This document shows positions 1-64,000 of a DNA stretch of 64,000 bases, in pieces. Within the stretch, counting starts at the first letter, position 1, and each line of letters starts with the position of its first letter. Origin of the DNA: an uncultured bacterium (lineage in GTDB: Bacteria > Zixibacteria > MSB-5A5 > UBA10806); the NCBI GenBank assembly GCA_965541585.1, contig CBEUCH010000009.1:32001-96000 (forward strand), in the 5' to 3' direction. Both the position numbers and the translations under genes were made by a program. The notes beneath the pieces are model-generated. The model saw only the letters and a program-made list of their open reading frames with translations. It made no database searches and was not told where the DNA came from.

Positions 1-101
1 CCTACCAGGCCGCCAAGGACATAAGCAATCCCGATGATGTTATTCTGGTAACAGGCTCTCATTTTACAGTGGGTGAGGTGCTCTCGGGGCTGGCGCAATA
101 G
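1..101 (+). CDS. folC: 3' end of folylpolyglutamate synthase/dihydrofolate synthase (partial)
   Basis: Manual translation from nt 3 gives YQAAKDISNPDDVILVTGSHFTVGEVLSGLAQ*, resembling the FolC C-terminal 'vlvtGSlylvGe' motif. Confidence 0.7.
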   Translation, partial: YQAAKDISNPDDVILVTGSHFTVGEVLSGLAQ

Positions 102-210
102 GAAGTTTATCCCGTAAGTTTTGTTTTCTTATGATAGCGGATGATTATAGCTATATTTTCCCTTAGATTTTCGCTAACATTCGCAGGCCTCATTTGTATA
201 TTATGATAAT

Positions 211-2205
211 ATGGCCGATTTCAAACTGCACTCCACCTACCAGCCCAGGGGCGACCAACCGGAGGCCATCCGGCAACTGACCGAGGGCCTCGAACGTGGC
301 GATAAGCACCAGACCCTCCTGGGAGTCACCGGCTCCGGCAAAACCTTCACCATGGCCAATGTCATAGCCAATTACCAAAGGCCAACCCTGGTCATTTCTC
401 ATAACAAGACCCTTGCAGCTCAGCTCTATGGCGAGTTCAAAGGTTTCTTCCCCGAAAACGCGGTGGAGTTTTTCATCAGCTACTATGACTACTATCAGCC
501 CGAAGCCTACATCCCCAGTTCCGACACCTACATCGAAAAAGATACCTCGATCAATGAGGATATCGATCGTCTTCGATTGCGGGCGACCTCATCGCTCATG
601 GAGCGGGACGATGTCATCATAGTGGCCTCCGTTTCCTGCATCTACGGCCTCGGTTCCCCGGAGGATTACAAGGATATGCTCGTATTTTTGGAGTCCGGCC
701 AGTCCATAGAAAGGGATAGATTGCTGAAGGATCTGATAGACATTCATTATTCCCGAAACGATATTGAATTCGGCCGCGGCCATTTCAGGGTCAGAGGCGA
801 TGTGGTCGAGATCCATCCGGCCTATGACGATCAGGCCGTCAGGGTGCAGTTCTCAGGCGATGAAATCGAAAAAATCACAATCATCAATATCGTCGAAGGC
901 TCGGTTCTGGCCGAGAAGAATAAGCATGCCATTTATCCCGCGAGACATTTTGTCACCAGAAAAGAAAAACTGATCGGGGCTGTCGATTCAATAGAAACGG
1001 AGCTTGCCGACCGGCTGAAGAGTTACCGGGAAAATAGCAAACTTCTCGAAGCCCAGAGGCTGGAATCCAGAACGAAATACGATATCGAGATGATGCAGGA
1101 GATCGGCTACTGTTCCGGCATAGAGAACTACTCTCGATACCTTTCAGGAAGAAAACCCGGCGAGTCTCCATATACCCTGATAGATTTCTTTCCGTCGGAT
1201 TTCCTGACAATAATAGACGAATCGCATCAGACCATTCCGCAGATTAAGGGGATGTACAGGGGAGACCGATCGCGGAAAGAGACTCTGGTCGAATACGGAT
1301 TTCGGCTTCCATCGGCCCTGGACAACCGACCGCTTTTCTTCGAAGAGTTTGAATCCAGGGTGCACCGGGCGATATTCGTTTCTGCGACTCCGGCGGAATA
1401 CGAACTTGAGAAATCAAAGGGTGTACTGGTGGAGCAGATTATTCGACCCACCGGTCTCGTCGACCCGATAATAACGATCAAACCTGTAGCATCTCAGGTC
1501 GATGACTTGATCGGGCAAATTAGGAGGGTTACTCCCCGCGGTGAGAGAATTCTGGTGACAACTTTGACCAAGAGGATGGCCGAGGATCTGACCGATTATC
1601 TTAATAACCTCGGTGTAAAAGTGAGATATCTCCATTCGGAAATCGATGCCATCGACAGGGTCGAAATATTGAGAGATCTAAGACTGGCCGAGTTCGACGT
1701 TCTGGTCGGGATAAATCTGTTGAGGGAAGGTCTCGATCTGCCGGAGGTTTCGCTGGTGGCCATCCTCGATGCCGACAAGGAGGGATTCTTGCGTTCGGAA
1801 AGATCGCTGATCCAGACTGCCGGGCGAGCGGCTCGCAACAAGGCGGGGGAGGTAATCCTCTATGCGGACAAGATAACCGACTCAATCAGAAAAGCGGTTT
1901 CGGAAACCGATCGTCGGCGGAAAATTCAGATCGAATATAATGATAAGCATGGCATTAAGCCTGAGACTATTGTAAAATCGCGCGACGAGATCTTGAGAAC
2001 AACGTCATTCGCCGATGCCAAAACGGCCATACCGGAACGGGCCGCCCCGGAAGAAATTGATGCCGTAGCCAGGCTGGAATACGAGGAGAGAATTCAAGCC
2101 CTGCAGAGGCTGATGAGAAAGGCAGCAAAAGAATTACAATTTGAGAAAGCGGCGGAACTGAGAAATGAAATCTCGCGTCTGAGAAAGGCGGTTGGAAAAG
2201 AATGA
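211..2205 (+). CDS. uvrB: Excinuclease ABC subunit B
   Basis: GDQPEAI, Walker [19 protein letters not shown] beta-hairpin, [14 protein letters not shown] and a C-terminal UVR coil. Confidence 0.99.
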
Positions 2206-3095
2206 CTGAGCTAAAAAAAAATCTCGACGTTTTAATGGTTTTGATGCTCATCCTCATGCTTTCATGCGGAGATACCGGTGTAACCGGGCAGGATGAACCG
2301 ACTGACGAGGACGCAATCTATAATATCATCAGATTTGACCGGCCCTCGGAATTCAATATTAACCTTCTGGATTTCTCCGTTCCCGAGACTTTAATGGTGC
2401 CAATAGGGCCGATTGTGCCTGCTGATTACTGGCTCGATCTTGACAGCGATTCTCTGTTTATTGCAATCGATATCAATTATCCACAGCCCGGAGACCCGGT
2501 TGGAACCAACGCCAAAGCCGATGTTCGGCTATCGAAATATTTTTTCGGGACATTTGAAATAATCGGCGTGGATACGACCGGCGGCGATCAGGTTCCGGTC
2601 AGGATGTCGAAGGAGTTTACTATTCTGGGCATCATGGAGGCAGATTTTGAGAAGTTCGGGGCTGATTACCACACCCGCCGGGGCTGGCTGCTGACAGATA
2701 TCTCCGATGCTGTCTTTGTCGGCGATGTCCCTGGCCCAATTGGAGCAATCGGTCCGATAGCAATAAATTCAGCATCAAACCCGGACTATATTGTCGATAC
2801 CGATATCAGGCCCTTATCGGATGTTCTGCGGTTTGCTCCAGACGAGTCTCTGACGGTTTCGATTATCGCTGCAGATACAGGTGACTTCATAAGCCTCCGT
2901 TACAGGTCCGGTACGGATTTCAGATCGGTTCCGATCATGCCCAATGCCGAGGGTGAATATATTGCCGGCTTCAGAGTTTCCGGTAGCGAAGGATACGATC
3001 ATTTCCTGGTCGAGGCCATAAGCAATGAGACAGTTACAGATACGGCGGCGAGCTTTAAGCAGAAAGCGATCGGCATTCTCTATCGTATCAGGTAG
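2202..3095 (+). CDS. Hypothetical lipoprotein
   Basis: Hydrophobic signal with lipobox LMLSC; ATGA overlap with the uvrB stop; 297 aa, acidic. Confidence 0.8.
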
Positions 3096-3182
3096 TGAAG
3101 CAGCCCGGGAAGCGTGATGGTTTTCGAAAAATCACTTTCTTTGCCGGTGGAATAGTATTATATTCGCTCAAACGGAGGAGTT

Positions 3183-3371
3183 ATGGCTAAAAGACAATCT
3201 TTCGCCGACAAAGCGTCAAAGAAAAAACATGTGCTCAATTGCGAGGTCTGTAATTCACCTATCACAGCAACTCTGGTGGTGCTTCCGCAGACTACCGGTA
3301 GCGGGAATATTAAGTATAAAAAGAGAATGGTGAGCGTCTGTAAGTGTAACCACAAAGAAATCTATGGGTGA
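3183..3371 (+). CDS. Small basic Cys4 protein, possibly a zinc-ribbon DUF4295/bL38-like protein
   Basis: Strong RBS GGAGGAG; 62 aa, Lys-rich, with CEVC and CKC motifs. Confidence 0.75.
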   Translation: MAKRQSFADKASKKKHVLNCEVCNSPITATLVVLPQTTGSGNIKYKKRMVSVCKCNHKEIYG

Positions 3372-3534
3372 GCGTAACTTATTTGTGTATATATGATTAT
3401 CGAGTTAAATCAGCCGACGATTCCAGATGGTTAGAATCGGCGGCTTGTGAAAATATTTACAAAATCCCTTGACCCGTGCGGCTCCGGGGATTATTTTTTG
3501 TTGATATGGATTTCCAGTTATCGAGGAGGTCTCG

Positions 3535-3738
3535 ATGGCCAAAATAGATGTTGATACTGTACGCTGTAAGGGATGCGAATTGTGTATTCCGGCCTGCCCC
3601 AAAGACGTTATCGGCCTCTCAAAATCCTTTTCCTCCTCCGGATACTATCCGGCCACTATGGTCCAGCCCGAGGCATGTAATGGCTGTAAACTTTGCGCTT
3701 ATGTTTGTCCCGATGTAGCCATTACAGTCTATAAATAG
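3535..3738 (+). CDS. 2x[4Fe-4S] ferredoxin, delta subunit of 2-oxoacid:ferredoxin oxidoreductase
   Basis: Two CxxCxxCxxxCP motifs; RBS GAGGAGG; first gene of the oxidoreductase operon. Confidence 0.95.
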   Translation: MAKIDVDTVRCKGCELCIPACPKDVIGLSKSFSSSGYYPATMVQPEACNGCKLCAYVCPDVAITVYK

Positions 3739-3750
3739 GAAGGATTAGAA

Positions 3751-4833
3751 ATGTCCGAGAGAATATTGATGAAGGGTAATGAGGCGATTGCTGAAGGCGC
3801 CGTGAGAGCCGGCTGCCGATTCTTCGCCGGCTATCCCATAACGCCCCAAAATGAAATCCCTGAATACATGTCATGGCGTCTTCCGGAAAAAGGGGGTACA
3901 TTCATTCAAGCCGAATCAGAGGTTTCCGCCATAAACATGCTTTACGGCGCCAGTTCTGTCGGAACAAGAGTAATGACTTCATCGTCATCGCCGGGGATTA
4001 GCTTAAAGCAGGAGGGGATCTCCTATTGCGCCTCGGCGGAACTTCCTATTTTCTATGCCAACGTTGTCAGGGGCGGGCCGGGACTCGGCAACATCGCTCC
4101 GGCACAGGGGGACTATTTTCAAGCCACGCGCGGCGGCGGCCATGGCGATTATCGCGTCATCGTCATGGCTCCGAAATCGGTTGAAGAGATGGCTAATTTC
4201 CCGAGAAAATGTTACGATCTGGCATTCAAATACAGAATTCCCACCATGGTTCTGGCTGACGGAATCCTGGGCCAGATGATGGAACCGATCACATTCGATT
4301 TCGATCCCATAGATCCCGGCTCATTACCGGCGCCGGATTGGGCCTTGAGGGGTACCAACGGTGGCGAAAGGAGAGTCATAAAATCCTATGACCTGAGGCC
4401 GGGGAAGATGGAAGAATGGAATTTTCGGCTTGAGAAAAAATACGATCAAATAAGGGCTGACGAAACCAGATATGAAAGTTTTAACCTGGATGACGCTGAG
4501 ATTATTCTAACGGGATACGGCACATCGGCCAGGATTTGTGAATCAGCCATGATGCTCGGCAGGAGCCAGGGGTTGAAGATAGGTCTGGTGAGACCGATAA
4601 CGCTCTGGCCATTCCCCGGTCAGGTCTTTCGGGATCTGGCTGTTAAAGTCAGCAAATTCCTGGTCATCGAAATGAGTCTCGGACAGTATGTCGAGGATGT
4701 TCAGCTTTCTGTTAACGGTAAATCTGAAATTCACCTGCATAAACGTCCGGCGGGCGGCATTCCAACCGGCGAAGAGGTCCTTGAAATAACAAGAAAGGTC
4801 CTTGCCGGCGATGACTCCCTGCGGTTTGCCTGA
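3751..4833 (+). CDS. vorB: 2-ketoisovalerate:ferredoxin oxidoreductase alpha subunit (VorB type)
   Basis: MKGNEAIAE, GYPITPQ, QAESEV, TSSSSPGISLKQE and GPGLGNI motifs. Confidence 0.92.
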   Translation: MSERILMKGNEAIAEGAVRAGCRFFAGYPITPQNEIPEYMSWRLPEKGGTFIQAESEVSAINMLYGASSVGTRVMTSSSSPGISLKQEGISYCASAELPIFYANVVRGGPGLGNIAPAQGDYFQATRGGGHGDYRVIVMAPKSVEEMANFPRKCYDLAFKYRIPTMVLADGILGQMMEPITFDFDPIDPGSLPAPDWALRGTNGGERRVIKSYDLRPGKMEEWNFRLEKKYDQIRADETRYESFNLDDAEIILTGYGTSARICESAMMLGRSQGLKIGLVRPITLWPFPGQVFRDLAVKVSKFLVIEMSLGQYVEDVQLSVNGKSEIHLHKRPAGGIPTGEEVLEITRKVLAGDDSLRFA

Positions 4834-4857
4834 TATCTGGCTGGATTGGAGATAGAC

Positions 4858-5658
4858 ATGAAAAAAGTTTTCGAACAGACAAAAGGACTCACCGATATCC
4901 CCATGCGGTATTGCCCCGGTTGTGGTCATGGTGTTGTCCATCGCCTGGTTGCCGAGGTTTACGAGGAACTCGGGGTCCAGGGACAGACAATCGGGGTTGG
5001 GCCCGTGGGATGTTCGGTTTTCGCCGATGAGTATTTCAATGTCGATATGATCCAGGGCGCTCATGGCAGGGGACCGGCTATCGCCACCGGCATCAAGAGA
5101 AACCTTCCCGACCGATTGGTTTTCTCATACCAGGGAGATGGTGACCTGGCATCGATAGGAGCTGCCGAGATGCTACACGTTGCCATGCGCTCGGAGAACA
5201 TCACCATCATTTTTATAAACAACGCCATCTACGGTATGACCGGCGGGCAGATGGCGCCGACAACGCTTCTGGGTATGAAATCGACAACCTCCCCGGCGGG
5301 CCGCACTGTTGAGGCCCACGGTTATCCGATTAAAGTCTGCGAACTGCTGTCCGTTCTCGACGGACCGGTCTATCTCGAAAGAACCTCGGTTGACAAACCG
5401 GCCGGGGTGATCAAGACCAAAAAGGCGATCAAACGCGCATTCGAATACCAGCTGCAGGGACGGGGTTTCACCCTGGTTGAGATACTCTCTCAATGCCCCA
5501 CCGACTGGGGAATGACTCCCCTGCAATCGTTGGAGCGAATCAGAAATGAGATGATCCCATATTTTCCTCTCGGCGTGTACCTGGAGCCCGAGGATGACAA
5601 AAGATCGCGGCCGGCCAAAACCACAACTGCAGAGTCCGTCTCAGCCAGGAAGGGGTAA
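4858..5658 (+). CDS. 2-oxoacid:ferredoxin oxidoreductase beta (TPP-binding) subunit
   Basis: YCPGCGHG, GDGDLASIG...NN TPP motif and YGMTGGQ; ATG 4858 follows a GGAG RBS. Confidence 0.95.
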   Translation: MKKVFEQTKGLTDIPMRYCPGCGHGVVHRLVAEVYEELGVQGQTIGVGPVGCSVFADEYFNVDMIQGAHGRGPAIATGIKRNLPDRLVFSYQGDGDLASIGAAEMLHVAMRSENITIIFINNAIYGMTGGQMAPTTLLGMKSTTSPAGRTVEAHGYPIKVCELLSVLDGPVYLERTSVDKPAGVIKTKKAIKRAFEYQLQGRGFTLVEILSQCPTDWGMTPLQSLERIRNEMIPYFPLGVYLEPEDDKRSRPAKTTTAESVSARKG

Positions 5659-5663
5659 GGCGG

Positions 5664-6200
5664 ATGTATCAGGGAATCATAATGTCCGGTTTTGGCGGCC
5701 AGGGGATCATATCGTGTGGTATAATGTTGGCTTACGCCGGAATGATGGACGGCAAAAACGTTACCTTCTTTCCTGCTTATGGCGCCGAAATGAGAGGCGG
5801 CACCGCCAACTGTTCCGTGGTAGTGTCAACGGATCTTGTGGCATCGCCCGTTGTCGGCAGTCCGGATTCCATTATGATATTAAACGAGCCATCCCTTGCG
5901 AAATTTGAACCGGTTCTTAAGCAGGCCGGATTGCTCTTTTTGAATACGTCCCTGGTGGCATCGAAACCAACAAGGGCGGATATTACGGTTATAGAAGTGC
6001 CCGCTAACGACATTGCCGAAGAACTGGGAAACATAAAGGCCGCCAATATGGTCATGCTTGGCGCCTACGCAAAAAAAACCGGCGCCGTCAGAATCGAGAC
6101 TCTTAAAGACAGTATAAAGAAAGTCTACGTGCGGGCCGCCGACCAGATGGTCGAAACCAACAAAAAAGCCATAGATAGAGGAGTCGCTATCGCAGGATAG
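5664..6200 (+). CDS. 2-oxoacid:ferredoxin oxidoreductase gamma subunit
   Basis: GFGGQG, YGAEMRGGTA and NMVMLGA motifs. Confidence 0.95.
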   Translation: MYQGIIMSGFGGQGIISCGIMLAYAGMMDGKNVTFFPAYGAEMRGGTANCSVVVSTDLVASPVVGSPDSIMILNEPSLAKFEPVLKQAGLLFLNTSLVASKPTRADITVIEVPANDIAEELGNIKAANMVMLGAYAKKTGAVRIETLKDSIKKVYVRAADQMVETNKKAIDRGVAIAG

Positions 6201-6277
6201 AGAATCGCGACTGCCTTTTCTAATTGTCTTTGAAATAGATATGATAATATTCCCGCACTCTTAAAAGGGAGCCTGAA

Positions 6278-6724
6278 ATGGGAATAGTGGATGAGTTGGA
6301 GAAATCCCATATGGATATACTGGCCGCAGTCGAAAATAACACGGCGGAGGAAATGTCCCGGGAAAAAACTATCGGCGAATGGTCTGTTCGAGATGTCATC
6401 CTGCATATCGCCATGTGGGAGGGCGAAGCATTGAAGGGTCTTGCAGTGTGGCGCACAGGACATGATCCCGATTGGTCATATATTAAGAGTATTCAGGTTT
6501 TCAACGATTTCTGGATCGATTCCGCTTCCAAGATGTCCGTAGATCAGGTCATGCGTATGTTCAATCTCATACATTATGCAGTCATAGCCGAGGTTTCTGC
6601 AATACCGGAGGATATCTGGCAGAAGCGTGGAGGCATACCCGGTTGGTCGAAGGATGAGACAACCAATCATTTCAAAGAACATATCCCCAGGGTGCAGGCT
6701 TATAAAGGATCCCTGGGTAAATAG
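6278..6724 (+). CDS. DinB/ClbS/DfsB-family four-helix bundle protein
   Basis: GEWSVRDVILHIAMWE motif and a C-terminal HFKEH. Confidence 0.8.
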   Translation: MGIVDELEKSHMDILAAVENNTAEEMSREKTIGEWSVRDVILHIAMWEGEALKGLAVWRTGHDPDWSYIKSIQVFNDFWIDSASKMSVDQVMRMFNLIHYAVIAEVSAIPEDIWQKRGGIPGWSKDETTNHFKEHIPRVQAYKGSLGK

Positions 6725-6827
6725 TCAAAGAATTGCTGCAGATACACTTCCACCGACAATAGAATCCTTTGAATATATTAGATCGGTAGTATATATTTAG
6801 ATTGCATTTGAATATCCGAGGCGAGGA

Positions 6828-8333
6828 TTGTTTAAGAAGATCTTAATTGCTAACAGGGGAGAGATAGCGGTAAGAATTATCCGGGCCTGCCGCGATCTCG
6901 ATATCAGGTCGGTGGCTGTCTTCTCCGAGCCGGATAGAACTTCATTGCATGTTCGCCTGGCTGACGAAGCCTACCCGATCGGCCCCGCGCCGTCATCTGA
7001 ATCTTATCTTGTAATCGATAGAATTATCGAGACGGCTAAGAAGGCAAAGGCTGAGGCAATTCATCCCGGTTATGGTTTTCTGGCTGAGAATCCCTTGTTC
7101 GCCAGGGCCTGTGAGGACGCAGGGATTGTATTTATAGGCCCGCCTGCGACCTCGATAGAAATGATGGGCGATAAGATAGCCGCCCGCAAAGCCATGATCA
7201 AAGCCGGCGTGAAGGTGGTACCCGGAGTTGAAAAACCGATAAGCAGTGAAAAGGATGCTATGACCATGGCCGGTAATATCGGCTACCCCGTCCTGATCAA
7301 AGCCGCTGCCGGTGGTGGCGGCAAGGGGATGCGAATCGTTGACGATGATTCGGGGATAAAATCTGCGGTCAGGGGTGCAAAATCTGAGGCTAAATCTGCT
7401 TTCGGCGACGATAGAATCTATATCGAAAAATATCTCCCCCGGCCACGCCATATCGAAATTCAGATGATTGCCGATCTCCACGGAAATTACGTCTATCTCG
7501 GAGAGCGGGAATGCTCCATTCAGAGGCGTCATCAGAAGGTGATTGAGGAGGCCCCCAGCCCGCTTGTCGATGATGCCATGCGCCAGAAGATGGGGCAGGC
7601 TGCCATCGCTGCCGCAAAAGCCGCCGGATATACCAACGCCGGAACAGTCGAGTTTCTCGCCGACGATGACAGGAAGTTTTACTTTCTGGAGATGAATACT
7701 CGTCTGCAAGTGGAGCATCCGGTAACCGAACTTGTGACCGGACTCGATCTTGCCATAGAACAGATCCGCATCGCTACGGGGGAGAAGCTGTCATTTATGC
7801 AAGATGATATCGCGATCGAGGGTTATGCCATAGAATGCCGCATCTATGCCGAGGATCCGAGCGCCGGATTCTTACCTTCAAGCGGACTTCTGCGCTGTTA
7901 CCAGGAGCCGGCCGGCCCGGGTATAAGAGTCGATTCGGGAGTTTACGAGGGGGCCGAAATTTCAGTATATTACGATCCTATGATCTCCAAGCTGCTCTCT
8001 TACGGCAAGGACCGTGGTCAGGCCATCGGCCGCATGAAACGTGCCTTAAATGAATACCGGATATCGGGCGTAACCACCAATATAGAATTTCACAAAACCG
8101 TTCTGGATCATCCCGAATTCGTCGCCGGAAATTTATCTACTCATTTCATCGATGATTACTTCGAAGCTGCGGACGAGCAGCATCAAAAGACAGAGGAAAC
8201 ACTGGCGGTTGCAGCAGCCATGGTGGAGCATAACGCTCGCAACAAGCTCTCCGTTTCGAACATGAAGAAAACTCCCGTCTCCGCCTGGAAGACCTCCTGG
8301 CGTCCGGGCAACAGCGAGCCGGATGACTTATGA
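6828..8333 (+). CDS. accC: Biotin carboxylase, probably of propionyl-CoA carboxylase
   Basis: LIANRGEIA, HPGYGFLAEN, GGGGKGMR, RECSIQRRHQK and EMNTRLQVEH motifs. Confidence 0.95.
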   Translation: MFKKILIANRGEIAVRIIRACRDLDIRSVAVFSEPDRTSLHVRLADEAYPIGPAPSSESYLVIDRIIETAKKAKAEAIHPGYGFLAENPLFARACEDAGIVFIGPPATSIEMMGDKIAARKAMIKAGVKVVPGVEKPISSEKDAMTMAGNIGYPVLIKAAAGGGGKGMRIVDDDSGIKSAVRGAKSEAKSAFGDDRIYIEKYLPRPRHIEIQMIADLHGNYVYLGERECSIQRRHQKVIEEAPSPLVDDAMRQKMGQAAIAAAKAAGYTNAGTVEFLADDDRKFYFLEMNTRLQVEHPVTELVTGLDLAIEQIRIATGEKLSFMQDDIAIEGYAIECRIYAEDPSAGFLPSSGLLRCYQEPAGPGIRVDSGVYEGAEISVYYDPMISKLLSYGKDRGQAIGRMKRALNEYRISGVTTNIEFHKTVLDHPEFVAGNLSTHFIDDYFEAADEQHQKTEETLAVAAAMVEHNARNKLSVSNMKKTPVSAWKTSWRPGNSEPDDL

Positions 8334-8830
8334 AATACCAAGTCAAAATAGGCGAGAGAAAGTACGAGGTCGGCATCGACGGCGACGGGCCCGGTGTCAC
8401 CGTCAACGGCCGGCGTTTGAATGTCGATCTGAGAAGTCTCAAAGGCGGCAAGCTCCATTCCATTCTGGCCGATAACGAAAATTTCGAGTTCGAGCTGGAG
8501 CGCTCCAACGGTGGGTTCAATCTCTGGCACGGGAGAGGGCAGGTCTTCGTCGAGGTCACCGACGAGAAAACCGAACGGCTTAAAAGACTCATGGGCGGTG
8601 CCGAAACCGGCAGAAAACAGGCCGTCCTGAGAGCCGCCATGCCCGGCCTGGTGGTTAAAGTAGAGGTTGAACCGGGGCAGAGAATCATGAAGGGAGACGG
8701 CCTTTTAATCATCGAGGCCATGAAGATGGAAAACGAGATCAAAGCCCAGAGCCCCGGCGTGGTCAATGAGATCAAAGTCAAACCCGGCCAGCCAGTTGAG
8801 AAAAACCAGGTGCTGGTTGTGTTTGAATAA
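8330..8830 (+). CDS. Biotin carboxyl carrier protein (BT domain plus biotinyl domain)
   Basis: EAMKMEN biotinylation motif; overlaps the biotin carboxylase stop. Confidence 0.93.
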   Translation: MKYQVKIGERKYEVGIDGDGPGVTVNGRRLNVDLRSLKGGKLHSILADNENFEFELERSNGGFNLWHGRGQVFVEVTDEKTERLKRLMGGAETGRKQAVLRAAMPGLVVKVEVEPGQRIMKGDGLLIIEAMKMENEIKAQSPGVVNEIKVKPGQPVEKNQVLVVFE

Positions 8831-8883
8831 ATATACTTTTCAATGTTGTAATATCTAACAGGAATGAGGAACCCGACAATTTT

Positions 8884-9441
8884 CTAAAAATCCAGATCTA
8901 TATTATCAGCTTTCTCGAAATTGAATGAATAATCATAGCCGTATAGCTGTATGCCTTTTCCGGAGACCATGTAGTAATCCAATAGATACGGCTCACCGTT
9001 CTCCGGCTTGAAGCGGATGCTGTCGAAATGGAAATCGTATTTTCCCTTTTCTGTTATCTCTCCCGCTACCGGATCTTTGATTAAGAGCCAGTAATGGCGT
9101 TTGTCGAATCTCAAAACCGCCATGTTGGCCTGGTCGGCTCGCCTCACGCCCATCCAGGTTCCCACCGGTCTGCGCGGCATGGGAGCCCTCTCGATTTCGG
9201 GAGATTCCCCCGGAACCTTCGGGACTGAGGCGGTTTGATAATCTCTGGTCGAGGCCCCGATATCCTCCAGATCCTCCTGAATATATCCGGAGAAGAGCTT
9301 CTGCCGCTCGATCATCTCTTGCTTCTGCTTCTCGAGTTTCGGCATCACTTTATCGTAACCCCTGTCGGTTACATAATTCATGGCCGCTAAGACTATTATA
9401 AAGGACGCCATCGACGCTATTAATATCCTGGGATTAAGCAT
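8884..9441 (-). CDS. Hypothetical protein with N-terminal membrane anchor
   Basis: 185-aa ORF with RBS AGGAGAG and a hydrophobic N-terminus. Confidence 0.7.
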   Translation of the reverse strand: MLNPRILIASMASFIIVLAAMNYVTDRGYDKVMPKLEKQKQEMIERQKLFSGYIQEDLEDIGASTRDYQTASVPKVPGESPEIERAPMPRRPVGTWMGVRRADQANMAVLRFDKRHYWLLIKDPVAGEITEKGKYDFHFDSIRFKPENGEPYLLDYYMVSGKGIQLYGYDYSFNFEKADNIDLDF

Positions 9442-9541
9442 ATTACTCTCCTGTATAGCTCTTTCTATATATATATATCGGTTTCCTGATATGGAAGGTT
9501 GAATTATAGGGTGTTTCGGCCAACTGGGACCGGACGGCGAT

Positions 9542-9829
9542 TTATCCCGGAATGCTAATGCTTTTTGCCATAATCAGTTCGGCGTCGCTGGGAAGCCTTA
9601 GAGGCTCCGCTGATTTGGTGAAAAAAGCCAGCCCCTTATGGCTTGAGATATATTTGTAGCTTGGTGACCAGAAACTCTTTAGTTTCATCACCACCAGCGG
9701 TTTTTCGGCCCTTCCGATGATTGTCAAAAAATCGCCGTTTTCCACCCGGACTATAGCCCCGGAGGCCTTTATGGCGTTGGCTATGGCTGCCGCAGCCGCG
9801 GCCCCTGCAATTACTGCCCCGTTGCTCAT
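9542..9829 (-). CDS. Hypothetical protein with Ala-rich N-terminus
   Basis: RBS GGAGGTG lies upstream of ATG 9829; 95 aa. Confidence 0.7.
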   Translation of the reverse strand: MSNGAVIAGAAAAAAIANAIKASGAIVRVENGDFLTIIGRAEKPLVVMKLKSFWSPSYKYISSHKGLAFFTKSAEPLRLPSDAELIMAKSISIPG

Positions 9830-10014
9830 TCTGCTCACCTCCCGTAAGTACTCTTTTCGTATAATAATAACCGCAAAAATAGCAATTATTCAAGCGATTT
9901 GACCGGGCAAATTATTGCCTTTCAAGCAATTTCCGGAAACGAGCGGTTATCCCCGGCGCGGCAGATTTTCTATTCTTTATTTCCCTGTTTTTATTATATT
10001 ATCACTGCAGGGTA

Positions 10015-11601
10015 GTGCTGAATATGAAACAGAAAAAAACATCGTCCGGAATATCTACAAAGCGCATCTACAATAAATCTGATTCTGAAAATCGTGTGCA
10101 TCCGGAAGCCGATTCCGGCCAATATCCATTCACGCGGGGCATTTATCCCGAAATGTACCGTCAGAGGCTCTGGACCATGCGCCAGTATGCAGGCTATGGG
10201 ACGGCTAGGCAATCCAATGAACGTTATCGCTACCTGCTCTCGCAGGGTCAGACAGGCCTTTCAGTGGCCTTCGATCTGCCGACACAGATCGGCTACGATT
10301 CCGATCACGCGCTGGCCGCCGGGGAGGTCGGCAAAACAGGCGTGGCAATAGATTCGCTCGCTGATATGGAGATCCTGCTCGATAAGATTCCCTTAGATCA
10401 GGTCTCGACATCCATGACCATCAATGCCACCGCTTTTGTTCTCCTGGCACTGTACATTGCCGTTGCCAAAAAGCAGAATGTCCCCCTGGGCAAATTAAAG
10501 GGGACTATTCAGAACGATATTCTCAAGGAATATATTGCGCGCGGGACCTATATCTTCCCGCCCGAACCATCGCTTCGGCTCGTTACGGACATATTCAGAT
10601 TTTGTCAGGGCAGCATGCCGAACTGGAATACAATTTCAATTTCCGGTTATCATATCCGCGAGGCAGGGTCGACCGCCGCCCAGGAAGCGGCATTCACCCT
10701 TGCTGACGGTATCTGCTATGTGGAGCATGCTCTTAAGGCCGGTCTGGATATAGATGATTTCGCGCCCAGAGTTTCTTTCTTTTTCAATGCTCACAACGAT
10801 CTTTTCGAGGAGGTGGCAAAGTTCCGAGCCGCTCGATATGTCTGGGCCAAGATCATCAGGGAACGGTTCAAGGCCAGAGATGATCGTTCCTGTATGCTGC
10901 GTTTTCATACACAGACAGCGGGATCGACACTGACTGCACAACAACCCGAAAACAATATCGCCCGCGTCACTATCCAGGCTTTAGCCGCGGTTCTGGGCGG
11001 AACGCAGTCTTTGCATACCAATTCGATGGATGAGGCGCTGGCCTTACCCTCTGAAAAAAGCGCAACCATCGCCCTGCGCACTCAACAGATAATAGCGCAT
11101 GAGTCCATGGTCGGCGCTACAGTCGATCCTTTGGGCGGATCATATTATATTGAATATTTGACATCTGAGATGATAAAGAAAATCGAGGACTACCTCAGTG
11201 AGATTGATAAAATCGGCGGGGCGCTCAAGGCTGTCGAACAGGGGTATTTCCAGTTGGAAATACAGAAGGCCGCTTACGAATATCAGAAGGATGTCGAAAC
11301 GAAACGGCGAATAGTCGTTGGCGTTAACGATTTCACCGGAGAATCTGAGGATCCGCAAAACGTGCTCAAGGTGGACCCGCAACTGGAAAAAAGTCAGATC
11401 GGATTCACAAATTCAGTCAGAGAGAAAAGAGATTCTGTGCTGGCGGATAATCGGCTGAAAGAATTAAGAGAGGCGGCGCATTCGGAACAGAATATTATTC
11501 CCCTCGTAGTTAAATGTGTGGAGTCCATGGTAACACTGGGCGAGATCTGTGCAGTGCTTCGCGAGGTATGGGGCGAATATAAGGAGAACGTCGTATTATG
11601 A
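10015..11601 (+). CDS. Methylmalonyl-CoA mutase, substrate-binding (large) subunit
   Basis: [14 protein letters not shown] (Tyr), [11 protein letters not shown] (Arg), SISGYHIRE and QSLHTN; no B12-binding domain. Confidence 0.95.
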
Positions 11602-12011
11602 AGATACTCGGCCTGCATCATATAGGTATCGCCGTCGATGATCTAAAAAATTATTCATCGATCTTCGAAAAACTGTTTGGTCTGAAAACCGGGCCGGTGG
11701 AAACCAATCCGGAAAACCGGGCCAGCCTTTCATTTCTCGATATTCAAAACAGCAAGCTGGAGTTTATTGAACCCGTGGATGATGATTCTTCGATCGCCGG
11801 ATTCCTTTCGAAGCGCGGGCCGGGGATTCATCATCTCTGCCTTTTAGTTGATGATATTCAGGCAGCTATCGATGAGATGAAATCAAAGAATGTTAAGATG
11901 ATCGATGACAAGCCGCGCCAGGGTGCGGGCGGTTCTCTTATAGCATTTATCCATCCCGAATCAACCGGAGGGATATTGATAGAACTAAAACAGGAAAAAA
12001 CGGGGCATTAA
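11598..12011 (+). CDS. mce: Methylmalonyl-CoA epimerase
   Basis: VOC fold motifs [25 protein letters not shown]; translationally coupled to the mutase. Confidence 0.95.
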
Positions 12012-12028
12012 TCTTCAGGAGTAAAATC

Positions 12029-13525
12029 ATGAAAGATCTCTTAGTCTTTTTAATAGCGCTATCGATAGCGTCTATGGCCATTGCAGCGCCGATAGAAAAT
12101 GTAACGTCATCGGCCCTGATGCCGGGGGATGAGATCCTTTTCAACCTCGATTTCTTAGATCCATTCGGTCTGCCGATCTTCGATGTCTCCATCCAGGCCC
12201 GGATCAGCAACTTCCCTGAAATCCATTCGATCCCACTGGAGCATCTCGACTTTCCGCCTTATTATTTGAATACCTACGAAGGCAGTTGGATTTTCGAGGA
12301 ACCGGTAAGCGTAATCGAGTATTACGGCCGCGTGGAAGCTGAAACACTGGTCATAACCCAGTCGTTCCGGAATACCGGCAATCAGTTTCCGCCCGAGATG
12401 ATGCTGTATGCGGATCTGGCCGAGGAAGCAGTAGACGATACGTTACCCGGAACTCCAGGCTCATGGCTCGATCTTTCGGGTGCCGCAATCACTTATTCCG
12501 AGGATAGGATCTTTGCGCGCCTCGATAATGTGGATGGTGGCTGGCCCACCGACGACGGCTTTCTGGAATTCTATATTTACGCGTTTGCTCTCTATAATCC
12601 GGACAACGTCGGACTTTCGGCAACCGCCATGGTTTATGCCAATGTCCCTTTTTTCCTTCCCGATCCCGGCCTGTATCATGTAGATCTTCAGGATACCACG
12701 TTTGAGAGAATAGGGGACATTTGGGTTACTCCCCAGGGTAGAAACCTTCATATGTCATGCGCGATCGAAGATCTCCTGGCCGATCCCGATTGGGATGCCT
12801 GGCCTCCGGAATCAGGGTTCGCTCTGGTAGGAGGCCTGACTATCACCGTAAGCCTGTTTGAACCTTTCCTGAGCGATTACACATATCCGGGAGCTTTCGT
12901 TCCGATGACTCAATTTCTCGATCTCTATGAAAACCAGATCCCGGATTTGAACGTGTCGATTTCCGTTGAGCCTGACTTTTCCGTGACTGCGAATGCGCTT
13001 TATTTCGACCAGGATAATAATTTGCCGGTGGAAAAATATCTCTTCTTCGACTGGGGTTTTTACGAGATGGGCTCTTATGTTCATCAATATGACGGGGATG
13101 AAGCGAATTTCGAACATATTCTGCCGCCTCAGATTGAGGGCTGGCATTATTACCACTTTAGTTTCTCCGACGGGGACGAGGTCGTTGAGACGCCCATGGA
13201 CTCCGTTTACATTTCTCAAACCGGAATCGAGGAGCCTCATATCCCGCTGGAATTCTCGTTGCACCAGAATTACCCCAATCCTTTCAACTCCTCCACAAAT
13301 ATCAGTTTCACGCTCCCGGAGGCGGGACATGTTAAACTTGATATCTATGATATTGCCGGGCGGCTTGTGAATACGCTGGTCAATGCTGAGATCGATGCTG
13401 GCCGGCAAACCGTGATCTGGGACGGCACCGATCAATCGGGTCGGCCGGTGTCATCGGGGATCTATTTTTATACTATGCGCTCCGGCAACGATTTAAAATC
13501 GCACCGCATGCTGCTTCTCAAATAG
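12029..13525 (+). CDS. Secreted acidic protein with C-terminal FlgD-Ig/T9SS-type-A-like domain
   Basis: Signal peptide; C-terminal QNYPNPFNSST...IYDIAGRLV...WDG...SSGIYFY...MLLLK. Confidence 0.88.
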   Translation: MKDLLVFLIALSIASMAIAAPIENVTSSALMPGDEILFNLDFLDPFGLPIFDVSIQARISNFPEIHSIPLEHLDFPPYYLNTYEGSWIFEEPVSVIEYYGRVEAETLVITQSFRNTGNQFPPEMMLYADLAEEAVDDTLPGTPGSWLDLSGAAITYSEDRIFARLDNVDGGWPTDDGFLEFYIYAFALYNPDNVGLSATAMVYANVPFFLPDPGLYHVDLQDTTFERIGDIWVTPQGRNLHMSCAIEDLLADPDWDAWPPESGFALVGGLTITVSLFEPFLSDYTYPGAFVPMTQFLDLYENQIPDLNVSISVEPDFSVTANALYFDQDNNLPVEKYLFFDWGFYEMGSYVHQYDGDEANFEHILPPQIEGWHYYHFSFSDGDEVVETPMDSVYISQTGIEEPHIPLEFSLHQNYPNPFNSSTNISFTLPEAGHVKLDIYDIAGRLVNTLVNAEIDAGRQTVIWDGTDQSGRPVSSGIYFYTMRSGNDLKSHRMLLLK

Positions 13526-13538
13526 CTTAAATTCGGAC

Positions 13539-13567
13539 TTGACAAAAATATCAACTATTGCTAATAA
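13539..13567 (+). promoter_or_regulatory. Sigma70-type promoter for the methyltransferase
   Basis: TTGACA-N17-TAATAA with an extended -10 TG. Confidence 0.5.
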
Positions 13568-13589
13568 AAGGTCTTCGGAGGATAATCTC

Positions 13590-14324
13590 TTGGGACCTTT
13601 GAAGGAAAAGACCGCATCATCAATTGGAGCGGATGAGTATTCCCGCCTCAGCGGGGAGTATTTCAACTCTCAGTATGCGGAGGAGGAGTTCTACTGGGGC
13701 GAGCAGCCGAATTTGCTGGTGCCGTTGGTAAGCAGCCACTTAGAGCCTGGCTCCCGGGTGCTTGTAATAGGCTGCGGAGAGGGGCGCGATGCGCTTTTTC
13801 TGGCGCGGTTCGGCTTCGACGTCATTGCTACAGATATCGCTTCTAATGGTCTCGAGAAGGCCGGACGCCTGGCCGAAGGAAATGGCTGCAAGCTTCAGCT
13901 TATAAATCTGGATGCCCACCGGTCGCATGACCATCTGGGCGTTTTCGACGGCCTTTTGTCTATGAATGTCATACAACTCTTGAATCCTGACATGATAACA
14001 GGGCGGTTAGCATACTTTCAATCGCGGGTTAGATCGGGTGGAATAGTCGCCATTCAAGTCTTTACCGTTGACGATCCCAATTACCAGGATTGGCTGAAAT
14101 CCGGAATTCCACCGAGAGGATCACTGACCTTTGAGCACCCGACGCGCGGGTATCCTATCAGATTTTTCGCAAAAGGAGAACTGGCATCTCATTTTGAAGG
14201 CTGGGAGTTTATTCATTATTACGAGGGCTTATTGTGGGATAAGCCTCACGGCATCCAGAGCGGTTTCCACCAGCATGGGTTTGCGCAGATCATCGCCAGG
14301 AAAAAATCGGATACCTGGTCATAG
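13590..14324 (+). CDS. Class I SAM-dependent methyltransferase (TehB-like)
   Basis: FYWGEQP and motif I VLVIGCGEGRDA; His-rich C-terminus; TTG 13590 follows GGAGG. Confidence 0.85.
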   Translation: MGPLKEKTASSIGADEYSRLSGEYFNSQYAEEEFYWGEQPNLLVPLVSSHLEPGSRVLVIGCGEGRDALFLARFGFDVIATDIASNGLEKAGRLAEGNGCKLQLINLDAHRSHDHLGVFDGLLSMNVIQLLNPDMITGRLAYFQSRVRSGGIVAIQVFTVDDPNYQDWLKSGIPPRGSLTFEHPTRGYPIRFFAKGELASHFEGWEFIHYYEGLLWDKPHGIQSGFHQHGFAQIIARKKSDTWS

Positions 14325-14448
14325 GTTAAACATTTCAAATCTCTGAATTGATAGACTTATATTTCTTTTCATAAGAAGGAACTTATAGATACCTGGCGCG
14401 ATTAGAGTTTTAGGAGACTCGCAAGGAGGTCACGGTTGAAAGGGAGTC

Positions 14449-14775
14449 ATGTTTTTAAAGAGGCTTTTCGAACCATACAGGATTGAGATCGTCGAGGAAA
14501 GCAACCTCGGTTCCGGCCTGTCAAGGGCAGTCTATACTATTAAAGGTCTCCCATGCTTTATATGAGCCGGTTTGACCGGCTCCGGTCTGGAGCGGCAACC
14601 GGGAGTCAGGGAGGCCGAAATCTCTGATGATATGGCGGTTATTATCTTCGCTCCCGGAGAAACCAGTATCGATCGAATTTCTAATTATCTATCAAAATTC
14701 GGAGTCAAGGGAAAATTGAATATGACCTTGGAGCGCTTATATCGATTATTCCGGCCACATAAGAATCATAAATGA
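14449..14775 (+). CDS. Putative selenocysteine-containing HMA-like protein (CxxU)
   Basis: RBS AGGGAG, ATG 14449, then ...YTIKGLPCFI-TGA(14563)-AGLTGSGLERQPGVREAEIS..., in frame with ORF 14572-14775. A SECIS-like hairpin follows the TGA. Confidence 0.8.
14563..14602 (+). promoter_or_regulatory. Bacterial SECIS element candidate
   Basis: Upper stem GCTCC/GGAGC with loop GGTCT at +22 to +26 from the T of TGA; lower stem CCGGTT/AACCGG. Confidence 0.75.
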
Positions 14776-14790
14776 AATCGTTTTATTAAA

Positions 14791-15303
14791 TTATTTTGCA
14801 GGTGTAAGTTTAATAATCGGCTGACCAGGCTTTACCAGATCGCCCGGCCCGAAGTGAATGGATTTCACCTCCCCGTCGGTGGGCGATTTTATTTCGTTTT
14901 CCATCTTCATCGATTCCACAATCACCAGAGATTGTTTAGCCCTGACTTTTTCCCCTTGCTTTACCAGTACCTTGACCACCTTGCCGGGCATCGGAGTGCT
15001 GATTTCGTCCCCGGACACAAACTCCACGGCGGCTCCGGCGAAACTGTTCCTGTCGTCTTTTACCTTATCCAGCTTCACCGCCCGGCCACCGATATGGACA
15101 TAAAGGCTACTCTCGGATTCCGCTATGTAGGCGATAATGTTTTTGCCGTTGAATAGAATCGAGAAGCAATTCGGCGAAACGAGGGTAGCATTAAATCGAT
15201 ATTCCTTTTCTCCGGATGAGAATATAAAGCTATCGTCCTTGCCTTCATCTGCCTGGAAATTGATAGTATGTATGTTCCCGTTATGCGAAAACTCGAATTC
15301 CAT
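14791..15303 (-). CDS. Biotin carboxyl carrier protein of 3-methylcrotonyl-CoA carboxylase
   Basis: TPMPGKV and ESMKMEN motifs. Confidence 0.92.
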   Translation of the reverse strand: MEFEFSHNGNIHTINFQADEGKDDSFIFSSGEKEYRFNATLVSPNCFSILFNGKNIIAYIAESESSLYVHIGGRAVKLDKVKDDRNSFAGAAVEFVSGDEISTPMPGKVVKVLVKQGEKVRAKQSLVIVESMKMENEIKSPTDGEVKSIHFGPGDLVKPGQPIIKLTPAK

Positions 15304-15334
15304 CGTTAATTAATCCCGGATTATCGTGTTGATG

Positions 15335-16834
15335 TTACCCGCCTGCAATCTGCCAATCGCCCAGAGTTTGCCAAGGAGATGACATTTCCTCGGCTCTCGA
15401 TAGCGATACAGCCTTTCTGTCATTCGTGCCTGAATAAACGGCCGCCGCCATCAGAGCCTGGTTCACGATCTCTTCCCCTGAAGACGGTTTCCAGTCGGGC
15501 ATATGTTTTTGCAGAAAATCTGTATGAGTATTACCGGCTAAAAATTCCTTATGGTTTATAATATCCCTGAGAATTTCGATATCGGTCTTTATACCCAGGA
15601 TGGGAAAATCATTTAAAGCAGTAATCATTCTGCGGCAGCAAATGTCTCTGGTGGGCGCCCAGGCTATCAGCTTGGAGAGTATCGGGTCATAGAAGACTGA
15701 TACCTCGCAGCCCGTGAAAATGCCGCTATCATGGCGGATCCCCGGCCCCGACGGTTCCTTCATGAATAGTATCCTGCCGGCCGACGGTAGAAAATTGTTT
15801 TCGGGATCCTCGGCATAGATGCGGCATTCGATGGCATGGCCCTTCTGGCTGATCTCATCCCGGGAAAGCCAGAGCTTTTCTCCCGAGGCTATCCGCAATT
15901 GCGCATGAACCAGATCGACACCGCAAACCAGCTCGGTAACCGGATGCTCTACCTGCAGACGAGCGTTGACCTCCAGAAAGTAGAAATTCTTATTCTCATC
16001 CAACAGGAATTCGACCGTACCGGCGTTCGAATATCCCGATAGCTCGACAACCTTCAGAGCCGTTTCGCCCATTCTTTTTCTCAATTCGTCATCGAGAGCG
16101 GTGGACGGGCTTTCCTCGACTATCTTCTGATGCCTTCTCTGTATCGAACATTCTCTCTCAAAAAGATGAACAGAATTTCCGTGTTTGTCCGCCAGAATCT
16201 GAAATTCGACATGCCGGGGCCGTTCGATATATTTTTCGAGATATATGGATGGATCGCCGAATGCGGCTTTGGCCTCACGCATACCGGCCTCAACTGCGTT
16301 TATCAGTTTGCTCTTCGAGTTTATGACCCGCATTCCCTTGCCGCCGCCGCCTGCCGATGCTTTCAGCAATACCGGAAATCCGATTTTTTGCGCCTCGGCC
16401 AGGCATTCGTTCGGATCGGTGCTTTTCTTCTTCATGCCCGGAATTAGCGGGATACCGGCCTTTCCGGTGATCGCCCGGGAGGCAACTTTATCCCCCACCA
16501 GTTTCAGGGCCCTTGAGTCGGGGCCGACGAAGACGATGCCTTCCTTTTCGCAGCGCTCGGCAAAACGATAATTCTCTGCAAGAAAGCCATATCCGGGGTG
16601 TATAGCTTCCGCCCCGGTTTCTTTAGCAGCCGCAATAACGGCATCAAAATTCAAATAGCTATCCTGGGGTGGCGCCTCGCCTATGCAGACCGCCTCGTCT
16701 GCCATCTGAACATGCAAGGAGTTTCTGTCTATGGTAGAATAAACGGCAACGGAATCGATTCCCAATTCTCTGCAGGCACGTATTATTCTAACGGCTATTT
16801 CGCCGCGATTAGCTATCAGGACTTTCTTGAACAT
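15335..16834 (-). CDS. Biotin carboxylase subunit of 3-methylcrotonyl-CoA carboxylase
   Basis: ANRGEIA, GGGGKGMR, RECSIQRRHQK and EVNARLQVEH motifs; operon context. Confidence 0.93.
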   Translation of the reverse strand: MFKKVLIANRGEIAVRIIRACRELGIDSVAVYSTIDRNSLHVQMADEAVCIGEAPPQDSYLNFDAVIAAAKETGAEAIHPGYGFLAENYRFAERCEKEGIVFVGPDSRALKLVGDKVASRAITGKAGIPLIPGMKKKSTDPNECLAEAQKIGFPVLLKASAGGGGKGMRVINSKSKLINAVEAGMREAKAAFGDPSIYLEKYIERPRHVEFQILADKHGNSVHLFERECSIQRRHQKIVEESPSTALDDELRKRMGETALKVVELSGYSNAGTVEFLLDENKNFYFLEVNARLQVEHPVTELVCGVDLVHAQLRIASGEKLWLSRDEISQKGHAIECRIYAEDPENNFLPSAGRILFMKEPSGPGIRHDSGIFTGCEVSVFYDPILSKLIAWAPTRDICCRRMITALNDFPILGIKTDIEILRDIINHKEFLAGNTHTDFLQKHMPDWKPSSGEEIVNQALMAAAVYSGTNDRKAVSLSRAEEMSSPWQTLGDWQIAGG

Positions 16835-16897
16835 TTTTTAAAGAATCTTTCTGTCCGCCGGGTCTCCGTACCTGTTGGTAAAGTCACGTTTCTTAGT

Positions 16898-17025
16898 TGT
16901 CGGCAGACCCCGCGTTTCGCGGGGCGGACCTACATTTTCGCCAGTTTATTTGTCAGGTTTTTCTCTCGCTTCGCTCATTCGGAACCCGACCTACATTTTG
17001 TCCGCGAGTCAGGGCTTGCCCTGAC
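16898..17025 (-). repeat. Cluster of GTAG-type REP-like palindromes
   Basis: Two units read TGTAGGTC...GACA on the minus strand (16898-16934, 16951-16995), plus a hairpin GTCAGGGCTTGCCCTGAC. Confidence 0.7.
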
Positions 17026-17033
17026 CGCCTTTA

Positions 17034-17831
17034 TCAATCCTCATACCAATTAGGTTTACGTTTTTCAAAAAAGGCTTTTATCCCTTCCTGGCCCTCGTCG
17101 CCCATTCTAAGTTTGGCTATGATCTCGGCAGTGTAATTTCCGACCTCGGATTCGGGCATCGTGGGCACATTCAAAAGTAACTGTTTGCACCAGGATAAAG
17201 CTTTCGGGCCGCTGGATAATAACTGTTGCACTCTCGTTTCCACTGCTTCATCTAGCTTCCCATCGCGTACGACCTCGTTGACAAGACCGGCGGCTCTCGC
17301 TTTTTCAGCAGTAAGCCTCTCGCCCGTCAGAAAATACTCCCTGCAATTCTTATCTCCCATGCGCCGGATTATGTAGGGGGAGATACAGGCCGGAATAAGT
17401 CCCAGCTTGACCTCGCTCAAACTGAAAACGGCCTTTTCTGAGGCAATGACAAGATCGCAGACCGCCACCAGACCACAACCGCCACCGATGGCAGCGCCAT
17501 TGACTCGTGCAATCGTTGGCAGCGGACAGCTAAACATAAGATGAAACATATCCGCCAGATTTTTGGAGTCCTCCAGGTTTTCCTCATAAGTGTAATCGAG
17601 AACATCCTTCATCCAGTGCAGATCGGCGCCGGCGCAGAATGTTGATCCATCGCCAGTCAATACCACGACTCTCAGATCGTCTCGAGAGTTTATTTCCTTA
17701 AACAGATCCGCTAACTCGGATATCATAACATTGTTGAAGGCATTTCTCACATCCGGGCGGCTCAAGGTTATCCATGCGACCCGTTTTCGGATTTCTACCT
17801 TCAGGGTTTTATAATCGTTGGATAACGCCAT
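17034..17831 (-). CDS. Methylglutaconyl-CoA hydratase (crotonase family, LiuC-like)
   Basis: RPDVRNAFN, FCAGADLHWM, AIGGG and SEVKLGLIPA motifs; adjacent to MCC beta. Confidence 0.88.
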   Translation of the reverse strand: MALSNDYKTLKVEIRKRVAWITLSRPDVRNAFNNVMISELADLFKEINSRDDLRVVVLTGDGSTFCAGADLHWMKDVLDYTYEENLEDSKNLADMFHLMFSCPLPTIARVNGAAIGGGCGLVAVCDLVIASEKAVFSLSEVKLGLIPACISPYIIRRMGDKNCREYFLTGERLTAEKARAAGLVNEVVRDGKLDEAVETRVQQLLSSGPKALSWCKQLLLNVPTMPESEVGNYTAEIIAKLRMGDEGQEGIKAFFEKRKPNWYED

Positions 17832-17852
17832 AACGCTTACTTGATTCCGAAC

Positions 17853-19460
17853 CTACATCCTGAATACGCCGTACCGCTGATCGGGGATGGGAGCGTTTAA
17901 CGATAATGAAATGGCCAGCCCCAGAACGGTGCGTGTGTCGAGCGGATCAATAATACCGTCGTCCCAGACCCGGGCCGTGCTGAAATAGGGAGAGCCCTCT
18001 TGTTCATATTTTTCCAGTATGGGAGCCAGAAACTCTTTTTCTTCGTTCTTCGTCATCGATTTACCATCGGCTTCGAGACCTTTCTTCTTTACCATTAGAA
18101 GGACGTTGGCTGCCTGCTCGCCTCCCATGACGCTTATTTTGGCGCTTGGCCACATCCAGAGGAAACGCGGCTCGTAGCCTCTGCCGCACATGGCATAATT
18201 CCCGGCGCCGTATGAGCCGCCGATTATAATCGTGAATTTCGGGACGTCGGCGTTAGCTACGGCATGCACCATCTTAGCGCCATTGCGAGCGATGCCACCA
18301 TGCTCATAATCCTTGCCGACGATAAAACCGGTGATGTTCTGCAGGAATAACAGGGGGATCTTTCTCATTGTGCAAAGCTCGATAAAATGTGCGCCTTTAA
18401 CAGCGCTTTCCGAAAATAAAACACCGTTATTGCCGAGTATTCCCACCAGGTAGCCCATGATGCGCGCGAAACCGCAGACTAACGTCTGCCCATAAAGTTC
18501 TTTGAATTCATGAAACTCACTGTTATCGACGATGCGGGCTATGATCTCCCTGATCTCAAACTGCTTTCTAATATCTCTCGAAACAATGCCGTAGAGTTCA
18601 GCCGGATCATACTTTGGGTCAACAGGCTCGTTTCGCCCGAGATCGAACTTTCGAGGCTTATCGAGACACTGAATGATATTCCTCGTTATCTGCAGCGCAT
18701 GCTTGTCGTTTTGTGCGTAATGATCGGCCACACCGGATATACGACAATGAACATCAGCTCCTCCGAGTTCCTCGGCAGTGACATCGGCACCGGTTGCCGC
18801 CTTGACCAGGGGAGGGCCACCGATAAAGATCGTTCCCTGTTTGCGTACTATAACCGCTTCGTCGCTCATGGCCGGGACATAGGCCCCTCCGGCCGTGCAT
18901 GACCCCATTACAACCGCTATCTGCGGAATGCCTTGGGCGGATAGTCGGGCTTGATTGTAAAAAATGCTTCCGAAATGCCCTTTATCGGGAAAGACGTCCT
19001 TCTGATGAGGCAGGAATACGCCTCCCGAATCAACCAGATAAACGCATGGCAGCCGATTCCGCAAGGCGATCTCCTGGGCCCGGGTATGCTTTTTGATTGT
19101 CATCGGGAGATAGGTTCCGCCCTTGACCGTGGCATCATTGGCCACCACCAGCACTTCTCTGCCATTAACCACTCCCACGCCTGTTATAACGCCGGCAGAG
19201 GGAGCCTCGTTGTCATACATATCGAGAGCCGCCAACCCGGAGAATTCCAGGAATGGCGTATTTTTGTCGAATAGGTTTTTTATTCTATCCCGGGTCAGGA
19301 GTTTATTTCTCTTAAGATGTTTCTGGCGCGCCTTCTCAGGCCCACCCTTATATATCTCGGCCAGGCGTTCCTTGAGTAAGGCAACCCCTTTTTCCATATG
19401 CTTGCTGTTTTTCCGGAACTCTTCGCTCTTGGTATCGACCGTCGACTCTATCTGAAACAC
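17853..19460 (-). CDS. 3-methylcrotonyl-CoA carboxylase beta (carboxyltransferase, LiuB-like)
   Basis: [42 protein letters not shown] and a terminal GVFRM. Confidence 0.95.
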
Positions 19461-19489
19461 AAAACGTCCCTGTTACGCAATACGATTAC

Positions 19490-19879
19490 TTAAGCCGGAA
19501 CACATTTATATCCATAATTGAGAATGCCACCATGGCCCTCCTGCTGTATCCTGCGGAATTCGATCTTAACCGGCAATCCGATCTTCATATCCTCCGGCTC
19601 ACAATCCACTACCTGGCAGAGGATCTTCACGTCATCGCCGACATTTACAATGGCAACCGCATAAGGAGACTGATCCGTAAACTGGCTGGGGGCAACCCTG
19701 ATAATCGTGAATGCCTCGACCTTACCCTTATCTCCTATTTGTGTTTCATCAAACTCTCGCGACTTGCATGCAGGACAGATCTGCCTTGGAGGGAACAACA
19801 CCTTGCCGCATTTCTTGCATTTTACAGCCTCGAGACGATATCTTTGAGGCATCTCTCTCCAGTATCTCGGCCCCGACAT
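19490..19879 (-). CDS. DUF35 zinc-ribbon/OB-fold scaffold protein
   Basis: CKKCG...PPRQICPAC followed by an OB fold and a terminal YGYK. Confidence 0.93.
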   Translation of the reverse strand: MSGPRYWREMPQRYRLEAVKCKKCGKVLFPPRQICPACKSREFDETQIGDKGKVEAFTIIRVAPSQFTDQSPYAVAIVNVGDDVKILCQVVDCEPEDMKIGLPVKIEFRRIQQEGHGGILNYGYKCVPA

Positions 19880-19880
19880 T

Positions 19881-21041
19881 TTACACTCCCTCCAGAATAT
19901 GGACTACGCTGCTGGCGCCGCTTCCGCCCATGTTCTGTGCCAATCCGATATCGGCTTTTTTCAATTGTCGGCCGTTATCGGCCTCACCACGAATCTGCTT
20001 GGTAAGCTCTACTATCTGTGCCACTCCGGTAGCGCCTACAGGATGTCCTTTTGATTTCAATCCGCCGCTGGCATTAATCGGAATATCACCGTCCAGCGCC
20101 GTTTTACCGTCGGCCGTGGCGGGGCCGCCTTTGCCCCTGTCTGCAAATCCCAGAGCTTCTATCACCATAATCTCGGCGATTGTGAAACAATCATGAACCT
20201 CGGCAAAATCTATATCCGATGTTTTCTTGCCGGCCATTTTGAGAGCCTCTTCCGCCGCCACCGCGGTTGATTTCAGAAAGGATAGATCCTCACGGTGAGC
20301 AAGCTGAATGGTATCTGATGCATGTCCGGAACCGGTGATTTTTACCAGGCGTTTTTTAGTTAGTTTTTTGGCCTTGTCCATGGAACATAGAATAACCGCG
20401 GCCGAACCGTCGGTGATGGGAGAGCAATCCAGGAGAGTAAGTGGATCAGAAACCATAACTGCATTCTTAACCTGATCGGCTGTTACTTTCATTCTGTATT
20501 GTGCCAGCGGATTCATAGATCCGTTATGATGGTTCTTAACGGCCACCTGCGCCAGGTGATCTCGCGTGGTGCCGTATTTATTCATATGGTGATTAGCCAT
20601 CATTGCATACAGCCCGGGAAACGTCACCCCGTTGTAAACCTCGTATTCCTGTTCGGCGGCCGTGGCCAGGGCAAACGTCGCTTTGCCGCCATCGACATCG
20701 GTCATTTTTTCCACGCCGGTGACCATCACTGTATCGGCCATACCGGATGCCACGTGCATATATCCGGTTCTGAACGCCAGTCCGCCGGAAGCGCAGGCCG
20801 ATTCGATCCTGATACCCGGAGTCGGGCAGAGGCCCGCCATGTCGGGCCCCATGGAACCCAGATGTTCCTGATCGCAGAAAAGCCCCGATGACATACAGCC
20901 TATATACATGGCATCGACCTTGTCTATTCCTGCATCATCGAGAGCCAGAAGAGCGCTTTCGACCAGTAGATCGCGGATAGAATATTCCCAGATCTCGCCC
21001 CATTTGTTCATACCAATACCGATTACCGCGACTTCTCTCAT
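19881..21041 (-). CDS. Archaeal/SCP2-type acetyl-CoA acetyltransferase (thiolase)
   Basis: [28 protein letters not shown] and QNMGG motifs. Confidence 0.93.
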
Positions 21042-21077
21042 CTATATTCCTCCGGGAATCCCATTCATCAATAATCC

Positions 21078-22130
21078 TTACTCACCCCTCATCCTGATTT
21101 TGCCCCGGTACTTGGAATAGGTGCCGTAATCAAGATATTTTCTGTTGTCCGATTCCAGCATGTCCCTGGTCTTCGCCGCCTTGTCCTGCACCTCTTTTAT
21201 CCGGTCGGTCACCTTCCAGATAAAACCATCGCTACCGGCCCCGGAGCCATAGGAGACCATGAAGACCCAATCTCCCGGCCTGGCGACATCGAGTATCGCC
21301 GTAAGGCCCATGGGCGACGAGCCCGAATATGTATTGCCCAGAAGCGGACATAACCATCCGGTTTCTATCTGCTCTTTTGTGAAACCGAGTTTCTTGCCGA
21401 CGGTCATGGGGAATTTGCCATTCGGCTGGTGGAAGACCGCATAAGCAAAATCCTCGGGCTTCATGCCGGATTTATCCAATATCGCCCTGGCGCAGCCCGT
21501 GATGTGTTTAAAATAGGCCGGCTCTCCCGTGAAACGGGAGGCATGGCTGGGATAAAACTGATGTTCGCGTCGCCAGAAATCGGGTGTGTCAGTCATGAAT
21601 GAATGAGTGTAATGACACTCTGCGATAATATTCTCTTTGCCGAATATGAACGATGCCGCCCCCGCCGATGCGGAGTACTCCAGGGCATCACCGGGCGCTC
21701 CCTGCGAAGTATCTGCGCCGACACCGACTCCATACTCTATCTCACCGGCCTTAACCAGGCTCATGGCCACGAACATGCCCTCTGACCCGGCTTTGCAGGC
21801 GAATTCGAAATCGGCGCAATGGCAATCCGGGACCGCTCCGATAGCCTCCGCCAGGGTCGTTCCGCTCGGCTTGACCGCATACGGATGTGATTCCGAACCG
21901 ATATATACAGCGCCGATCTTCCGGGGATCGATGCCTGCACGCTTGATAGCGTGCCTGGTAGCCTCTACGGACATGGTTATCGTGTCCTGGTCCGGACCCG
22001 GAACAGATTTTTCCTGGAGCATCAAACCTCTTTTGTAGCTGGGGGCATCGGCGCCCCAGACCTTGGCGATCTCCTCGACTTTGATCCTGTTTCGTGGTAT
22101 GTATGCACCGTAACCAATTATTCCCGCCAT
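21078..22130 (-). CDS. Archaeal-type hydroxymethylglutaryl-CoA synthase
   Basis: GIIGYGAYIP, GSESHPYAVKP (Glu), EFACKAG (Cys), FHQPNGKFP (His), GNTYSGS and SYGSGAGSD. Confidence 0.93.
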   Translation of the reverse strand: MAGIIGYGAYIPRNRIKVEEIAKVWGADAPSYKRGLMLQEKSVPGPDQDTITMSVEATRHAIKRAGIDPRKIGAVYIGSESHPYAVKPSGTTLAEAIGAVPDCHCADFEFACKAGSEGMFVAMSLVKAGEIEYGVGVGADTSQGAPGDALEYSASAGAASFIFGKENIIAECHYTHSFMTDTPDFWRREHQFYPSHASRFTGEPAYFKHITGCARAILDKSGMKPEDFAYAVFHQPNGKFPMTVGKKLGFTKEQIETGWLCPLLGNTYSGSSPMGLTAILDVARPGDWVFMVSYGSGAGSDGFIWKVTDRIKEVQDKAAKTRDMLESDNRKYLDYGTYSKYRGKIRMRGE

Positions 22131-22466
22131 AAAAAATCCTCGCTCGCTGGATCTATTTTGAAAGCTGTTTGCATCTCGTTTTCATAGTTTTAGCAATCTA
22201 AGATTTGGGTATCTTAATGTCAACTTATTTGCCTTAAAATCAGTTGGATGCCCAGTATATTCATCTGTTGCGAGCGCCCAAGCTCACTTCCTCCATCTAA
22301 TGCTAAAATCGATTATTATATTTTTCAGGTGGAAGCTAGGGACATACCGGGGATTGTACAATGAAAGCAGCAACGGAATACTAAAATCGAATTGATTATT
22401 GCTCGATCAAACCATATATTTGCGCCCGGTGATCTATCGGAAAAGAATCTTTTTTTAGGGTAGATA

Positions 22467-23237
22467 ATGAAAAAAATCACAAATCCGTATCTGATGCAGG
22501 GAATATTGTCGATCATTATCGTGACAGTTTCATGTGGATTATTCGCTCCTTCCGAAGATGCGTATCTGAAAAACTATACCAAGGCCCACGAGTACATGGT
22601 TCAAAACCTGCCTCATAAAGCGATTCCTTTTTATAAAAAGGCGTTAAAGCAAAAAGAAGATTTTACATCGGCCTATCAGGAGATTGCCGTGTGCCTGCAG
22701 ATGATAGGGGAGAACGACAGCGCCATAGTCTATTATGAGGGCGCCATTGTATACAATCCCCGCAATGTCGATGCCTACCAGTCCATAGGCAATATTTACT
22801 ATATGCAGGGGAATTATGATGATGCCCTCATAAGGTATGACCAGGCCACCGAGGTCGATGATCTCTACCCCCGTTCATACAACAACATGGCCACCATCTG
22901 GCTTTCACGCGGAAACTATGAGAAAGCAAAATATTACTATGAACTGGCAATTACCGTCGATGCCACCTATCCGCGTGCTTATTACGGTCTGGGTATAGTT
23001 GCCCTGAAGCAGGGAGATATAGAGGAAGCGGAAGCGAAGTTCTTGGACGCGGTCAAGGTTGGCTCCATGCCGGAGGCGATCTATATGCTGGGGCAGTTGA
23101 ATTTCGAAAAGAGGACTTACAATAAGGCGAAAAACTGGTTCGAGAGATATCTTGAAAAAGAACCGATTGGCGAATGGGCCGAAAAGGCGAAAGATATGCT
23201 GCTTATTATGAAGCAGAGCAATGCGGATAATGAATAA
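22467..23237 (+). CDS. Tetratricopeptide-repeat lipoprotein
   Basis: Lipobox VSCG followed by several TPR units. Confidence 0.85.
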   Translation: MKKITNPYLMQGILSIIIVTVSCGLFAPSEDAYLKNYTKAHEYMVQNLPHKAIPFYKKALKQKEDFTSAYQEIAVCLQMIGENDSAIVYYEGAIVYNPRNVDAYQSIGNIYYMQGNYDDALIRYDQATEVDDLYPRSYNNMATIWLSRGNYEKAKYYYELAITVDATYPRAYYGLGIVALKQGDIEEAEAKFLDAVKVGSMPEAIYMLGQLNFEKRTYNKAKNWFERYLEKEPIGEWAEKAKDMLLIMKQSNADNE

Positions 23238-23244
23238 CAAAGAA

Positions 23245-23468
23245 GTAGGTCGGGTTTATGGTGTGCCCGCGGGCTGTGAAACCCGACAAAAAAGCACAGC
23301 CTGCGTGTCGCCTTTATTGCGACCGCTCTTGGTGCGGTCATAACAAGTTATGACACGCAGGATATCATTTCGCAAGACGAAGGAGAGAATAAGTAGAGAT
23401 GTAGGTCGGGAGCCCTGCGCTCCCGACAAAGAAGGATAGCCTGTGTGTCACCTTTATTGTGATCGCTG
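23245..23468 (+). repeat. Two direct-repeat REP-like units
   Basis: GTAGGTCGGG...CCCGACAAA followed by a shared tail AGCCTGYGTGTCRCCTTTATTGYGAYCGCT, at 23245 and 23401. Confidence 0.75.
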
Positions 23469-23496
23469 AGGTGGGATTAGCAGTTTAAAAGAAGAT

Positions 23497-23856
23497 TTGG
23501 CTGGTAGGGATATTTGTATGGATGTAAGTCGATACGTGAGACCTTTTAGAAAAATATATTATTACTTAACTATCTTCACTTTTTGTATGCTTTTTTTAAC
23601 TGGATTAGTGACCTTGATATCAAATAGTATGGAAAGTTGGGTTGATTTTATAGATGCTATGGTTTTAACGCCTCTCACTGCCGGATTCCATTTGTTACTT
23701 ATCATGATTCTGTTGAGTATTGCCGGTATTATTATCGATTGGGCTCGGAAACTAAGATATTTTCTAATTATAATCGGATGCCTTACCTCAATGGTTTTTC
23801 TATTTTTGTATTCAGTATTTTTTTATTTTTTAAATGTAGGCGGATTTTATCAATAG
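23497..23856 (+). CDS. AT-rich hypothetical membrane protein
   Basis: Three hydrophobic segments; visibly more AT-rich than its flanks; start may be ATG 23518. Confidence 0.55.
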   Translation: MAGRDICMDVSRYVRPFRKIYYYLTIFTFCMLFLTGLVTLISNSMESWVDFIDAMVLTPLTAGFHLLLIMILLSIAGIIIDWARKLRYFLIIIGCLTSMVFLFLYSVFFYFLNVGGFYQ

Positions 23857-23864
23857 ATAATAAA

Positions 23865-23891
23865 TGTAGGTTGGCAGTTTATCTGCTGACA
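23865..23891 (+). repeat. REP-like palindrome
   Basis: TGTAGGTTGGCAG-TTTAT-CTGCTGACA. Confidence 0.55.
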
Positions 23892-23929
23892 GCTGAGACT
23901 AAATAATCTGGTGCTAAGGAGGAAATAAG

Positions 23930-25114
23930 ATGGCTGGTGAAGCGGTAATATTATCGGCATGCAGATCGGCGGTCGGGAATTTTTTAGGCGGGCTGTCATC
24001 TTTTACCGCGCCGCAGCTGGGCGCATTGGCTATAAAGGAGGCAGTCAGACGGGCCGGCATCAATGTCGACGATATAGACGAGGTCATCATGGGGCAGGTG
24101 GTCCAGGGTGGCTCCAATCAGGCCCCCGGCCGCCAGGCGGCGGTTCATGGCGGCATACCGCCGACGGTTCCAGCCATGACCATCAATAAAGTCTGCGGCT
24201 CCGGTCTTAAGGCAGTGATGCTGTCGGCCCAGGCTATCAAGGCCGGGGACGGTCATCTGTTTGTCGCCGGAGGGCAGGAATCCATGTCCAATACCCCGTA
24301 TGCTCTTCATGGCGCCAGGGGAGGCTTGAAGTTCGGCCATAAAAAGCTGGTCGATCTCATGATCACCGACGGCCTCTGGGATTCGTTTAACGATTTCCAC
24401 ATGGGCGTCGCCGCCGAGTACACCGCCGAGAAATCAAAGTTGACACGCGAGGAACTCGACGAGTACGCCTTCAACTCACAGATGAAAGCCTCCAGGGCTG
24501 TCGAGGAAGGTAAGCTCGAGGCGGAGATTTTCCCCATTGAGATACCACAGCGAAAGGGCGACCCGATAATTTTCGATACGGACGAGGCTCCCAGGGCTGA
24601 AACCACCGTGGAGAAACTTGCCAAACTGAAACCAGCATTTCAAAAAGATGGAGTTGTTACTGCAGGCAATGCGCCTGGGCTAAACGATGGCTCAGCTGCC
24701 GTGGTGGTGTCGTCACTTGAATACGCTGAAGAAAAAGGTCATAAACCTTTGGCCAGAATCATCGCCTACGCCGCCGCCGGCACCGATCCCAGGGATCTGT
24801 TCTACGCGCCGATCTATGCAGTTCAAAAACTGATGAACAAGATGGGCGTCGATATCAACCACTGGGATTTAATCGAAGCTAACGAGGCCTTTGCGGCCCA
24901 GGCGATGGCCGACGGTAGAGAACTCGGCTGGGATTGGTCGCGGGTCAATGTCAACGGCGGAGCCATCGCGCTGGGACATCCCATCGGGGCCACCGGGGCC
25001 AAGATCCTTGCGACGCTAATCTACGCCCTAAAGGACCGCGATCTTAAGAAAGGGATGGTGACCCTCTGTCTCGGTGGCGGAAATGCCGTGGCCATGGCGA
25101 TTGAGATGATGTAA
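23930..25114 (+). CDS. atoB: Acetyl-CoA C-acetyltransferase (classical thiolase)
   Basis: [19 protein letters not shown] and LCLGGG motifs. Confidence 0.93.
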
Positions 25115-25207
25115 TATAGATGATGTTGTTTGATGTTGTCAAAGTGAGCTGTCGGGTCCCCGCACTCGACAGCCGTCCAGTAACGTGTCACAGTTCATTG
25201 TGAACGC

Positions 25208-25972
25208 ATGCGAGGGAGGAATTTTATGAAGGCAATGATCAATTTCATTTTGATTTCGATAATTTCTTTGATATTGGCCGGTTGCACCAAGAGCGGCACT
25301 CCTCCCGAGAGAACCGCCACCTCTACTTTTCCCCTTACAACTGACAGCAGATGGCATTATCAGGCTTACATGTACGATGTACCTTTCAATGATCCCTCGC
25401 TCGCCAATACAGTCCGGCGGGACATTATTAGATATGTTATAGGGCCGGATACTCTCTTGAATCTGCCCGAACTGGTTGCTGTCGAAGATACTATCATAAA
25501 CGAAAGCAGGATAGTCATCGATACTTTGATAATCAGGCGCTGGCAGGGAATCGATGAGCAAAGACTGAAAGAATACGCTTACTCATTCGTGGTCGATTCG
25601 GATCCGGATCCATATCTTTATGATATTCCACATATCATTCTGGATTTCCCGCTGTCCGCCGGTAAAGAATGGATTGCTTATTCATGGGATTTCGGCGTCG
25701 CCAACAGCGCCGTCGTGGGTGCCGAGCGGATAGATGTAGAATACGGCTCGTTTATTTGTGACGTACTTCTGACACGCGTCATCAATGGTTTTGAGCAAGA
25801 TGCCGATACACTTTCAGTCACTTACGAGTGGTTTTCTAATGACGGCTTGATTCGAAAAGAAATTGACTATGGGATTCGGGAAATACTTGATAAAGGTGGC
25901 ACTGTTCTGGATTCGGCCAGAATTATTGAAACCTGGGAATTGATAGATATGGAGATTCAAAACGATGGATAG
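25208..25972 (+). CDS. Hypothetical lipoprotein
   Basis: Lipobox LAGC; probable start ATG 25226 after GGGAGG. Confidence 0.75.
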   Translation: MRGRNFMKAMINFILISIISLILAGCTKSGTPPERTATSTFPLTTDSRWHYQAYMYDVPFNDPSLANTVRRDIIRYVIGPDTLLNLPELVAVEDTIINESRIVIDTLIIRRWQGIDEQRLKEYAYSFVVDSDPDPYLYDIPHIILDFPLSAGKEWIAYSWDFGVANSAVVGAERIDVEYGSFICDVLLTRVINGFEQDADTLSVTYEWFSNDGLIRKEIDYGIREILDKGGTVLDSARIIETWELIDMEIQNDG

Positions 25973-25998
25973 ATTCTGGATTAATAAAAGAAAGAAAA

Positions 25999-26865
25999 GT
26001 GGAAAGTGATATGCAAATCAAACAAATCGCAGTAATCGGCGGCGGCACCATGGGCAACGGTATCGCCCATGTCTTCGCCCAGAATGGATACGAAACCCTT
26101 CTTGTCGACACCGAACAGGAATTCCTCGACAGGGCTTTGGGCGCTATTAAGAAGAACCTCGAACGCCAGGCTAAAAAAGGCGCCATCGGCCCCGAGGATA
26201 TCTCATCGACCATGGGACGGATCAAGCCGACTATAAAACTGGATGAGGCCCGGATTGCCGATATCGTTATAGAGGCCGTCTTCGAAGATCCCCATGAAAA
26301 AGGTGAAATATTCGAAGAGCTTGATTCGATCTGTAAACCGGAAACGATTTTTGCGTCGAATACATCCTCGTTGCCTATAACGGCGTTGGCCGCTGATACC
26401 AAACGACCTGATAAGTTTATCGGTATGCATTTTATGAATCCGGTTCCGGTTATGAAACTGGTGGAGATCATTCGCGGGCTTGCCACTTCCGATGAGACCT
26501 GCGAAACAATCAAGGATCTGGCTGTCAAGTTAGGAAAAACTCCTGTGGAGGTTAACGACTATCCCGGTTTCATCTCAAATCGCGTCTTGATGCCGATGAT
26601 AAACGAGGCTATATACTGTTTGATGGAGGGCGTGGCCACCGCAGAGGATATTGATACGGTTATGAAATTGGGCATGAATCATCCCATGGGACCTCTGACC
26701 CTGGCCGACTTCATCGGTCTGGATGTCTGTCTGGATATCATGGAGGTCTTGCATGAGGGTTATTCCGATTCCAAATACCGTCCCTGCCCGCTTCTCAAAA
26801 AGATGGTGCAGGCGGAGTATCTCGGCCGGAAATCGGGGCGTGGTTTTTATGTTTATGAAAAATGA
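25999..26865 (+). CDS. hbd: 3-hydroxybutyryl-CoA dehydrogenase
   Basis: GGGTMGNGIA, SNTSS, GMHFMNPVP and NHPMGP motifs. Confidence 0.95.
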   Translation: MESDMQIKQIAVIGGGTMGNGIAHVFAQNGYETLLVDTEQEFLDRALGAIKKNLERQAKKGAIGPEDISSTMGRIKPTIKLDEARIADIVIEAVFEDPHEKGEIFEELDSICKPETIFASNTSSLPITALAADTKRPDKFIGMHFMNPVPVMKLVEIIRGLATSDETCETIKDLAVKLGKTPVEVNDYPGFISNRVLMPMINEAIYCLMEGVATAEDIDTVMKLGMNHPMGPLTLADFIGLDVCLDIMEVLHEGYSDSKYRPCPLLKKMVQAEYLGRKSGRGFYVYEK

Positions 26866-26898
26866 ATTGTCTTTTTGAATATAATTAGAGGTGGCGCG

Positions 26899-28044
26899 AT
26901 GGAATTTGAATTGGGTGAAGATCAGAAACTGATGCAGGGGGCGGCCAGGGAGTTTGCCGAGAAGAAGCTGATGCCGATCGCCGAGAAAATGGACGAGGAC
27001 GAAGCGGTTCCTGCTGAAATCTATAAAGAACTCGGTGAACTCGGATATTTCGGTATGCTTCTCCCGGAGAAATATGGGGGTCTCGATTTGGATACGCTCT
27101 CCTACGTCTGCGCCATGGAGGAGTTGGCCAGAGGATCGGCCGGGGTCATGATCGGTCTTTCGGTTCATAATTCGCTCTGCTGCAGCGCCGTATATGACTG
27201 GGGCTCCGATTACCTCAAGGAAAAGTACCTTCCGGGTATGGCCTCCGGCGAGCTATTCGGGTCTTATTGCCTTTCCGAGCCCGGCTCCGGCACTGATGCC
27301 GGCTCTCTTCAATGCACGGCGGATGAGAAAAACGATAAATTCGTTTTAAACGGGACCAAATCGTGGATCACCTCTGCGGGCGTGGCCAGGGTTTTTATCG
27401 TCTTCGCATTGACAGATAAGGCGGCCGGGCCGAATGGGATTTCCTGTTTTGTCGTGGATAGAGATACACCCGGATTGAACCTGGGCGCTAAAGAGAAGAA
27501 GATGGGGATCAAACCGTCCGACACACGCGAGGTTTCTTTCATCGACTGCGAAGTGCCAAAAGAGAACTTAATCGGCGAGAAAAATAATGGGTTCAAAGTT
27601 GCCCTTTCGCTTCTCGATGGCGGCCGGATAGGTGTCGCCGCCCAGGGAGTCGGTATCGCTCAGGCGTCTTTCGAAGAAGCTTATAAATATGCTCACGAGC
27701 GGGAGCAGTTCAACCAGCCTATCGCCAATTTCCAGACCATCCAGTTCAAGCTTGCAGATATGGCCATGAGGATAGAGGCGGCCCGGCTTCTGACCTATTC
27801 CGGGGCCTGGAAGAAAGATCGCCCGGGGCGTGATACAGCCAGGTACATTTCCATGGCGAAATTGTTCGCATCGGAAACCGCCAACTGGGTGGCCAATCAG
27901 GCGGTGCAGATACATGGCGGCTACGGATATGTAAAAGAGTACGCGGTCGAACGGTATTTCCGGGACGCGCGCGTAACCGAGATCTATGAGGGAACATCGG
28001 AAGCGCAGCGAATGGTTATATTCAGAAGCCTGGGGAAGAAATAG
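26899..28044 (+). CDS. Short/branched-chain acyl-CoA dehydrogenase
   Basis: CLSEPGSGTD, GTKSWIT, QIHGGYGY and IYEGTSE; ATG 26899 follows GAGGTG. Confidence 0.95.
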   Translation: MEFELGEDQKLMQGAAREFAEKKLMPIAEKMDEDEAVPAEIYKELGELGYFGMLLPEKYGGLDLDTLSYVCAMEELARGSAGVMIGLSVHNSLCCSAVYDWGSDYLKEKYLPGMASGELFGSYCLSEPGSGTDAGSLQCTADEKNDKFVLNGTKSWITSAGVARVFIVFALTDKAAGPNGISCFVVDRDTPGLNLGAKEKKMGIKPSDTREVSFIDCEVPKENLIGEKNNGFKVALSLLDGGRIGVAAQGVGIAQASFEEAYKYAHEREQFNQPIANFQTIQFKLADMAMRIEAARLLTYSGAWKKDRPGRDTARYISMAKLFASETANWVANQAVQIHGGYGYVKEYAVERYFRDARVTEIYEGTSEAQRMVIFRSLGKK

Positions 28045-28045
28045 A

Positions 28046-29203
28046 ATGTGGACCAGCGACAAGCATGAAAAATATAGGGCCCTGGTCAGAGAGTTCGCCG
28101 AAAGCGAAATCGGGCCGATAACGCAGAAAATGGACCGTGATCAGATCTTCCCCAAGGAACTGGTGAAGAAACTCTGTGATTTCGGTCTCCTCGGTATGGT
28201 GGTGGATAAAAAATACGGCGGAACCGAGATCGATATGATGACTTATATTATCGCCGTGGAGGAGGTTTCCCGGGTTTGCGGTTCAACCGGTATTACACTC
28301 GCGGCCCACAATTCCCTGGGCTGCTGGCCTATATTTGTCTTCGGCACCGAGGACCAGAAGGAGAAATATCTCCCTGAGATTACAACCGGCGGTAAGCTCG
28401 CCGCCTTCGGGTTGACAGAGCCGGAGGCTGGATCTGACGCCGGCGGCACCAGGACATTTGCGGAAAAAGTCGATGGCGGTTTCAAGGTCAACGGCACCAA
28501 GTGCTGGATCACCAATGCCGGTGTTGCCTCCACATTCATCTTTACAGCCAAGACTTCGCAGGAACCGGGCGTTCATTCTATATCGTCTTTCGTTATAAAG
28601 GCGGATGCCAAGGGCTTTTCTTCGGGCAAAAAAGAAAATAAAATGGGTCTTCGCGGCTCCGATACATGTTTTCTTCATTTTGACGATTGTTTCGTGCCGG
28701 ATGATGATTTACTGGGCCAGCAGGGGGAGGGATTCAAGCAATTCATGAAAACTCTCGATGGCGGCCGGATTTCTATTGGGGCAATGGCGCTCGGCTTGGC
28801 ACAGGGTGCCTATGATGTTGCCGTCCGCTATGCGAAAGAAAGAAAGCAATTCGGTAAACCGATAGCGGATTTCCAGGCGGTCGGTAACAAATTGGCCGAT
28901 ATGGCCACACAGATTCAAGCCGCCCGCCACCTGGTCTACCATGCCTCCTATCTAAAGGACGAAGGCAAACATCGCTATACCAAAGAATCGGCCATGGCCA
29001 AACTTTACGCTTCCGAGGTCGGTAATAGGGTAACTTATGATGCCATCCAGATCCTTGGCGCCGAGGGTTTCGGAGATAGATATCCTGTGGAGAGAATGTA
29101 CCGCGATGTCAAGCTTTGCGAGATAGGGGAGGGAACTTCCGAGATACAGAGGATAGTTATATGCAGACAGTTGTTGAAGGAGATCGAGCAGGGAGAAAAA
29201 TGA
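28046..29203 (+). CDS. Second short/branched-chain acyl-CoA dehydrogenase
   Basis: GLTEPEAGSD, GTKCWIT and EIGEGTSE; ATG 1 nt after the preceding stop. Confidence 0.95.
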   Translation: MWTSDKHEKYRALVREFAESEIGPITQKMDRDQIFPKELVKKLCDFGLLGMVVDKKYGGTEIDMMTYIIAVEEVSRVCGSTGITLAAHNSLGCWPIFVFGTEDQKEKYLPEITTGGKLAAFGLTEPEAGSDAGGTRTFAEKVDGGFKVNGTKCWITNAGVASTFIFTAKTSQEPGVHSISSFVIKADAKGFSSGKKENKMGLRGSDTCFLHFDDCFVPDDDLLGQQGEGFKQFMKTLDGGRISIGAMALGLAQGAYDVAVRYAKERKQFGKPIADFQAVGNKLADMATQIQAARHLVYHASYLKDEGKHRYTKESAMAKLYASEVGNRVTYDAIQILGAEGFGDRYPVERMYRDVKLCEIGEGTSEIQRIVICRQLLKEIEQGEK

Positions 29204-29355
29204 GAGAGTTTCTCGAAATCGGATTGATAATCGGCGTCTGGTTCTTCCTCGTGAAATATCTATTCCCCAGGCTTGGAGTTCCCACCTGATGTTCATCCTC
29301 GAGCCGTCCCGTGGGGAAGGAAAAACATAAGGACGGGGTCGAGCCACATTTATAA
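29200..29355 (+). CDS. Small membrane protein with in-frame TGA (possible selenopeptide; 29 aa if the TGA is a stop)
   Basis: RBS GGGAGA and ATGA overlap; MREFLEIGLIIGVWFFLVKYLFPRLGVPT-TGA(29287)-CSSSSRPVGKEKHKDGVEPHL*. Confidence 0.55.
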
Positions 29356-29473
29356 TAGAATATATGTCACGTTAAGAAAAAACTAATGCTGGCGCCGTCC
29401 TTTTATCCAGGACGTTATTGAACTACTAATCTGAGAGACAAAAATCTATAATACATTCTCTGGATTCTATATC

Positions 29474-30259
29474 TCAATCCGGATCTTCGCTTCCGGTTTC
29501 GGGCGGTTTAGCGGGAGTAATAGTGATCGGATTCTTGCCTGATTCCGACGGCGTAGAAGTGGCGGGCGCGTTATGCCAGTGGCCGTGTTCAGAAGACCAG
29601 ACTTTTCCCTCTGGAGCCGGACCTGGAGGTTGTGGAGTTGGCTCAGCGCTCGCTCTGGTTGTTGCGCTGGGTTTGATATTGGTCGGGACCGTGCTTGATC
29701 CGGATGGCCTTGCTGCAATAGGTGCATCATGCCAGTGGCCGTGTTCCTCAGACCAGGCTTTACCCTCTGGTGCAGGCCCGGGGGGTTGAGGAGTTGGCTC
29801 TCCGGGAGTCTCAGATATTGCGCCGGGCTCGTCATGCCAGTGACCGTGTTCCTCAGACCAGACTTTGCCTTCAGGGGCTAACCCCGGAGGTTGAGGCGTA
29901 AATTTCGTAGCGAAGTCAGACGCGGCCCCCTGCTCGTCGTGCCAGTGGCCGTGCTCCTCAGACCAGACCTTACCCTCGGGAGCGGTTCCCGCAGGCTGAG
30001 ACTGAATAGGCTGAACGCGCTTCGAGAGTACCTCGGTCGAGAATTCCTCTGATATGGGGGCCGTTGTAGGAATTGTGGGTTCTGAAAAAATCATATATGC
30101 TGCTATCCCCCCCCCCACGATAACGATAATCGGCGCGATAAACTTAAGCCTGGACCCTTTTTCTGAGCTGGATCCGGCTCCCTGCCTTCCACAGCAGTTC
30201 TTATACTTTTTGCCGCTTCCGCAGGGGCAGGGGTCTCTTCGCTGGATCTTTGACGACAT
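29474..30259 (-). CDS. SEC-C motif membrane protein with four PEGKVWSEEHGHWHD repeats
   Basis: RRDPCPCGSGKKYKNCC, one TM helix, then Pro-rich His/Trp repeats. Confidence 0.88.
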   Translation of the reverse strand: MSSKIQRRDPCPCGSGKKYKNCCGRQGAGSSSEKGSRLKFIAPIIVIVGGGIAAYMIFSEPTIPTTAPISEEFSTEVLSKRVQPIQSQPAGTAPEGKVWSEEHGHWHDEQGAASDFATKFTPQPPGLAPEGKVWSEEHGHWHDEPGAISETPGEPTPQPPGPAPEGKAWSEEHGHWHDAPIAARPSGSSTVPTNIKPSATTRASAEPTPQPPGPAPEGKVWSSEHGHWHNAPATSTPSESGKNPITITPAKPPETGSEDPD

Positions 30260-30483
30260 ATTTCTCTACTCTTCTCCTGCCGGTCGTATCGGCAAAACCA
30301 ATATTGCCATTTTACTTATACGCACAATATCAAGAATAAGCAATTATCAAAAAAAGTCAAGCAAGGATGCTAACCTCATTTTCTTGTTGAAAAAGGTTTT
30401 CATTTGCCGTCTTCGATTGTATGTTTGGAAAGGGCAATGGATTAGACCTGTATTAAGCGAATTGCAGGCCGGGAGAAGATTAC

Positions 30484-31878
30484 GTGAAATTTCGGATAGA
30501 GGAAGATTCTCTGGGCGAGATTAAGGTCCCGAAAAACGCTTACTGGGGTGCTCAGACTCAAAGGGCGGTAGAAAATTTCCCGATTTCCGGGCAGAAAGCT
30601 CATTCGGCCTTCATCTGGGCCTCGGCACTGGTTAAAAAGGCGGCCTGCATCACCAATAGAGACCTCGGCTTGATCGAGAAGGATAATGCCGATGCCATCA
30701 TGCGAGTTTGCGATGAGATAATCGACGGAAAACTGCATGACCAGTTCGTTGTCGATATCTTCCAAGCTGGTGCTGGAACCTCGCATAATATGAACTGCAA
30801 TGAGGTCATCGCCAATCGTGCCAATGAGATCCTGGGTGCTCCATTGGGACGATATGATCCCGTCCATCCGAATGATACGGTAAACATGTCCCAGTCAACC
30901 AACGATTTTATGCCTACGGCTATCCGCATTGCATCCATTAAGTTATCGCATCAACTTAAAGGTAAACTTGATATATTAGAGAAAGCACTAGATAGCAAAG
31001 CGAACGAGTTTGACTCGATCATCAAGGCAGCCAGAACCCACCTCCAGGACGCCGTCCCCATAAGATTGGGGCAGGAGTTCTCGGGGTATGCGCGATCTGT
31101 TGAGAGGCATATCAAATGGATTGATGATGCGTCCGCTGAGCTGGGGGAGATCGGTTTCGGTGGATCGGCGGCAGGCACCGGCCTTAATTGCCATCCCGAT
31201 TATCGAAGAAAAGTAACTGAAAATCTGGCCAGACAAACCGGCTTCGATATCAGGCCTGCAAAGAATTATTTCGAAGCTATGCAGTCCATGGCGCCGTTTG
31301 TCGGGCTGTCATCAGCCTTGCGCAATTTCGCCCAGGATCTTTCGAGGATAGCCAACGATTTAAGGCTTCTCTCCTCTGGCCCCCGGACAGGGCTGGCGGA
31401 ACTGTTGCTGCCGACGCGTCAGCCGGGATCATCGATAATGCCCGGCAAGGTCAATCCCGTGATGGCGGAAATGGTGAATATGGTCTGTTTCGCCGTTATC
31501 GGCAACGATGAGTCTATTCTCTGGGCCGCACAGGCGGGACAACTCGATCTCAATGTCATGATGCCGCTGATCGCCTGTAAGCTGCCTGAATCGATGACCA
31601 TTCTGACAAATGCCGTCGATCTCTTCGCTCGGTTTTGTATCGAGGGCCTCAAGGCCGATCCCGATAGATGCAAAGCCTATGCGGAATCATCCGCGGCGGT
31701 TGTCACGGCATTAAATCCGGTGATCGGTTATGATAAGGCGGCCGAGGTCGTCAAACGATCGTATGCGGAGAATAAAACCATCCGCGAGATCCTGCTGGAG
31801 GAGAAGCTCGTCGATCCCAAAAAAATCGATGAGATCCTCGATCTCATAAAGCTTACCGAGCCGGGGATTCATAAATAG
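30484..31878 (+). CDS. aspA: Aspartate ammonia-lyase (fumarase II/aspartase family)
   Basis: QAGAGTSHNMN, SQSTND, RTHLQDA and GSSIMPGKVNP; a fumarase C role is not excluded. Confidence 0.8.
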   Translation: MKFRIEEDSLGEIKVPKNAYWGAQTQRAVENFPISGQKAHSAFIWASALVKKAACITNRDLGLIEKDNADAIMRVCDEIIDGKLHDQFVVDIFQAGAGTSHNMNCNEVIANRANEILGAPLGRYDPVHPNDTVNMSQSTNDFMPTAIRIASIKLSHQLKGKLDILEKALDSKANEFDSIIKAARTHLQDAVPIRLGQEFSGYARSVERHIKWIDDASAELGEIGFGGSAAGTGLNCHPDYRRKVTENLARQTGFDIRPAKNYFEAMQSMAPFVGLSSALRNFAQDLSRIANDLRLLSSGPRTGLAELLLPTRQPGSSIMPGKVNPVMAEMVNMVCFAVIGNDESILWAAQAGQLDLNVMMPLIACKLPESMTILTNAVDLFARFCIEGLKADPDRCKAYAESSAAVVTALNPVIGYDKAAEVVKRSYAENKTIREILLEEKLVDPKKIDEILDLIKLTEPGIHK

Positions 31879-31894
31879 GGAGCTTAGGACTTTA

Positions 31895-33628
31895 TCATTC
31901 CTTGCGTATCAGGCCGGTAAACGTGGCCAGAAGCAATGTTGAGAATACCCAGCCTGCCATGATATGAAACCAGAAATAAAAACGCAGTGCAGAACCCCAG
32001 CCACTGGAGGAATCCGGAAGCCAGTATGATTCCTGATGCAAATCCAGAAAGGGCACAAAGGCGTCCGCCGAATAGAAAAAAGAGTTAAATTCCGGGTAAA
32101 ATTTCTCAACTGGGCCTGCTGACTTTTTGATTAAAGTGGTCGCGGTTTTCGTTTCCTGCAACAATCCAAAATGATCCCCTAATCTAAAGAATAACGTCCC
32201 CGCTAATATTAAAAGCACCAAAAGCCTCAAAGCCTTATCCACCCGGTAGCCGTAACCGATTGTCCTATCCAAAAACCAGCCCCATGATTTTGCCAGTTTT
32301 CCTATATCCCCATACTTCTGCCGCATTCTCTCTTTTTCCAGAAGGACCTTTTTGGCATCTCTATCCCTTCCCATCTCGCGATATACTTTTGCCAGTTGCT
32401 GATATGGCTGGGGCAAATATTTCTTCTGCGGCTGACGTTTCAACCATTGGAGTCGCGTCTTAACATCGGTTGGTGTATTATCGGCGAATGAACTGTATTC
32501 GAAACCATTGAGTAAGAGATTCCCTTCATCAGGCCAGCTCTTATCATCGTCAACAAAGGCACCAGCTTTTGTATTTAAGAGATCTATCTTACCCTTAACT
32601 CTCTTTACTTTATTAAGACATAATCTTCCTTCAACTATTGCCTGCCTCAGTTGTAAAGCTGTTTTTTCTTTGTTTTGGAATGATGCGCCATCGCAGTAAA
32701 GATTACCGCCGATATGTGCGCCCTCGAAGCGGAATTCCCCCTTGGATTCAATTCCATTCAGGAAAACGTCGCCTTTATTTGATATTCTGTCGCCATTAAA
32801 GGATTCGCCATTTTTGTTCATGAATTTTGCGCCGTGGCATTGAAGATTGCCGCTTATATCTGCCGCGACCAGACGAAAAATCCCCGTGGATTTAAGTCCC
32901 TTAAGGAAAACCGTACCTTTCGTTGTGATTGCGTCGCCGTTAAAGGATTCGTCCTTTTTGTTCAAAAATTTCGCGCCGGTGCAATCGAGAATGCCGCCGA
33001 TATTTGCGCCAACCAAGCGGAACACACCATTAGATTCAATTCCATCTAGAGAAACGTTGCCTTTGGTTGCTATTCCATCGCCTGAAAAAGCATCGGCCTT
33101 TTTATTTATAAATGTGGCGCCGTTGCACACAAGATCACGGCCGATATTTGCGCCAACCAGACGGAATTCACCCTCCGATCTCGAGTTATTAAAAAATGCT
33201 GATAGTTCAATAACAAGGCCGTCTGCATGACAATTATTAAAATAGCTGTTAGAGAAATCAATTAATTTTACACGTGCGAATAGGAGATCTACTTCGTCCG
33301 CAAAATGCGAATATTGTATATTGATGGGAGATGGAAAGGTCAGTGAAAAGAGATCCAATCTTCCGTCAATTCTTATGCCAGATATCATAATGCCCTTGTC
33401 GTGAATAAAATCCCGCGCTTTCTTGTCCCTCAACAGCCACTCCAGAAACTTCGCGCGGACATGACGGGATTCCGGCCAATTTTTAGCGTTCGCCGGGTCA
33501 TCAAATTTTTCATCGCCCGATCGCATATCCCCATACTCGCCTTTCGGCGCCTGCTCAAGCATTAGTTTTTCGGCTTCGGTGAGGCTTTTTTTAAACTCTT
33601 TGGGTACGAGACCGATCAACTTCGGCAT
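31895..33628 (-). CDS. Beta-solenoid repeat membrane protein with 48-aa repeats and a C-terminal TM domain
   Basis: Four 144-nt/48-aa repeats; C-terminal GYGYR...FYSADAFVP.LDLHQ...GW segments. Confidence 0.85.
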   Translation of the reverse strand: MPKLIGLVPKEFKKSLTEAEKLMLEQAPKGEYGDMRSGDEKFDDPANAKNWPESRHVRAKFLEWLLRDKKARDFIHDKGIMISGIRIDGRLDLFSLTFPSPINIQYSHFADEVDLLFARVKLIDFSNSYFNNCHADGLVIELSAFFNNSRSEGEFRLVGANIGRDLVCNGATFINKKADAFSGDGIATKGNVSLDGIESNGVFRLVGANIGGILDCTGAKFLNKKDESFNGDAITTKGTVFLKGLKSTGIFRLVAADISGNLQCHGAKFMNKNGESFNGDRISNKGDVFLNGIESKGEFRFEGAHIGGNLYCDGASFQNKEKTALQLRQAIVEGRLCLNKVKRVKGKIDLLNTKAGAFVDDDKSWPDEGNLLLNGFEYSSFADNTPTDVKTRLQWLKRQPQKKYLPQPYQQLAKVYREMGRDRDAKKVLLEKERMRQKYGDIGKLAKSWGWFLDRTIGYGYRVDKALRLLVLLILAGTLFFRLGDHFGLLQETKTATTLIKKSAGPVEKFYPEFNSFFYSADAFVPFLDLHQESYWLPDSSSGWGSALRFYFWFHIMAGWVFSTLLLATFTGLIRKE

Positions 33629-33865
33629 AAACTGCCCCTTTATGGTTTCCGGTTGGTTGTAACCGTATTTTTGTACTCAAACAACCGCCGTATGCGTGCT
33701 GGGCCAAATATAATAGATAACATTGTTGTTTTTCAAGAATATTCGCACTCAAAATGACCAAATGAATCCCCTTGAATTCTTTTCTAAGAATTTGTATCTT
33801 GCCGCCGCAACGGGATTAGTTTGTCGTAGCGGTTACTTAAAGCGGCTTACTGATATGGAGGAGCA

Positions 33866-34789
33866 ATGGCTTTCAATAAAACAGATAAAATATGGATGAA
33901 CGGTAAACTCATTAACTGGGACGATGCCCGGATTCATGTCCTCTCGCACGTGCTTCATTACGGCTCGGGGATATTCGAGGGGGCCCGATGCTACAAGACG
34001 CCCAAAGGACCGGCTATCTTTCGTCTAAAGGACCATACAGACCGGCTATTTGATTCCTGCAAGATCTACAGGATGAAGATTCCATTCACCAAGCAGGAGA
34101 TAAACGAAGCGATAATAAATTTGATAAAAATAAATAAACTGGATGCCTGCTATATCCGTCCGCTGGTATATCGCGGCTACAGTCATCTGGGTGTCGATCC
34201 CACCGGGGTACCTATCGATGTCGCCCTCGCCGTCTGGCCCTGGGGGGAATATCTCGGCCCGGAGGCTATAGAAAGCGGTGTAGATGTCGGGGTGTCGTCC
34301 TGGCGGCGCAACGCTCCCGGCACCATGCCTGATATGGCCAAGTCATCGGCAAACTACATGAACAGCCAGCTCATCCGCCTGGAGGCCCATGCACACGGTT
34401 ATATCGAGGGGATTGCGCTCGACTACTTCGGGTTTGTCTCCGAGGGCTCCGGCGAAAACATCTTCATCGTCCGCGACGGCACGCTTATCACCCCACCTTT
34501 CGGATCATCGATCCTACCGGGCATAACCAGAAACACAGTCATCCTGCTGGCCGTGGATCTGGGTATAAAGGTGATCGAGGAGCAGATACCTCGCGAGGCG
34601 CTCTATATCGCCGACGAAGTTTTCTTCACCGGATCAGCGGCAGAAATTACCCCCATCCGCAAAATCGACGGTATCCAGATCGGCGAGGGGAAACGCGGGC
34701 CGCTTACCGAAAAACTGCAGAAAGAGTTTTATTCCATTTTCGAGGATAGCAAATACGATAAATTTAAATGGCTGACTTACGTAAAATGA
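33866..34789 (+). CDS. ilvE: Branched-chain amino acid aminotransferase
   Basis: LHYGSGIFEG, YIRP, AK..ANY, EGSGENIF and LPGITR motifs. Confidence 0.96.
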   Translation: MAFNKTDKIWMNGKLINWDDARIHVLSHVLHYGSGIFEGARCYKTPKGPAIFRLKDHTDRLFDSCKIYRMKIPFTKQEINEAIINLIKINKLDACYIRPLVYRGYSHLGVDPTGVPIDVALAVWPWGEYLGPEAIESGVDVGVSSWRRNAPGTMPDMAKSSANYMNSQLIRLEAHAHGYIEGIALDYFGFVSEGSGENIFIVRDGTLITPPFGSSILPGITRNTVILLAVDLGIKVIEEQIPREALYIADEVFFTGSAAEITPIRKIDGIQIGEGKRGPLTEKLQKEFYSIFEDSKYDKFKWLTYVK

Positions 34790-35229
34790 AAATCGCCCTG
34801 GGCGCCGACCACAGGGGATTCGACTATAAAGACAAAATCAAGTCGCATCTCCTCGATAACGGTATCGAGGTGACCGACTTCGGCGCCTTCTCTGAGGAAA
34901 GCACCGATTATCCCGACTATGGATTGAAAGCCAGCGAAGAGGTATCTTCCGGAAATGCTGATTTCGGCATATTGGTCTGCTGGACCGGCAACGGCATGGC
35001 TATTACTGCCAACAAGGTCAAGGGGGTTCGGGCGGGCCTGGCCTTAAATGTCGAGATGGCCGAGCTTACCCGGTCGCATAACGATGCCAACGTGCTGGTG
35101 GTGTCCGGCAAATACACGCCTGCCGAGTTATTAGACGAGATCGTCGATAAATTCCTGGCCACCAAATTCGATGGCGGCCGGCATAAAAGGCGGGTTGATA
35201 AAATCACCAAACACGAGGATCGGAATTGA
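34786..35229 (+). CDS. rpiB: Ribose 5-phosphate isomerase B
   Basis: GADHRG, DYPD, CWTGNG, HNDAN and GGRH..R motifs. Confidence 0.95.
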
Positions 35230-36476
35230 TGTATGAGGAGCTGAAAGAAGCTGATCCGGAAATCTACCAGGCCATACAAAACGAAATAAATCGTCAGCAT
35301 GACGGCCTCGAGTTGATAGCCTCGGAAAACTTCGTATCGCTTCCCGTGCTTGAAGCCGCGGGATCGGTGATGACCAACAAATACGCCGAGGGTTACCCCG
35401 CCAAACGCTATTACGGCGGCTGCACCTTCGTGGATCAGGCCGAAGATCTCGCCCGCGACAGGGCGAAGGAGCTTTTCGGCTGCGAGCATGTCAATGTCCA
35501 GCCGCATTCCGGCTCGCAGGCCAACATGGCGGTCTATTTCACGGTTCTGAAACCGGGCGATACGATCATGGGGCTCAACCTCTCCCATGGCGGGCATCTG
35601 ACTCATGGCCACCCTATAAATTTTTCCGGGAAGCTTTATCATGTCGAACCCTATTCGGTCAGCAAGGAGACCGAAACCATCGATTATGACGAGCTGATGA
35701 AACGCGCCAGGGAGGTCAAACCGAAACTTATCATGGCCGGCGCGTCAGCCTATCCTCGTATACTGGATTTTGAAGCCTTCAGGAAGGTCTGCGATGAAGT
35801 CGACGCATGTCTTGTCGTGGATATCGCCCATATCGCCGGACTGGTGGCGACCGGTTTGCATCCATCGCCGATTCCTTATGCTGATTTCGTCACCAGCACC
35901 ACCCACAAAACGCTTCGCGGACCGAGGGGTGGCCTTATCATGTGCAAGGAGAAATACGCCAAAGACCTCGATCGCGAAGTCATGCCCGGCATCCAGGGCG
36001 GGCCGCTGATGCATGTGATTGCCGCCAAGGCCGTGGCTTTCAAAGAAGCACTGAAGCCTGAATTCAAAGATTACCAGAAACGGATTATCGATAACGCCAA
36101 AACGCTGGCGCAAACGCTTGCCGATGAGGGCTTTCATGTAGTTTCCGGCGGGACGGATACACACCTCATGCTGATATCATTCATCGGGCAGGGGATGACC
36201 GGCAAGCAGGTGGAAAAAGCGCTTGAGAAAGCTGCTATCACGGTCAATAAAAATACAGTGCCGTTCGATCCGGAAAAGCCGTTCGTGACTTCCGGCATCA
36301 GGATCGGCACGCCTGCCGTAACCACCCGCGGCATGGGCGCCGATGAAATGATGCAGATTGGCAGGATGATCTCCCGCGTCATCAAGAACCGGAAGGACGA
36401 GGATCTGATCGCCGAAGTCCGCAAAGAGGTCTCCGCCATCTGTGAGAGATTTCCGCTTTATAGGGATTTACAGTAG
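35229..36476 (+). CDS. glyA: Serine hydroxymethyltransferase
   Basis: LIASEN, YAEGYP, GGHLTHG and [12 protein letters not shown] motifs. Confidence 0.98.
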
Positions 36477-36503
36477 CCTAAAAATATCGTTACGTGATGT
36501 CGG

Positions 36504-36607
36504 TCCTACGGATCCGTAGGAAAGTTACTTCCAACACCTGGCGTTTAATCGTCAGAAGTAACTTCTGACGCCACATGTTATTGTAGAGGTCGGACATGGT
36601 TCGACCT
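36504..36607. repeat. Cluster of palindromes (REP-like)
   Basis: Perfect 18-bp palindrome TCCTACGGATCCGTAGGA; CGTCAGAAGT-A-ACTTCTGACG; GTAGAGGTCGGA..TTCGACCT. Confidence 0.6.
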
Positions 36608-36697
36608 TTTTTGTTTCGTATGTGCAGACAGTTTTCTCATTCCCATTGCACCGGCTCCCTGCATTTATTATTATTCTGAATAGAAAGGAGTATCCAG

Positions 36698-37003
36698 ATG
36701 CTGGCAATATTCTCGACGTTTCCAACGGGCAAGAGCGAATCTTTGGGAAAAGACGTGGCGGAGGTTATCAAACTGATAGATGAATCCGGTCTCGATTACC
36801 AGACCACCGCCATGGGCACCATTGTAGAGGGTGAATGGGACGAGGTCATGGGGCTTATCAAGAGCTGCCACCACAAGCTTCGCGAGAATTCCAGACGGGT
36901 TTACACTAAGATCAACATCGACGATAGGCAAGGCGCTACCGACCGCCTGAAGGGCAAGGTCGCCGATGTCGAGAAAATCCTGGGCCGCGAGGTAAGGAAA
37001 TGA
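36698..37003 (+). CDS. MTH1187/YkoF-family thiamine-binding protein
   Basis: SGLDYQTTAMGTIVEGEWDEV...RVYTKINIDDR. Confidence 0.9.
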   Translation: MLAIFSTFPTGKSESLGKDVAEVIKLIDESGLDYQTTAMGTIVEGEWDEVMGLIKSCHHKLRENSRRVYTKINIDDRQGATDRLKGKVADVEKILGREVRK

Positions 37004-37035
37004 AAAAACACGGCGTTATCCATCTGACCTGCATG

Positions 37036-37118
37036 GGGTGGCATGCTTTATCCGAAGGATTAAGCATGCGCCGGCCTTTTACCATAACATGCTCAGGCTT
37101 CGCCAGAGCATGCCACCC
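37036..37118. repeat. Short inverted-repeat element (REP doublet/MITE-like)
   Basis: Terminal inverted repeats GGGTGGCATGCT...AGCATGCCACCC, each arm forming its own hairpin. Confidence 0.65.
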
Positions 37119-37151
37119 GACCGAGTACTTTATGATAAACGAGGTGAGGAA

Positions 37152-37499
37152 ATAGAGAAACTTATCGTCATTTACGTAACCTGCGGATCGGATGAGGAGG
37201 CGGAAAAGCTTTCCGATGGCCTTTTGAGCAATCGTCTCGCCGCCTGTGTCAATATTGCGGATGTCAAATCGGTCTTTGAGTGGAAAGGCAAGATTGAAAA
37301 AGAAAACGAACGCCTGCTTATCATTAAATCTATACGCTCGAATTTTGATAAGATCGAAAAATATGTAAGGGCTAACCACTCATACGAGTGCCCGGAGATA
37401 ATAGCAATGGACATCACAGCCGCATCGGAGAAATACGCCTCCTGGGTAAGATCGGCCTGCCGGCCAGGAGAGAATATCGAGGATAGCAAGGAAGGATAA
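37152..37499 (+). CDS. cutA: Divalent-cation tolerance protein CutA
   Basis: RLAACVNI, WKGKIE..E and HSYECPEII; CutA-like sequence begins at ATA 37152 after GAGGTG. Confidence 0.9.
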   Translation: MEKLIVIYVTCGSDEEAEKLSDGLLSNRLAACVNIADVKSVFEWKGKIEKENERLLIIKSIRSNFDKIEKYVRANHSYECPEIIAMDITAASEKYASWVRSACRPGENIEDSKEG

Positions 37500-37919
37500 G
37501 TGGAAAGCAAAAAAACTTCTGATGGATATCTTGTCAGATGCGATATAGGTGATGAGGTTATGTCGACCTTAACCAGCTTCGCAGCTGAAAATAAAATATC
37601 GTCGGGCACGGTCATCGGTATCGGCGCCCTCAAGGATATCGTCCTGGGATATTTCGACCTGGCCAAAAAAGAGTATCTGCGAAAAGAGTTTAACGGTATC
37701 TACGAGTTGTTGAGCCTTTCCGGAAATTTCGCGAAATTAAATTCGGAGACCATGCTTCATTGCCATGCCGTAATCTCGGATGCCGATTACTCGGTAACCG
37801 GCGGCCACCTGTTCAGCGGCGTGATAGCCATAACGGGCGAGTTCTATATCAGGCCTGCAGATACTGAGATCAACCGTGAACTCGATAAATTCACCGGCTT
37901 GAATCTAATAAAACTCTAA
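37500..37919 (+). CDS. PPC-domain (DUF296) protein
   Basis: GIGAL, ELLSLSGN, LHCH and GGHL motifs. Confidence 0.9.
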   Translation: MESKKTSDGYLVRCDIGDEVMSTLTSFAAENKISSGTVIGIGALKDIVLGYFDLAKKEYLRKEFNGIYELLSLSGNFAKLNSETMLHCHAVISDADYSVTGGHLFSGVIAITGEFYIRPADTEINRELDKFTGLNLIKL

Positions 37920-38680
37920 TGGGAATTATCACCATCGCCACCGATTTCGGCCATTTCGATGGCTATACGGCCGCCATAAAAGGAGTCATCAAAACCATCG
38001 CTCCGGAAGCCGAAATAGTCGACGTTACCGATGATCTTGCGGGAATCCTGAAAGCTTCCCTGGTGCTCATGAGATATTATCCATATTATCCGGCTGGGAC
38101 GGTTCATCTCGTGATCGTCGATCCGACCGTCGGGTCCGAAAGAAAAGCGCTTATCGGGCAGTCTGAAAATCAATATTTTGTCGGGCCGGATAACGGCCTT
38201 TTCAGCAGGGTGATCGCAGGAAATCCTGATTCTAAATGGTGGTCTGTGGATATTTCGTCTCTGCCACGTCCGGCAACGTCCACTACTTTTCATGGACGAG
38301 ACATATTCGCCCCCGCAGCCGCCCTGCTTTCAATAAACCGGGATCCGGATACTATTGGGGAAAAAACTAAACGACCACTTATGCTTGAAATTCCGCAGCC
38401 GGTGGATCGCCATAATGTTATCGAAGGTGAAATAATCGATATTGACAATTTCGGAAATCTTGTTACAAATATAAGTTCGGATATGTTTCAGCAAAGAATG
38501 AAGATTACTCTGGCTGACAGGGAGCCGATTCCATTTGTAAGGACATTTTTCGATGTTCCGCCGCAGAGTCCCCTGGCGTATATTGGAAGCCTTGGATATC
38601 TTGAAATCGCAGTCAACCTCGGCCGTGCCGATAGCTACTTCGATATCGGTATCGGCGGGAAAGTCACGGTGACCGGTTGA
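37919..38680 (+). CDS. SAM hydroxide adenosyltransferase (DUF62; chlorinase/fluorinase family)
   Basis: TDFG, VDPTVGSER, GPDNG, TFHGRDIFAP and IDNFGNL motifs. Confidence 0.92.
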   Translation: MGIITIATDFGHFDGYTAAIKGVIKTIAPEAEIVDVTDDLAGILKASLVLMRYYPYYPAGTVHLVIVDPTVGSERKALIGQSENQYFVGPDNGLFSRVIAGNPDSKWWSVDISSLPRPATSTTFHGRDIFAPAAALLSINRDPDTIGEKTKRPLMLEIPQPVDRHNVIEGEIIDIDNFGNLVTNISSDMFQQRMKITLADREPIPFVRTFFDVPPQSPLAYIGSLGYLEIAVNLGRADSYFDIGIGGKVTVTG

Positions 38681-39450
38681 TCTGCCCCGCCTGCAAAACC
38701 GACGGCGATAAAGTGATCGATTCGAGGCCCGCTGGTGACGGCCGTGCCATAAGGAGGCGACGTGAATGCCTCTCCTGCGGTAACAGGTTTACGACCTACG
38801 AACAGGTGGAAACTCCCGGCCCAGCTGTTGTCAAATCCGATGGCAGACGAGAATCTTTCGATGGCGACAAAATTACAGCCGGCTTAAAATTGGCTCTGAA
38901 GAAAAGGCCGGTATCCAATGAGAGACTCGGAGCCGTAGTATCCGATATCGCAACCCGCATTAAAAATGATTTTCCCGTGGAGATCACAAGCGCTCAAATA
39001 GCCGAGTTTGTATTAAATGAGCTTTTGAAGCTGGACGAGGTCGCCTATGTTCGTTACGCATCCGTGCATAAGCTCTATTTCGATAAAGACGAGTTTATTA
39101 TGTCATTGAAAGCTCTCCCTAATTCCCTGCAGGTTATCAAGTCCAGCGGACGATACGAGCCGTTCAAAAGAGAGAAGCTGTTTTTATCCATTAAGATCGC
39201 TCTGCGTAAGAGGCCCGTTTCCCGTAAGAGAATTGAGAAAGCTGCAGATGAAATCATCAATTCTCTCGGAAACAGAGCTGAGGTATCGTCATCGGAACTT
39301 GGCACGCTGGTAATGAAGCAGCTCCGCGAAATCGATGAGGTGGCCTACATCCGATTTGCCTCGGTTTACCGCAAATTTCAGGACGTGGCCGAATTTACCA
39401 GGGAGGTTGAAATCCTTTCCGAGGAAGAGAAAATTGACGGACAAAAATAA
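38677..39450 (+). CDS. nrdR: Transcriptional repressor NrdR with two ATP-cones
   Basis: CPAC...KVIDSR...IRRRRECLSC..RFTTYE, then two VxKSxGR.E.F...AYxRxASV cones. Confidence 0.95.
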   Translation: MICPACKTDGDKVIDSRPAGDGRAIRRRRECLSCGNRFTTYEQVETPGPAVVKSDGRRESFDGDKITAGLKLALKKRPVSNERLGAVVSDIATRIKNDFPVEITSAQIAEFVLNELLKLDEVAYVRYASVHKLYFDKDEFIMSLKALPNSLQVIKSSGRYEPFKREKLFLSIKIALRKRPVSRKRIEKAADEIINSLGNRAEVSSSELGTLVMKQLREIDEVAYIRFASVYRKFQDVAEFTREVEILSEEEKIDGQK

Positions 39451-40186
39451 AGGCGAAATGCCGTTTCTGGACCATCTGGAGGAATTTCGGTGGCGAATCA
39501 TAAAAATCCTTATCGCTTTGATGATTGCCTCGATCGGATCATATGTGGTCTCCGACTATCTCTTTTTGTGGCTTCGCATGCCTCTCGAGAGGGCGGTTCC
39601 CGACGGTAGCGTCGATCTGAATTTTCTGAAAGTAGGGGAGGGCTTTACGGTCAGGATAAAACTCTCCATCCTGGCGGGGATCTTCATATCCATACCCATA
39701 ACGATCTATCAGATCTGGCGCTTTGTGATGCCCGGCCTTTATGATAAGGAGAGAAAAATCGTGATTCCTCTGGTGGCGTCATCGTCGTTTCTGTTTTTGC
39801 TGGGAGCAGCCATATGTTTCATCTGGGTCCTGCCGTTTACGATTAAATTTCTTCTGGAGATAGCGCCGCAGGATGTGAAGCCTGTATTGACGATTAACGA
39901 ATATCTCAATTTCATCATGTGGACGACCCTGGCGTACGGCGTGGTTTTTCAACTGCCCATTGTAGCCCTGTTTCTGGGTAAATTGGGGCTTATAAATGCC
40001 AGGCTTTTGGGGAAGGGAAGAAGATACGCTGTCGTCGGGATTGCCGCCTTAGCGGCCATCGTAACTCCTCCGGACATTTTTTCCATGGCCATGATGGGAT
40101 TACCGCTATATATGCTATACGAGCTCTCTATCTTGATCCTGATAATCATCGGAAAAAGCGGTAAAAAAACCGAGATGGCCGGGTAA
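39434..40186 (+). CDS. tatC: Twin-arginine translocase subunit TatC
   Basis: MPFLDHLEEFRWR, YQIWRFVMPGL, FQLP and TPPD motifs. Confidence 0.96.
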   Translation: MTDKNKGEMPFLDHLEEFRWRIIKILIALMIASIGSYVVSDYLFLWLRMPLERAVPDGSVDLNFLKVGEGFTVRIKLSILAGIFISIPITIYQIWRFVMPGLYDKERKIVIPLVASSSFLFLLGAAICFIWVLPFTIKFLLEIAPQDVKPVLTINEYLNFIMWTTLAYGVVFQLPIVALFLGKLGLINARLLGKGRRYAVVGIAALAAIVTPPDIFSMAMMGLPLYMLYELSILILIIIGKSGKKTEMAG

Positions 40187-40379
40187 TTGAATATAGCATA
40201 TAAAGTTACAAAATTGTTCAGATTTTGGGTATTGACAAAATCCATTTATGATATATCTTTTTACCGACGGGTTATGATGCCCGCTACAATCTTTAGAGCC
40301 TCTTTTGTGCCTTCATACGACGGATGGGGAACTCCGTCGAAGCGGAACAGGTTAACTTTATATGGGACAGGGGGTTTTC

Positions 40380-43253
40380 ATGAGGCTAAGTAAGATTGTC
40401 CTGGGGGGATCGCTTCTCTGGCTGATACTGGCACCTGGCACGCAGGCGCAGTATTATTTCGGGCAAAATAAAATCCAGTATGCCACCTTCGACTGGCAAG
40501 TCCTGACCACAGAACATTTTAATATCTATTTTTACCCGGAGGAAAAGGAAATAGCCGAAACGGCCGCCAGGTTGGCCGAGGATTCATATAATTTCCTCCA
40601 GGAAAAGTTCAATCACACAATAGACAAAAGGATTCCGTTTATCGTATACAGCTCCCCTGTCTTTTTCGAACAGACGAACATCATCCCGGGCATTTTGCCG
40701 GAAAATGTTGCAGGCTTCACGGAGTTCTTTAAGCAGCGTGTCGTTATCCCATTCAATGGTTCTTTCTCGGATTTCTCCCACGTCGTCCGGCACGAGTTGA
40801 TCCATGTTTTCACTATGCAGAAAATCGCCTACGTGGCGAAAATGCATCGCAAAAACAACGTACCCTCTCCGCCTCTGTGGTTTACGGAAGGTATCGCCGA
40901 ATACTGGTCAAGCGGCTGGGATAGCCAGGCCGATATGATAATGCGCGATATGGCAATAGCCGGACGGCTAATAACTCTGGAAAACATCTACTCCATATCC
41001 GGCAGCTTTCTGATGTATAAAGTGGGTCAATCTATTCTGAATTACATGGGAGAGACTTATGGTGACGATAAACTGGCAGACCTTTTCGATAACTGGTGGA
41101 GGGGCCGCACCTTTTCTGAAGTAGTCAGACTAACTTATGATAAGCCCCTCAAAGAAATCGGTGCAGAATGGGAATACTGGGTTAAGAAACGATACTACCC
41201 GTATATAAAGAGTCAGGAACTGCCGGACCGGGTGGCAAAACAGTTGACCCACGACGGCTATAATATCAAACCTACGATCTTCCTGAAAGATACTAAAGAG
41301 GGGCGAAAAGAATATATCGCATTCAAGACCTTCCGCATGGGATACGCGAGTATCGCCGAGATGCCCTTAGACGGCGAAAAGAGACGTTATAAAACACTGA
41401 TAAAGGGCGGCAGATCAGAACAATATGAATCTCTTCACTTTACTGATTCGGGACTGGACGCCAATATCGATGGCTTGATAGCGTTCGCCTCCAAGAGTCA
41501 GGAAAGCGACGTATTGTATATCTACGATTCCAAACGGGGAAAAGTCATAAAGAACATCAAGAATTCCTCACTTGTGGCTATCTCCTCGCCCTCATGGGCA
41601 CCCGACGGTCAGAGAATCGTATTCGAGGGCATCACCAAAGGTGGAAGATCCGACCTCTATATTTACGATTTTCACGACGAACAGTTTACCCGACTTACAA
41701 ATGATATTTATGCCGATAAAACTCCTTCCTTCTCCTTTACAGACGGCCTCATAGCATTCTCATCGGACCGTGATACCGATGGTATGAACGGATCGCGGAA
41801 CCTGTACTTATACCATCTCGAAAGTGGAAAGATAACACGCCTGACATCCGGAAATCAGATCGACGAATCTCCACGCTTTACCAGATCGGGGGATAGGATT
41901 ATCTTTACATCGGACTCCAACGGTGCCATGAACCTGTACATCCTCGATGGCGTAACCAATGGCAGCCTTAAGATCATGCAGATGACAAACTTCGTCACCG
42001 GCGCCTTCGATCCCATTCTCGCCAACTACGATTCCGTTGTGGTCTTCTCGGCTTACCAGGGCTTCAGATCCCATATCTATGAAATGCAGCTGCCGGAAAC
42101 TCCCATCGCCGAAATGCAACTGCCGGAAATCTCCATCGCCGCCAACGACCAGACCAGCAAGGATCGCCACCCCTGGACAATTGCCGATTCCTGGTCGCTC
42201 CCGAAACTCGAGGGCGAATTATCAGGAGGATCGGCCAGGTATAAGACCCAGCTCTCGTTCGATATCGCGCAATCCGCTGTCGCTTACGATCCTATAGTAG
42301 GAACCATGGGGGGGTTGCAGTTCGCTTTGACCGATATTCTCGGCAACCACCAGTATTACTTTCTGCTGTATAATACCGCCAACACCAGAGAGGATTTCCT
42401 GAAAAGCATCAATTTCGGCGTTACCTATCTCAATAAAACCAGAAGATTCAACTATGGCGGCGGATTCTTTCATTTCTTCAATGAATACTCCGAAGATTTC
42501 TATGGCTACGTTGCGGAGAGAACTTATGGTGGTTTTCTGGCCGGAAGTTATCCATTCTCCCGTTACAGGAGGCTTGAATCCGCTCTCTACGTACGCCGGA
42601 TCGATAAGGAGACGATCTTTTCAGAATCCCCTAAGGCTACCACCGCTCAGTGGATCCTGTCTTATATAAAAGATACATCAATCTGGGACCCCACCGGGCC
42701 AATTGAAGGCACCAGGTTTAATATCGGGATGTCGCAGTCACTTGACATAAAGAACTTCAGATATTACAGCAGCACCTACAATCTCGATTTCAGGAAATAT
42801 TTCCGCCTGGGAAATGCGTCCGCCTACGCTACAAGGCTTATGTATCTCCATTCGGTGGGAGAGGATCCCCAGAGATATTATCTGGGTGGGAGCTGGTCTC
42901 TGCGGGGTTACGCAAGACGTGAATTCTACAGTAACAATCTTCTATTGCTCAATAATGAGCTTCGTTTCCCGCTGGTGAACGATCTTCTGATCGGCTTTCC
43001 GATTGGCAACATCAGGTTTCAGGCGATCCGCGGGGCGCTGTTTTTCGATATTGGCAACTCGTGGGAGGACTCTTACAGAGGCACCGAAAAATGGCCCCAT
43101 GGTTCTGACGGCCTCGTGGGAAGTTTTGGATTTGGATTCCGGATTGCTCTGGGTTATGTTACGGTATTGAGATTTGATTTTGCGAGGAAGACCGATTTTA
43201 AATCGGTGAATAACAGCTACGATTTTGATTTCTTTTTCGGGTGGAATTTCTAA
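40380..43253 (+). CDS. Peptidase-MA-like / PD40 propeller / Omp85 (BamA-like) barrel protein
   Basis: Signal peptide, HELIH...WFTEGIAEY, PSWAPDG/PD40 repeats, LRGY, ELRFP and a terminal Phe. Confidence 0.88.
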   Translation: MRLSKIVLGGSLLWLILAPGTQAQYYFGQNKIQYATFDWQVLTTEHFNIYFYPEEKEIAETAARLAEDSYNFLQEKFNHTIDKRIPFIVYSSPVFFEQTNIIPGILPENVAGFTEFFKQRVVIPFNGSFSDFSHVVRHELIHVFTMQKIAYVAKMHRKNNVPSPPLWFTEGIAEYWSSGWDSQADMIMRDMAIAGRLITLENIYSISGSFLMYKVGQSILNYMGETYGDDKLADLFDNWWRGRTFSEVVRLTYDKPLKEIGAEWEYWVKKRYYPYIKSQELPDRVAKQLTHDGYNIKPTIFLKDTKEGRKEYIAFKTFRMGYASIAEMPLDGEKRRYKTLIKGGRSEQYESLHFTDSGLDANIDGLIAFASKSQESDVLYIYDSKRGKVIKNIKNSSLVAISSPSWAPDGQRIVFEGITKGGRSDLYIYDFHDEQFTRLTNDIYADKTPSFSFTDGLIAFSSDRDTDGMNGSRNLYLYHLESGKITRLTSGNQIDESPRFTRSGDRIIFTSDSNGAMNLYILDGVTNGSLKIMQMTNFVTGAFDPILANYDSVVVFSAYQGFRSHIYEMQLPETPIAEMQLPEISIAANDQTSKDRHPWTIADSWSLPKLEGELSGGSARYKTQLSFDIAQSAVAYDPIVGTMGGLQFALTDILGNHQYYFLLYNTANTREDFLKSINFGVTYLNKTRRFNYGGGFFHFFNEYSEDFYGYVAERTYGGFLAGSYPFSRYRRLESALYVRRIDKETIFSESPKATTAQWILSYIKDTSIWDPTGPIEGTRFNIGMSQSLDIKNFRYYSSTYNLDFRKYFRLGNASAYATRLMYLHSVGEDPQRYYLGGSWSLRGYARREFYSNNLLLLNNELRFPLVNDLLIGFPIGNIRFQAIRGALFFDIGNSWEDSYRGTEKWPHGSDGLVGSFGFGFRIALGYVTVLRFDFARKTDFKSVNNSYDFDFFFGWNF

Positions 43254-44380
43254 GGCAGTTTTCTCTCAGCGCTCTGGCGGGATGGTTTTGCCTTATTTCT
43301 TGCGGCCCGCCGGAGCCATTCACAATCGACGAATCATCTGACTCTTGTTCATGGCAGCAGGGAGGAGGAGGTCCGGGAAGGTCTGCATTTGTCAATTTTC
43401 CCACCCCTGACGAACCCCGGCTGCTCTGGAAAGCCGAGTTCACATCTCGATTGAATATCGAGCCGACGGCCGCATTGGGAGCCATCCTGATTCCCACGCC
43501 GGATAAAAAACTCCACATAATTCTGGCTAATAATGGCTCAGGCTTTGCCGAAATAAAATTTAGGGAAGCCATCTTATCGCCTGCTATCCTGGCAGATTCA
43601 ATTGCCGTGATAAATCTGGGTGGAGATCGCCTTATGGTTGAAAACTGGATGACGCAAGAAATAAAATGGGAGGTCGAGCTCGCGGGGTCCTCCGTCGAGC
43701 CGCTTGTTTTCAATAATAAGCTTTACTGGTCCGATGGCATGCACTATCTGCGCTGTTTCGAACTCACTGGAGGCAAGAGGATCTGGGATGAGAGAATCAA
43801 GGGGGCCATTACTGCTCCCCCTCTGGCATGTTCACTTGGCGTAGTAGTATTTCCTGATGATGGGGTCGTAGAATGCTTCGATCCGGATACAGGCGTCAGG
43901 CTCTGGAGTTTTGCCGCGCGGGGGAGGATTAGGGGCGCATCCCTGATCATGGACGACCAGCTTTTATTCGCAACCGCGGATGGTCAGGTTACGCGAGTAA
44001 GGATGAAAGACGGAAACCTCATCTGGAACAGAGACCTGCATCTCCCGGTTTTGGCGCCACCCGCCTCCGACGGTGACGGCGTATTCATAGGTACAAATAA
44101 CCGTTTTATCATAAGACTTGATTTCGATTCCGGCGAAGTCGATTGGAAGATAGAAATTGGAGGACCCATTAAAGCCGGGCCGACAGTTTCAGGGAATTCG
44201 GTCATATTCGTTAGCATCGATCATAAGGTCTATTTCGTCGATAAAATCTCAGGGGAAATTCGTTATGTTTATGAAACCGGCGGTATGCTTACAACCAGGC
44301 CGTTGGCCTGCAGGGATAAAGTATTTATTGCCGGAGAAGATAAGAACCTTTATTGTTTTCAACTTTCCAAGGGTGAATAG
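43241..44380 (+). CDS. PQQ-like beta-propeller lipoprotein (BamB-like)
   Basis: Lipobox LISC; repeated G.v.a.d..tG...W blades. Confidence 0.85.
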   Translation: MEFLRQFSLSALAGWFCLISCGPPEPFTIDESSDSCSWQQGGGGPGRSAFVNFPTPDEPRLLWKAEFTSRLNIEPTAALGAILIPTPDKKLHIILANNGSGFAEIKFREAILSPAILADSIAVINLGGDRLMVENWMTQEIKWEVELAGSSVEPLVFNNKLYWSDGMHYLRCFELTGGKRIWDERIKGAITAPPLACSLGVVVFPDDGVVECFDPDTGVRLWSFAARGRIRGASLIMDDQLLFATADGQVTRVRMKDGNLIWNRDLHLPVLAPPASDGDGVFIGTNNRFIIRLDFDSGEVDWKIEIGGPIKAGPTVSGNSVIFVSIDHKVYFVDKISGEIRYVYETGGMLTTRPLACRDKVFIAGEDKNLYCFQLSKGE

Positions 44381-44382
44381 AA

Positions 44383-46554
44383 GTGGATATTAAGAGTCTA
44401 AGCCTCGATATTCTCCGCGATTTGTATGGCAGTTCCCGCCGGCTGGCCATGTATCCGCTGGGACATCCGGTTACGCAAGAAACACTGAAGAAACCTCTGA
44501 ATGCCTTAAACAAGATTTTTCCGTTCAAGCATAGCGTCATCATAGAGCTTTTCAAAGATAGCCTGCTGGCCGAAGGCGTTCTTCTTGAGGATACCATATA
44601 CGTCTCGGGACTTGCTCTCGACATGAAGAAGCACAATCTAGTGAATATCGGATTTTATTCCGATATCAACATTGGCGATCTCTATTATTTTCTGACATTG
44701 CTTGTCTCCAAAGCCGGCCCATCTGAAGATAACGTGGCCCGGATACTCAAGTCTAAAAATATATCTTCCATCAGGGTAAATATGGAAAATCCGCCGAATC
44801 TTTTTCACTTCGACAGATCGGATTCGGTAGGCGATACTGCACAATTCTCGTTGTCAAAGAGAGCCAGGGCTTTAATTTCCAGAAATCCCAGTATCATTGC
44901 GGCATATTATATGGGTCTGCTGAGAAAAGACGATGATATTCTGAAGTATATCAATGTGGATTTCCGATTGGCGTATCTCGGCCATCATTTCAAAGATGCA
45001 CTTCTTAATCTCGAAAGGGAGAAAGGCAAAAGACTTCTTGAAGAAATTGTTTTTTCTACCAACTGGCTCGATGATCATATTGATCCGGAGATGCTGTTGG
45101 GCTTACGGAGGCTCTTTAAGGATTATCTGTCACAGCATTCCGACCAGGAAATGCTCTCGGATATCTACGAACTTTTTAAAAAGGTTGGCACTCCCGATAG
45201 CGTGATGGATCAGATTTTCGATCGATCCTCGGTTTTGAAATTGCGCACCTTTCAGGAATCGGAGATGATAGTCAATACGCTGAAATATGCTGATCCTTCC
45301 CAGGTCGATCCGGCGGATTTGAGAAAAACGCTATTCAAGCTGGCATCCGCCGGGCAAAAGGATTATCTGAACGATCTATTGGATCAGCTCATCCGATCTC
45401 TCTCCAGCGCCACGAACGAGCTTCGTCAGAAGGCCCTGCACCTGGTGGGGACTGCGGGCGAGGTTCTCGTAAAAGGTGGCTTCTATGACGATTTTAATTC
45501 CCTTTGCAGGGAGGCCATCAGGCTGGCTCTGTTGCCGACCGAAACGTTGGAACCGGTGGAGCTAACAGCGGAGTTCGCCTGGCACGCCATAAAAGAAAAG
45601 CGGTGGCAGGAATTGAAGTTTTTGGTTCGAACTCTAAAGGGTATTAGAGATGATCATTCTCATCCGAAGAGCAAAAGGAACATAGCGGCCAGGAAGTTGA
45701 TAGAGATCAGTGAATCCAATCAATTAGCCGATATAGTCTCGGATATGATGGAGAATGTCTTGTCCGGGGATACCGGAGCGTTCTTTGAAGCTCTGGGAGA
45801 TCTGGGATCGAAAGATATCATCAGAATGCTTGCCGATAAGATTGCTCATCCCGACATAAATATTAGATCGCGCGTGATAAAGCTCTTGGCTAGCATGAGG
45901 GATCAATCGGCGGAGGTCCTCTCTGAATTGCTCGGCGAATGGGTGGGCAAATACGATGGAAGCGCAATCGATGATCAGGACTGGTATTATCTTAGAAATA
46001 TCCTCCGAATATTAAGGAGTGTTCAGGCCGAGGAAGCTTTTCCGTATCTGGAAATAATGAGCGGATGGCCCGAATTCCGGTTGAAACTGGAAATTATAAA
46101 AACTCTCGAGGGCATGCCTGCTGAGGACGCGGGTAAGCTTTATGAAAAGCTCTCAGGCGATCAGGATCTTGAGATCAAGAAAGCGGCGGTTGTGGCCATG
46201 GGGCTTACCGGCCATCCTGATATGATAATGAGACTCCTGGTAATATTCCGGCGGGAACCGGACCTCCGGGTCTATTCCGTTGCCTCTATAGGGCGAATCG
46301 GCGGCCCGCATGCCCGCGATAAGCTGATAGACATGTTCGAGGATGACCAGTTTTTCACTAATCTCAGTCTCTCAAAACGTGAGACAGAACAGGTAAGGAT
46401 TGCCATCCTGAAAGCGCTGTCTCGGATCGGGGATGAGGCCGCTTTGACGAAGCTCGAAGAATATTCACGAATGAGTTTCAGTAAATCATTATTTAAAAAA
46501 GACTTGCTATCCAATACGGCAAAGCTCATTCTCGATTCCAAAAGCAAGACATAG
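44383..46554 (+). CDS. HEAT-repeat protein
   Basis: N-terminal YPLGHP motif; C-terminal HEAT-like units such as AILKALSRIG. Confidence 0.8.
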   Translation: MDIKSLSLDILRDLYGSSRRLAMYPLGHPVTQETLKKPLNALNKIFPFKHSVIIELFKDSLLAEGVLLEDTIYVSGLALDMKKHNLVNIGFYSDINIGDLYYFLTLLVSKAGPSEDNVARILKSKNISSIRVNMENPPNLFHFDRSDSVGDTAQFSLSKRARALISRNPSIIAAYYMGLLRKDDDILKYINVDFRLAYLGHHFKDALLNLEREKGKRLLEEIVFSTNWLDDHIDPEMLLGLRRLFKDYLSQHSDQEMLSDIYELFKKVGTPDSVMDQIFDRSSVLKLRTFQESEMIVNTLKYADPSQVDPADLRKTLFKLASAGQKDYLNDLLDQLIRSLSSATNELRQKALHLVGTAGEVLVKGGFYDDFNSLCREAIRLALLPTETLEPVELTAEFAWHAIKEKRWQELKFLVRTLKGIRDDHSHPKSKRNIAARKLIEISESNQLADIVSDMMENVLSGDTGAFFEALGDLGSKDIIRMLADKIAHPDINIRSRVIKLLASMRDQSAEVLSELLGEWVGKYDGSAIDDQDWYYLRNILRILRSVQAEEAFPYLEIMSGWPEFRLKLEIIKTLEGMPAEDAGKLYEKLSGDQDLEIKKAAVVAMGLTGHPDMIMRLLVIFRREPDLRVYSVASIGRIGGPHARDKLIDMFEDDQFFTNLSLSKRETEQVRIAILKALSRIGDEAALTKLEEYSRMSFSKSLFKKDLLSNTAKLILDSKSKT

Positions 46555-46708
46555 CCAAAATGGCATAAGGGCGCCATAATGACATATAACCCTGCCATTA
46601 GGGCAGTATCTTCCCAGTGGTCAAATCCCCCATTAACCTGAAATGAAATATAACATCATACAATATAATATGTTACAGTGATCCATAATTGATTGGCACG
46701 AGTTTTGA
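46554..46708 (+). promoter_or_regulatory. Sigma54-type promoter with upstream activator sites
   Basis: TGGCACGAGTTTTGA at 46694; three GCCA-N3-(T/G)GRC dyads at 46554, 46573 and 46594. Confidence 0.55.
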
Positions 46709-46757
46709 ACATCAATCGGCCGGTGTTAGCTTAAAGGCAAAGAAAAGGAGGAATGAA

Positions 46758-47138
46758 ATGATAGGGTTTCATTACAAACCAGCGTTGGCCAGCTTTCTTC
46801 AAAGGAATAGCGACCGCCCGCGCCCGAACGTCGATATCATAGAGAACGCCGATAATTATCTTTTCAGTTTTGAAATTCCCGGCGCTATGAAAGAAGACGT
46901 CAAAATCTGGCTTGAGGATGATATTCTCACTGTTTCCGGCGAGAAGAAAGAGGAGCTTGCAGAAGGAGAAGCCAAACTTCTCTCCGAGCGGAATTTCGGC
47001 AAATTCGAGATGTCATTCAGGCTGACCGGCAGCATAGATGGGGCCAGGATAAAGGCCGAGTTCCAAAACGGATTGCTGAAAGTCATCGTTCCCAAGGCGG
47101 CAGAGGCAAAGCCGAAAGAGATCGCCATCCGGGATTGA
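46758..47138 (+). CDS. Hsp20/alpha-crystallin small heat shock protein
   Basis: PNVDIIE, EIPG, ER.FGKF and NGLLKVIVPK; ATG 46758 follows AGGAGG. Confidence 0.93.
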   Translation: MIGFHYKPALASFLQRNSDRPRPNVDIIENADNYLFSFEIPGAMKEDVKIWLEDDILTVSGEKKEELAEGEAKLLSERNFGKFEMSFRLTGSIDGARIKAEFQNGLLKVIVPKAAEAKPKEIAIRD

Positions 47139-47167
47139 TAGGCATTCCGGGAGCGGGGGAACAACTC

Positions 47168-47229
47168 CGTGTCCCACCCGGGTTCTCGATTTTACAAAAG
47201 CGGTGATTAAGGGACCCGGATGGGACACG
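47168..47229. repeat. Long imperfect inverted repeat
   Basis: CGTGTCCCACCCGGGTTCT ... GGGACCCGGATGGGACACG. Confidence 0.55.
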
Positions 47230-47276
47230 TTAGGTTCTGCCGTAAGGAAGATGCATCGAATGATGGGAGAAATAGA

Positions 47277-47459
47277 ATGCTTCTAACGCTTGCAATAATA
47301 CCTCTTGCGCTCGGTCTGATAGTAGTAATCATGGCCGCTATCAGGAAGTTGAGGCCGGAACCGGCGATGGAAGATATAGATACCGAGCTCGGGCCAACTC
47401 GACTGAACGCTGTCATTCGATCCGACTCCGAAGGCGAAAAAGTTTCTTTGAAGAATTAA
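47277..47459 (+). CDS. Small single-TM hypothetical protein
   Basis: RBS GGGAGA; hydrophobic N-terminus; lies between hsp20 and dnaK. Confidence 0.45.
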   Translation: MLLTLAIIPLALGLIVVIMAAIRKLRPEPAMEDIDTELGPTRLNAVIRSDSEGEKVSLKN

Positions 47460-47486
47460 TGATAATAATAAGGAGGTTCTAAAATA

Positions 47487-49391
47487 ATGTCCAAAGTAAT
47501 AGGCATTGATCTGGGCACCACCAATTCTTGCGTGGCTGTAATTGAGGCCGGAGATCCGATCATCATACCGAATTCCGAGGGTTCTCGCACAACGCCCTCG
47601 GTAGTAGCCGTCAATAAAACCGGAGAAAGGCTCGTCGGCCAGGTGGCCAAGCGCCAGGCCGTTGCCAACCCCACCGATACGATCTTCTCGGTCAAGCGGT
47701 TCATGGGAAGAGCCTATGATGAGGTTACAAGCGAGATTGCCAATTTCCCGTATAAGGTCAAAACCGGGAAGAATAATATCGTCAATATTGAGATGAGTGG
47801 CAAAGATTATTCTCCCCCTGAGATTTCGGCAATGGTTTTGCAAAAGATGAAACAGACTGCGGAAGATTATCTGGGCCATAAGGTGACCAAGGCGGTAATT
47901 ACGGTTCCTGCTTATTTCAACGATTCACAGCGCAAGGCCACGAAGGATGCCGGGCAGATAGCCGGGCTGGAGGTATTGCGGATCATCAACGAACCCACGG
48001 CTGCGGCTCTGGCATACGGACTCGAGAAGAAAAAAGACGAGAAAATCGCAGTCTATGATCTTGGCGGTGGGACTTTCGATATCTCCATTCTGGAAATGGG
48101 CGATGGCGTATTCGAGGTGCGCTCCACCAACGGAGATACTCATCTCGGTGGTGACGACTTTGACAAGAGGATTATCGATTGGCTGGTGGCAGAGTTTAAG
48201 AAATCCGATGGCATTGATTTATCGAAAGATCCCATGGCGATTCAGCGCTTGAGGGAGGCCGCGGAAAAAGCCAAAATGGAGCTTTCGAGCACAACGGAGA
48301 CCACCATAAACCTACCCTTTGTCACCGCAGATTCGAACGGCCCCAGGCATCTGAATCTCTCTCTTACCAGGGCCAAATTCGAACAGCTTGTCGATGATCT
48401 TATCGAGAGAACAATCGAACCATGCAGAAAGGCGTTGGCCGATGCCAAGCTTGCATCCTCGGACATCGATGAGGTAATTCTGGTCGGAGGGATGACCAGG
48501 ATGCCGATGGTGCAGGAGACCGTAAAGAGCTTTTTCGGCAGGGAGCCACATAAGGGTGTCAACCCCGATGAGGTAGTCGCCATAGGAGCAGCGATCCAGG
48601 GTGGGGTGCTGGCCGGCCATGTGAAAGACGTTCTGCTTCTCGACGTTACGCCGCTGTCATTGGGTATCGAAACGCTTGGAGGAGTCTTTACCAGATTGAT
48701 CGAACGCAATACTACTATCCCGACCAAGAAATCGGAAATCTTCTCCACCGCCGCTGATAACCAGATATCTGTAGAGATTCATGTCCTCCAGGGGGAACGG
48801 GACATGGCACTTCACAACAAGACAATCGGGCGTTTTCATATGGACGGTATGCTGCCTGCCCCGCGCGGGATGCCGCAGATCGAAGTTGAATTCGATATCG
48901 ATGCCAACGGTATCATGAATGTCTCTGCCACGGATAAGGCCACCGGCAAGGAGCAGTCCATCCGGATCGAGGCCACCTCAGGATTAACTGAGCAGGATAT
49001 TGACAAGATGGTCAAGGATGCTGCGGCGCATGCTTCCGAGGATAAGACTAATCGCGAAGAGGCCGAATTGAAAAACCGTGCGGATCAGGAAATCTATCAA
49101 ACCGAGAAGCAGCTGAACGAGTTCGAGGATAAAATCGATTCGGGAACAAAAGCGAGGGTCGAAGCAGCTCTCGATCGCTTAAAAGAGGCTGTGAAAAAGG
49201 AGAATATCGAGGAGATGAAATCTGCCTCCGAGGCCCTGACAGCGGTCTGGCATGAGGTCTCGGCGAAACTGTATCAAAAGCAAACATCGTCGACCCAGGG
49301 GGAGCATATGGACGCGGAATCCGGCCCTGCTCAGAACTCCGGCAAGGACGATCAGGATGCCGTTGACGCCGATTTCGAAGTGGTGAAATAA
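47487..49391 (+). CDS. dnaK: Chaperone DnaK
   Basis: [25 protein letters not shown] and [10 protein letters not shown] motifs. Confidence 0.99.
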
Positions 49392-49542
49392 AAAAGCGAT
49401 ACCAGGTGTTCCCGGTAGATTATCCGGGTAAGATCGAAAATGTAAAAGCTCCGGAAAAATGATGGTAAGCATCTATGGTGAAATCTCTCGTCAAAATCGT
49501 TTCTGCCATGGAGAGTTGAGGGGGAAAAGTGATGTTGGAATG

Positions 49543-49585
49543 AAACGGCCCGGCATATTCAAAGAGGCGGGGCCGTTTTTATTTT
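49543..49585 (+). terminator. Probable intrinsic terminator after dnaK
   Basis: AAACGGCCC...GGGCCGTTT followed by a T-run. Confidence 0.55.
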
Positions 49586-49594
49586 CCCGAGAAG

Positions 49595-49623
49595 TTGACA
49601 CAAAATAGCATTTGGAATAGATT
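49595..49623 (+). promoter_or_regulatory. Sigma70-type promoter of dnaJ
   Basis: TTGACA-N17-TAGATT. Confidence 0.6.
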
Positions 49624-49631
49624 TCAATAGA

Positions 49632-50753
49632 ATGAAAGATTTCTACAAAATACTCGGTGTATCTGAAACCGCGTCGGAGGGGGATATTAAACGGGCCTAT
49701 CGCGGGCTGGCTAAAAAGCATCATCCCGACGCCAATCCGGGAGATAAACAGGCCGAGGCAAGATTCAAAGAGGTCTCGGAGGCGAATGAAGTTCTATCGG
49801 ATGAAAATAAAAGAGCGCAGTTCGACCAGATGCGAAGATATGGGGGCGGCTTCGAAGGTGCGCGGCCCGGTGCCGGTTTCGGTGGCGGGGTCCGTTTCGA
49901 GGACCTGTCGTCTGTTTTCGGTAAATCGGGAGGTTTTGGATCGTTTGCGGATATTTTTTCGTCCATATTCGGGGATAACCTCCGTAATTCCGGATCTGGT
50001 TTCGGGCGAACCCGTGGCCCCGGGAAGGGCGATGATCTTTACACGGATATAAAAATACCGTTTTCAACGGCTGTCAACGGTGGAAAAGTAAAGGTCCGGC
50101 TCAATGTAAACGAACAGTGCTCGGACTGTAAAGGCACCGGATCGAGGCCCGGTTCGTCTCAGAGAATCTGTCCCGACTGCCAGGGCCGCGGAGTGGTTAG
50201 TTTTACGCAGGGTAATTTCGCCGTCTCGCGTCCCTGCCCGCGCTGTCTTGGCAGGGGCCGGATATCCGGCGAGGCCTGCTCCGGTTGCGCCGGTACAGGC
50301 TCGGTATCGAAACGTCGCGAATTATCCGTCAGGATTCCGTCGGGAATGGAATCGGGCAAAAAGATTCGTTTGCGAGGATTGGGAAATCCCGGAATCAACG
50401 GCGGCCCCCCGGGTGATCTCTACCTCCGGATCGATGTGACATCGCATCCGTTCTTCTTCAGGCGGGGTCTTGATATCCATTGCCGTATACCTCTAAGTAT
50501 CGAACAGGCAGTAAACGGATCGAGAATTCGCGTTAGAACGCTATCCGGGAAGAAGGCCGAACTCAAGATCCCGCCCGGCACTAAAGCGGGCGCAAAGTTC
50601 AGGCTGAAAGGCCTTGGCCTCGTCTTGAGAGAGCGTAAGGGAGATCAGATTGTAGAGATTGATATAAAAGAGACTGAGGATATGACTGATGAAGACAAGA
50701 GAAGTTCTTATAAGGCGACTCAGGGAGCCGGCACAGGAGACAAGGGAAGCTGA
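49632..50753 (+). CDS. dnaJ: Chaperone DnaJ
   Basis: J-domain HPD, G/F-rich region and four CxxCxGxG repeats. Confidence 0.96.
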   Translation: MKDFYKILGVSETASEGDIKRAYRGLAKKHHPDANPGDKQAEARFKEVSEANEVLSDENKRAQFDQMRRYGGGFEGARPGAGFGGGVRFEDLSSVFGKSGGFGSFADIFSSIFGDNLRNSGSGFGRTRGPGKGDDLYTDIKIPFSTAVNGGKVKVRLNVNEQCSDCKGTGSRPGSSQRICPDCQGRGVVSFTQGNFAVSRPCPRCLGRGRISGEACSGCAGTGSVSKRRELSVRIPSGMESGKKIRLRGLGNPGINGGPPGDLYLRIDVTSHPFFFRRGLDIHCRIPLSIEQAVNGSRIRVRTLSGKKAELKIPPGTKAGAKFRLKGLGLVLRERKGDQIVEIDIKETEDMTDEDKRSSYKATQGAGTGDKGS

Positions 50754-50925
50754 TCGGTAATGCGAACAGAAAAAAGATCCGGTGACAAAATAGTGATTGC
50801 CGCCGATGAAAACGGTTTGACATTTGATATCGATAGATTATCTTCAAAGAAATGGTTCTTTAAGAATTGAGGCTTTTGAATAATCCTGGCGTCTGATGAT
50901 AATTGAGATTGTCAAGGAGGCAATT

Positions 50926-51303
50926 TTGAGGCTGACAATATTAGCTCTTACGGTAACTTTACTTTTCTTGAGTTGTAGTGAAAAAGTCCCCGCGGAGAAT
51001 GAGCTATTTTCGCGCGCGCAGGAAGCTGAAGCAGCTCAGGAATTCAACCAGGCTCTCCAAGCTTATGATACGATAATCGAAAAATATCCCGATAGCCCGA
51101 ACCGATATAAGGCGATCTTCATGAAGGGTTATATCCACACCGAATACTTAAAAGATAAGACCAGGGCTCTTGAAGTGTTTGATCAATTGCTGGCGGAATA
51201 CCCCGACTGTGATCTGGCCGATGATGCCCGGGTCATGCGCGAAATTGCAGAAAAGGGCACCGACCTGATGTCGGTTTTCGAGGATTCGGTAAAAGCGGAA
51301 TAA
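50926..51303 (+). CDS. Small TPR lipoprotein
   Basis: TTG after AGGAGG; lipobox FLSC; KYPDS/EYPD TPR-like helices. Confidence 0.75.
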   Translation: MRLTILALTVTLLFLSCSEKVPAENELFSRAQEAEAAQEFNQALQAYDTIIEKYPDSPNRYKAIFMKGYIHTEYLKDKTRALEVFDQLLAEYPDCDLADDARVMREIAEKGTDLMSVFEDSVKAE

Positions 51304-51526
51304 AACCGTCTCTCGTTCTGGAGCATATTGAATCTACAGCCATGTGGCTGGCCCCGAGCTGTAGATAATTGTTGACAACATTGTATATTATATATTAAAT
51401 TTATACTTAGGTAAGGAGAGTAGTTTACCTAAGACAACGTTGGCTTATTTGTAGATCGTCATAATTCTAAAGCTTGGGGAACGCTCCTTTTAAATGTCAT
51501 AAGAGGCTCTTTTCCGGAGGTGAAAT

Positions 51527-53899
51527 ATGAGGACTTTAATTGTTCTTAGTTTGGTTATGGCTCTAACAGCGGTAAATGCGATAGCTTTTGAGCCGATATT
51601 CGAAGCCCGGTTGGATTTTCCTGCAGGCGAGGGGCAATACTCGCTAACTGTCGGTGATTTTAACGCAGACGGTTTCGAGGATGTGGCCGTGGTAAATAAT
51701 TATTATGACAACGTATCGGTTTTTATAAACAAGGGCGACGGAGACTTCGAACCTGAAATAGTATACGATGTAGGTGACCGTCCCTGGTCTGTTTGCGCGG
51801 CCGATCTGGATGGCGACGATGATTCCGATCTGGCTGTCGCCAGCTACGGTTCCGATGATGTTTCCGTGCTCATCAGCAACGGCGACGGGACATTTCAGCC
51901 AGCCGTTGCATATCAGGCGGGCGGCGGTTCGAGCTCAGTTGTTGCCGCAGACTTCGATGCTGATGGCTTTAACGACCTGGCGGTGGCCAATATAGATGTG
52001 CGTACCATGTCGATTTTTCTCAATAACGGAGATGGAACCTTCCAGGAAGCCGTTGGCTACGATGTCTCTGACGCAGTCGGGGGGTTGGCCGTGACCGATA
52101 TTGATGAAGATGGCGATATCGATCTGGCCGTGGCCTCGATTTCCGGTCAGTCCCTTTATGTTATCAAAAACAATGGCGACGGGACCTTTGCACAGCCGCA
52201 AGGTTATTATCTGGGAGGATGGATGACATTTGTGGCGGCTGCTGATTTCAACGGCGACGGCTTCGACGATCTGGCTGTAAATCTATACGATGACGATCTG
52301 ATCTCGGTTCTCCTGAACAACGGCAACGGGGAGTTTCCAGAACATGTCGAATATGAAACCGGCGACACCCCACGTTTTTTATTAGCGGATGATCTGGACG
52401 AAGACGATGATTACGACTTGCTGGTCAGTAATGATGATGATATATCCATGTTCACCAATGACGGAAACGGTGCTTTCTCGGGGCCGCATTATTTCAACCT
52501 GGATAGAGGCGCACGCAGATTCGCTGTCGTTGACGTTGACGGAGATGGCCTCAAGGAATTAGTGACTAACGGCGTATCCGTCTACAGGAATAAAGGAGAT
52601 CTTTCTTTCATGGCAGGGACTTATCTCGAGACCGGGTATAGTCCCTGGTCTCTTTCGGCCGGCGATCTTGATGGTGACGGGGATAATGACGTGGCCGTCG
52701 TACATGCTGGGGCAGAGGATCTCGGCATTTATATCAATAACGGAGACCGGACATTTCTTCCTGCCCAGTTCTACGACATAGACTGCATTTCCTTTACCGT
52801 TCTTATCTCAGATTTAGACGGAGACAGCCATAATGATCTGGTAACGGGGAACTTATTAACTTGCGACGTCCTTGTTTTATCCAACAACGGCGACGGTACA
52901 TTTCAGGCGCCGGTTGCGTATGGTGGCCAATACTGTGCTAATTCAATATCTGGCGGAGATTTCGACGGCGATAATGATGTTGATCTGGCTCTTGCGAATA
53001 TATGGGCAAATGGCCAGATCGCGGTATTGCGTAACAATGGCGACGGGAGCTTCCAGCAGGAGGAGTACTACCCTTGTGGAGATGGTCCAATGTCCATTGT
53101 GGCCTCGGACTTCAATGATGATACCCATGATGATCTGGCTACGGCAAACGCCTTTTCGGACGATATCTCGGTTCTCCTGAATAACGGTGACGGGACTTTT
53201 CAACCGCCGGTCAATTATCCGGCGGGCGACAGCGCCTGGGCGGTAACCGCCGGAGATTTTAATGATGATGACCATAATGATCTGGCTGTGGCCAACGCCG
53301 GTTCGGAAAATGTTTCTGTTTTTATTAATAATGGAGATGGCACTTTTCAAATGGAGGTTTCCTATCGGGTGGGAGATTCTCCTTTTTCCGTTATCGCGGC
53401 TGATTTCGATAGCGATGGTGATCTGGATATTAGCACAGCTAACAAGGCGGGCAATGTCTCTGTTTTGCTTAATGACGGAAGTGGTTTCTTCGAGCCGACC
53501 TCCAAATACGGTGTGGGCATCGAGCCTCATTCAATTTTCGCCGCCGATCTCGATCATCGTGGAGGTTTGGATCTTGTGACGGCGAATTCCGGTTCCGGCG
53601 ACATTTGTGTCTTGTTCAGTATCGTTGCTGGAGCTTGCGTCTATATTCCGGGTGATTGCAACCATAACTCGGTACCGGTAGAGCTGGTGGACGTTATCGC
53701 CATGGTATCAATGTATAGGGGCACGTTATCGCCGGAGTATACGTGCGAGTGCGCAAATTGGGGTGTCGATTTCGCCCCTGAAGCCGACCCCGACGGAAAC
53801 TGCGTCGCACTTGAGCTTTCCGACGTCGTTACCCAGATTGCGGCCTATAGAGGCAATGCTACTCCCTCGGGATGCCCTGATTGCCCAGGACTGCCTTAG
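51527..53899 (+). CDS. Secreted FG-GAP/VCBS repeat protein with a C-terminal dockerin-like domain
   Basis: Many DxDGDxDxDLAV...NNGDGTF repeats; C-terminal GDCN...DV...YRG duplicated. Confidence 0.9.
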   Translation: MRTLIVLSLVMALTAVNAIAFEPIFEARLDFPAGEGQYSLTVGDFNADGFEDVAVVNNYYDNVSVFINKGDGDFEPEIVYDVGDRPWSVCAADLDGDDDSDLAVASYGSDDVSVLISNGDGTFQPAVAYQAGGGSSSVVAADFDADGFNDLAVANIDVRTMSIFLNNGDGTFQEAVGYDVSDAVGGLAVTDIDEDGDIDLAVASISGQSLYVIKNNGDGTFAQPQGYYLGGWMTFVAAADFNGDGFDDLAVNLYDDDLISVLLNNGNGEFPEHVEYETGDTPRFLLADDLDEDDDYDLLVSNDDDISMFTNDGNGAFSGPHYFNLDRGARRFAVVDVDGDGLKELVTNGVSVYRNKGDLSFMAGTYLETGYSPWSLSAGDLDGDGDNDVAVVHAGAEDLGIYINNGDRTFLPAQFYDIDCISFTVLISDLDGDSHNDLVTGNLLTCDVLVLSNNGDGTFQAPVAYGGQYCANSISGGDFDGDNDVDLALANIWANGQIAVLRNNGDGSFQQEEYYPCGDGPMSIVASDFNDDTHDDLATANAFSDDISVLLNNGDGTFQPPVNYPAGDSAWAVTAGDFNDDDHNDLAVANAGSENVSVFINNGDGTFQMEVSYRVGDSPFSVIAADFDSDGDLDISTANKAGNVSVLLNDGSGFFEPTSKYGVGIEPHSIFAADLDHRGGLDLVTANSGSGDICVLFSIVAGACVYIPGDCNHNSVPVELVDVIAMVSMYRGTLSPEYTCECANWGVDFAPEADPDGNCVALELSDVVTQIAAYRGNATPSGCPDCPGLP

Positions 53900-54305
53900 A
53901 TTACCCAACTTCATCGATTGGTGTATGGAGAAGGCGGCCGGCAGTAGAAATCCCGGAAGCTGCTGGCCGTTAGAGAGAGCCTCGAGCCACGGATTTCGCA
54001 CCTGAAAAAAGCTTGACAGAAGACCAAAATGCCTATATTTTAATATAGGTTTTGAGACTGCGCGCCTTGAGTAAGTCTTCTTGCGCAGTAGTATTACAAT
54101 ATCTGCAGATATGGGGTCTATTCCGTTCGCAGGTAAGGATATTGCTAATAATCCATAAAACCAATTAACCGGGAGGTGACTCGCAGACATTAAAGTAGTG
54201 CAGCCTGTATCTTTAGGAATAAGAACAATGATTATGGATACGCGGCTGCTGAGTTAGTTGGACACTGAGGGATTTCAAAGACGGATTTGAGGAGAGAGAA
54301 GTATT

Positions 54306-56357
54306 ATGAAAAAACATCTTTTATGGATGCTAATCCTTTCGCTGCTCTGTATATGGACAGTTGCCGGGGCAGATACGCCTGGTAACCAGGCGCCTCCTGA
54401 TGAGATCGAGAAGGAAAAACTCTATGAGCAGCAAAAGCTTGCGTTAGAGACAGAACCGGCAGAAGAGGAAGCCAGGCGGGTGGCCGAAAAGATAAGGCTG
54501 ACCGAGGAAATGAATCTGACGCCCGAGCAGGCGGAAGCCCTTAAAGAAAGCCGATTTCTCGAGGCCAATCCCGGCTACAAGGATGAACTCGATGATCCGC
54601 CCACCATTCTGGTTCAGGGGGACGTTTGCTCAGATCCTTTCATAATTCCCGAGAGCTTTCCGTATTCTCATAGCGACAATACCTGTGATTATACCAATCA
54701 GTGCGATATCGCATTCTCGGACAACAGCGATGTCATTTATCAGTTGGATATAACCACTACGATCGACTTAACGGTCTCTTTGTGCGGATCCTCGTATGAT
54801 ACCAAATTAGCCATATATACTCCCACCTGCTGTTCCGGCGATCAGGATTATTGGCAATACAACGATGATTTCTGCAGCCTGCAGTCGGAAATCACCGCTA
54901 CATTTACTCCGGCCACCTACTATATCGTGGTCGACGGGTTCGGTACCAATTGCGGGGCCTACACTCTGAATATTACCGAATACGTGATACCCACCGGCCG
55001 TTGCTGCTATGGCGATCCGTATAATCCGGACTGCGTTGACAACATAATCGAGGCTGACTGCACCACTCAGTATTCTGGAGTATGGACCGAGGGGCTGGAT
55101 TGCGGAACACCATGCCCTGTACCAACCGACTGCAGCAACGCCATCCAGGTTATTCTGCCGCCGCCACCCTTGACCTGGCCTTACGTTGATGCCAATCAAA
55201 CAACGTGTGGCAGAGGCCACAGCTACGATGATGCCACCTGCCTCGAGCCTTACTACGATAATGGTGAGGACATAATCTATGAGATAACGGTCACGGAAGA
55301 AGTAACCGTTGGCATTTATCTTACCTCCAATACGACCTGGACAGGTATGGCAATTGGCACCTCCTGTCCTCCGGGACCCGGCTGTCTGGCCCTGTCAAAG
55401 AGCTCCGGTAGTGATGAAACGATTGAAGGTCTTACACTTGCCACCGGCACATACTACCTCATGATAGATACCTGGTCATCGCCGGACTGTATTGATAACT
55501 ACACTCTAACTATCGATGAATACGTATTACCCACCGGTCGTTGTTGCTATGGCGATCCGTATAATCCGGACTGCGTCGACAACGTAACCGAGGATGATTG
55601 CCTCGCTGGGTATTCCGGAACCTGGACTGAGGGACTGGATTGTGGTACTCCTTGCCCGATTCCGCCGGCCAACGACGATTGCGAGAACGCCGAACTGGTT
55701 GCGGTGCCCTCCTCCACGCAGGGTAATACCGACCTTGCAAATGGAGAGACACTCCCGTTCTGCGGCACCAGCGATGGCGCGCCAGGGGTCTGGTATAGAG
55801 TTATCGGCACCGGAAACACCATGACCGCCACGACATGCAATCCCTATACCGACTTTGATACTAAGCTCAGAGTGTTCTGCCATACTTGCGAAGATCCTTA
55901 CTGCGTTGGCGGTAATGACGATACGTCTGGTGCCCCGCCCGAGTGCGATCTTAACGGTTTGAACCGCAAGTCTACAGTGGTCTGGTGCTCCGAAGTCGGC
56001 ACCGAGTACCTGATTCAGGTTTTTGGATTCTCATCCTATACAGGCAATTTCCAACTGGATGTCTTCGACGATGGAACACCATGCCAGGATCCGCCCTTAT
56101 GTGCTCCCCCGACCGGCGCCTGCTGTGTAGATATGGTCTGCGTTGAGACCAACACCTTTGAGGAATGTTCTGTCCTTGGTGGTTTCTGGTACGAAGGGGA
56201 AGACTGCACAACTTTCGAATGCCCGGAGCCTCCGAACATCCCCACGCTTTCCGAATGGGGTATGATTATCTTTACACTGCTCTTGCTGACAGCCGGCACC
56301 ATCGCTGTCATTCGGAGACGTAATACCGTTTCTGCAAAAGAGGCTGCCCGAAGCTGA
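54306..56357 (+). CDS. Cys-rich secreted protein with IPTL-CTERM sorting domain
   Basis: Signal peptide; PTGRCC/PTGACC modules; C-terminal IPTLSEWGMIIFTLLLLTAGTIAVIRRR. Confidence 0.9.
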   Translation: MKKHLLWMLILSLLCIWTVAGADTPGNQAPPDEIEKEKLYEQQKLALETEPAEEEARRVAEKIRLTEEMNLTPEQAEALKESRFLEANPGYKDELDDPPTILVQGDVCSDPFIIPESFPYSHSDNTCDYTNQCDIAFSDNSDVIYQLDITTTIDLTVSLCGSSYDTKLAIYTPTCCSGDQDYWQYNDDFCSLQSEITATFTPATYYIVVDGFGTNCGAYTLNITEYVIPTGRCCYGDPYNPDCVDNIIEADCTTQYSGVWTEGLDCGTPCPVPTDCSNAIQVILPPPPLTWPYVDANQTTCGRGHSYDDATCLEPYYDNGEDIIYEITVTEEVTVGIYLTSNTTWTGMAIGTSCPPGPGCLALSKSSGSDETIEGLTLATGTYYLMIDTWSSPDCIDNYTLTIDEYVLPTGRCCYGDPYNPDCVDNVTEDDCLAGYSGTWTEGLDCGTPCPIPPANDDCENAELVAVPSSTQGNTDLANGETLPFCGTSDGAPGVWYRVIGTGNTMTATTCNPYTDFDTKLRVFCHTCEDPYCVGGNDDTSGAPPECDLNGLNRKSTVVWCSEVGTEYLIQVFGFSSYTGNFQLDVFDDGTPCQDPPLCAPPTGACCVDMVCVETNTFEECSVLGGFWYEGEDCTTFECPEPPNIPTLSEWGMIIFTLLLLTAGTIAVIRRRNTVSAKEAARS

Positions 56358-56382
56358 TCTCGCTTTTGACAATCTCGCTTTC

Positions 56383-56409
56383 AAAAAGCGGCCGCAAGGC
56401 CGCTTTTTT
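56383..56409 (+). terminator. Intrinsic terminator (possibly bidirectional)
   Basis: AAAAAGCGGCC-GCAA-GGCCGCTTTTTT. Confidence 0.85.
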
Positions 56410-56410
56410 A

Positions 56411-56439
56411 TTGACTATATCGCATATTCGTAATAGAGT
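56411..56439 (+). promoter_or_regulatory. Sigma70-type promoter of the dtd-smc-ftsY operon
   Basis: TTGACT-N17-TAGAGT. Confidence 0.55.
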
Positions 56440-56460
56440 TAGCTGCTGATTGGAGGGATA

Positions 56461-56898
56461 GTGAAAGCAGTCCTGCAGCGGGTCGCCGAGGCCTCCGTGG
56501 AGGTCTCAGGGGAGATGATTGCTTCTACAGGTCGCGGGCTCTTGCTTTTGATTGGAGCCGATCAGGGGGATTCCGAGAAGAATGCCGATTCTCTGGCCGA
56601 CCGTTGCCTGGGATTGCGGATCTTCGAGGACGATGAGGGTAAGATGAACCGCTCCCTGGTCGATACCGGCGGTGATCTATTGGCCGTAAGCCAGTTTACG
56701 CTATCGGCGGATCTCTCTAAAGGCAGAAGGCCGAGTTTCACCTCCGCCATGAAGCCGCCCGAAGCGGAAAAGCTCTTCGACTATTTCGTGAAAAGGCTGA
56801 TGGAAAGTGGATTGAATGTAAAAACGGGACGATTCGGGGCCAGGATGAAGGTACGGCTTATAAATGACGGACCGGTTACGTTCGTCCTGGAAGGATGA
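56461..56898 (+). CDS. dtd: D-aminoacyl-tRNA deacylase
   Basis: AVLQRV, SQFTL, GRRPSF and NDGPVT motifs. Confidence 0.97.
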   Translation: MKAVLQRVAEASVEVSGEMIASTGRGLLLLIGADQGDSEKNADSLADRCLGLRIFEDDEGKMNRSLVDTGGDLLAVSQFTLSADLSKGRRPSFTSAMKPPEAEKLFDYFVKRLMESGLNVKTGRFGARMKVRLINDGPVTFVLEG

Positions 56899-56913
56899 CC
56901 GAACTTTAGGGAG

Positions 56914-57507
56914 ATGAATACAATTACGGCCATGAAAATAGTCTTGGCGTCGGGTTCACCGCGAAGGGAAAAACTTCTTTCTGAAATGGGTTACGAATTC
57001 GAGATTGTGGCTCCGGTCGTTTCCGAGAAGAATATCCCCGGGGAGGCGCCTGAGGATCACGTTCAGAGGCTATCGCGGCTGAAGGGTGGATCTGTTGCCC
57101 GGCAATTCCCGGACAGCCTCGTGGTGGGAGCGGATACCGTGGTCGTTTTAGAAAGCAGCATTCTCGGTAAACCGGAATCGAAGTCGGAGGCGAGATCGAT
57201 GCTTGAGCTGCTTTCAGGTAAGACCCATACCGTCTATACAGGCTTATCCATGATGGTTTTGACGAAAGATATAACCACGTCGGATTACGATTCGACGAGA
57301 GTGACATTCAACAAACTCGATCCGGAGCAGATTAAACGCTATGTGGACTCAGGGGAGCCGCTGGATAAGGCGGGGGCTTATGGCATCCAGGGGATGGGCT
57401 CGTTTTTGGTCGATAGTTACGAAGGTGAACTCGATACCGTGATCGGTTTTCCATCGAAGCTTTTTGAGAGGATGTATAAAGAGGTTCTGACTTGTCCAGA
57501 GCTCTAG
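56914..57507 (+). CDS. maf: Maf-family nucleotide pyrophosphatase
   Basis: LASGSPRR, GADT, LGKP and DKAGAYGIQ motifs. Confidence 0.96.
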   Translation: MNTITAMKIVLASGSPRREKLLSEMGYEFEIVAPVVSEKNIPGEAPEDHVQRLSRLKGGSVARQFPDSLVVGADTVVVLESSILGKPESKSEARSMLELLSGKTHTVYTGLSMMVLTKDITTSDYDSTRVTFNKLDPEQIKRYVDSGEPLDKAGAYGIQGMGSFLVDSYEGELDTVIGFPSKLFERMYKEVLTCPEL

Positions 57508-58244
57508 GCGACAAACTTCGTGAAGGCAGAGAGGCCAAAGGGTTGAATATTGAGCAACTTGCGGCCCTCACGAGATTAAATCAGCAATTTATTGTAGCTT
57601 TAGAGAGCGGGCGTCGCGACCTGCTGCCGGGGCAGGTCTATTTGAAGCCGTTTACCAAAATCTGTGCCGAGGCTCTGGATCTTGACCTGAAAGAACTTTA
57701 TGGATTAATCGATGACGAGAATGGAGAAAAGGTAAACGATGAAATCCCGGCGGCGACTATCTCCGAATCCAAGCGAGGTTTGGATTATAGACTTCCGCTT
57801 GTCATTGTAATCGGCCTTATGATCATCGCGTTGATCTATCTAACTGTCAGCTTCCGGCAGGGCCGATTCCCCGATTCGGGGGATACAGATATTGTTCCGG
57901 CAGAAAGCCATCAACCGAGACGAGATGTCGAATGGAGCAGGCCCTGGGAGCGTCCGGCAGCCTGGGAAAGCCCCGGCCTTAATCAAAGATTGCGAATCGA
58001 GGCATCCGACTTAGTGTGGATCAGTGTTGTTGCCGACGGCGATACGGCATATGTGGGATTTCTAAATCCCGCCACGGCCAAAACCTTTACCGCCAGAGAG
58101 GGATTTACCCTGAGTCTCGGGAGAAACGACTGCGTCATTGGATACTTCAATGGTGAAAAAGTAGCCAGAATCGGCTCCAGTATCAGAGGTCTATTTAACT
58201 ACCGTCTGGGAGTCACAGGGGAAAGGCAAGATCTTGAGCGTTAA
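57492..58244 (+). CDS. rodZ: RodZ-like HTH membrane protein
   Basis: N-terminal HTH (LGDKLREGRE...ALESG...LP...Y), one TM helix and a C-terminal DUF4115-like domain. Confidence 0.75.
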   Translation: MSRALGDKLREGREAKGLNIEQLAALTRLNQQFIVALESGRRDLLPGQVYLKPFTKICAEALDLDLKELYGLIDDENGEKVNDEIPAATISESKRGLDYRLPLVIVIGLMIIALIYLTVSFRQGRFPDSGDTDIVPAESHQPRRDVEWSRPWERPAAWESPGLNQRLRIEASDLVWISVVADGDTAYVGFLNPATAKTFTAREGFTLSLGRNDCVIGYFNGEKVARIGSSIRGLFNYRLGVTGERQDLER

Positions 58245-58785
58245 GATCCGCGGTATCGTACAGAGATTCGCCGGCCTGAAAGACGCTTTTACACACAGGC
58301 CGGATCCGGTTAATTTTAGCGATCTTTCAGGCAATTTCAGGGCTTGCCTTGTCTGTATGCCTGCCAGACTGGAGCTTATCAGGGCGGCCTCAGATATTCT
58401 TCCTGAGATTGCAGAGATCTTTCCAAATAGAGACATCAGGATTCTGCTGACATCGAATGTAGATCCCCAATCGCATGATATTATTAAGAAATTCATAGTC
58501 ATAAAACCGCTATCGTATGATCTCGATGCTTTTTCGTTGCCGAAAAGGGAATTCATACAACGTGTTTCGGCGGGCGGTTTGGCGGTTTCGGTGGATCTGG
58601 ATATATATCCCAATTTTTTCAACGCTGTGGTTTCGCTCCGGTCCGGGGCGATAGTCAGGACTGCATTTGACAAAGGAGTTGGACTCCCCTATTATAATTT
58701 AATTGTCGGCATTCCTGCGGCGGAGGCGGCTCCGAAGGTCTCGTGCCGCGCCATGGCTGACATTCTCGGCAATTTTAGATTGTAA
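58234..58785 (+). CDS. Hypothetical protein
   Basis: 183-aa ORF overlapping the previous gene within the operon. Confidence 0.65.
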   Translation: MSVKIRGIVQRFAGLKDAFTHRPDPVNFSDLSGNFRACLVCMPARLELIRAASDILPEIAEIFPNRDIRILLTSNVDPQSHDIIKKFIVIKPLSYDLDAFSLPKREFIQRVSAGGLAVSVDLDIYPNFFNAVVSLRSGAIVRTAFDKGVGLPYYNLIVGIPAAEAAPKVSCRAMADILGNFRL

Positions 58786-58796
58786 AGGAGACGATC

Positions 58797-61700
58797 GTGT
58801 TACTTTCGCGCCTTGAAATTTCCGGATTCAAGTCCTTTCCGAACAGGACTATCATAGACTTCGACGGCGGTATAACAGGCGTAGTTGGGCCGAACGGATG
58901 CGGCAAATCCAACATTCTCGATTCCATAAGATGGGTGCTCGGGGAACAGCGCACGAGTATTTTGAGAAGTTCGCGAATGGAAGAGGTGATATTCAGCGGT
59001 ACGTCTCAGTTGAAGCCCATAGGAATGGCCGAGGTTACTCTTTTCATAAAGAACAATCGCGGTCTTCTGCCGATCGAATATGACGACCTCAACATTACCA
59101 GAAGACTTTACCGCTCGGGGGAATCCGAATACCTGCTCAACAAAAATCAATGCCGCTTGAAAGATATTGTGGAGCTATTTCTCGATACCGGAATAGGACC
59201 GCACGCCTACAGCGTTATACAGCAAGGGATGGTCGATGCTATTCTATCCGACAGGACGGAGGATCGCAGATCATTATTTGAGGAAGCCGCCGGTGTCACC
59301 AGATACAAACATCGCAAGAAGGAAGCGGAAAACAAACTTGTGGCCACCGAGGCCGACCTTCTGCGGCTCGGAGATATTATCGCCGAAATAGAGAAACAGG
59401 TTATTCTGCTGCGGCGCCAGGCCAAGAGGGCGCAGAGGTATTCCGGACAGAAGGAGCTCTTAAAAGATATCGAATGCACCCTGGCAGCCGCCCGGCTTTT
59501 CAGTTCGCAGGAGCGGTACAAAGAGTTGCTTGATAGAAAAAAGAGTCTGCAGATCGATCTCGAAGTTTACAATGCAGAAATAAAAAAATATGAATTCAAT
59601 CTTCAGGAAATTAAGCTCAAGGTAACCGATCATGAGACTCAGGCCTCCGAATACAGGCAGACTGAATCGGATGCGACAATCAAATCCGCTCGTATTGAGA
59701 GCGAGATCACACTTAACAAACAGCGTGCGGAAACATCATCGAATGAAATCCAGAAATGCAAGGCCGAGATCAACGCCCTGGAAAACCGTATACAAGCGCT
59801 GGAGAATGGGATATCGGAAAACCGGCGTCGGCTGAACGATATCGATACTCAAAAGAAATCTTCAGAAGAGGATAATGAGACGATAGAGGCTAAGCTGGAG
59901 GGACTTTCGAAGGAGTCGACGGAAGCGGAGTCTGCCCTCGAGAAACAGAGAACCGACCACTCCGGAATTACAGAGAGGATATCGGGTATCAAGGCCGAGG
60001 CCGAATCTCTGATAGAAGTGAAAGATGGTCTCGAACAAAAGATTGTACAGCTCCAGAAGGATGTCAGCGGGTACGATAAATTTCGTGATGAAAACCGCCG
60101 CGATATTGTAGATCTCGAGGAGAAAAACCGGGGAATTATCAGGAAGGTCGATAGCACGAAAGCATCCCGAGATTCGAAATCAAAGGAGATTGCCGATATC
60201 GAGGAATCACTGACCCGCTTGAAAGATAGACTCTCCGCGCAAAAATCTGAATCTTCGGCATTGCAAGCAAGAGATGAACTTCTGGGGCAACTTATAGAAT
60301 CGGGTGAGGGTTATTCCGGTGGAGCGAAAGCTCTTCTCTCGTGGTCCGAAAAGCCCGCCGGCATGTTCTTGCCTCTGGCTGAAGCTCTCGAGGTGCCGCC
60401 GGATTATCGGGTGCCGTTAACTGCGGCCCTGGGTCAGATGGGCGAGGTTATCCCGGTAGGAAGCTACTTGGACGCGGAATCTGCTATTGAGTATTTGAAT
60501 TCCAGCGCGGGAGGCCGGGCTACTTTTCTCGTCCTGGAGGGATTGAATGAATCAAAGTCCGGTGATGATAGACCCGATGGTGCTGACGGATTCCTGGGGT
60601 ATCTCGACGATCTTGTTGATTATCCTGAAGAGTATCGCCCGGCTGTGAAGCTGCTTTTGAACCGTGTTGCCCTTTTCGAGTCAAGAGGTTCGGCATCCAA
60701 CGCAGGTGGCCCCTGGCAATATCTAACCAGAGTCACCCTCGACGGTACCGTTTACCTGCCCTCGGGTTTTGTCTCGGGTGGCAAGACGATTCCAACCGTT
60801 CTCGGCAGGAAGCAAGATTCAGACTCCATCAAGGCAAAACTCAAGATAATCTCCACCGAAATCGATTCGACCGAAGCCGAACTGAACCACAATCTCGGGG
60901 TTCTGGAAAAACTGAAAGCGGAATTCCAGAATATCCAGAGGGACATCGATAGTCTGGAAGATGATCGCGGCAAAGTCGAGACTGAATTTGGCCAGTTCAA
61001 ATTCGATTTCAGGGAAAAGGAGAATCGATACAAAGCGGCCATTGATGAGGTGGAGAAGTTAAATAAGGAGATCATCTATTACAGTGAGAAACTGGATAAA
61101 CTCGATACCGAGCTGGGAGAATATGAATCAAGATCTGCAGAAAGCGTTGAAACCCTGGCCCGGATGACCGATCATGCCGGGAACCTAAGAAATTCGGTTA
61201 AGGAAATTGAGGTCCGCCTGACAACGGCCAGGATTAAAAATGTAGAGCTTGATGGTAAGACGGCAAAATTGAATTCCGAAATCAAGCACGGCCTCGAATT
61301 AAGCTCGGAAGCCACGAAAATGATTGCGACCAATCGCGATAATATAGCCGGAGCAGAACAGGCTATATCGGAATCCCGGACGAAAAATGAAAAATTAAAA
61401 CAATCGCTCGAGAGCTGTTTCGATGATCGAAACAGGCTAAAAGAAAAAATCAATGTGGTAGATGGCTCTATTTCGGAGCTGATGTCCGATTTGAAACAAC
61501 TCGAGAGTAAACTTGCCGGCAAGCGCCCGGAGAGGGAACAACAAACCTCCGCGCTGCATCAGTTCGATATGGAAATCATGGAATTTGATTCCACGCGAAA
61601 ATCGGCAATGGAGCGCCTCAAGCTGGAGTTCGGCGTAACCTCAATAGAATCGGCGCCGCTGCCAGATGGCATCACTGTCGAATCGCAGATGGAGAAAAGC

Positions 61701-62345
61701 GAATCGATTCGCAACTCTCTCCAAAGGATGGAACCTGTCAATCTCATGGCCGCCGAGGATTACGAACGAGAAAACGATCGGCTGGAATTCCTCCTCCGTC
61801 AACGCGAGGATCTGCTTGAAGCAAAAACATCTTTGAAGCAGGCCATTACGCGCATCAATACGACGGCGGAGAAACGTTTCAACGGAACCTTCGAGAAAAT
61901 CAACGAGAATTTTCGGGATGTATTCGTTTCGCTCTTCGAGGGGGGAGAGGCCGGAGTAGAGTTGGAGGATCCTCTGGACCCGCTCGAAAGCCCGATAAAA
62001 ATATGGGCACGTCCACGCGGCAAAAAAATGCTTTCGGTAACCCAGCTTTCCGGAGGAGAGAGAGCTCTAACCGCTATATCATTGTTATTTGCAATCTATC
62101 TGGTAAAGCCCAGCCCGTTCTGCATTCTCGATGAAGTCGATGCGCCCCTCGATGATGCCAACCTGATGCGTTTTCTGAAGCTGATCAAGGAGTACGCCGA
62201 GGGCACTCAATTTATCATAATCACCCATAATAAGTTGACCATGGAGGCCTCTGATATCCTCTACGGAGTTACCATGCAATCCCCCGGAGTTTCAAAAGTA
62301 GTGGCTGTCAAATTCAGGGGCAACGGAGATGGTGACGAAGGATAA
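58797..62345 (+). CDS. smc: Chromosome segregation protein SMC
   Basis: GFKSF, GPNGCGKSN, coiled coils, hinge GRATF, LSGGE and LDEVDAPLD. Confidence 0.98.
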   Translation: MLLSRLEISGFKSFPNRTIIDFDGGITGVVGPNGCGKSNILDSIRWVLGEQRTSILRSSRMEEVIFSGTSQLKPIGMAEVTLFIKNNRGLLPIEYDDLNITRRLYRSGESEYLLNKNQCRLKDIVELFLDTGIGPHAYSVIQQGMVDAILSDRTEDRRSLFEEAAGVTRYKHRKKEAENKLVATEADLLRLGDIIAEIEKQVILLRRQAKRAQRYSGQKELLKDIECTLAAARLFSSQERYKELLDRKKSLQIDLEVYNAEIKKYEFNLQEIKLKVTDHETQASEYRQTESDATIKSARIESEITLNKQRAETSSNEIQKCKAEINALENRIQALENGISENRRRLNDIDTQKKSSEEDNETIEAKLEGLSKESTEAESALEKQRTDHSGITERISGIKAEAESLIEVKDGLEQKIVQLQKDVSGYDKFRDENRRDIVDLEEKNRGIIRKVDSTKASRDSKSKEIADIEESLTRLKDRLSAQKSESSALQARDELLGQLIESGEGYSGGAKALLSWSEKPAGMFLPLAEALEVPPDYRVPLTAALGQMGEVIPVGSYLDAESAIEYLNSSAGGRATFLVLEGLNESKSGDDRPDGADGFLGYLDDLVDYPEEYRPAVKLLLNRVALFESRGSASNAGGPWQYLTRVTLDGTVYLPSGFVSGGKTIPTVLGRKQDSDSIKAKLKIISTEIDSTEAELNHNLGVLEKLKAEFQNIQRDIDSLEDDRGKVETEFGQFKFDFREKENRYKAAIDEVEKLNKEIIYYSEKLDKLDTELGEYESRSAESVETLARMTDHAGNLRNSVKEIEVRLTTARIKNVELDGKTAKLNSEIKHGLELSSEATKMIATNRDNIAGAEQAISESRTKNEKLKQSLESCFDDRNRLKEKINVVDGSISELMSDLKQLESKLAGKRPEREQQTSALHQFDMEIMEFDSTRKSAMERLKLEFGVTSIESAPLPDGITVESQMEKSESIRNSLQRMEPVNLMAAEDYERENDRLEFLLRQREDLLEAKTSLKQAITRINTTAEKRFNGTFEKINENFRDVFVSLFEGGEAGVELEDPLDPLESPIKIWARPRGKKMLSVTQLSGGERALTAISLLFAIYLVKPSPFCILDEVDAPLDDANLMRFLKLIKEYAEGTQFIIITHNKLTMEASDILYGVTMQSPGVSKVVAVKFRGNGDGDEG

Positions 62346-63255
62346 GAGGGTGCTTAAGAGATTCGCTGCCGGCCTGAAAAAAACCAGAAATGCCATCGCC
62401 AATAATTTTCCGGGTTTTGTAGGTCTGCCGGGAGAGAATGAAACTCTCGATAGAGAGACTCTGGGGGAATTAGAAGAGGCCTTGATCCTGGCCGATATCG
62501 GCGCCATAGCGGCGGCCGAGATTATTGATGACCTGGTAAAGAACTATACCGGCAAGGCGCCTCAAAATGTGCTGGCGAGAATAATCGCTGATCGGTTCAA
62601 CACAAATGCTGACGAAGAATTATCTTTGACCGCGAAGCCGCAGGTCATTCTGGTTGTCGGGGTCAACGGTTCCGGAAAGACCACCACTATTGCGAAGATT
62701 GCGGACACGGCTATAAAATCCGGCGGCAGGGTAATCATGGCGGCGGCCGATACGTTCAGAGCGGCGGCAGGTGAACAACTCGAACACTGGGCCGAAACGG
62801 TGGGCGCGGAGATTGTCCGGCAGGCCGAACGGTCAGATCCTGCCGCTGTGGCCTTCGATGCCGTCAAAGCGGGGATCGCTCGCAACTACGATCTTGTCCT
62901 GGTCGATACCGCCGGAAGACTCCAGACCAAGACCAATCTCATGGAAGAACTCAAAAAAATAAAAAGGGTGATCAATAAGGCCATGGAGGGAGCGCCGCAC
63001 CAGATCCTGATGGTTATGGATGCCACCACAGGCCAGAATGGCCTTTCGCAGATAAGCATTTTTGATGAAGCGATTGGATTGACTGGAATCGCAATTGCCA
63101 AGCTCGACGGCACGGCAAAGGGAGGAGTGCTGGTTGCCGCTGTCGAGAAATTCAAAGTACCCATAAAGTATGTCGGGGTCGGAGAGAAACCGGAGGATTT
63201 GATCGAATTCGATCCGGTGGCTTTCGCCGAGGCCCTGGTAGGTATCGATGAATAG
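62329..63255 (+). CDS. ftsY: Signal recognition particle receptor FtsY
   Basis: GVNGSGKTT, DTFRAAA, DTAGRL and KLDGTAKGG motifs. Confidence 0.98.
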   Translation: MVTKDKRVLKRFAAGLKKTRNAIANNFPGFVGLPGENETLDRETLGELEEALILADIGAIAAAEIIDDLVKNYTGKAPQNVLARIIADRFNTNADEELSLTAKPQVILVVGVNGSGKTTTIAKIADTAIKSGGRVIMAAADTFRAAAGEQLEHWAETVGAEIVRQAERSDPAAVAFDAVKAGIARNYDLVLVDTAGRLQTKTNLMEELKKIKRVINKAMEGAPHQILMVMDATTGQNGLSQISIFDEAIGLTGIAIAKLDGTAKGGVLVAAVEKFKVPIKYVGVGEKPEDLIEFDPVAFAEALVGIDE

Positions 63256-63655
63256 GTTACACCACATGGATATCCGCACGGATAGACGAAATCAATTTCT
63301 CGATATAAGCGACATGGTTCGGGATCTGGTAAGTCAATCAGGCGTGGCGGAAGGCTCGGCAGTGATTTTTGTTCCTCATACGACTGCCGCCGTGACCGTA
63401 AACGAAAACGCCGATCCTGCAGTCCAATCCGATATATTGGACCACCTCGAGAAATTAATCCCCGGAAGCGAACAATTCCGCCATTCCGAGGGAAACTCCG
63501 ATTCGCATATCAAGGCCAGTCTTATTGGCTCAAGGGTGTCCATTTTCATCTCAGGGGGGAAAATTGTTCTGGGAACCTGGCAGGGGATATATTTCTGCGA
63601 ATTCGATGGCCCCCGCTCAAGAAAACTGATTGTTAAGATAATTCCCGATAAATAG
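63248..63655 (+). CDS. yjbQ: YjbQ (UPF0047) family protein
   Basis: HTTAAVTVNENADP, NSDSHIK and GTWQGIYFCEFDGPR motifs. Confidence 0.95.
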   Translation: MNRLHHMDIRTDRRNQFLDISDMVRDLVSQSGVAEGSAVIFVPHTTAAVTVNENADPAVQSDILDHLEKLIPGSEQFRHSEGNSDSHIKASLIGSRVSIFISGGKIVLGTWQGIYFCEFDGPRSRKLIVKIIPDK

Positions 63656-64000
63656 AAATTAGCGGAAATGGAATGGATAACACACGATCTTTCACCCCCA
63701 TATCCAAAGGGACGATGATTTCCCTTTTTAGGATTTTCGAGAAGATTGAGATAGATATGAGGGTATGTGGACAGGTAGGTCTTTGTAGTTTAGAGATAAA
63801 GCTACCAGCGTATATAAGTCAAGTTGGTTGATTTTTTTGTTGCATTATGGACTAAACAGGGCTATGTTTTATACGATGAATTGACACAGTTTATTGTGCC
63901 ATTGTTACCGGAAAGATTATCGTTAAATGAATCAGAGAGAGTTTGAAGGCAACACCCGTTCATTCGTTCCCATATCCAACGGGACCATAATCTTCCACTA

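Follow-up and report, generated by a model that had tools for sequence, protein, structure and literature searches.

Positions 14449-14775 of the window, by which is meant the whole 64,000-nucleotide stretch of DNA analysed here, very probably form one gene encoding one 108-residue protein that gene callers cut in two, and selenocysteine (Sec) is almost certainly inserted at its codon 39, in what is predicted to be a SelB-dependent manner. The protein is HMA-like but divergent: its motif is G(L/I)PCxxU, it lacks a signal peptide, and it is predicted to carry amphipathic end helices and an additional N-terminal strand. HMA-type selenoproteins are already catalogued; the family represented in the window is real, lineage-restricted and, as far as searched, uncatalogued. 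The predicted fold, taken together with the chemistry of CopZ/Atx1, tilts the balance modestly towards a role as a cytoplasmic chaperone or buffer for Cu(I) or another soft metal.

Gene structure and conservation of the in-frame TGA

The first-pass annotation had proposed a ribosome-binding site, an ATG at 14449, a TGA at 14563 and a 108-aa read-through product. The letters show a Shine-Dalgarno-like tract as the putative ribosome-binding site and bear out the ATG and the TGA, and translation with TGA read as U gives the 108 aa (Table 1). The TGA (14563-14565) is codon 39 in frame with the ATG, the frame closes at a terminal TGA (14773-14775), and the peptide reads G-L-P-C36-F-I-U39 followed by LERQPGVREAEI. 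The only entry for the gene in the list of open reading frames is, as had been stated, a 67-aa piece with a TTG start (14572-14775). Contigs from 4 DNA runs cover the locus, one of them end to end.

Table 1. Features of the HMA-like gene, its upstream neighbour and the kinase-TPR genes (window positions unless a contig is given).
Feature	Position	Strand	Basis
Full gene, 108 aa, HMA-like selenoprotein candidate	14449..14775	+	Orthologues share start and end region; dN/dS < 1 on both sides of TGA
Purine-rich Shine-Dalgarno-like tract GAAAGGGAG	14438..14446	+	Sequence; also purine-rich in G001 and G002; putative function
N-terminal extension, residues 1-21: short amphipathic helix and extra beta-strand	14449..14511	+	Both AlphaFold2 models; hydrophobic moment 0.6; pLDDT of residues 1-10 57-58
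HMA-like core beta-alpha-beta-beta-alpha, residues about 22-87	14512..14709	+	Profile matches to CopA, CopZ and ATP7 domains; structure match
Cys36 codon, first residue of CxxU	14554..14556	+	Invariant in 6 genome members; same column as the first Cys in HMA domains of CopA
In-frame TGA, predicted Sec39	14563..14565	+	TGA in 6/6 family members; same column as the second Cys of the HMA CxxC
Possible complete SECIS stem, bulged	14567..14602	+	39-nt folds; lower stem partly conserved, weaker in G002; putative
Apical SECIS-like hairpin GCTCC-GGTCT-GGAGC, G23/U24 in loop	14579..14593	+	Folding; also present in G002 and, with loop AGTCT, in G001; synonymous divergence reduced
C-terminal segment, residues 85-108: conserved G-x-K-G and a basic, amphipathic helix	14701..14772	+	G85, K87 and G88 nearly invariant in 16 rows; moment 0.55-0.82; low model confidence
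Class I SAM methyltransferase, TehB-like, upstream neighbour	13539..14324	+	Pfam; synteny in 4/6 carriers; candidate member of the same system
Ser/Thr kinase-TPR genes	63927-64000 (continues to G000:C9:98617; L071); G000:C25:24123 (L068)		

Upstream of the gene, a strong AAGGAGG and, 6 nt later, a TTG open a 16-codon out-of-frame ORF over the gene start (14423-14486); this TTG is absent as TTG in G001 and G002. About 70 nt 5' of the ATG, the element AGAAGGAAC(T/A)TAT(A/G)GA (14374-14389), which we take to be ECF-promoter-like, is kept in 3 same-genus genomes amid drifting DNA. It is present in a single copy (AGAAGGAAC(T/A)TAT) in the source genome (G000), leaving no regulon to read, and scans of the locus for sigma-70 promoters and terminators gave results near chance.

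A search with the single protein, covering 61 genomes, returned 4 relatives with one internal TGA each, as well as 2 weak ATPase HMA matches. A 5-row profile search, covering 285 genomes of the phylum, gave some match in 136 of them and strong full-length matches (E <= 2e-38) in 6, five of these six members having been rows of the search profile. The carriers (G000, G001, G002, G004, G049 and G078) belong to 3 genera in 2 families, and the proteins of the last five share 69, 69, 41, 29 and 30% identity, respectively, with the window protein. All six carriers found among the 285 genomes have TGA at the codon-39 column, which aligns with a Cys of HMA domains, and the first motif position is TGC or TGT in every one of them. 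The weaker profile matches (E >= 5e-10) were, where examined, ordinary Cys HMA domains.

As judged from substitution patterns, the codons before and after the TGA are both under purifying selection. In 4 within-genus pairs, which are not independent and offer few sites, dN/dS was 0.09-0.20 upstream of the TGA and 0.09-0.36 downstream of the hairpin. Within genera, pN was 0.07-0.23 against a pS of 0.42-0.71 on both sides of the TGA, and synonymous divergence dropped from this pS of 0.42-0.71 to 0.09-0.17 in the 13 codons of the hairpin (the same 4 pairs, again with few sites). Conservation in the relatives therefore does not stop at the TGA: both halves are conserved, with dN/dS below 1.

Selenocysteine machinery and the hairpin after the TGA

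The source genome, which is 98% complete, encodes the whole of the machinery that the first-pass annotation had proposed to look for: selA, the SelB winged-helix domain, tRNA-Sec (selC) and selD each score above their curated cut-offs, and all lie on one contig, with an in-frame TGA in selD itself. The other 5 carriers have selA and selD. Since selA is present in 264 of the 285 phylum genomes and selC in 144 of the 151 searched, co-occurrence with the machinery is necessary but not discriminating, and thus uninformative as a test. The proposed Sec at codon 39 gains its support from the TGA in the same column of all six members, the full machinery and the conservation on both sides.

The stem GCTCC (14579-14583)/GGAGC (14589-14593) with its loop GGTCT (14584-14588) is present where it had been described, the loop occupying +22 to +26 with the U of UGA as +1. 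Because of this placement, G23 and U24 of the window sit at the positions contacted by SelB in the E. coli fdhF SECIS, as numbered in a review (PMC8659212). By that numbering, the two elements have in common an in-ORF hairpin after the UGA whose apical loop contains G23 and U24; the window family differs in its bulged base at position 16, which is variable (G, C or A; G16 in the window), and in having no U17. The description of the element as fdhF-like held for the 3 genomes of the source genus but not for the 3 distant members, in which a GGA loop lies 5 nt further on.

Folding of the region after the TGA preserved the apical stem, which had a pair probability of 0.97 in the 39-nt fold and was retained in the 63-nt centroid, whereas the 63-nt minimum-free-energy structure took an alternative hairpin. 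The 63-nt stretch folded no better than its shuffles, and the z-score (-0.73, not significant) was discarded as evidence for a SECIS.

Hairpins were also assessed with a GT-loop rule (stem of at least 5 pairs, dG <= -4, loop start at +17 to +32, GT within the first three loop bases), which was drawn up post hoc, the target having already been seen among the candidates. The background fractions obtained with it (7 of 929 ordinary TGA gene stops, 23 of 1599 TAA/TAG stops and 128 of 9422 Cys codons) flatter the target, because the rule was set after the target was seen. When the same peptide was re-coded synonymously 2000 times, 0.2% of the sequences satisfied this post hoc rule, and 6% matched the hairpin when the loop condition was dropped. 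Three of the six family members, including the window, satisfy it; G004, G049 and G078 fail and have instead a GGA-loop hairpin at +27, matched by 5-13% of re-codings. The selD hairpin of G049 does have a GGT loop, unlike the HMA-like gene of the same genome.

A screen of 36,159 in-frame TGAs by coding potential was filtered to 33 and yielded ten candidates that belong to selenoprotein types already known: two HdrA, a DUF3179 protein, two thioredoxin-like proteins, a TlpA-like protein with a T9SS tail, SelW, OS_HP2, an Omp28-like protein with GGGU and SelD, one of the thioredoxin-like assignments having a UxxC motif as its sole basis and several candidate scores falling below cut-offs. Their sites are G000:C4:96079, C4:101236, C12:6063, C8:14312, C19:16072, C16:77902, C5:164085, C16:83803, C17:73405 and C11:72826. 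Eight of these ten, and the target, comply with the post hoc GT-loop rule (N-G-U loop hairpin).

Resemblance to HMA domains and to known selenoproteins

The window protein has no Pfam match, and 2 of the 5 aligned members match HMA (PF00403). The read-through genes of G049 and G078 score 28.9 and 32.3 bits against a gathering score of 24.8. The 5-member profile matches chains of CopA, ATP7, CopZ and MerP, and both Cys columns are in register, so that C36 and U39 align with the two Cys of the CopA CxxC, the ligand positions of the beta1-alpha1 loop. The earlier assignment to an HMA domain with the TGA on the second Cys thus stands in its Cys column, by profile, and in its predicted fold, but not in its motif, which is G-L-P-C rather than G-M-x-C. 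G-L/I-P-C occurs in all 8 full-length family rows, and Pro precedes the Cys in none of the 39 HMA domains sampled for comparison. A tree of 47 HMA domains, which came with long-branch warnings, placed the 8 family rows on one side of a branch (99/93).

Two AlphaFold2 models, built from 5 and 16 rows, had pLDDT values of 75 and 78, and both comprise a short helix, a strand at 11-21, a strand at 24-32, a helix, two strands and a long helix at 74-100. Residues 23-87 of the first model superpose on the HMA domain 6a71_A with Z 10.0 and an rmsd of 1.8 over 65 aligned residues; the second gave Z 7.2 against HMA, with helix 1 partly unwound and the YAM domain of YajR tying at 7.8. Foldseek returned no match at E <= 0.001. 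Strand 4 of the HMA fold was built in neither model, confidence being 66-68 in that region and below 70 beyond residue 80, and the models suggest that the extra N-terminal strand may replace it. Subunit L of RNA polymerase also gave a match (Z 7.2, rmsd 4.2), which reflects the order beta-beta-alpha-beta-beta-alpha and was not taken as homology.

Both ends of the protein are basic and amphipathic, with hydrophobic moments across 8 rows of 0.36-0.73 (N-terminal) and 0.55-0.82 (C-terminal), and the N-terminal FLKRLF presumably resembles MinD-type membrane-targeting helices. The 108 residues contain no membrane segment and, by eye, no signal peptide.

The predicted core fold and the two ligand positions are shared with the metallochaperones CopZ, Atx1 and MerP and with the N-terminal HMA domains of P1B ATPases (PF00403; 1p6t, 2rml, 1cpz, 6a71, 6ff1), and the family is small and stand-alone, as is CopZ. 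It departs from the CopZ type in that the predicted Sec replaces the second Cys and G(L/I)PC stands in place of GM(T/H)C, in its length of 104-113 aa, and in the extra N-terminal strand and end helices alongside a fourth strand that neither model builds. On the CopZ models NF033794, NF033795, NF047957 and TIGR00003 the best member reached 26.6-39.1 bits, below the cut-offs of 62-95; where the cut-off is 91-95, it reached 35-39 bits.

The top NCBIfam match of all 5 members scanned was NF041115 (UxxU_metal_bind), likewise a small HMA-type selenoprotein; the window family is longer and has CxxU, not UxxU. Scores of 25.7 (window), 41.7 and 50.8 bits compare with a cut-off of 95, which is reached in none of the 285 phylum genomes, and lie below those of ordinary Cys HMA domains of the phylum (up to 79.6). 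Sec in a heavy-metal CxxC-type motif is also shared with the MerT/CopZ fusion-like selenoprotein NF045683, with MerT (C/SxxU) and with the E1-E2 ATPase (UxxC), but these are membrane transporters or fusions, unlike the window protein; one of the 5 members, not the window protein, touches the NF045683 model (E 4.5e-4).

The available parts of Table 1 of PMC13188914, which covers 119 families, include a UxxU metal-binding protein, a C/SxxU-type MerT and a UxxC-type ATPase, and contain no free CxxU HMA protein of the present build, with which the available parts of PMC9312934 agree. The parts of PMC13326102 and PMC1976440 that were available add nothing further on the family. No description of it was found in the literature searched, although the list of Haft and Tolstoy 2025 or that of BSepDB (Table S2) could include it.

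Proposed function

SelB with Sec-tRNA would bind the GU-loop hairpin after the UGA and insert Sec at codon 39. Alignment and predicted fold suggest that the product would be a stand-alone, signal-less, basic protein of 108 aa, in which an HMA-like core displays Cys36-Phe-Ile-Sec39 in the beta1-alpha1 loop. A soft metal, Cu(I) foremost, would be held between thiolate and selenolate, the protein serving in the cytoplasm as chaperone or buffer, and might be delivered to, or received from, the N-terminal HMA domains of the genome's P1B ATPases. More speculatively, the amphipathic end helices may anchor the protein to the membrane or mediate dimerisation. The fullest version of this scheme, a Sec-only HMA family in which an N-terminal strand stands in for strand 4, a C-terminal helix acts as inner-membrane tether or dimer helix and a selenolate Cu(I) chaperone serves P1B ATPases where no ordinary free CopZ was found, is unlikely as a whole; if true, such a rewired, Sec-only chaperone would be a natural test of what Sec adds to metal trafficking.

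The main rival, which we hold to be possible if not probable, retains a real selenoprotein and makes C36 and U39 a selenenyl-sulfide redox pair, as a switch or small reductase, on an HMA scaffold. CxxU is a common redox motif, and the CxxU/UxxC proteins catalogued so far are mostly regarded as redox proteins (PMC13188914). An invariant Pro precedes the first Cys and the x-x residues are hydrophobic, unlike the GM(T/H/S)C of the 39 other HMA domains, which points in the same direction, as does the next gene on the same strand in G049 and G078, which encodes an AhpC/TSA redoxin with CxxC. This neighbour is found, however, in only 2 of the 6 carriers, both of one genus, and the fold is HMA-like, not thioredoxin-like.

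Genomic context and distribution

The gene directly upstream, on the same strand, encodes a methyltransferase in G000, G001, G002 and G004 (about 25 nt away in G004), with TehB as its best Pfam match. This arrangement would suit a two-gene detoxification unit, in which the HMA-like protein carries a metalloid or metal (Te, Se, As or Hg) to the methyltransferase or accepts its methyl group. Such a unit is improbable: 7 of the 11 genomes of the same taxonomic family with the methyltransferase have no HMA-like gene behind it, nor was a hidden divergent copy found there; G049 and G078 have the HMA-like gene but only weak generic methyltransferase matches, and no orthologue was found in them; and the TehB match is partial, with a score near those of generic methyltransferase models.

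CopZ is typically encoded beside a copper P1B ATPase. The window gene, unlike CopZ, is not, the ATPases of the source genome lying on other contigs. That genome has six Pfam HMA matches, which belong to two P1B ATPases, a membrane fusion of MerT-MerP-like type and a lipoprotein-like protein; consequently no ordinary free CopZ was found in it. Among the neighbourhoods of the carriers there was no conserved copper or mercury gene; in G049 a cation-efflux gene lies about 4 kb from the HMA-like gene. Since there is no conserved neighbour, and since most same-family non-carriers have no free CopZ either, the context gives no function.

Downstream in the window, a convergent biotin-carboxylase block follows the gene. 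By sequence likeness, 6828-8830, 10015-12011 and 14791-25114 form an acyl-CoA metabolism gene cluster, which we take to hold two biotin carboxylase/carrier pairs (carrier by Pfam), a methylmalonyl-CoA mutase and an epimerase-like protein, an enoyl-CoA hydratase-like protein and a carboxyltransferase, with what is presumably an archaeal-type OB-fold/thiolase/HMG-CoA-synthase-like trio at 19490-22130.

The distribution of the family is patchy, with 6 carriers against 264 genomes with selA among the 285. Given this patchiness, and given that most same-family non-carriers are also without a small free HMA protein, the HMA-like Sec gene is dispensable and no simple replacement for CopZ. A distribution complementary to that of CopZ was considered and not seen.

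Database forms and ordinary readings of codon 39

The family is stored in databases as 38-aa pieces ending before the site or as 50-70-aa pieces starting after it, and 3 full-length proteins (P0060, P0061 and P0075) have W at the site and come from contigs of 593-782 bases. Database calls thus break at codon 39 or give W there, as expected from the earlier suggestion that gene callers would split the protein.

A phmmer search of 1.84 billion representatives found no Cys orthologue or fusion (55 matches, of which the only close one was the 38-aa piece P0006). Word-indexed searches at near, shorter and longer lengths (5 of 576, 8 of 14 and 3 of 8000 candidates) gave no Cys form or fusion, the 3 longer candidates being ATPases. 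Two contig scans, with 2 loci each, gave no Cys orthologue either; L014, L015 and L050 duplicate G002 and G001, and L051 was rejected as a chance frame. These searches are limited in sensitivity, and their outcome is to be read as 'not found'.

That the TGA is a true stop, so that the locus would be a nonsense allele or contain two separate ORFs of 38 and 67 aa, would fit the storage of the two pieces as separate proteins, the unremarkable folding energy of the region and the failure to find a Cys orthologue. It is nevertheless highly improbable: the same TGA is kept at 29% protein identity, both halves are under in-frame purifying selection, the domain fold spans the codon, and G004, G049 and G078 do not retain the downstream TTG as a start. 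Reading of the TGA as Trp or another ordinary residue, to which the W of P0060, P0061 and P0075 might point, is barely credible, as all three come from those short contigs, the cluster mate of P0075 on a longer contig was called as a piece starting after the site (which points to a code-4 gene call), 929 long predicted genes of the source genome end in TGA, and W would destroy the CxxC-type pair.

Implications and other candidates

The role of Sec in metal-binding loops still needs study, according to the available parts of a 2026 review (PMC13188914), and such loops have so far been catalogued only from prediction. A small soluble protein with a single CxxU would readily lend itself to a comparison of Sec and Cys in the binding and transfer of Cu(I) or Hg(II). 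The family also adds a case that annotation split or mistranslated every time it was seen, and it helps to characterise the GU-loop SECIS in a phylum where selA is present in 264 of the 285 genomes. Its reach is modest, extending to 6 of the 285 genomes and a dozen or so database fragments, with no pathway link.

Two Ser/Thr kinase-TPR genes (Table 1) each have an in-frame TGA that completes a CxxU about 70 residues before the end and is accompanied by a GGTC-loop hairpin. Among 30 loci examined in relatives, these two included, 15 have C-(H/F)-W-U-G-P and the other 15 have no Cys pair there; 13 of the 15 with the motif pass the post hoc GT-loop rule, and no selenoprotein model matched the CxxU genes. 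A further in-frame TGA in a long frame (G000:C22:12595; L073) has a CGTGC-loop hairpin and no nearby Cys, and may be a nonsense allele or another selenoprotein candidate.
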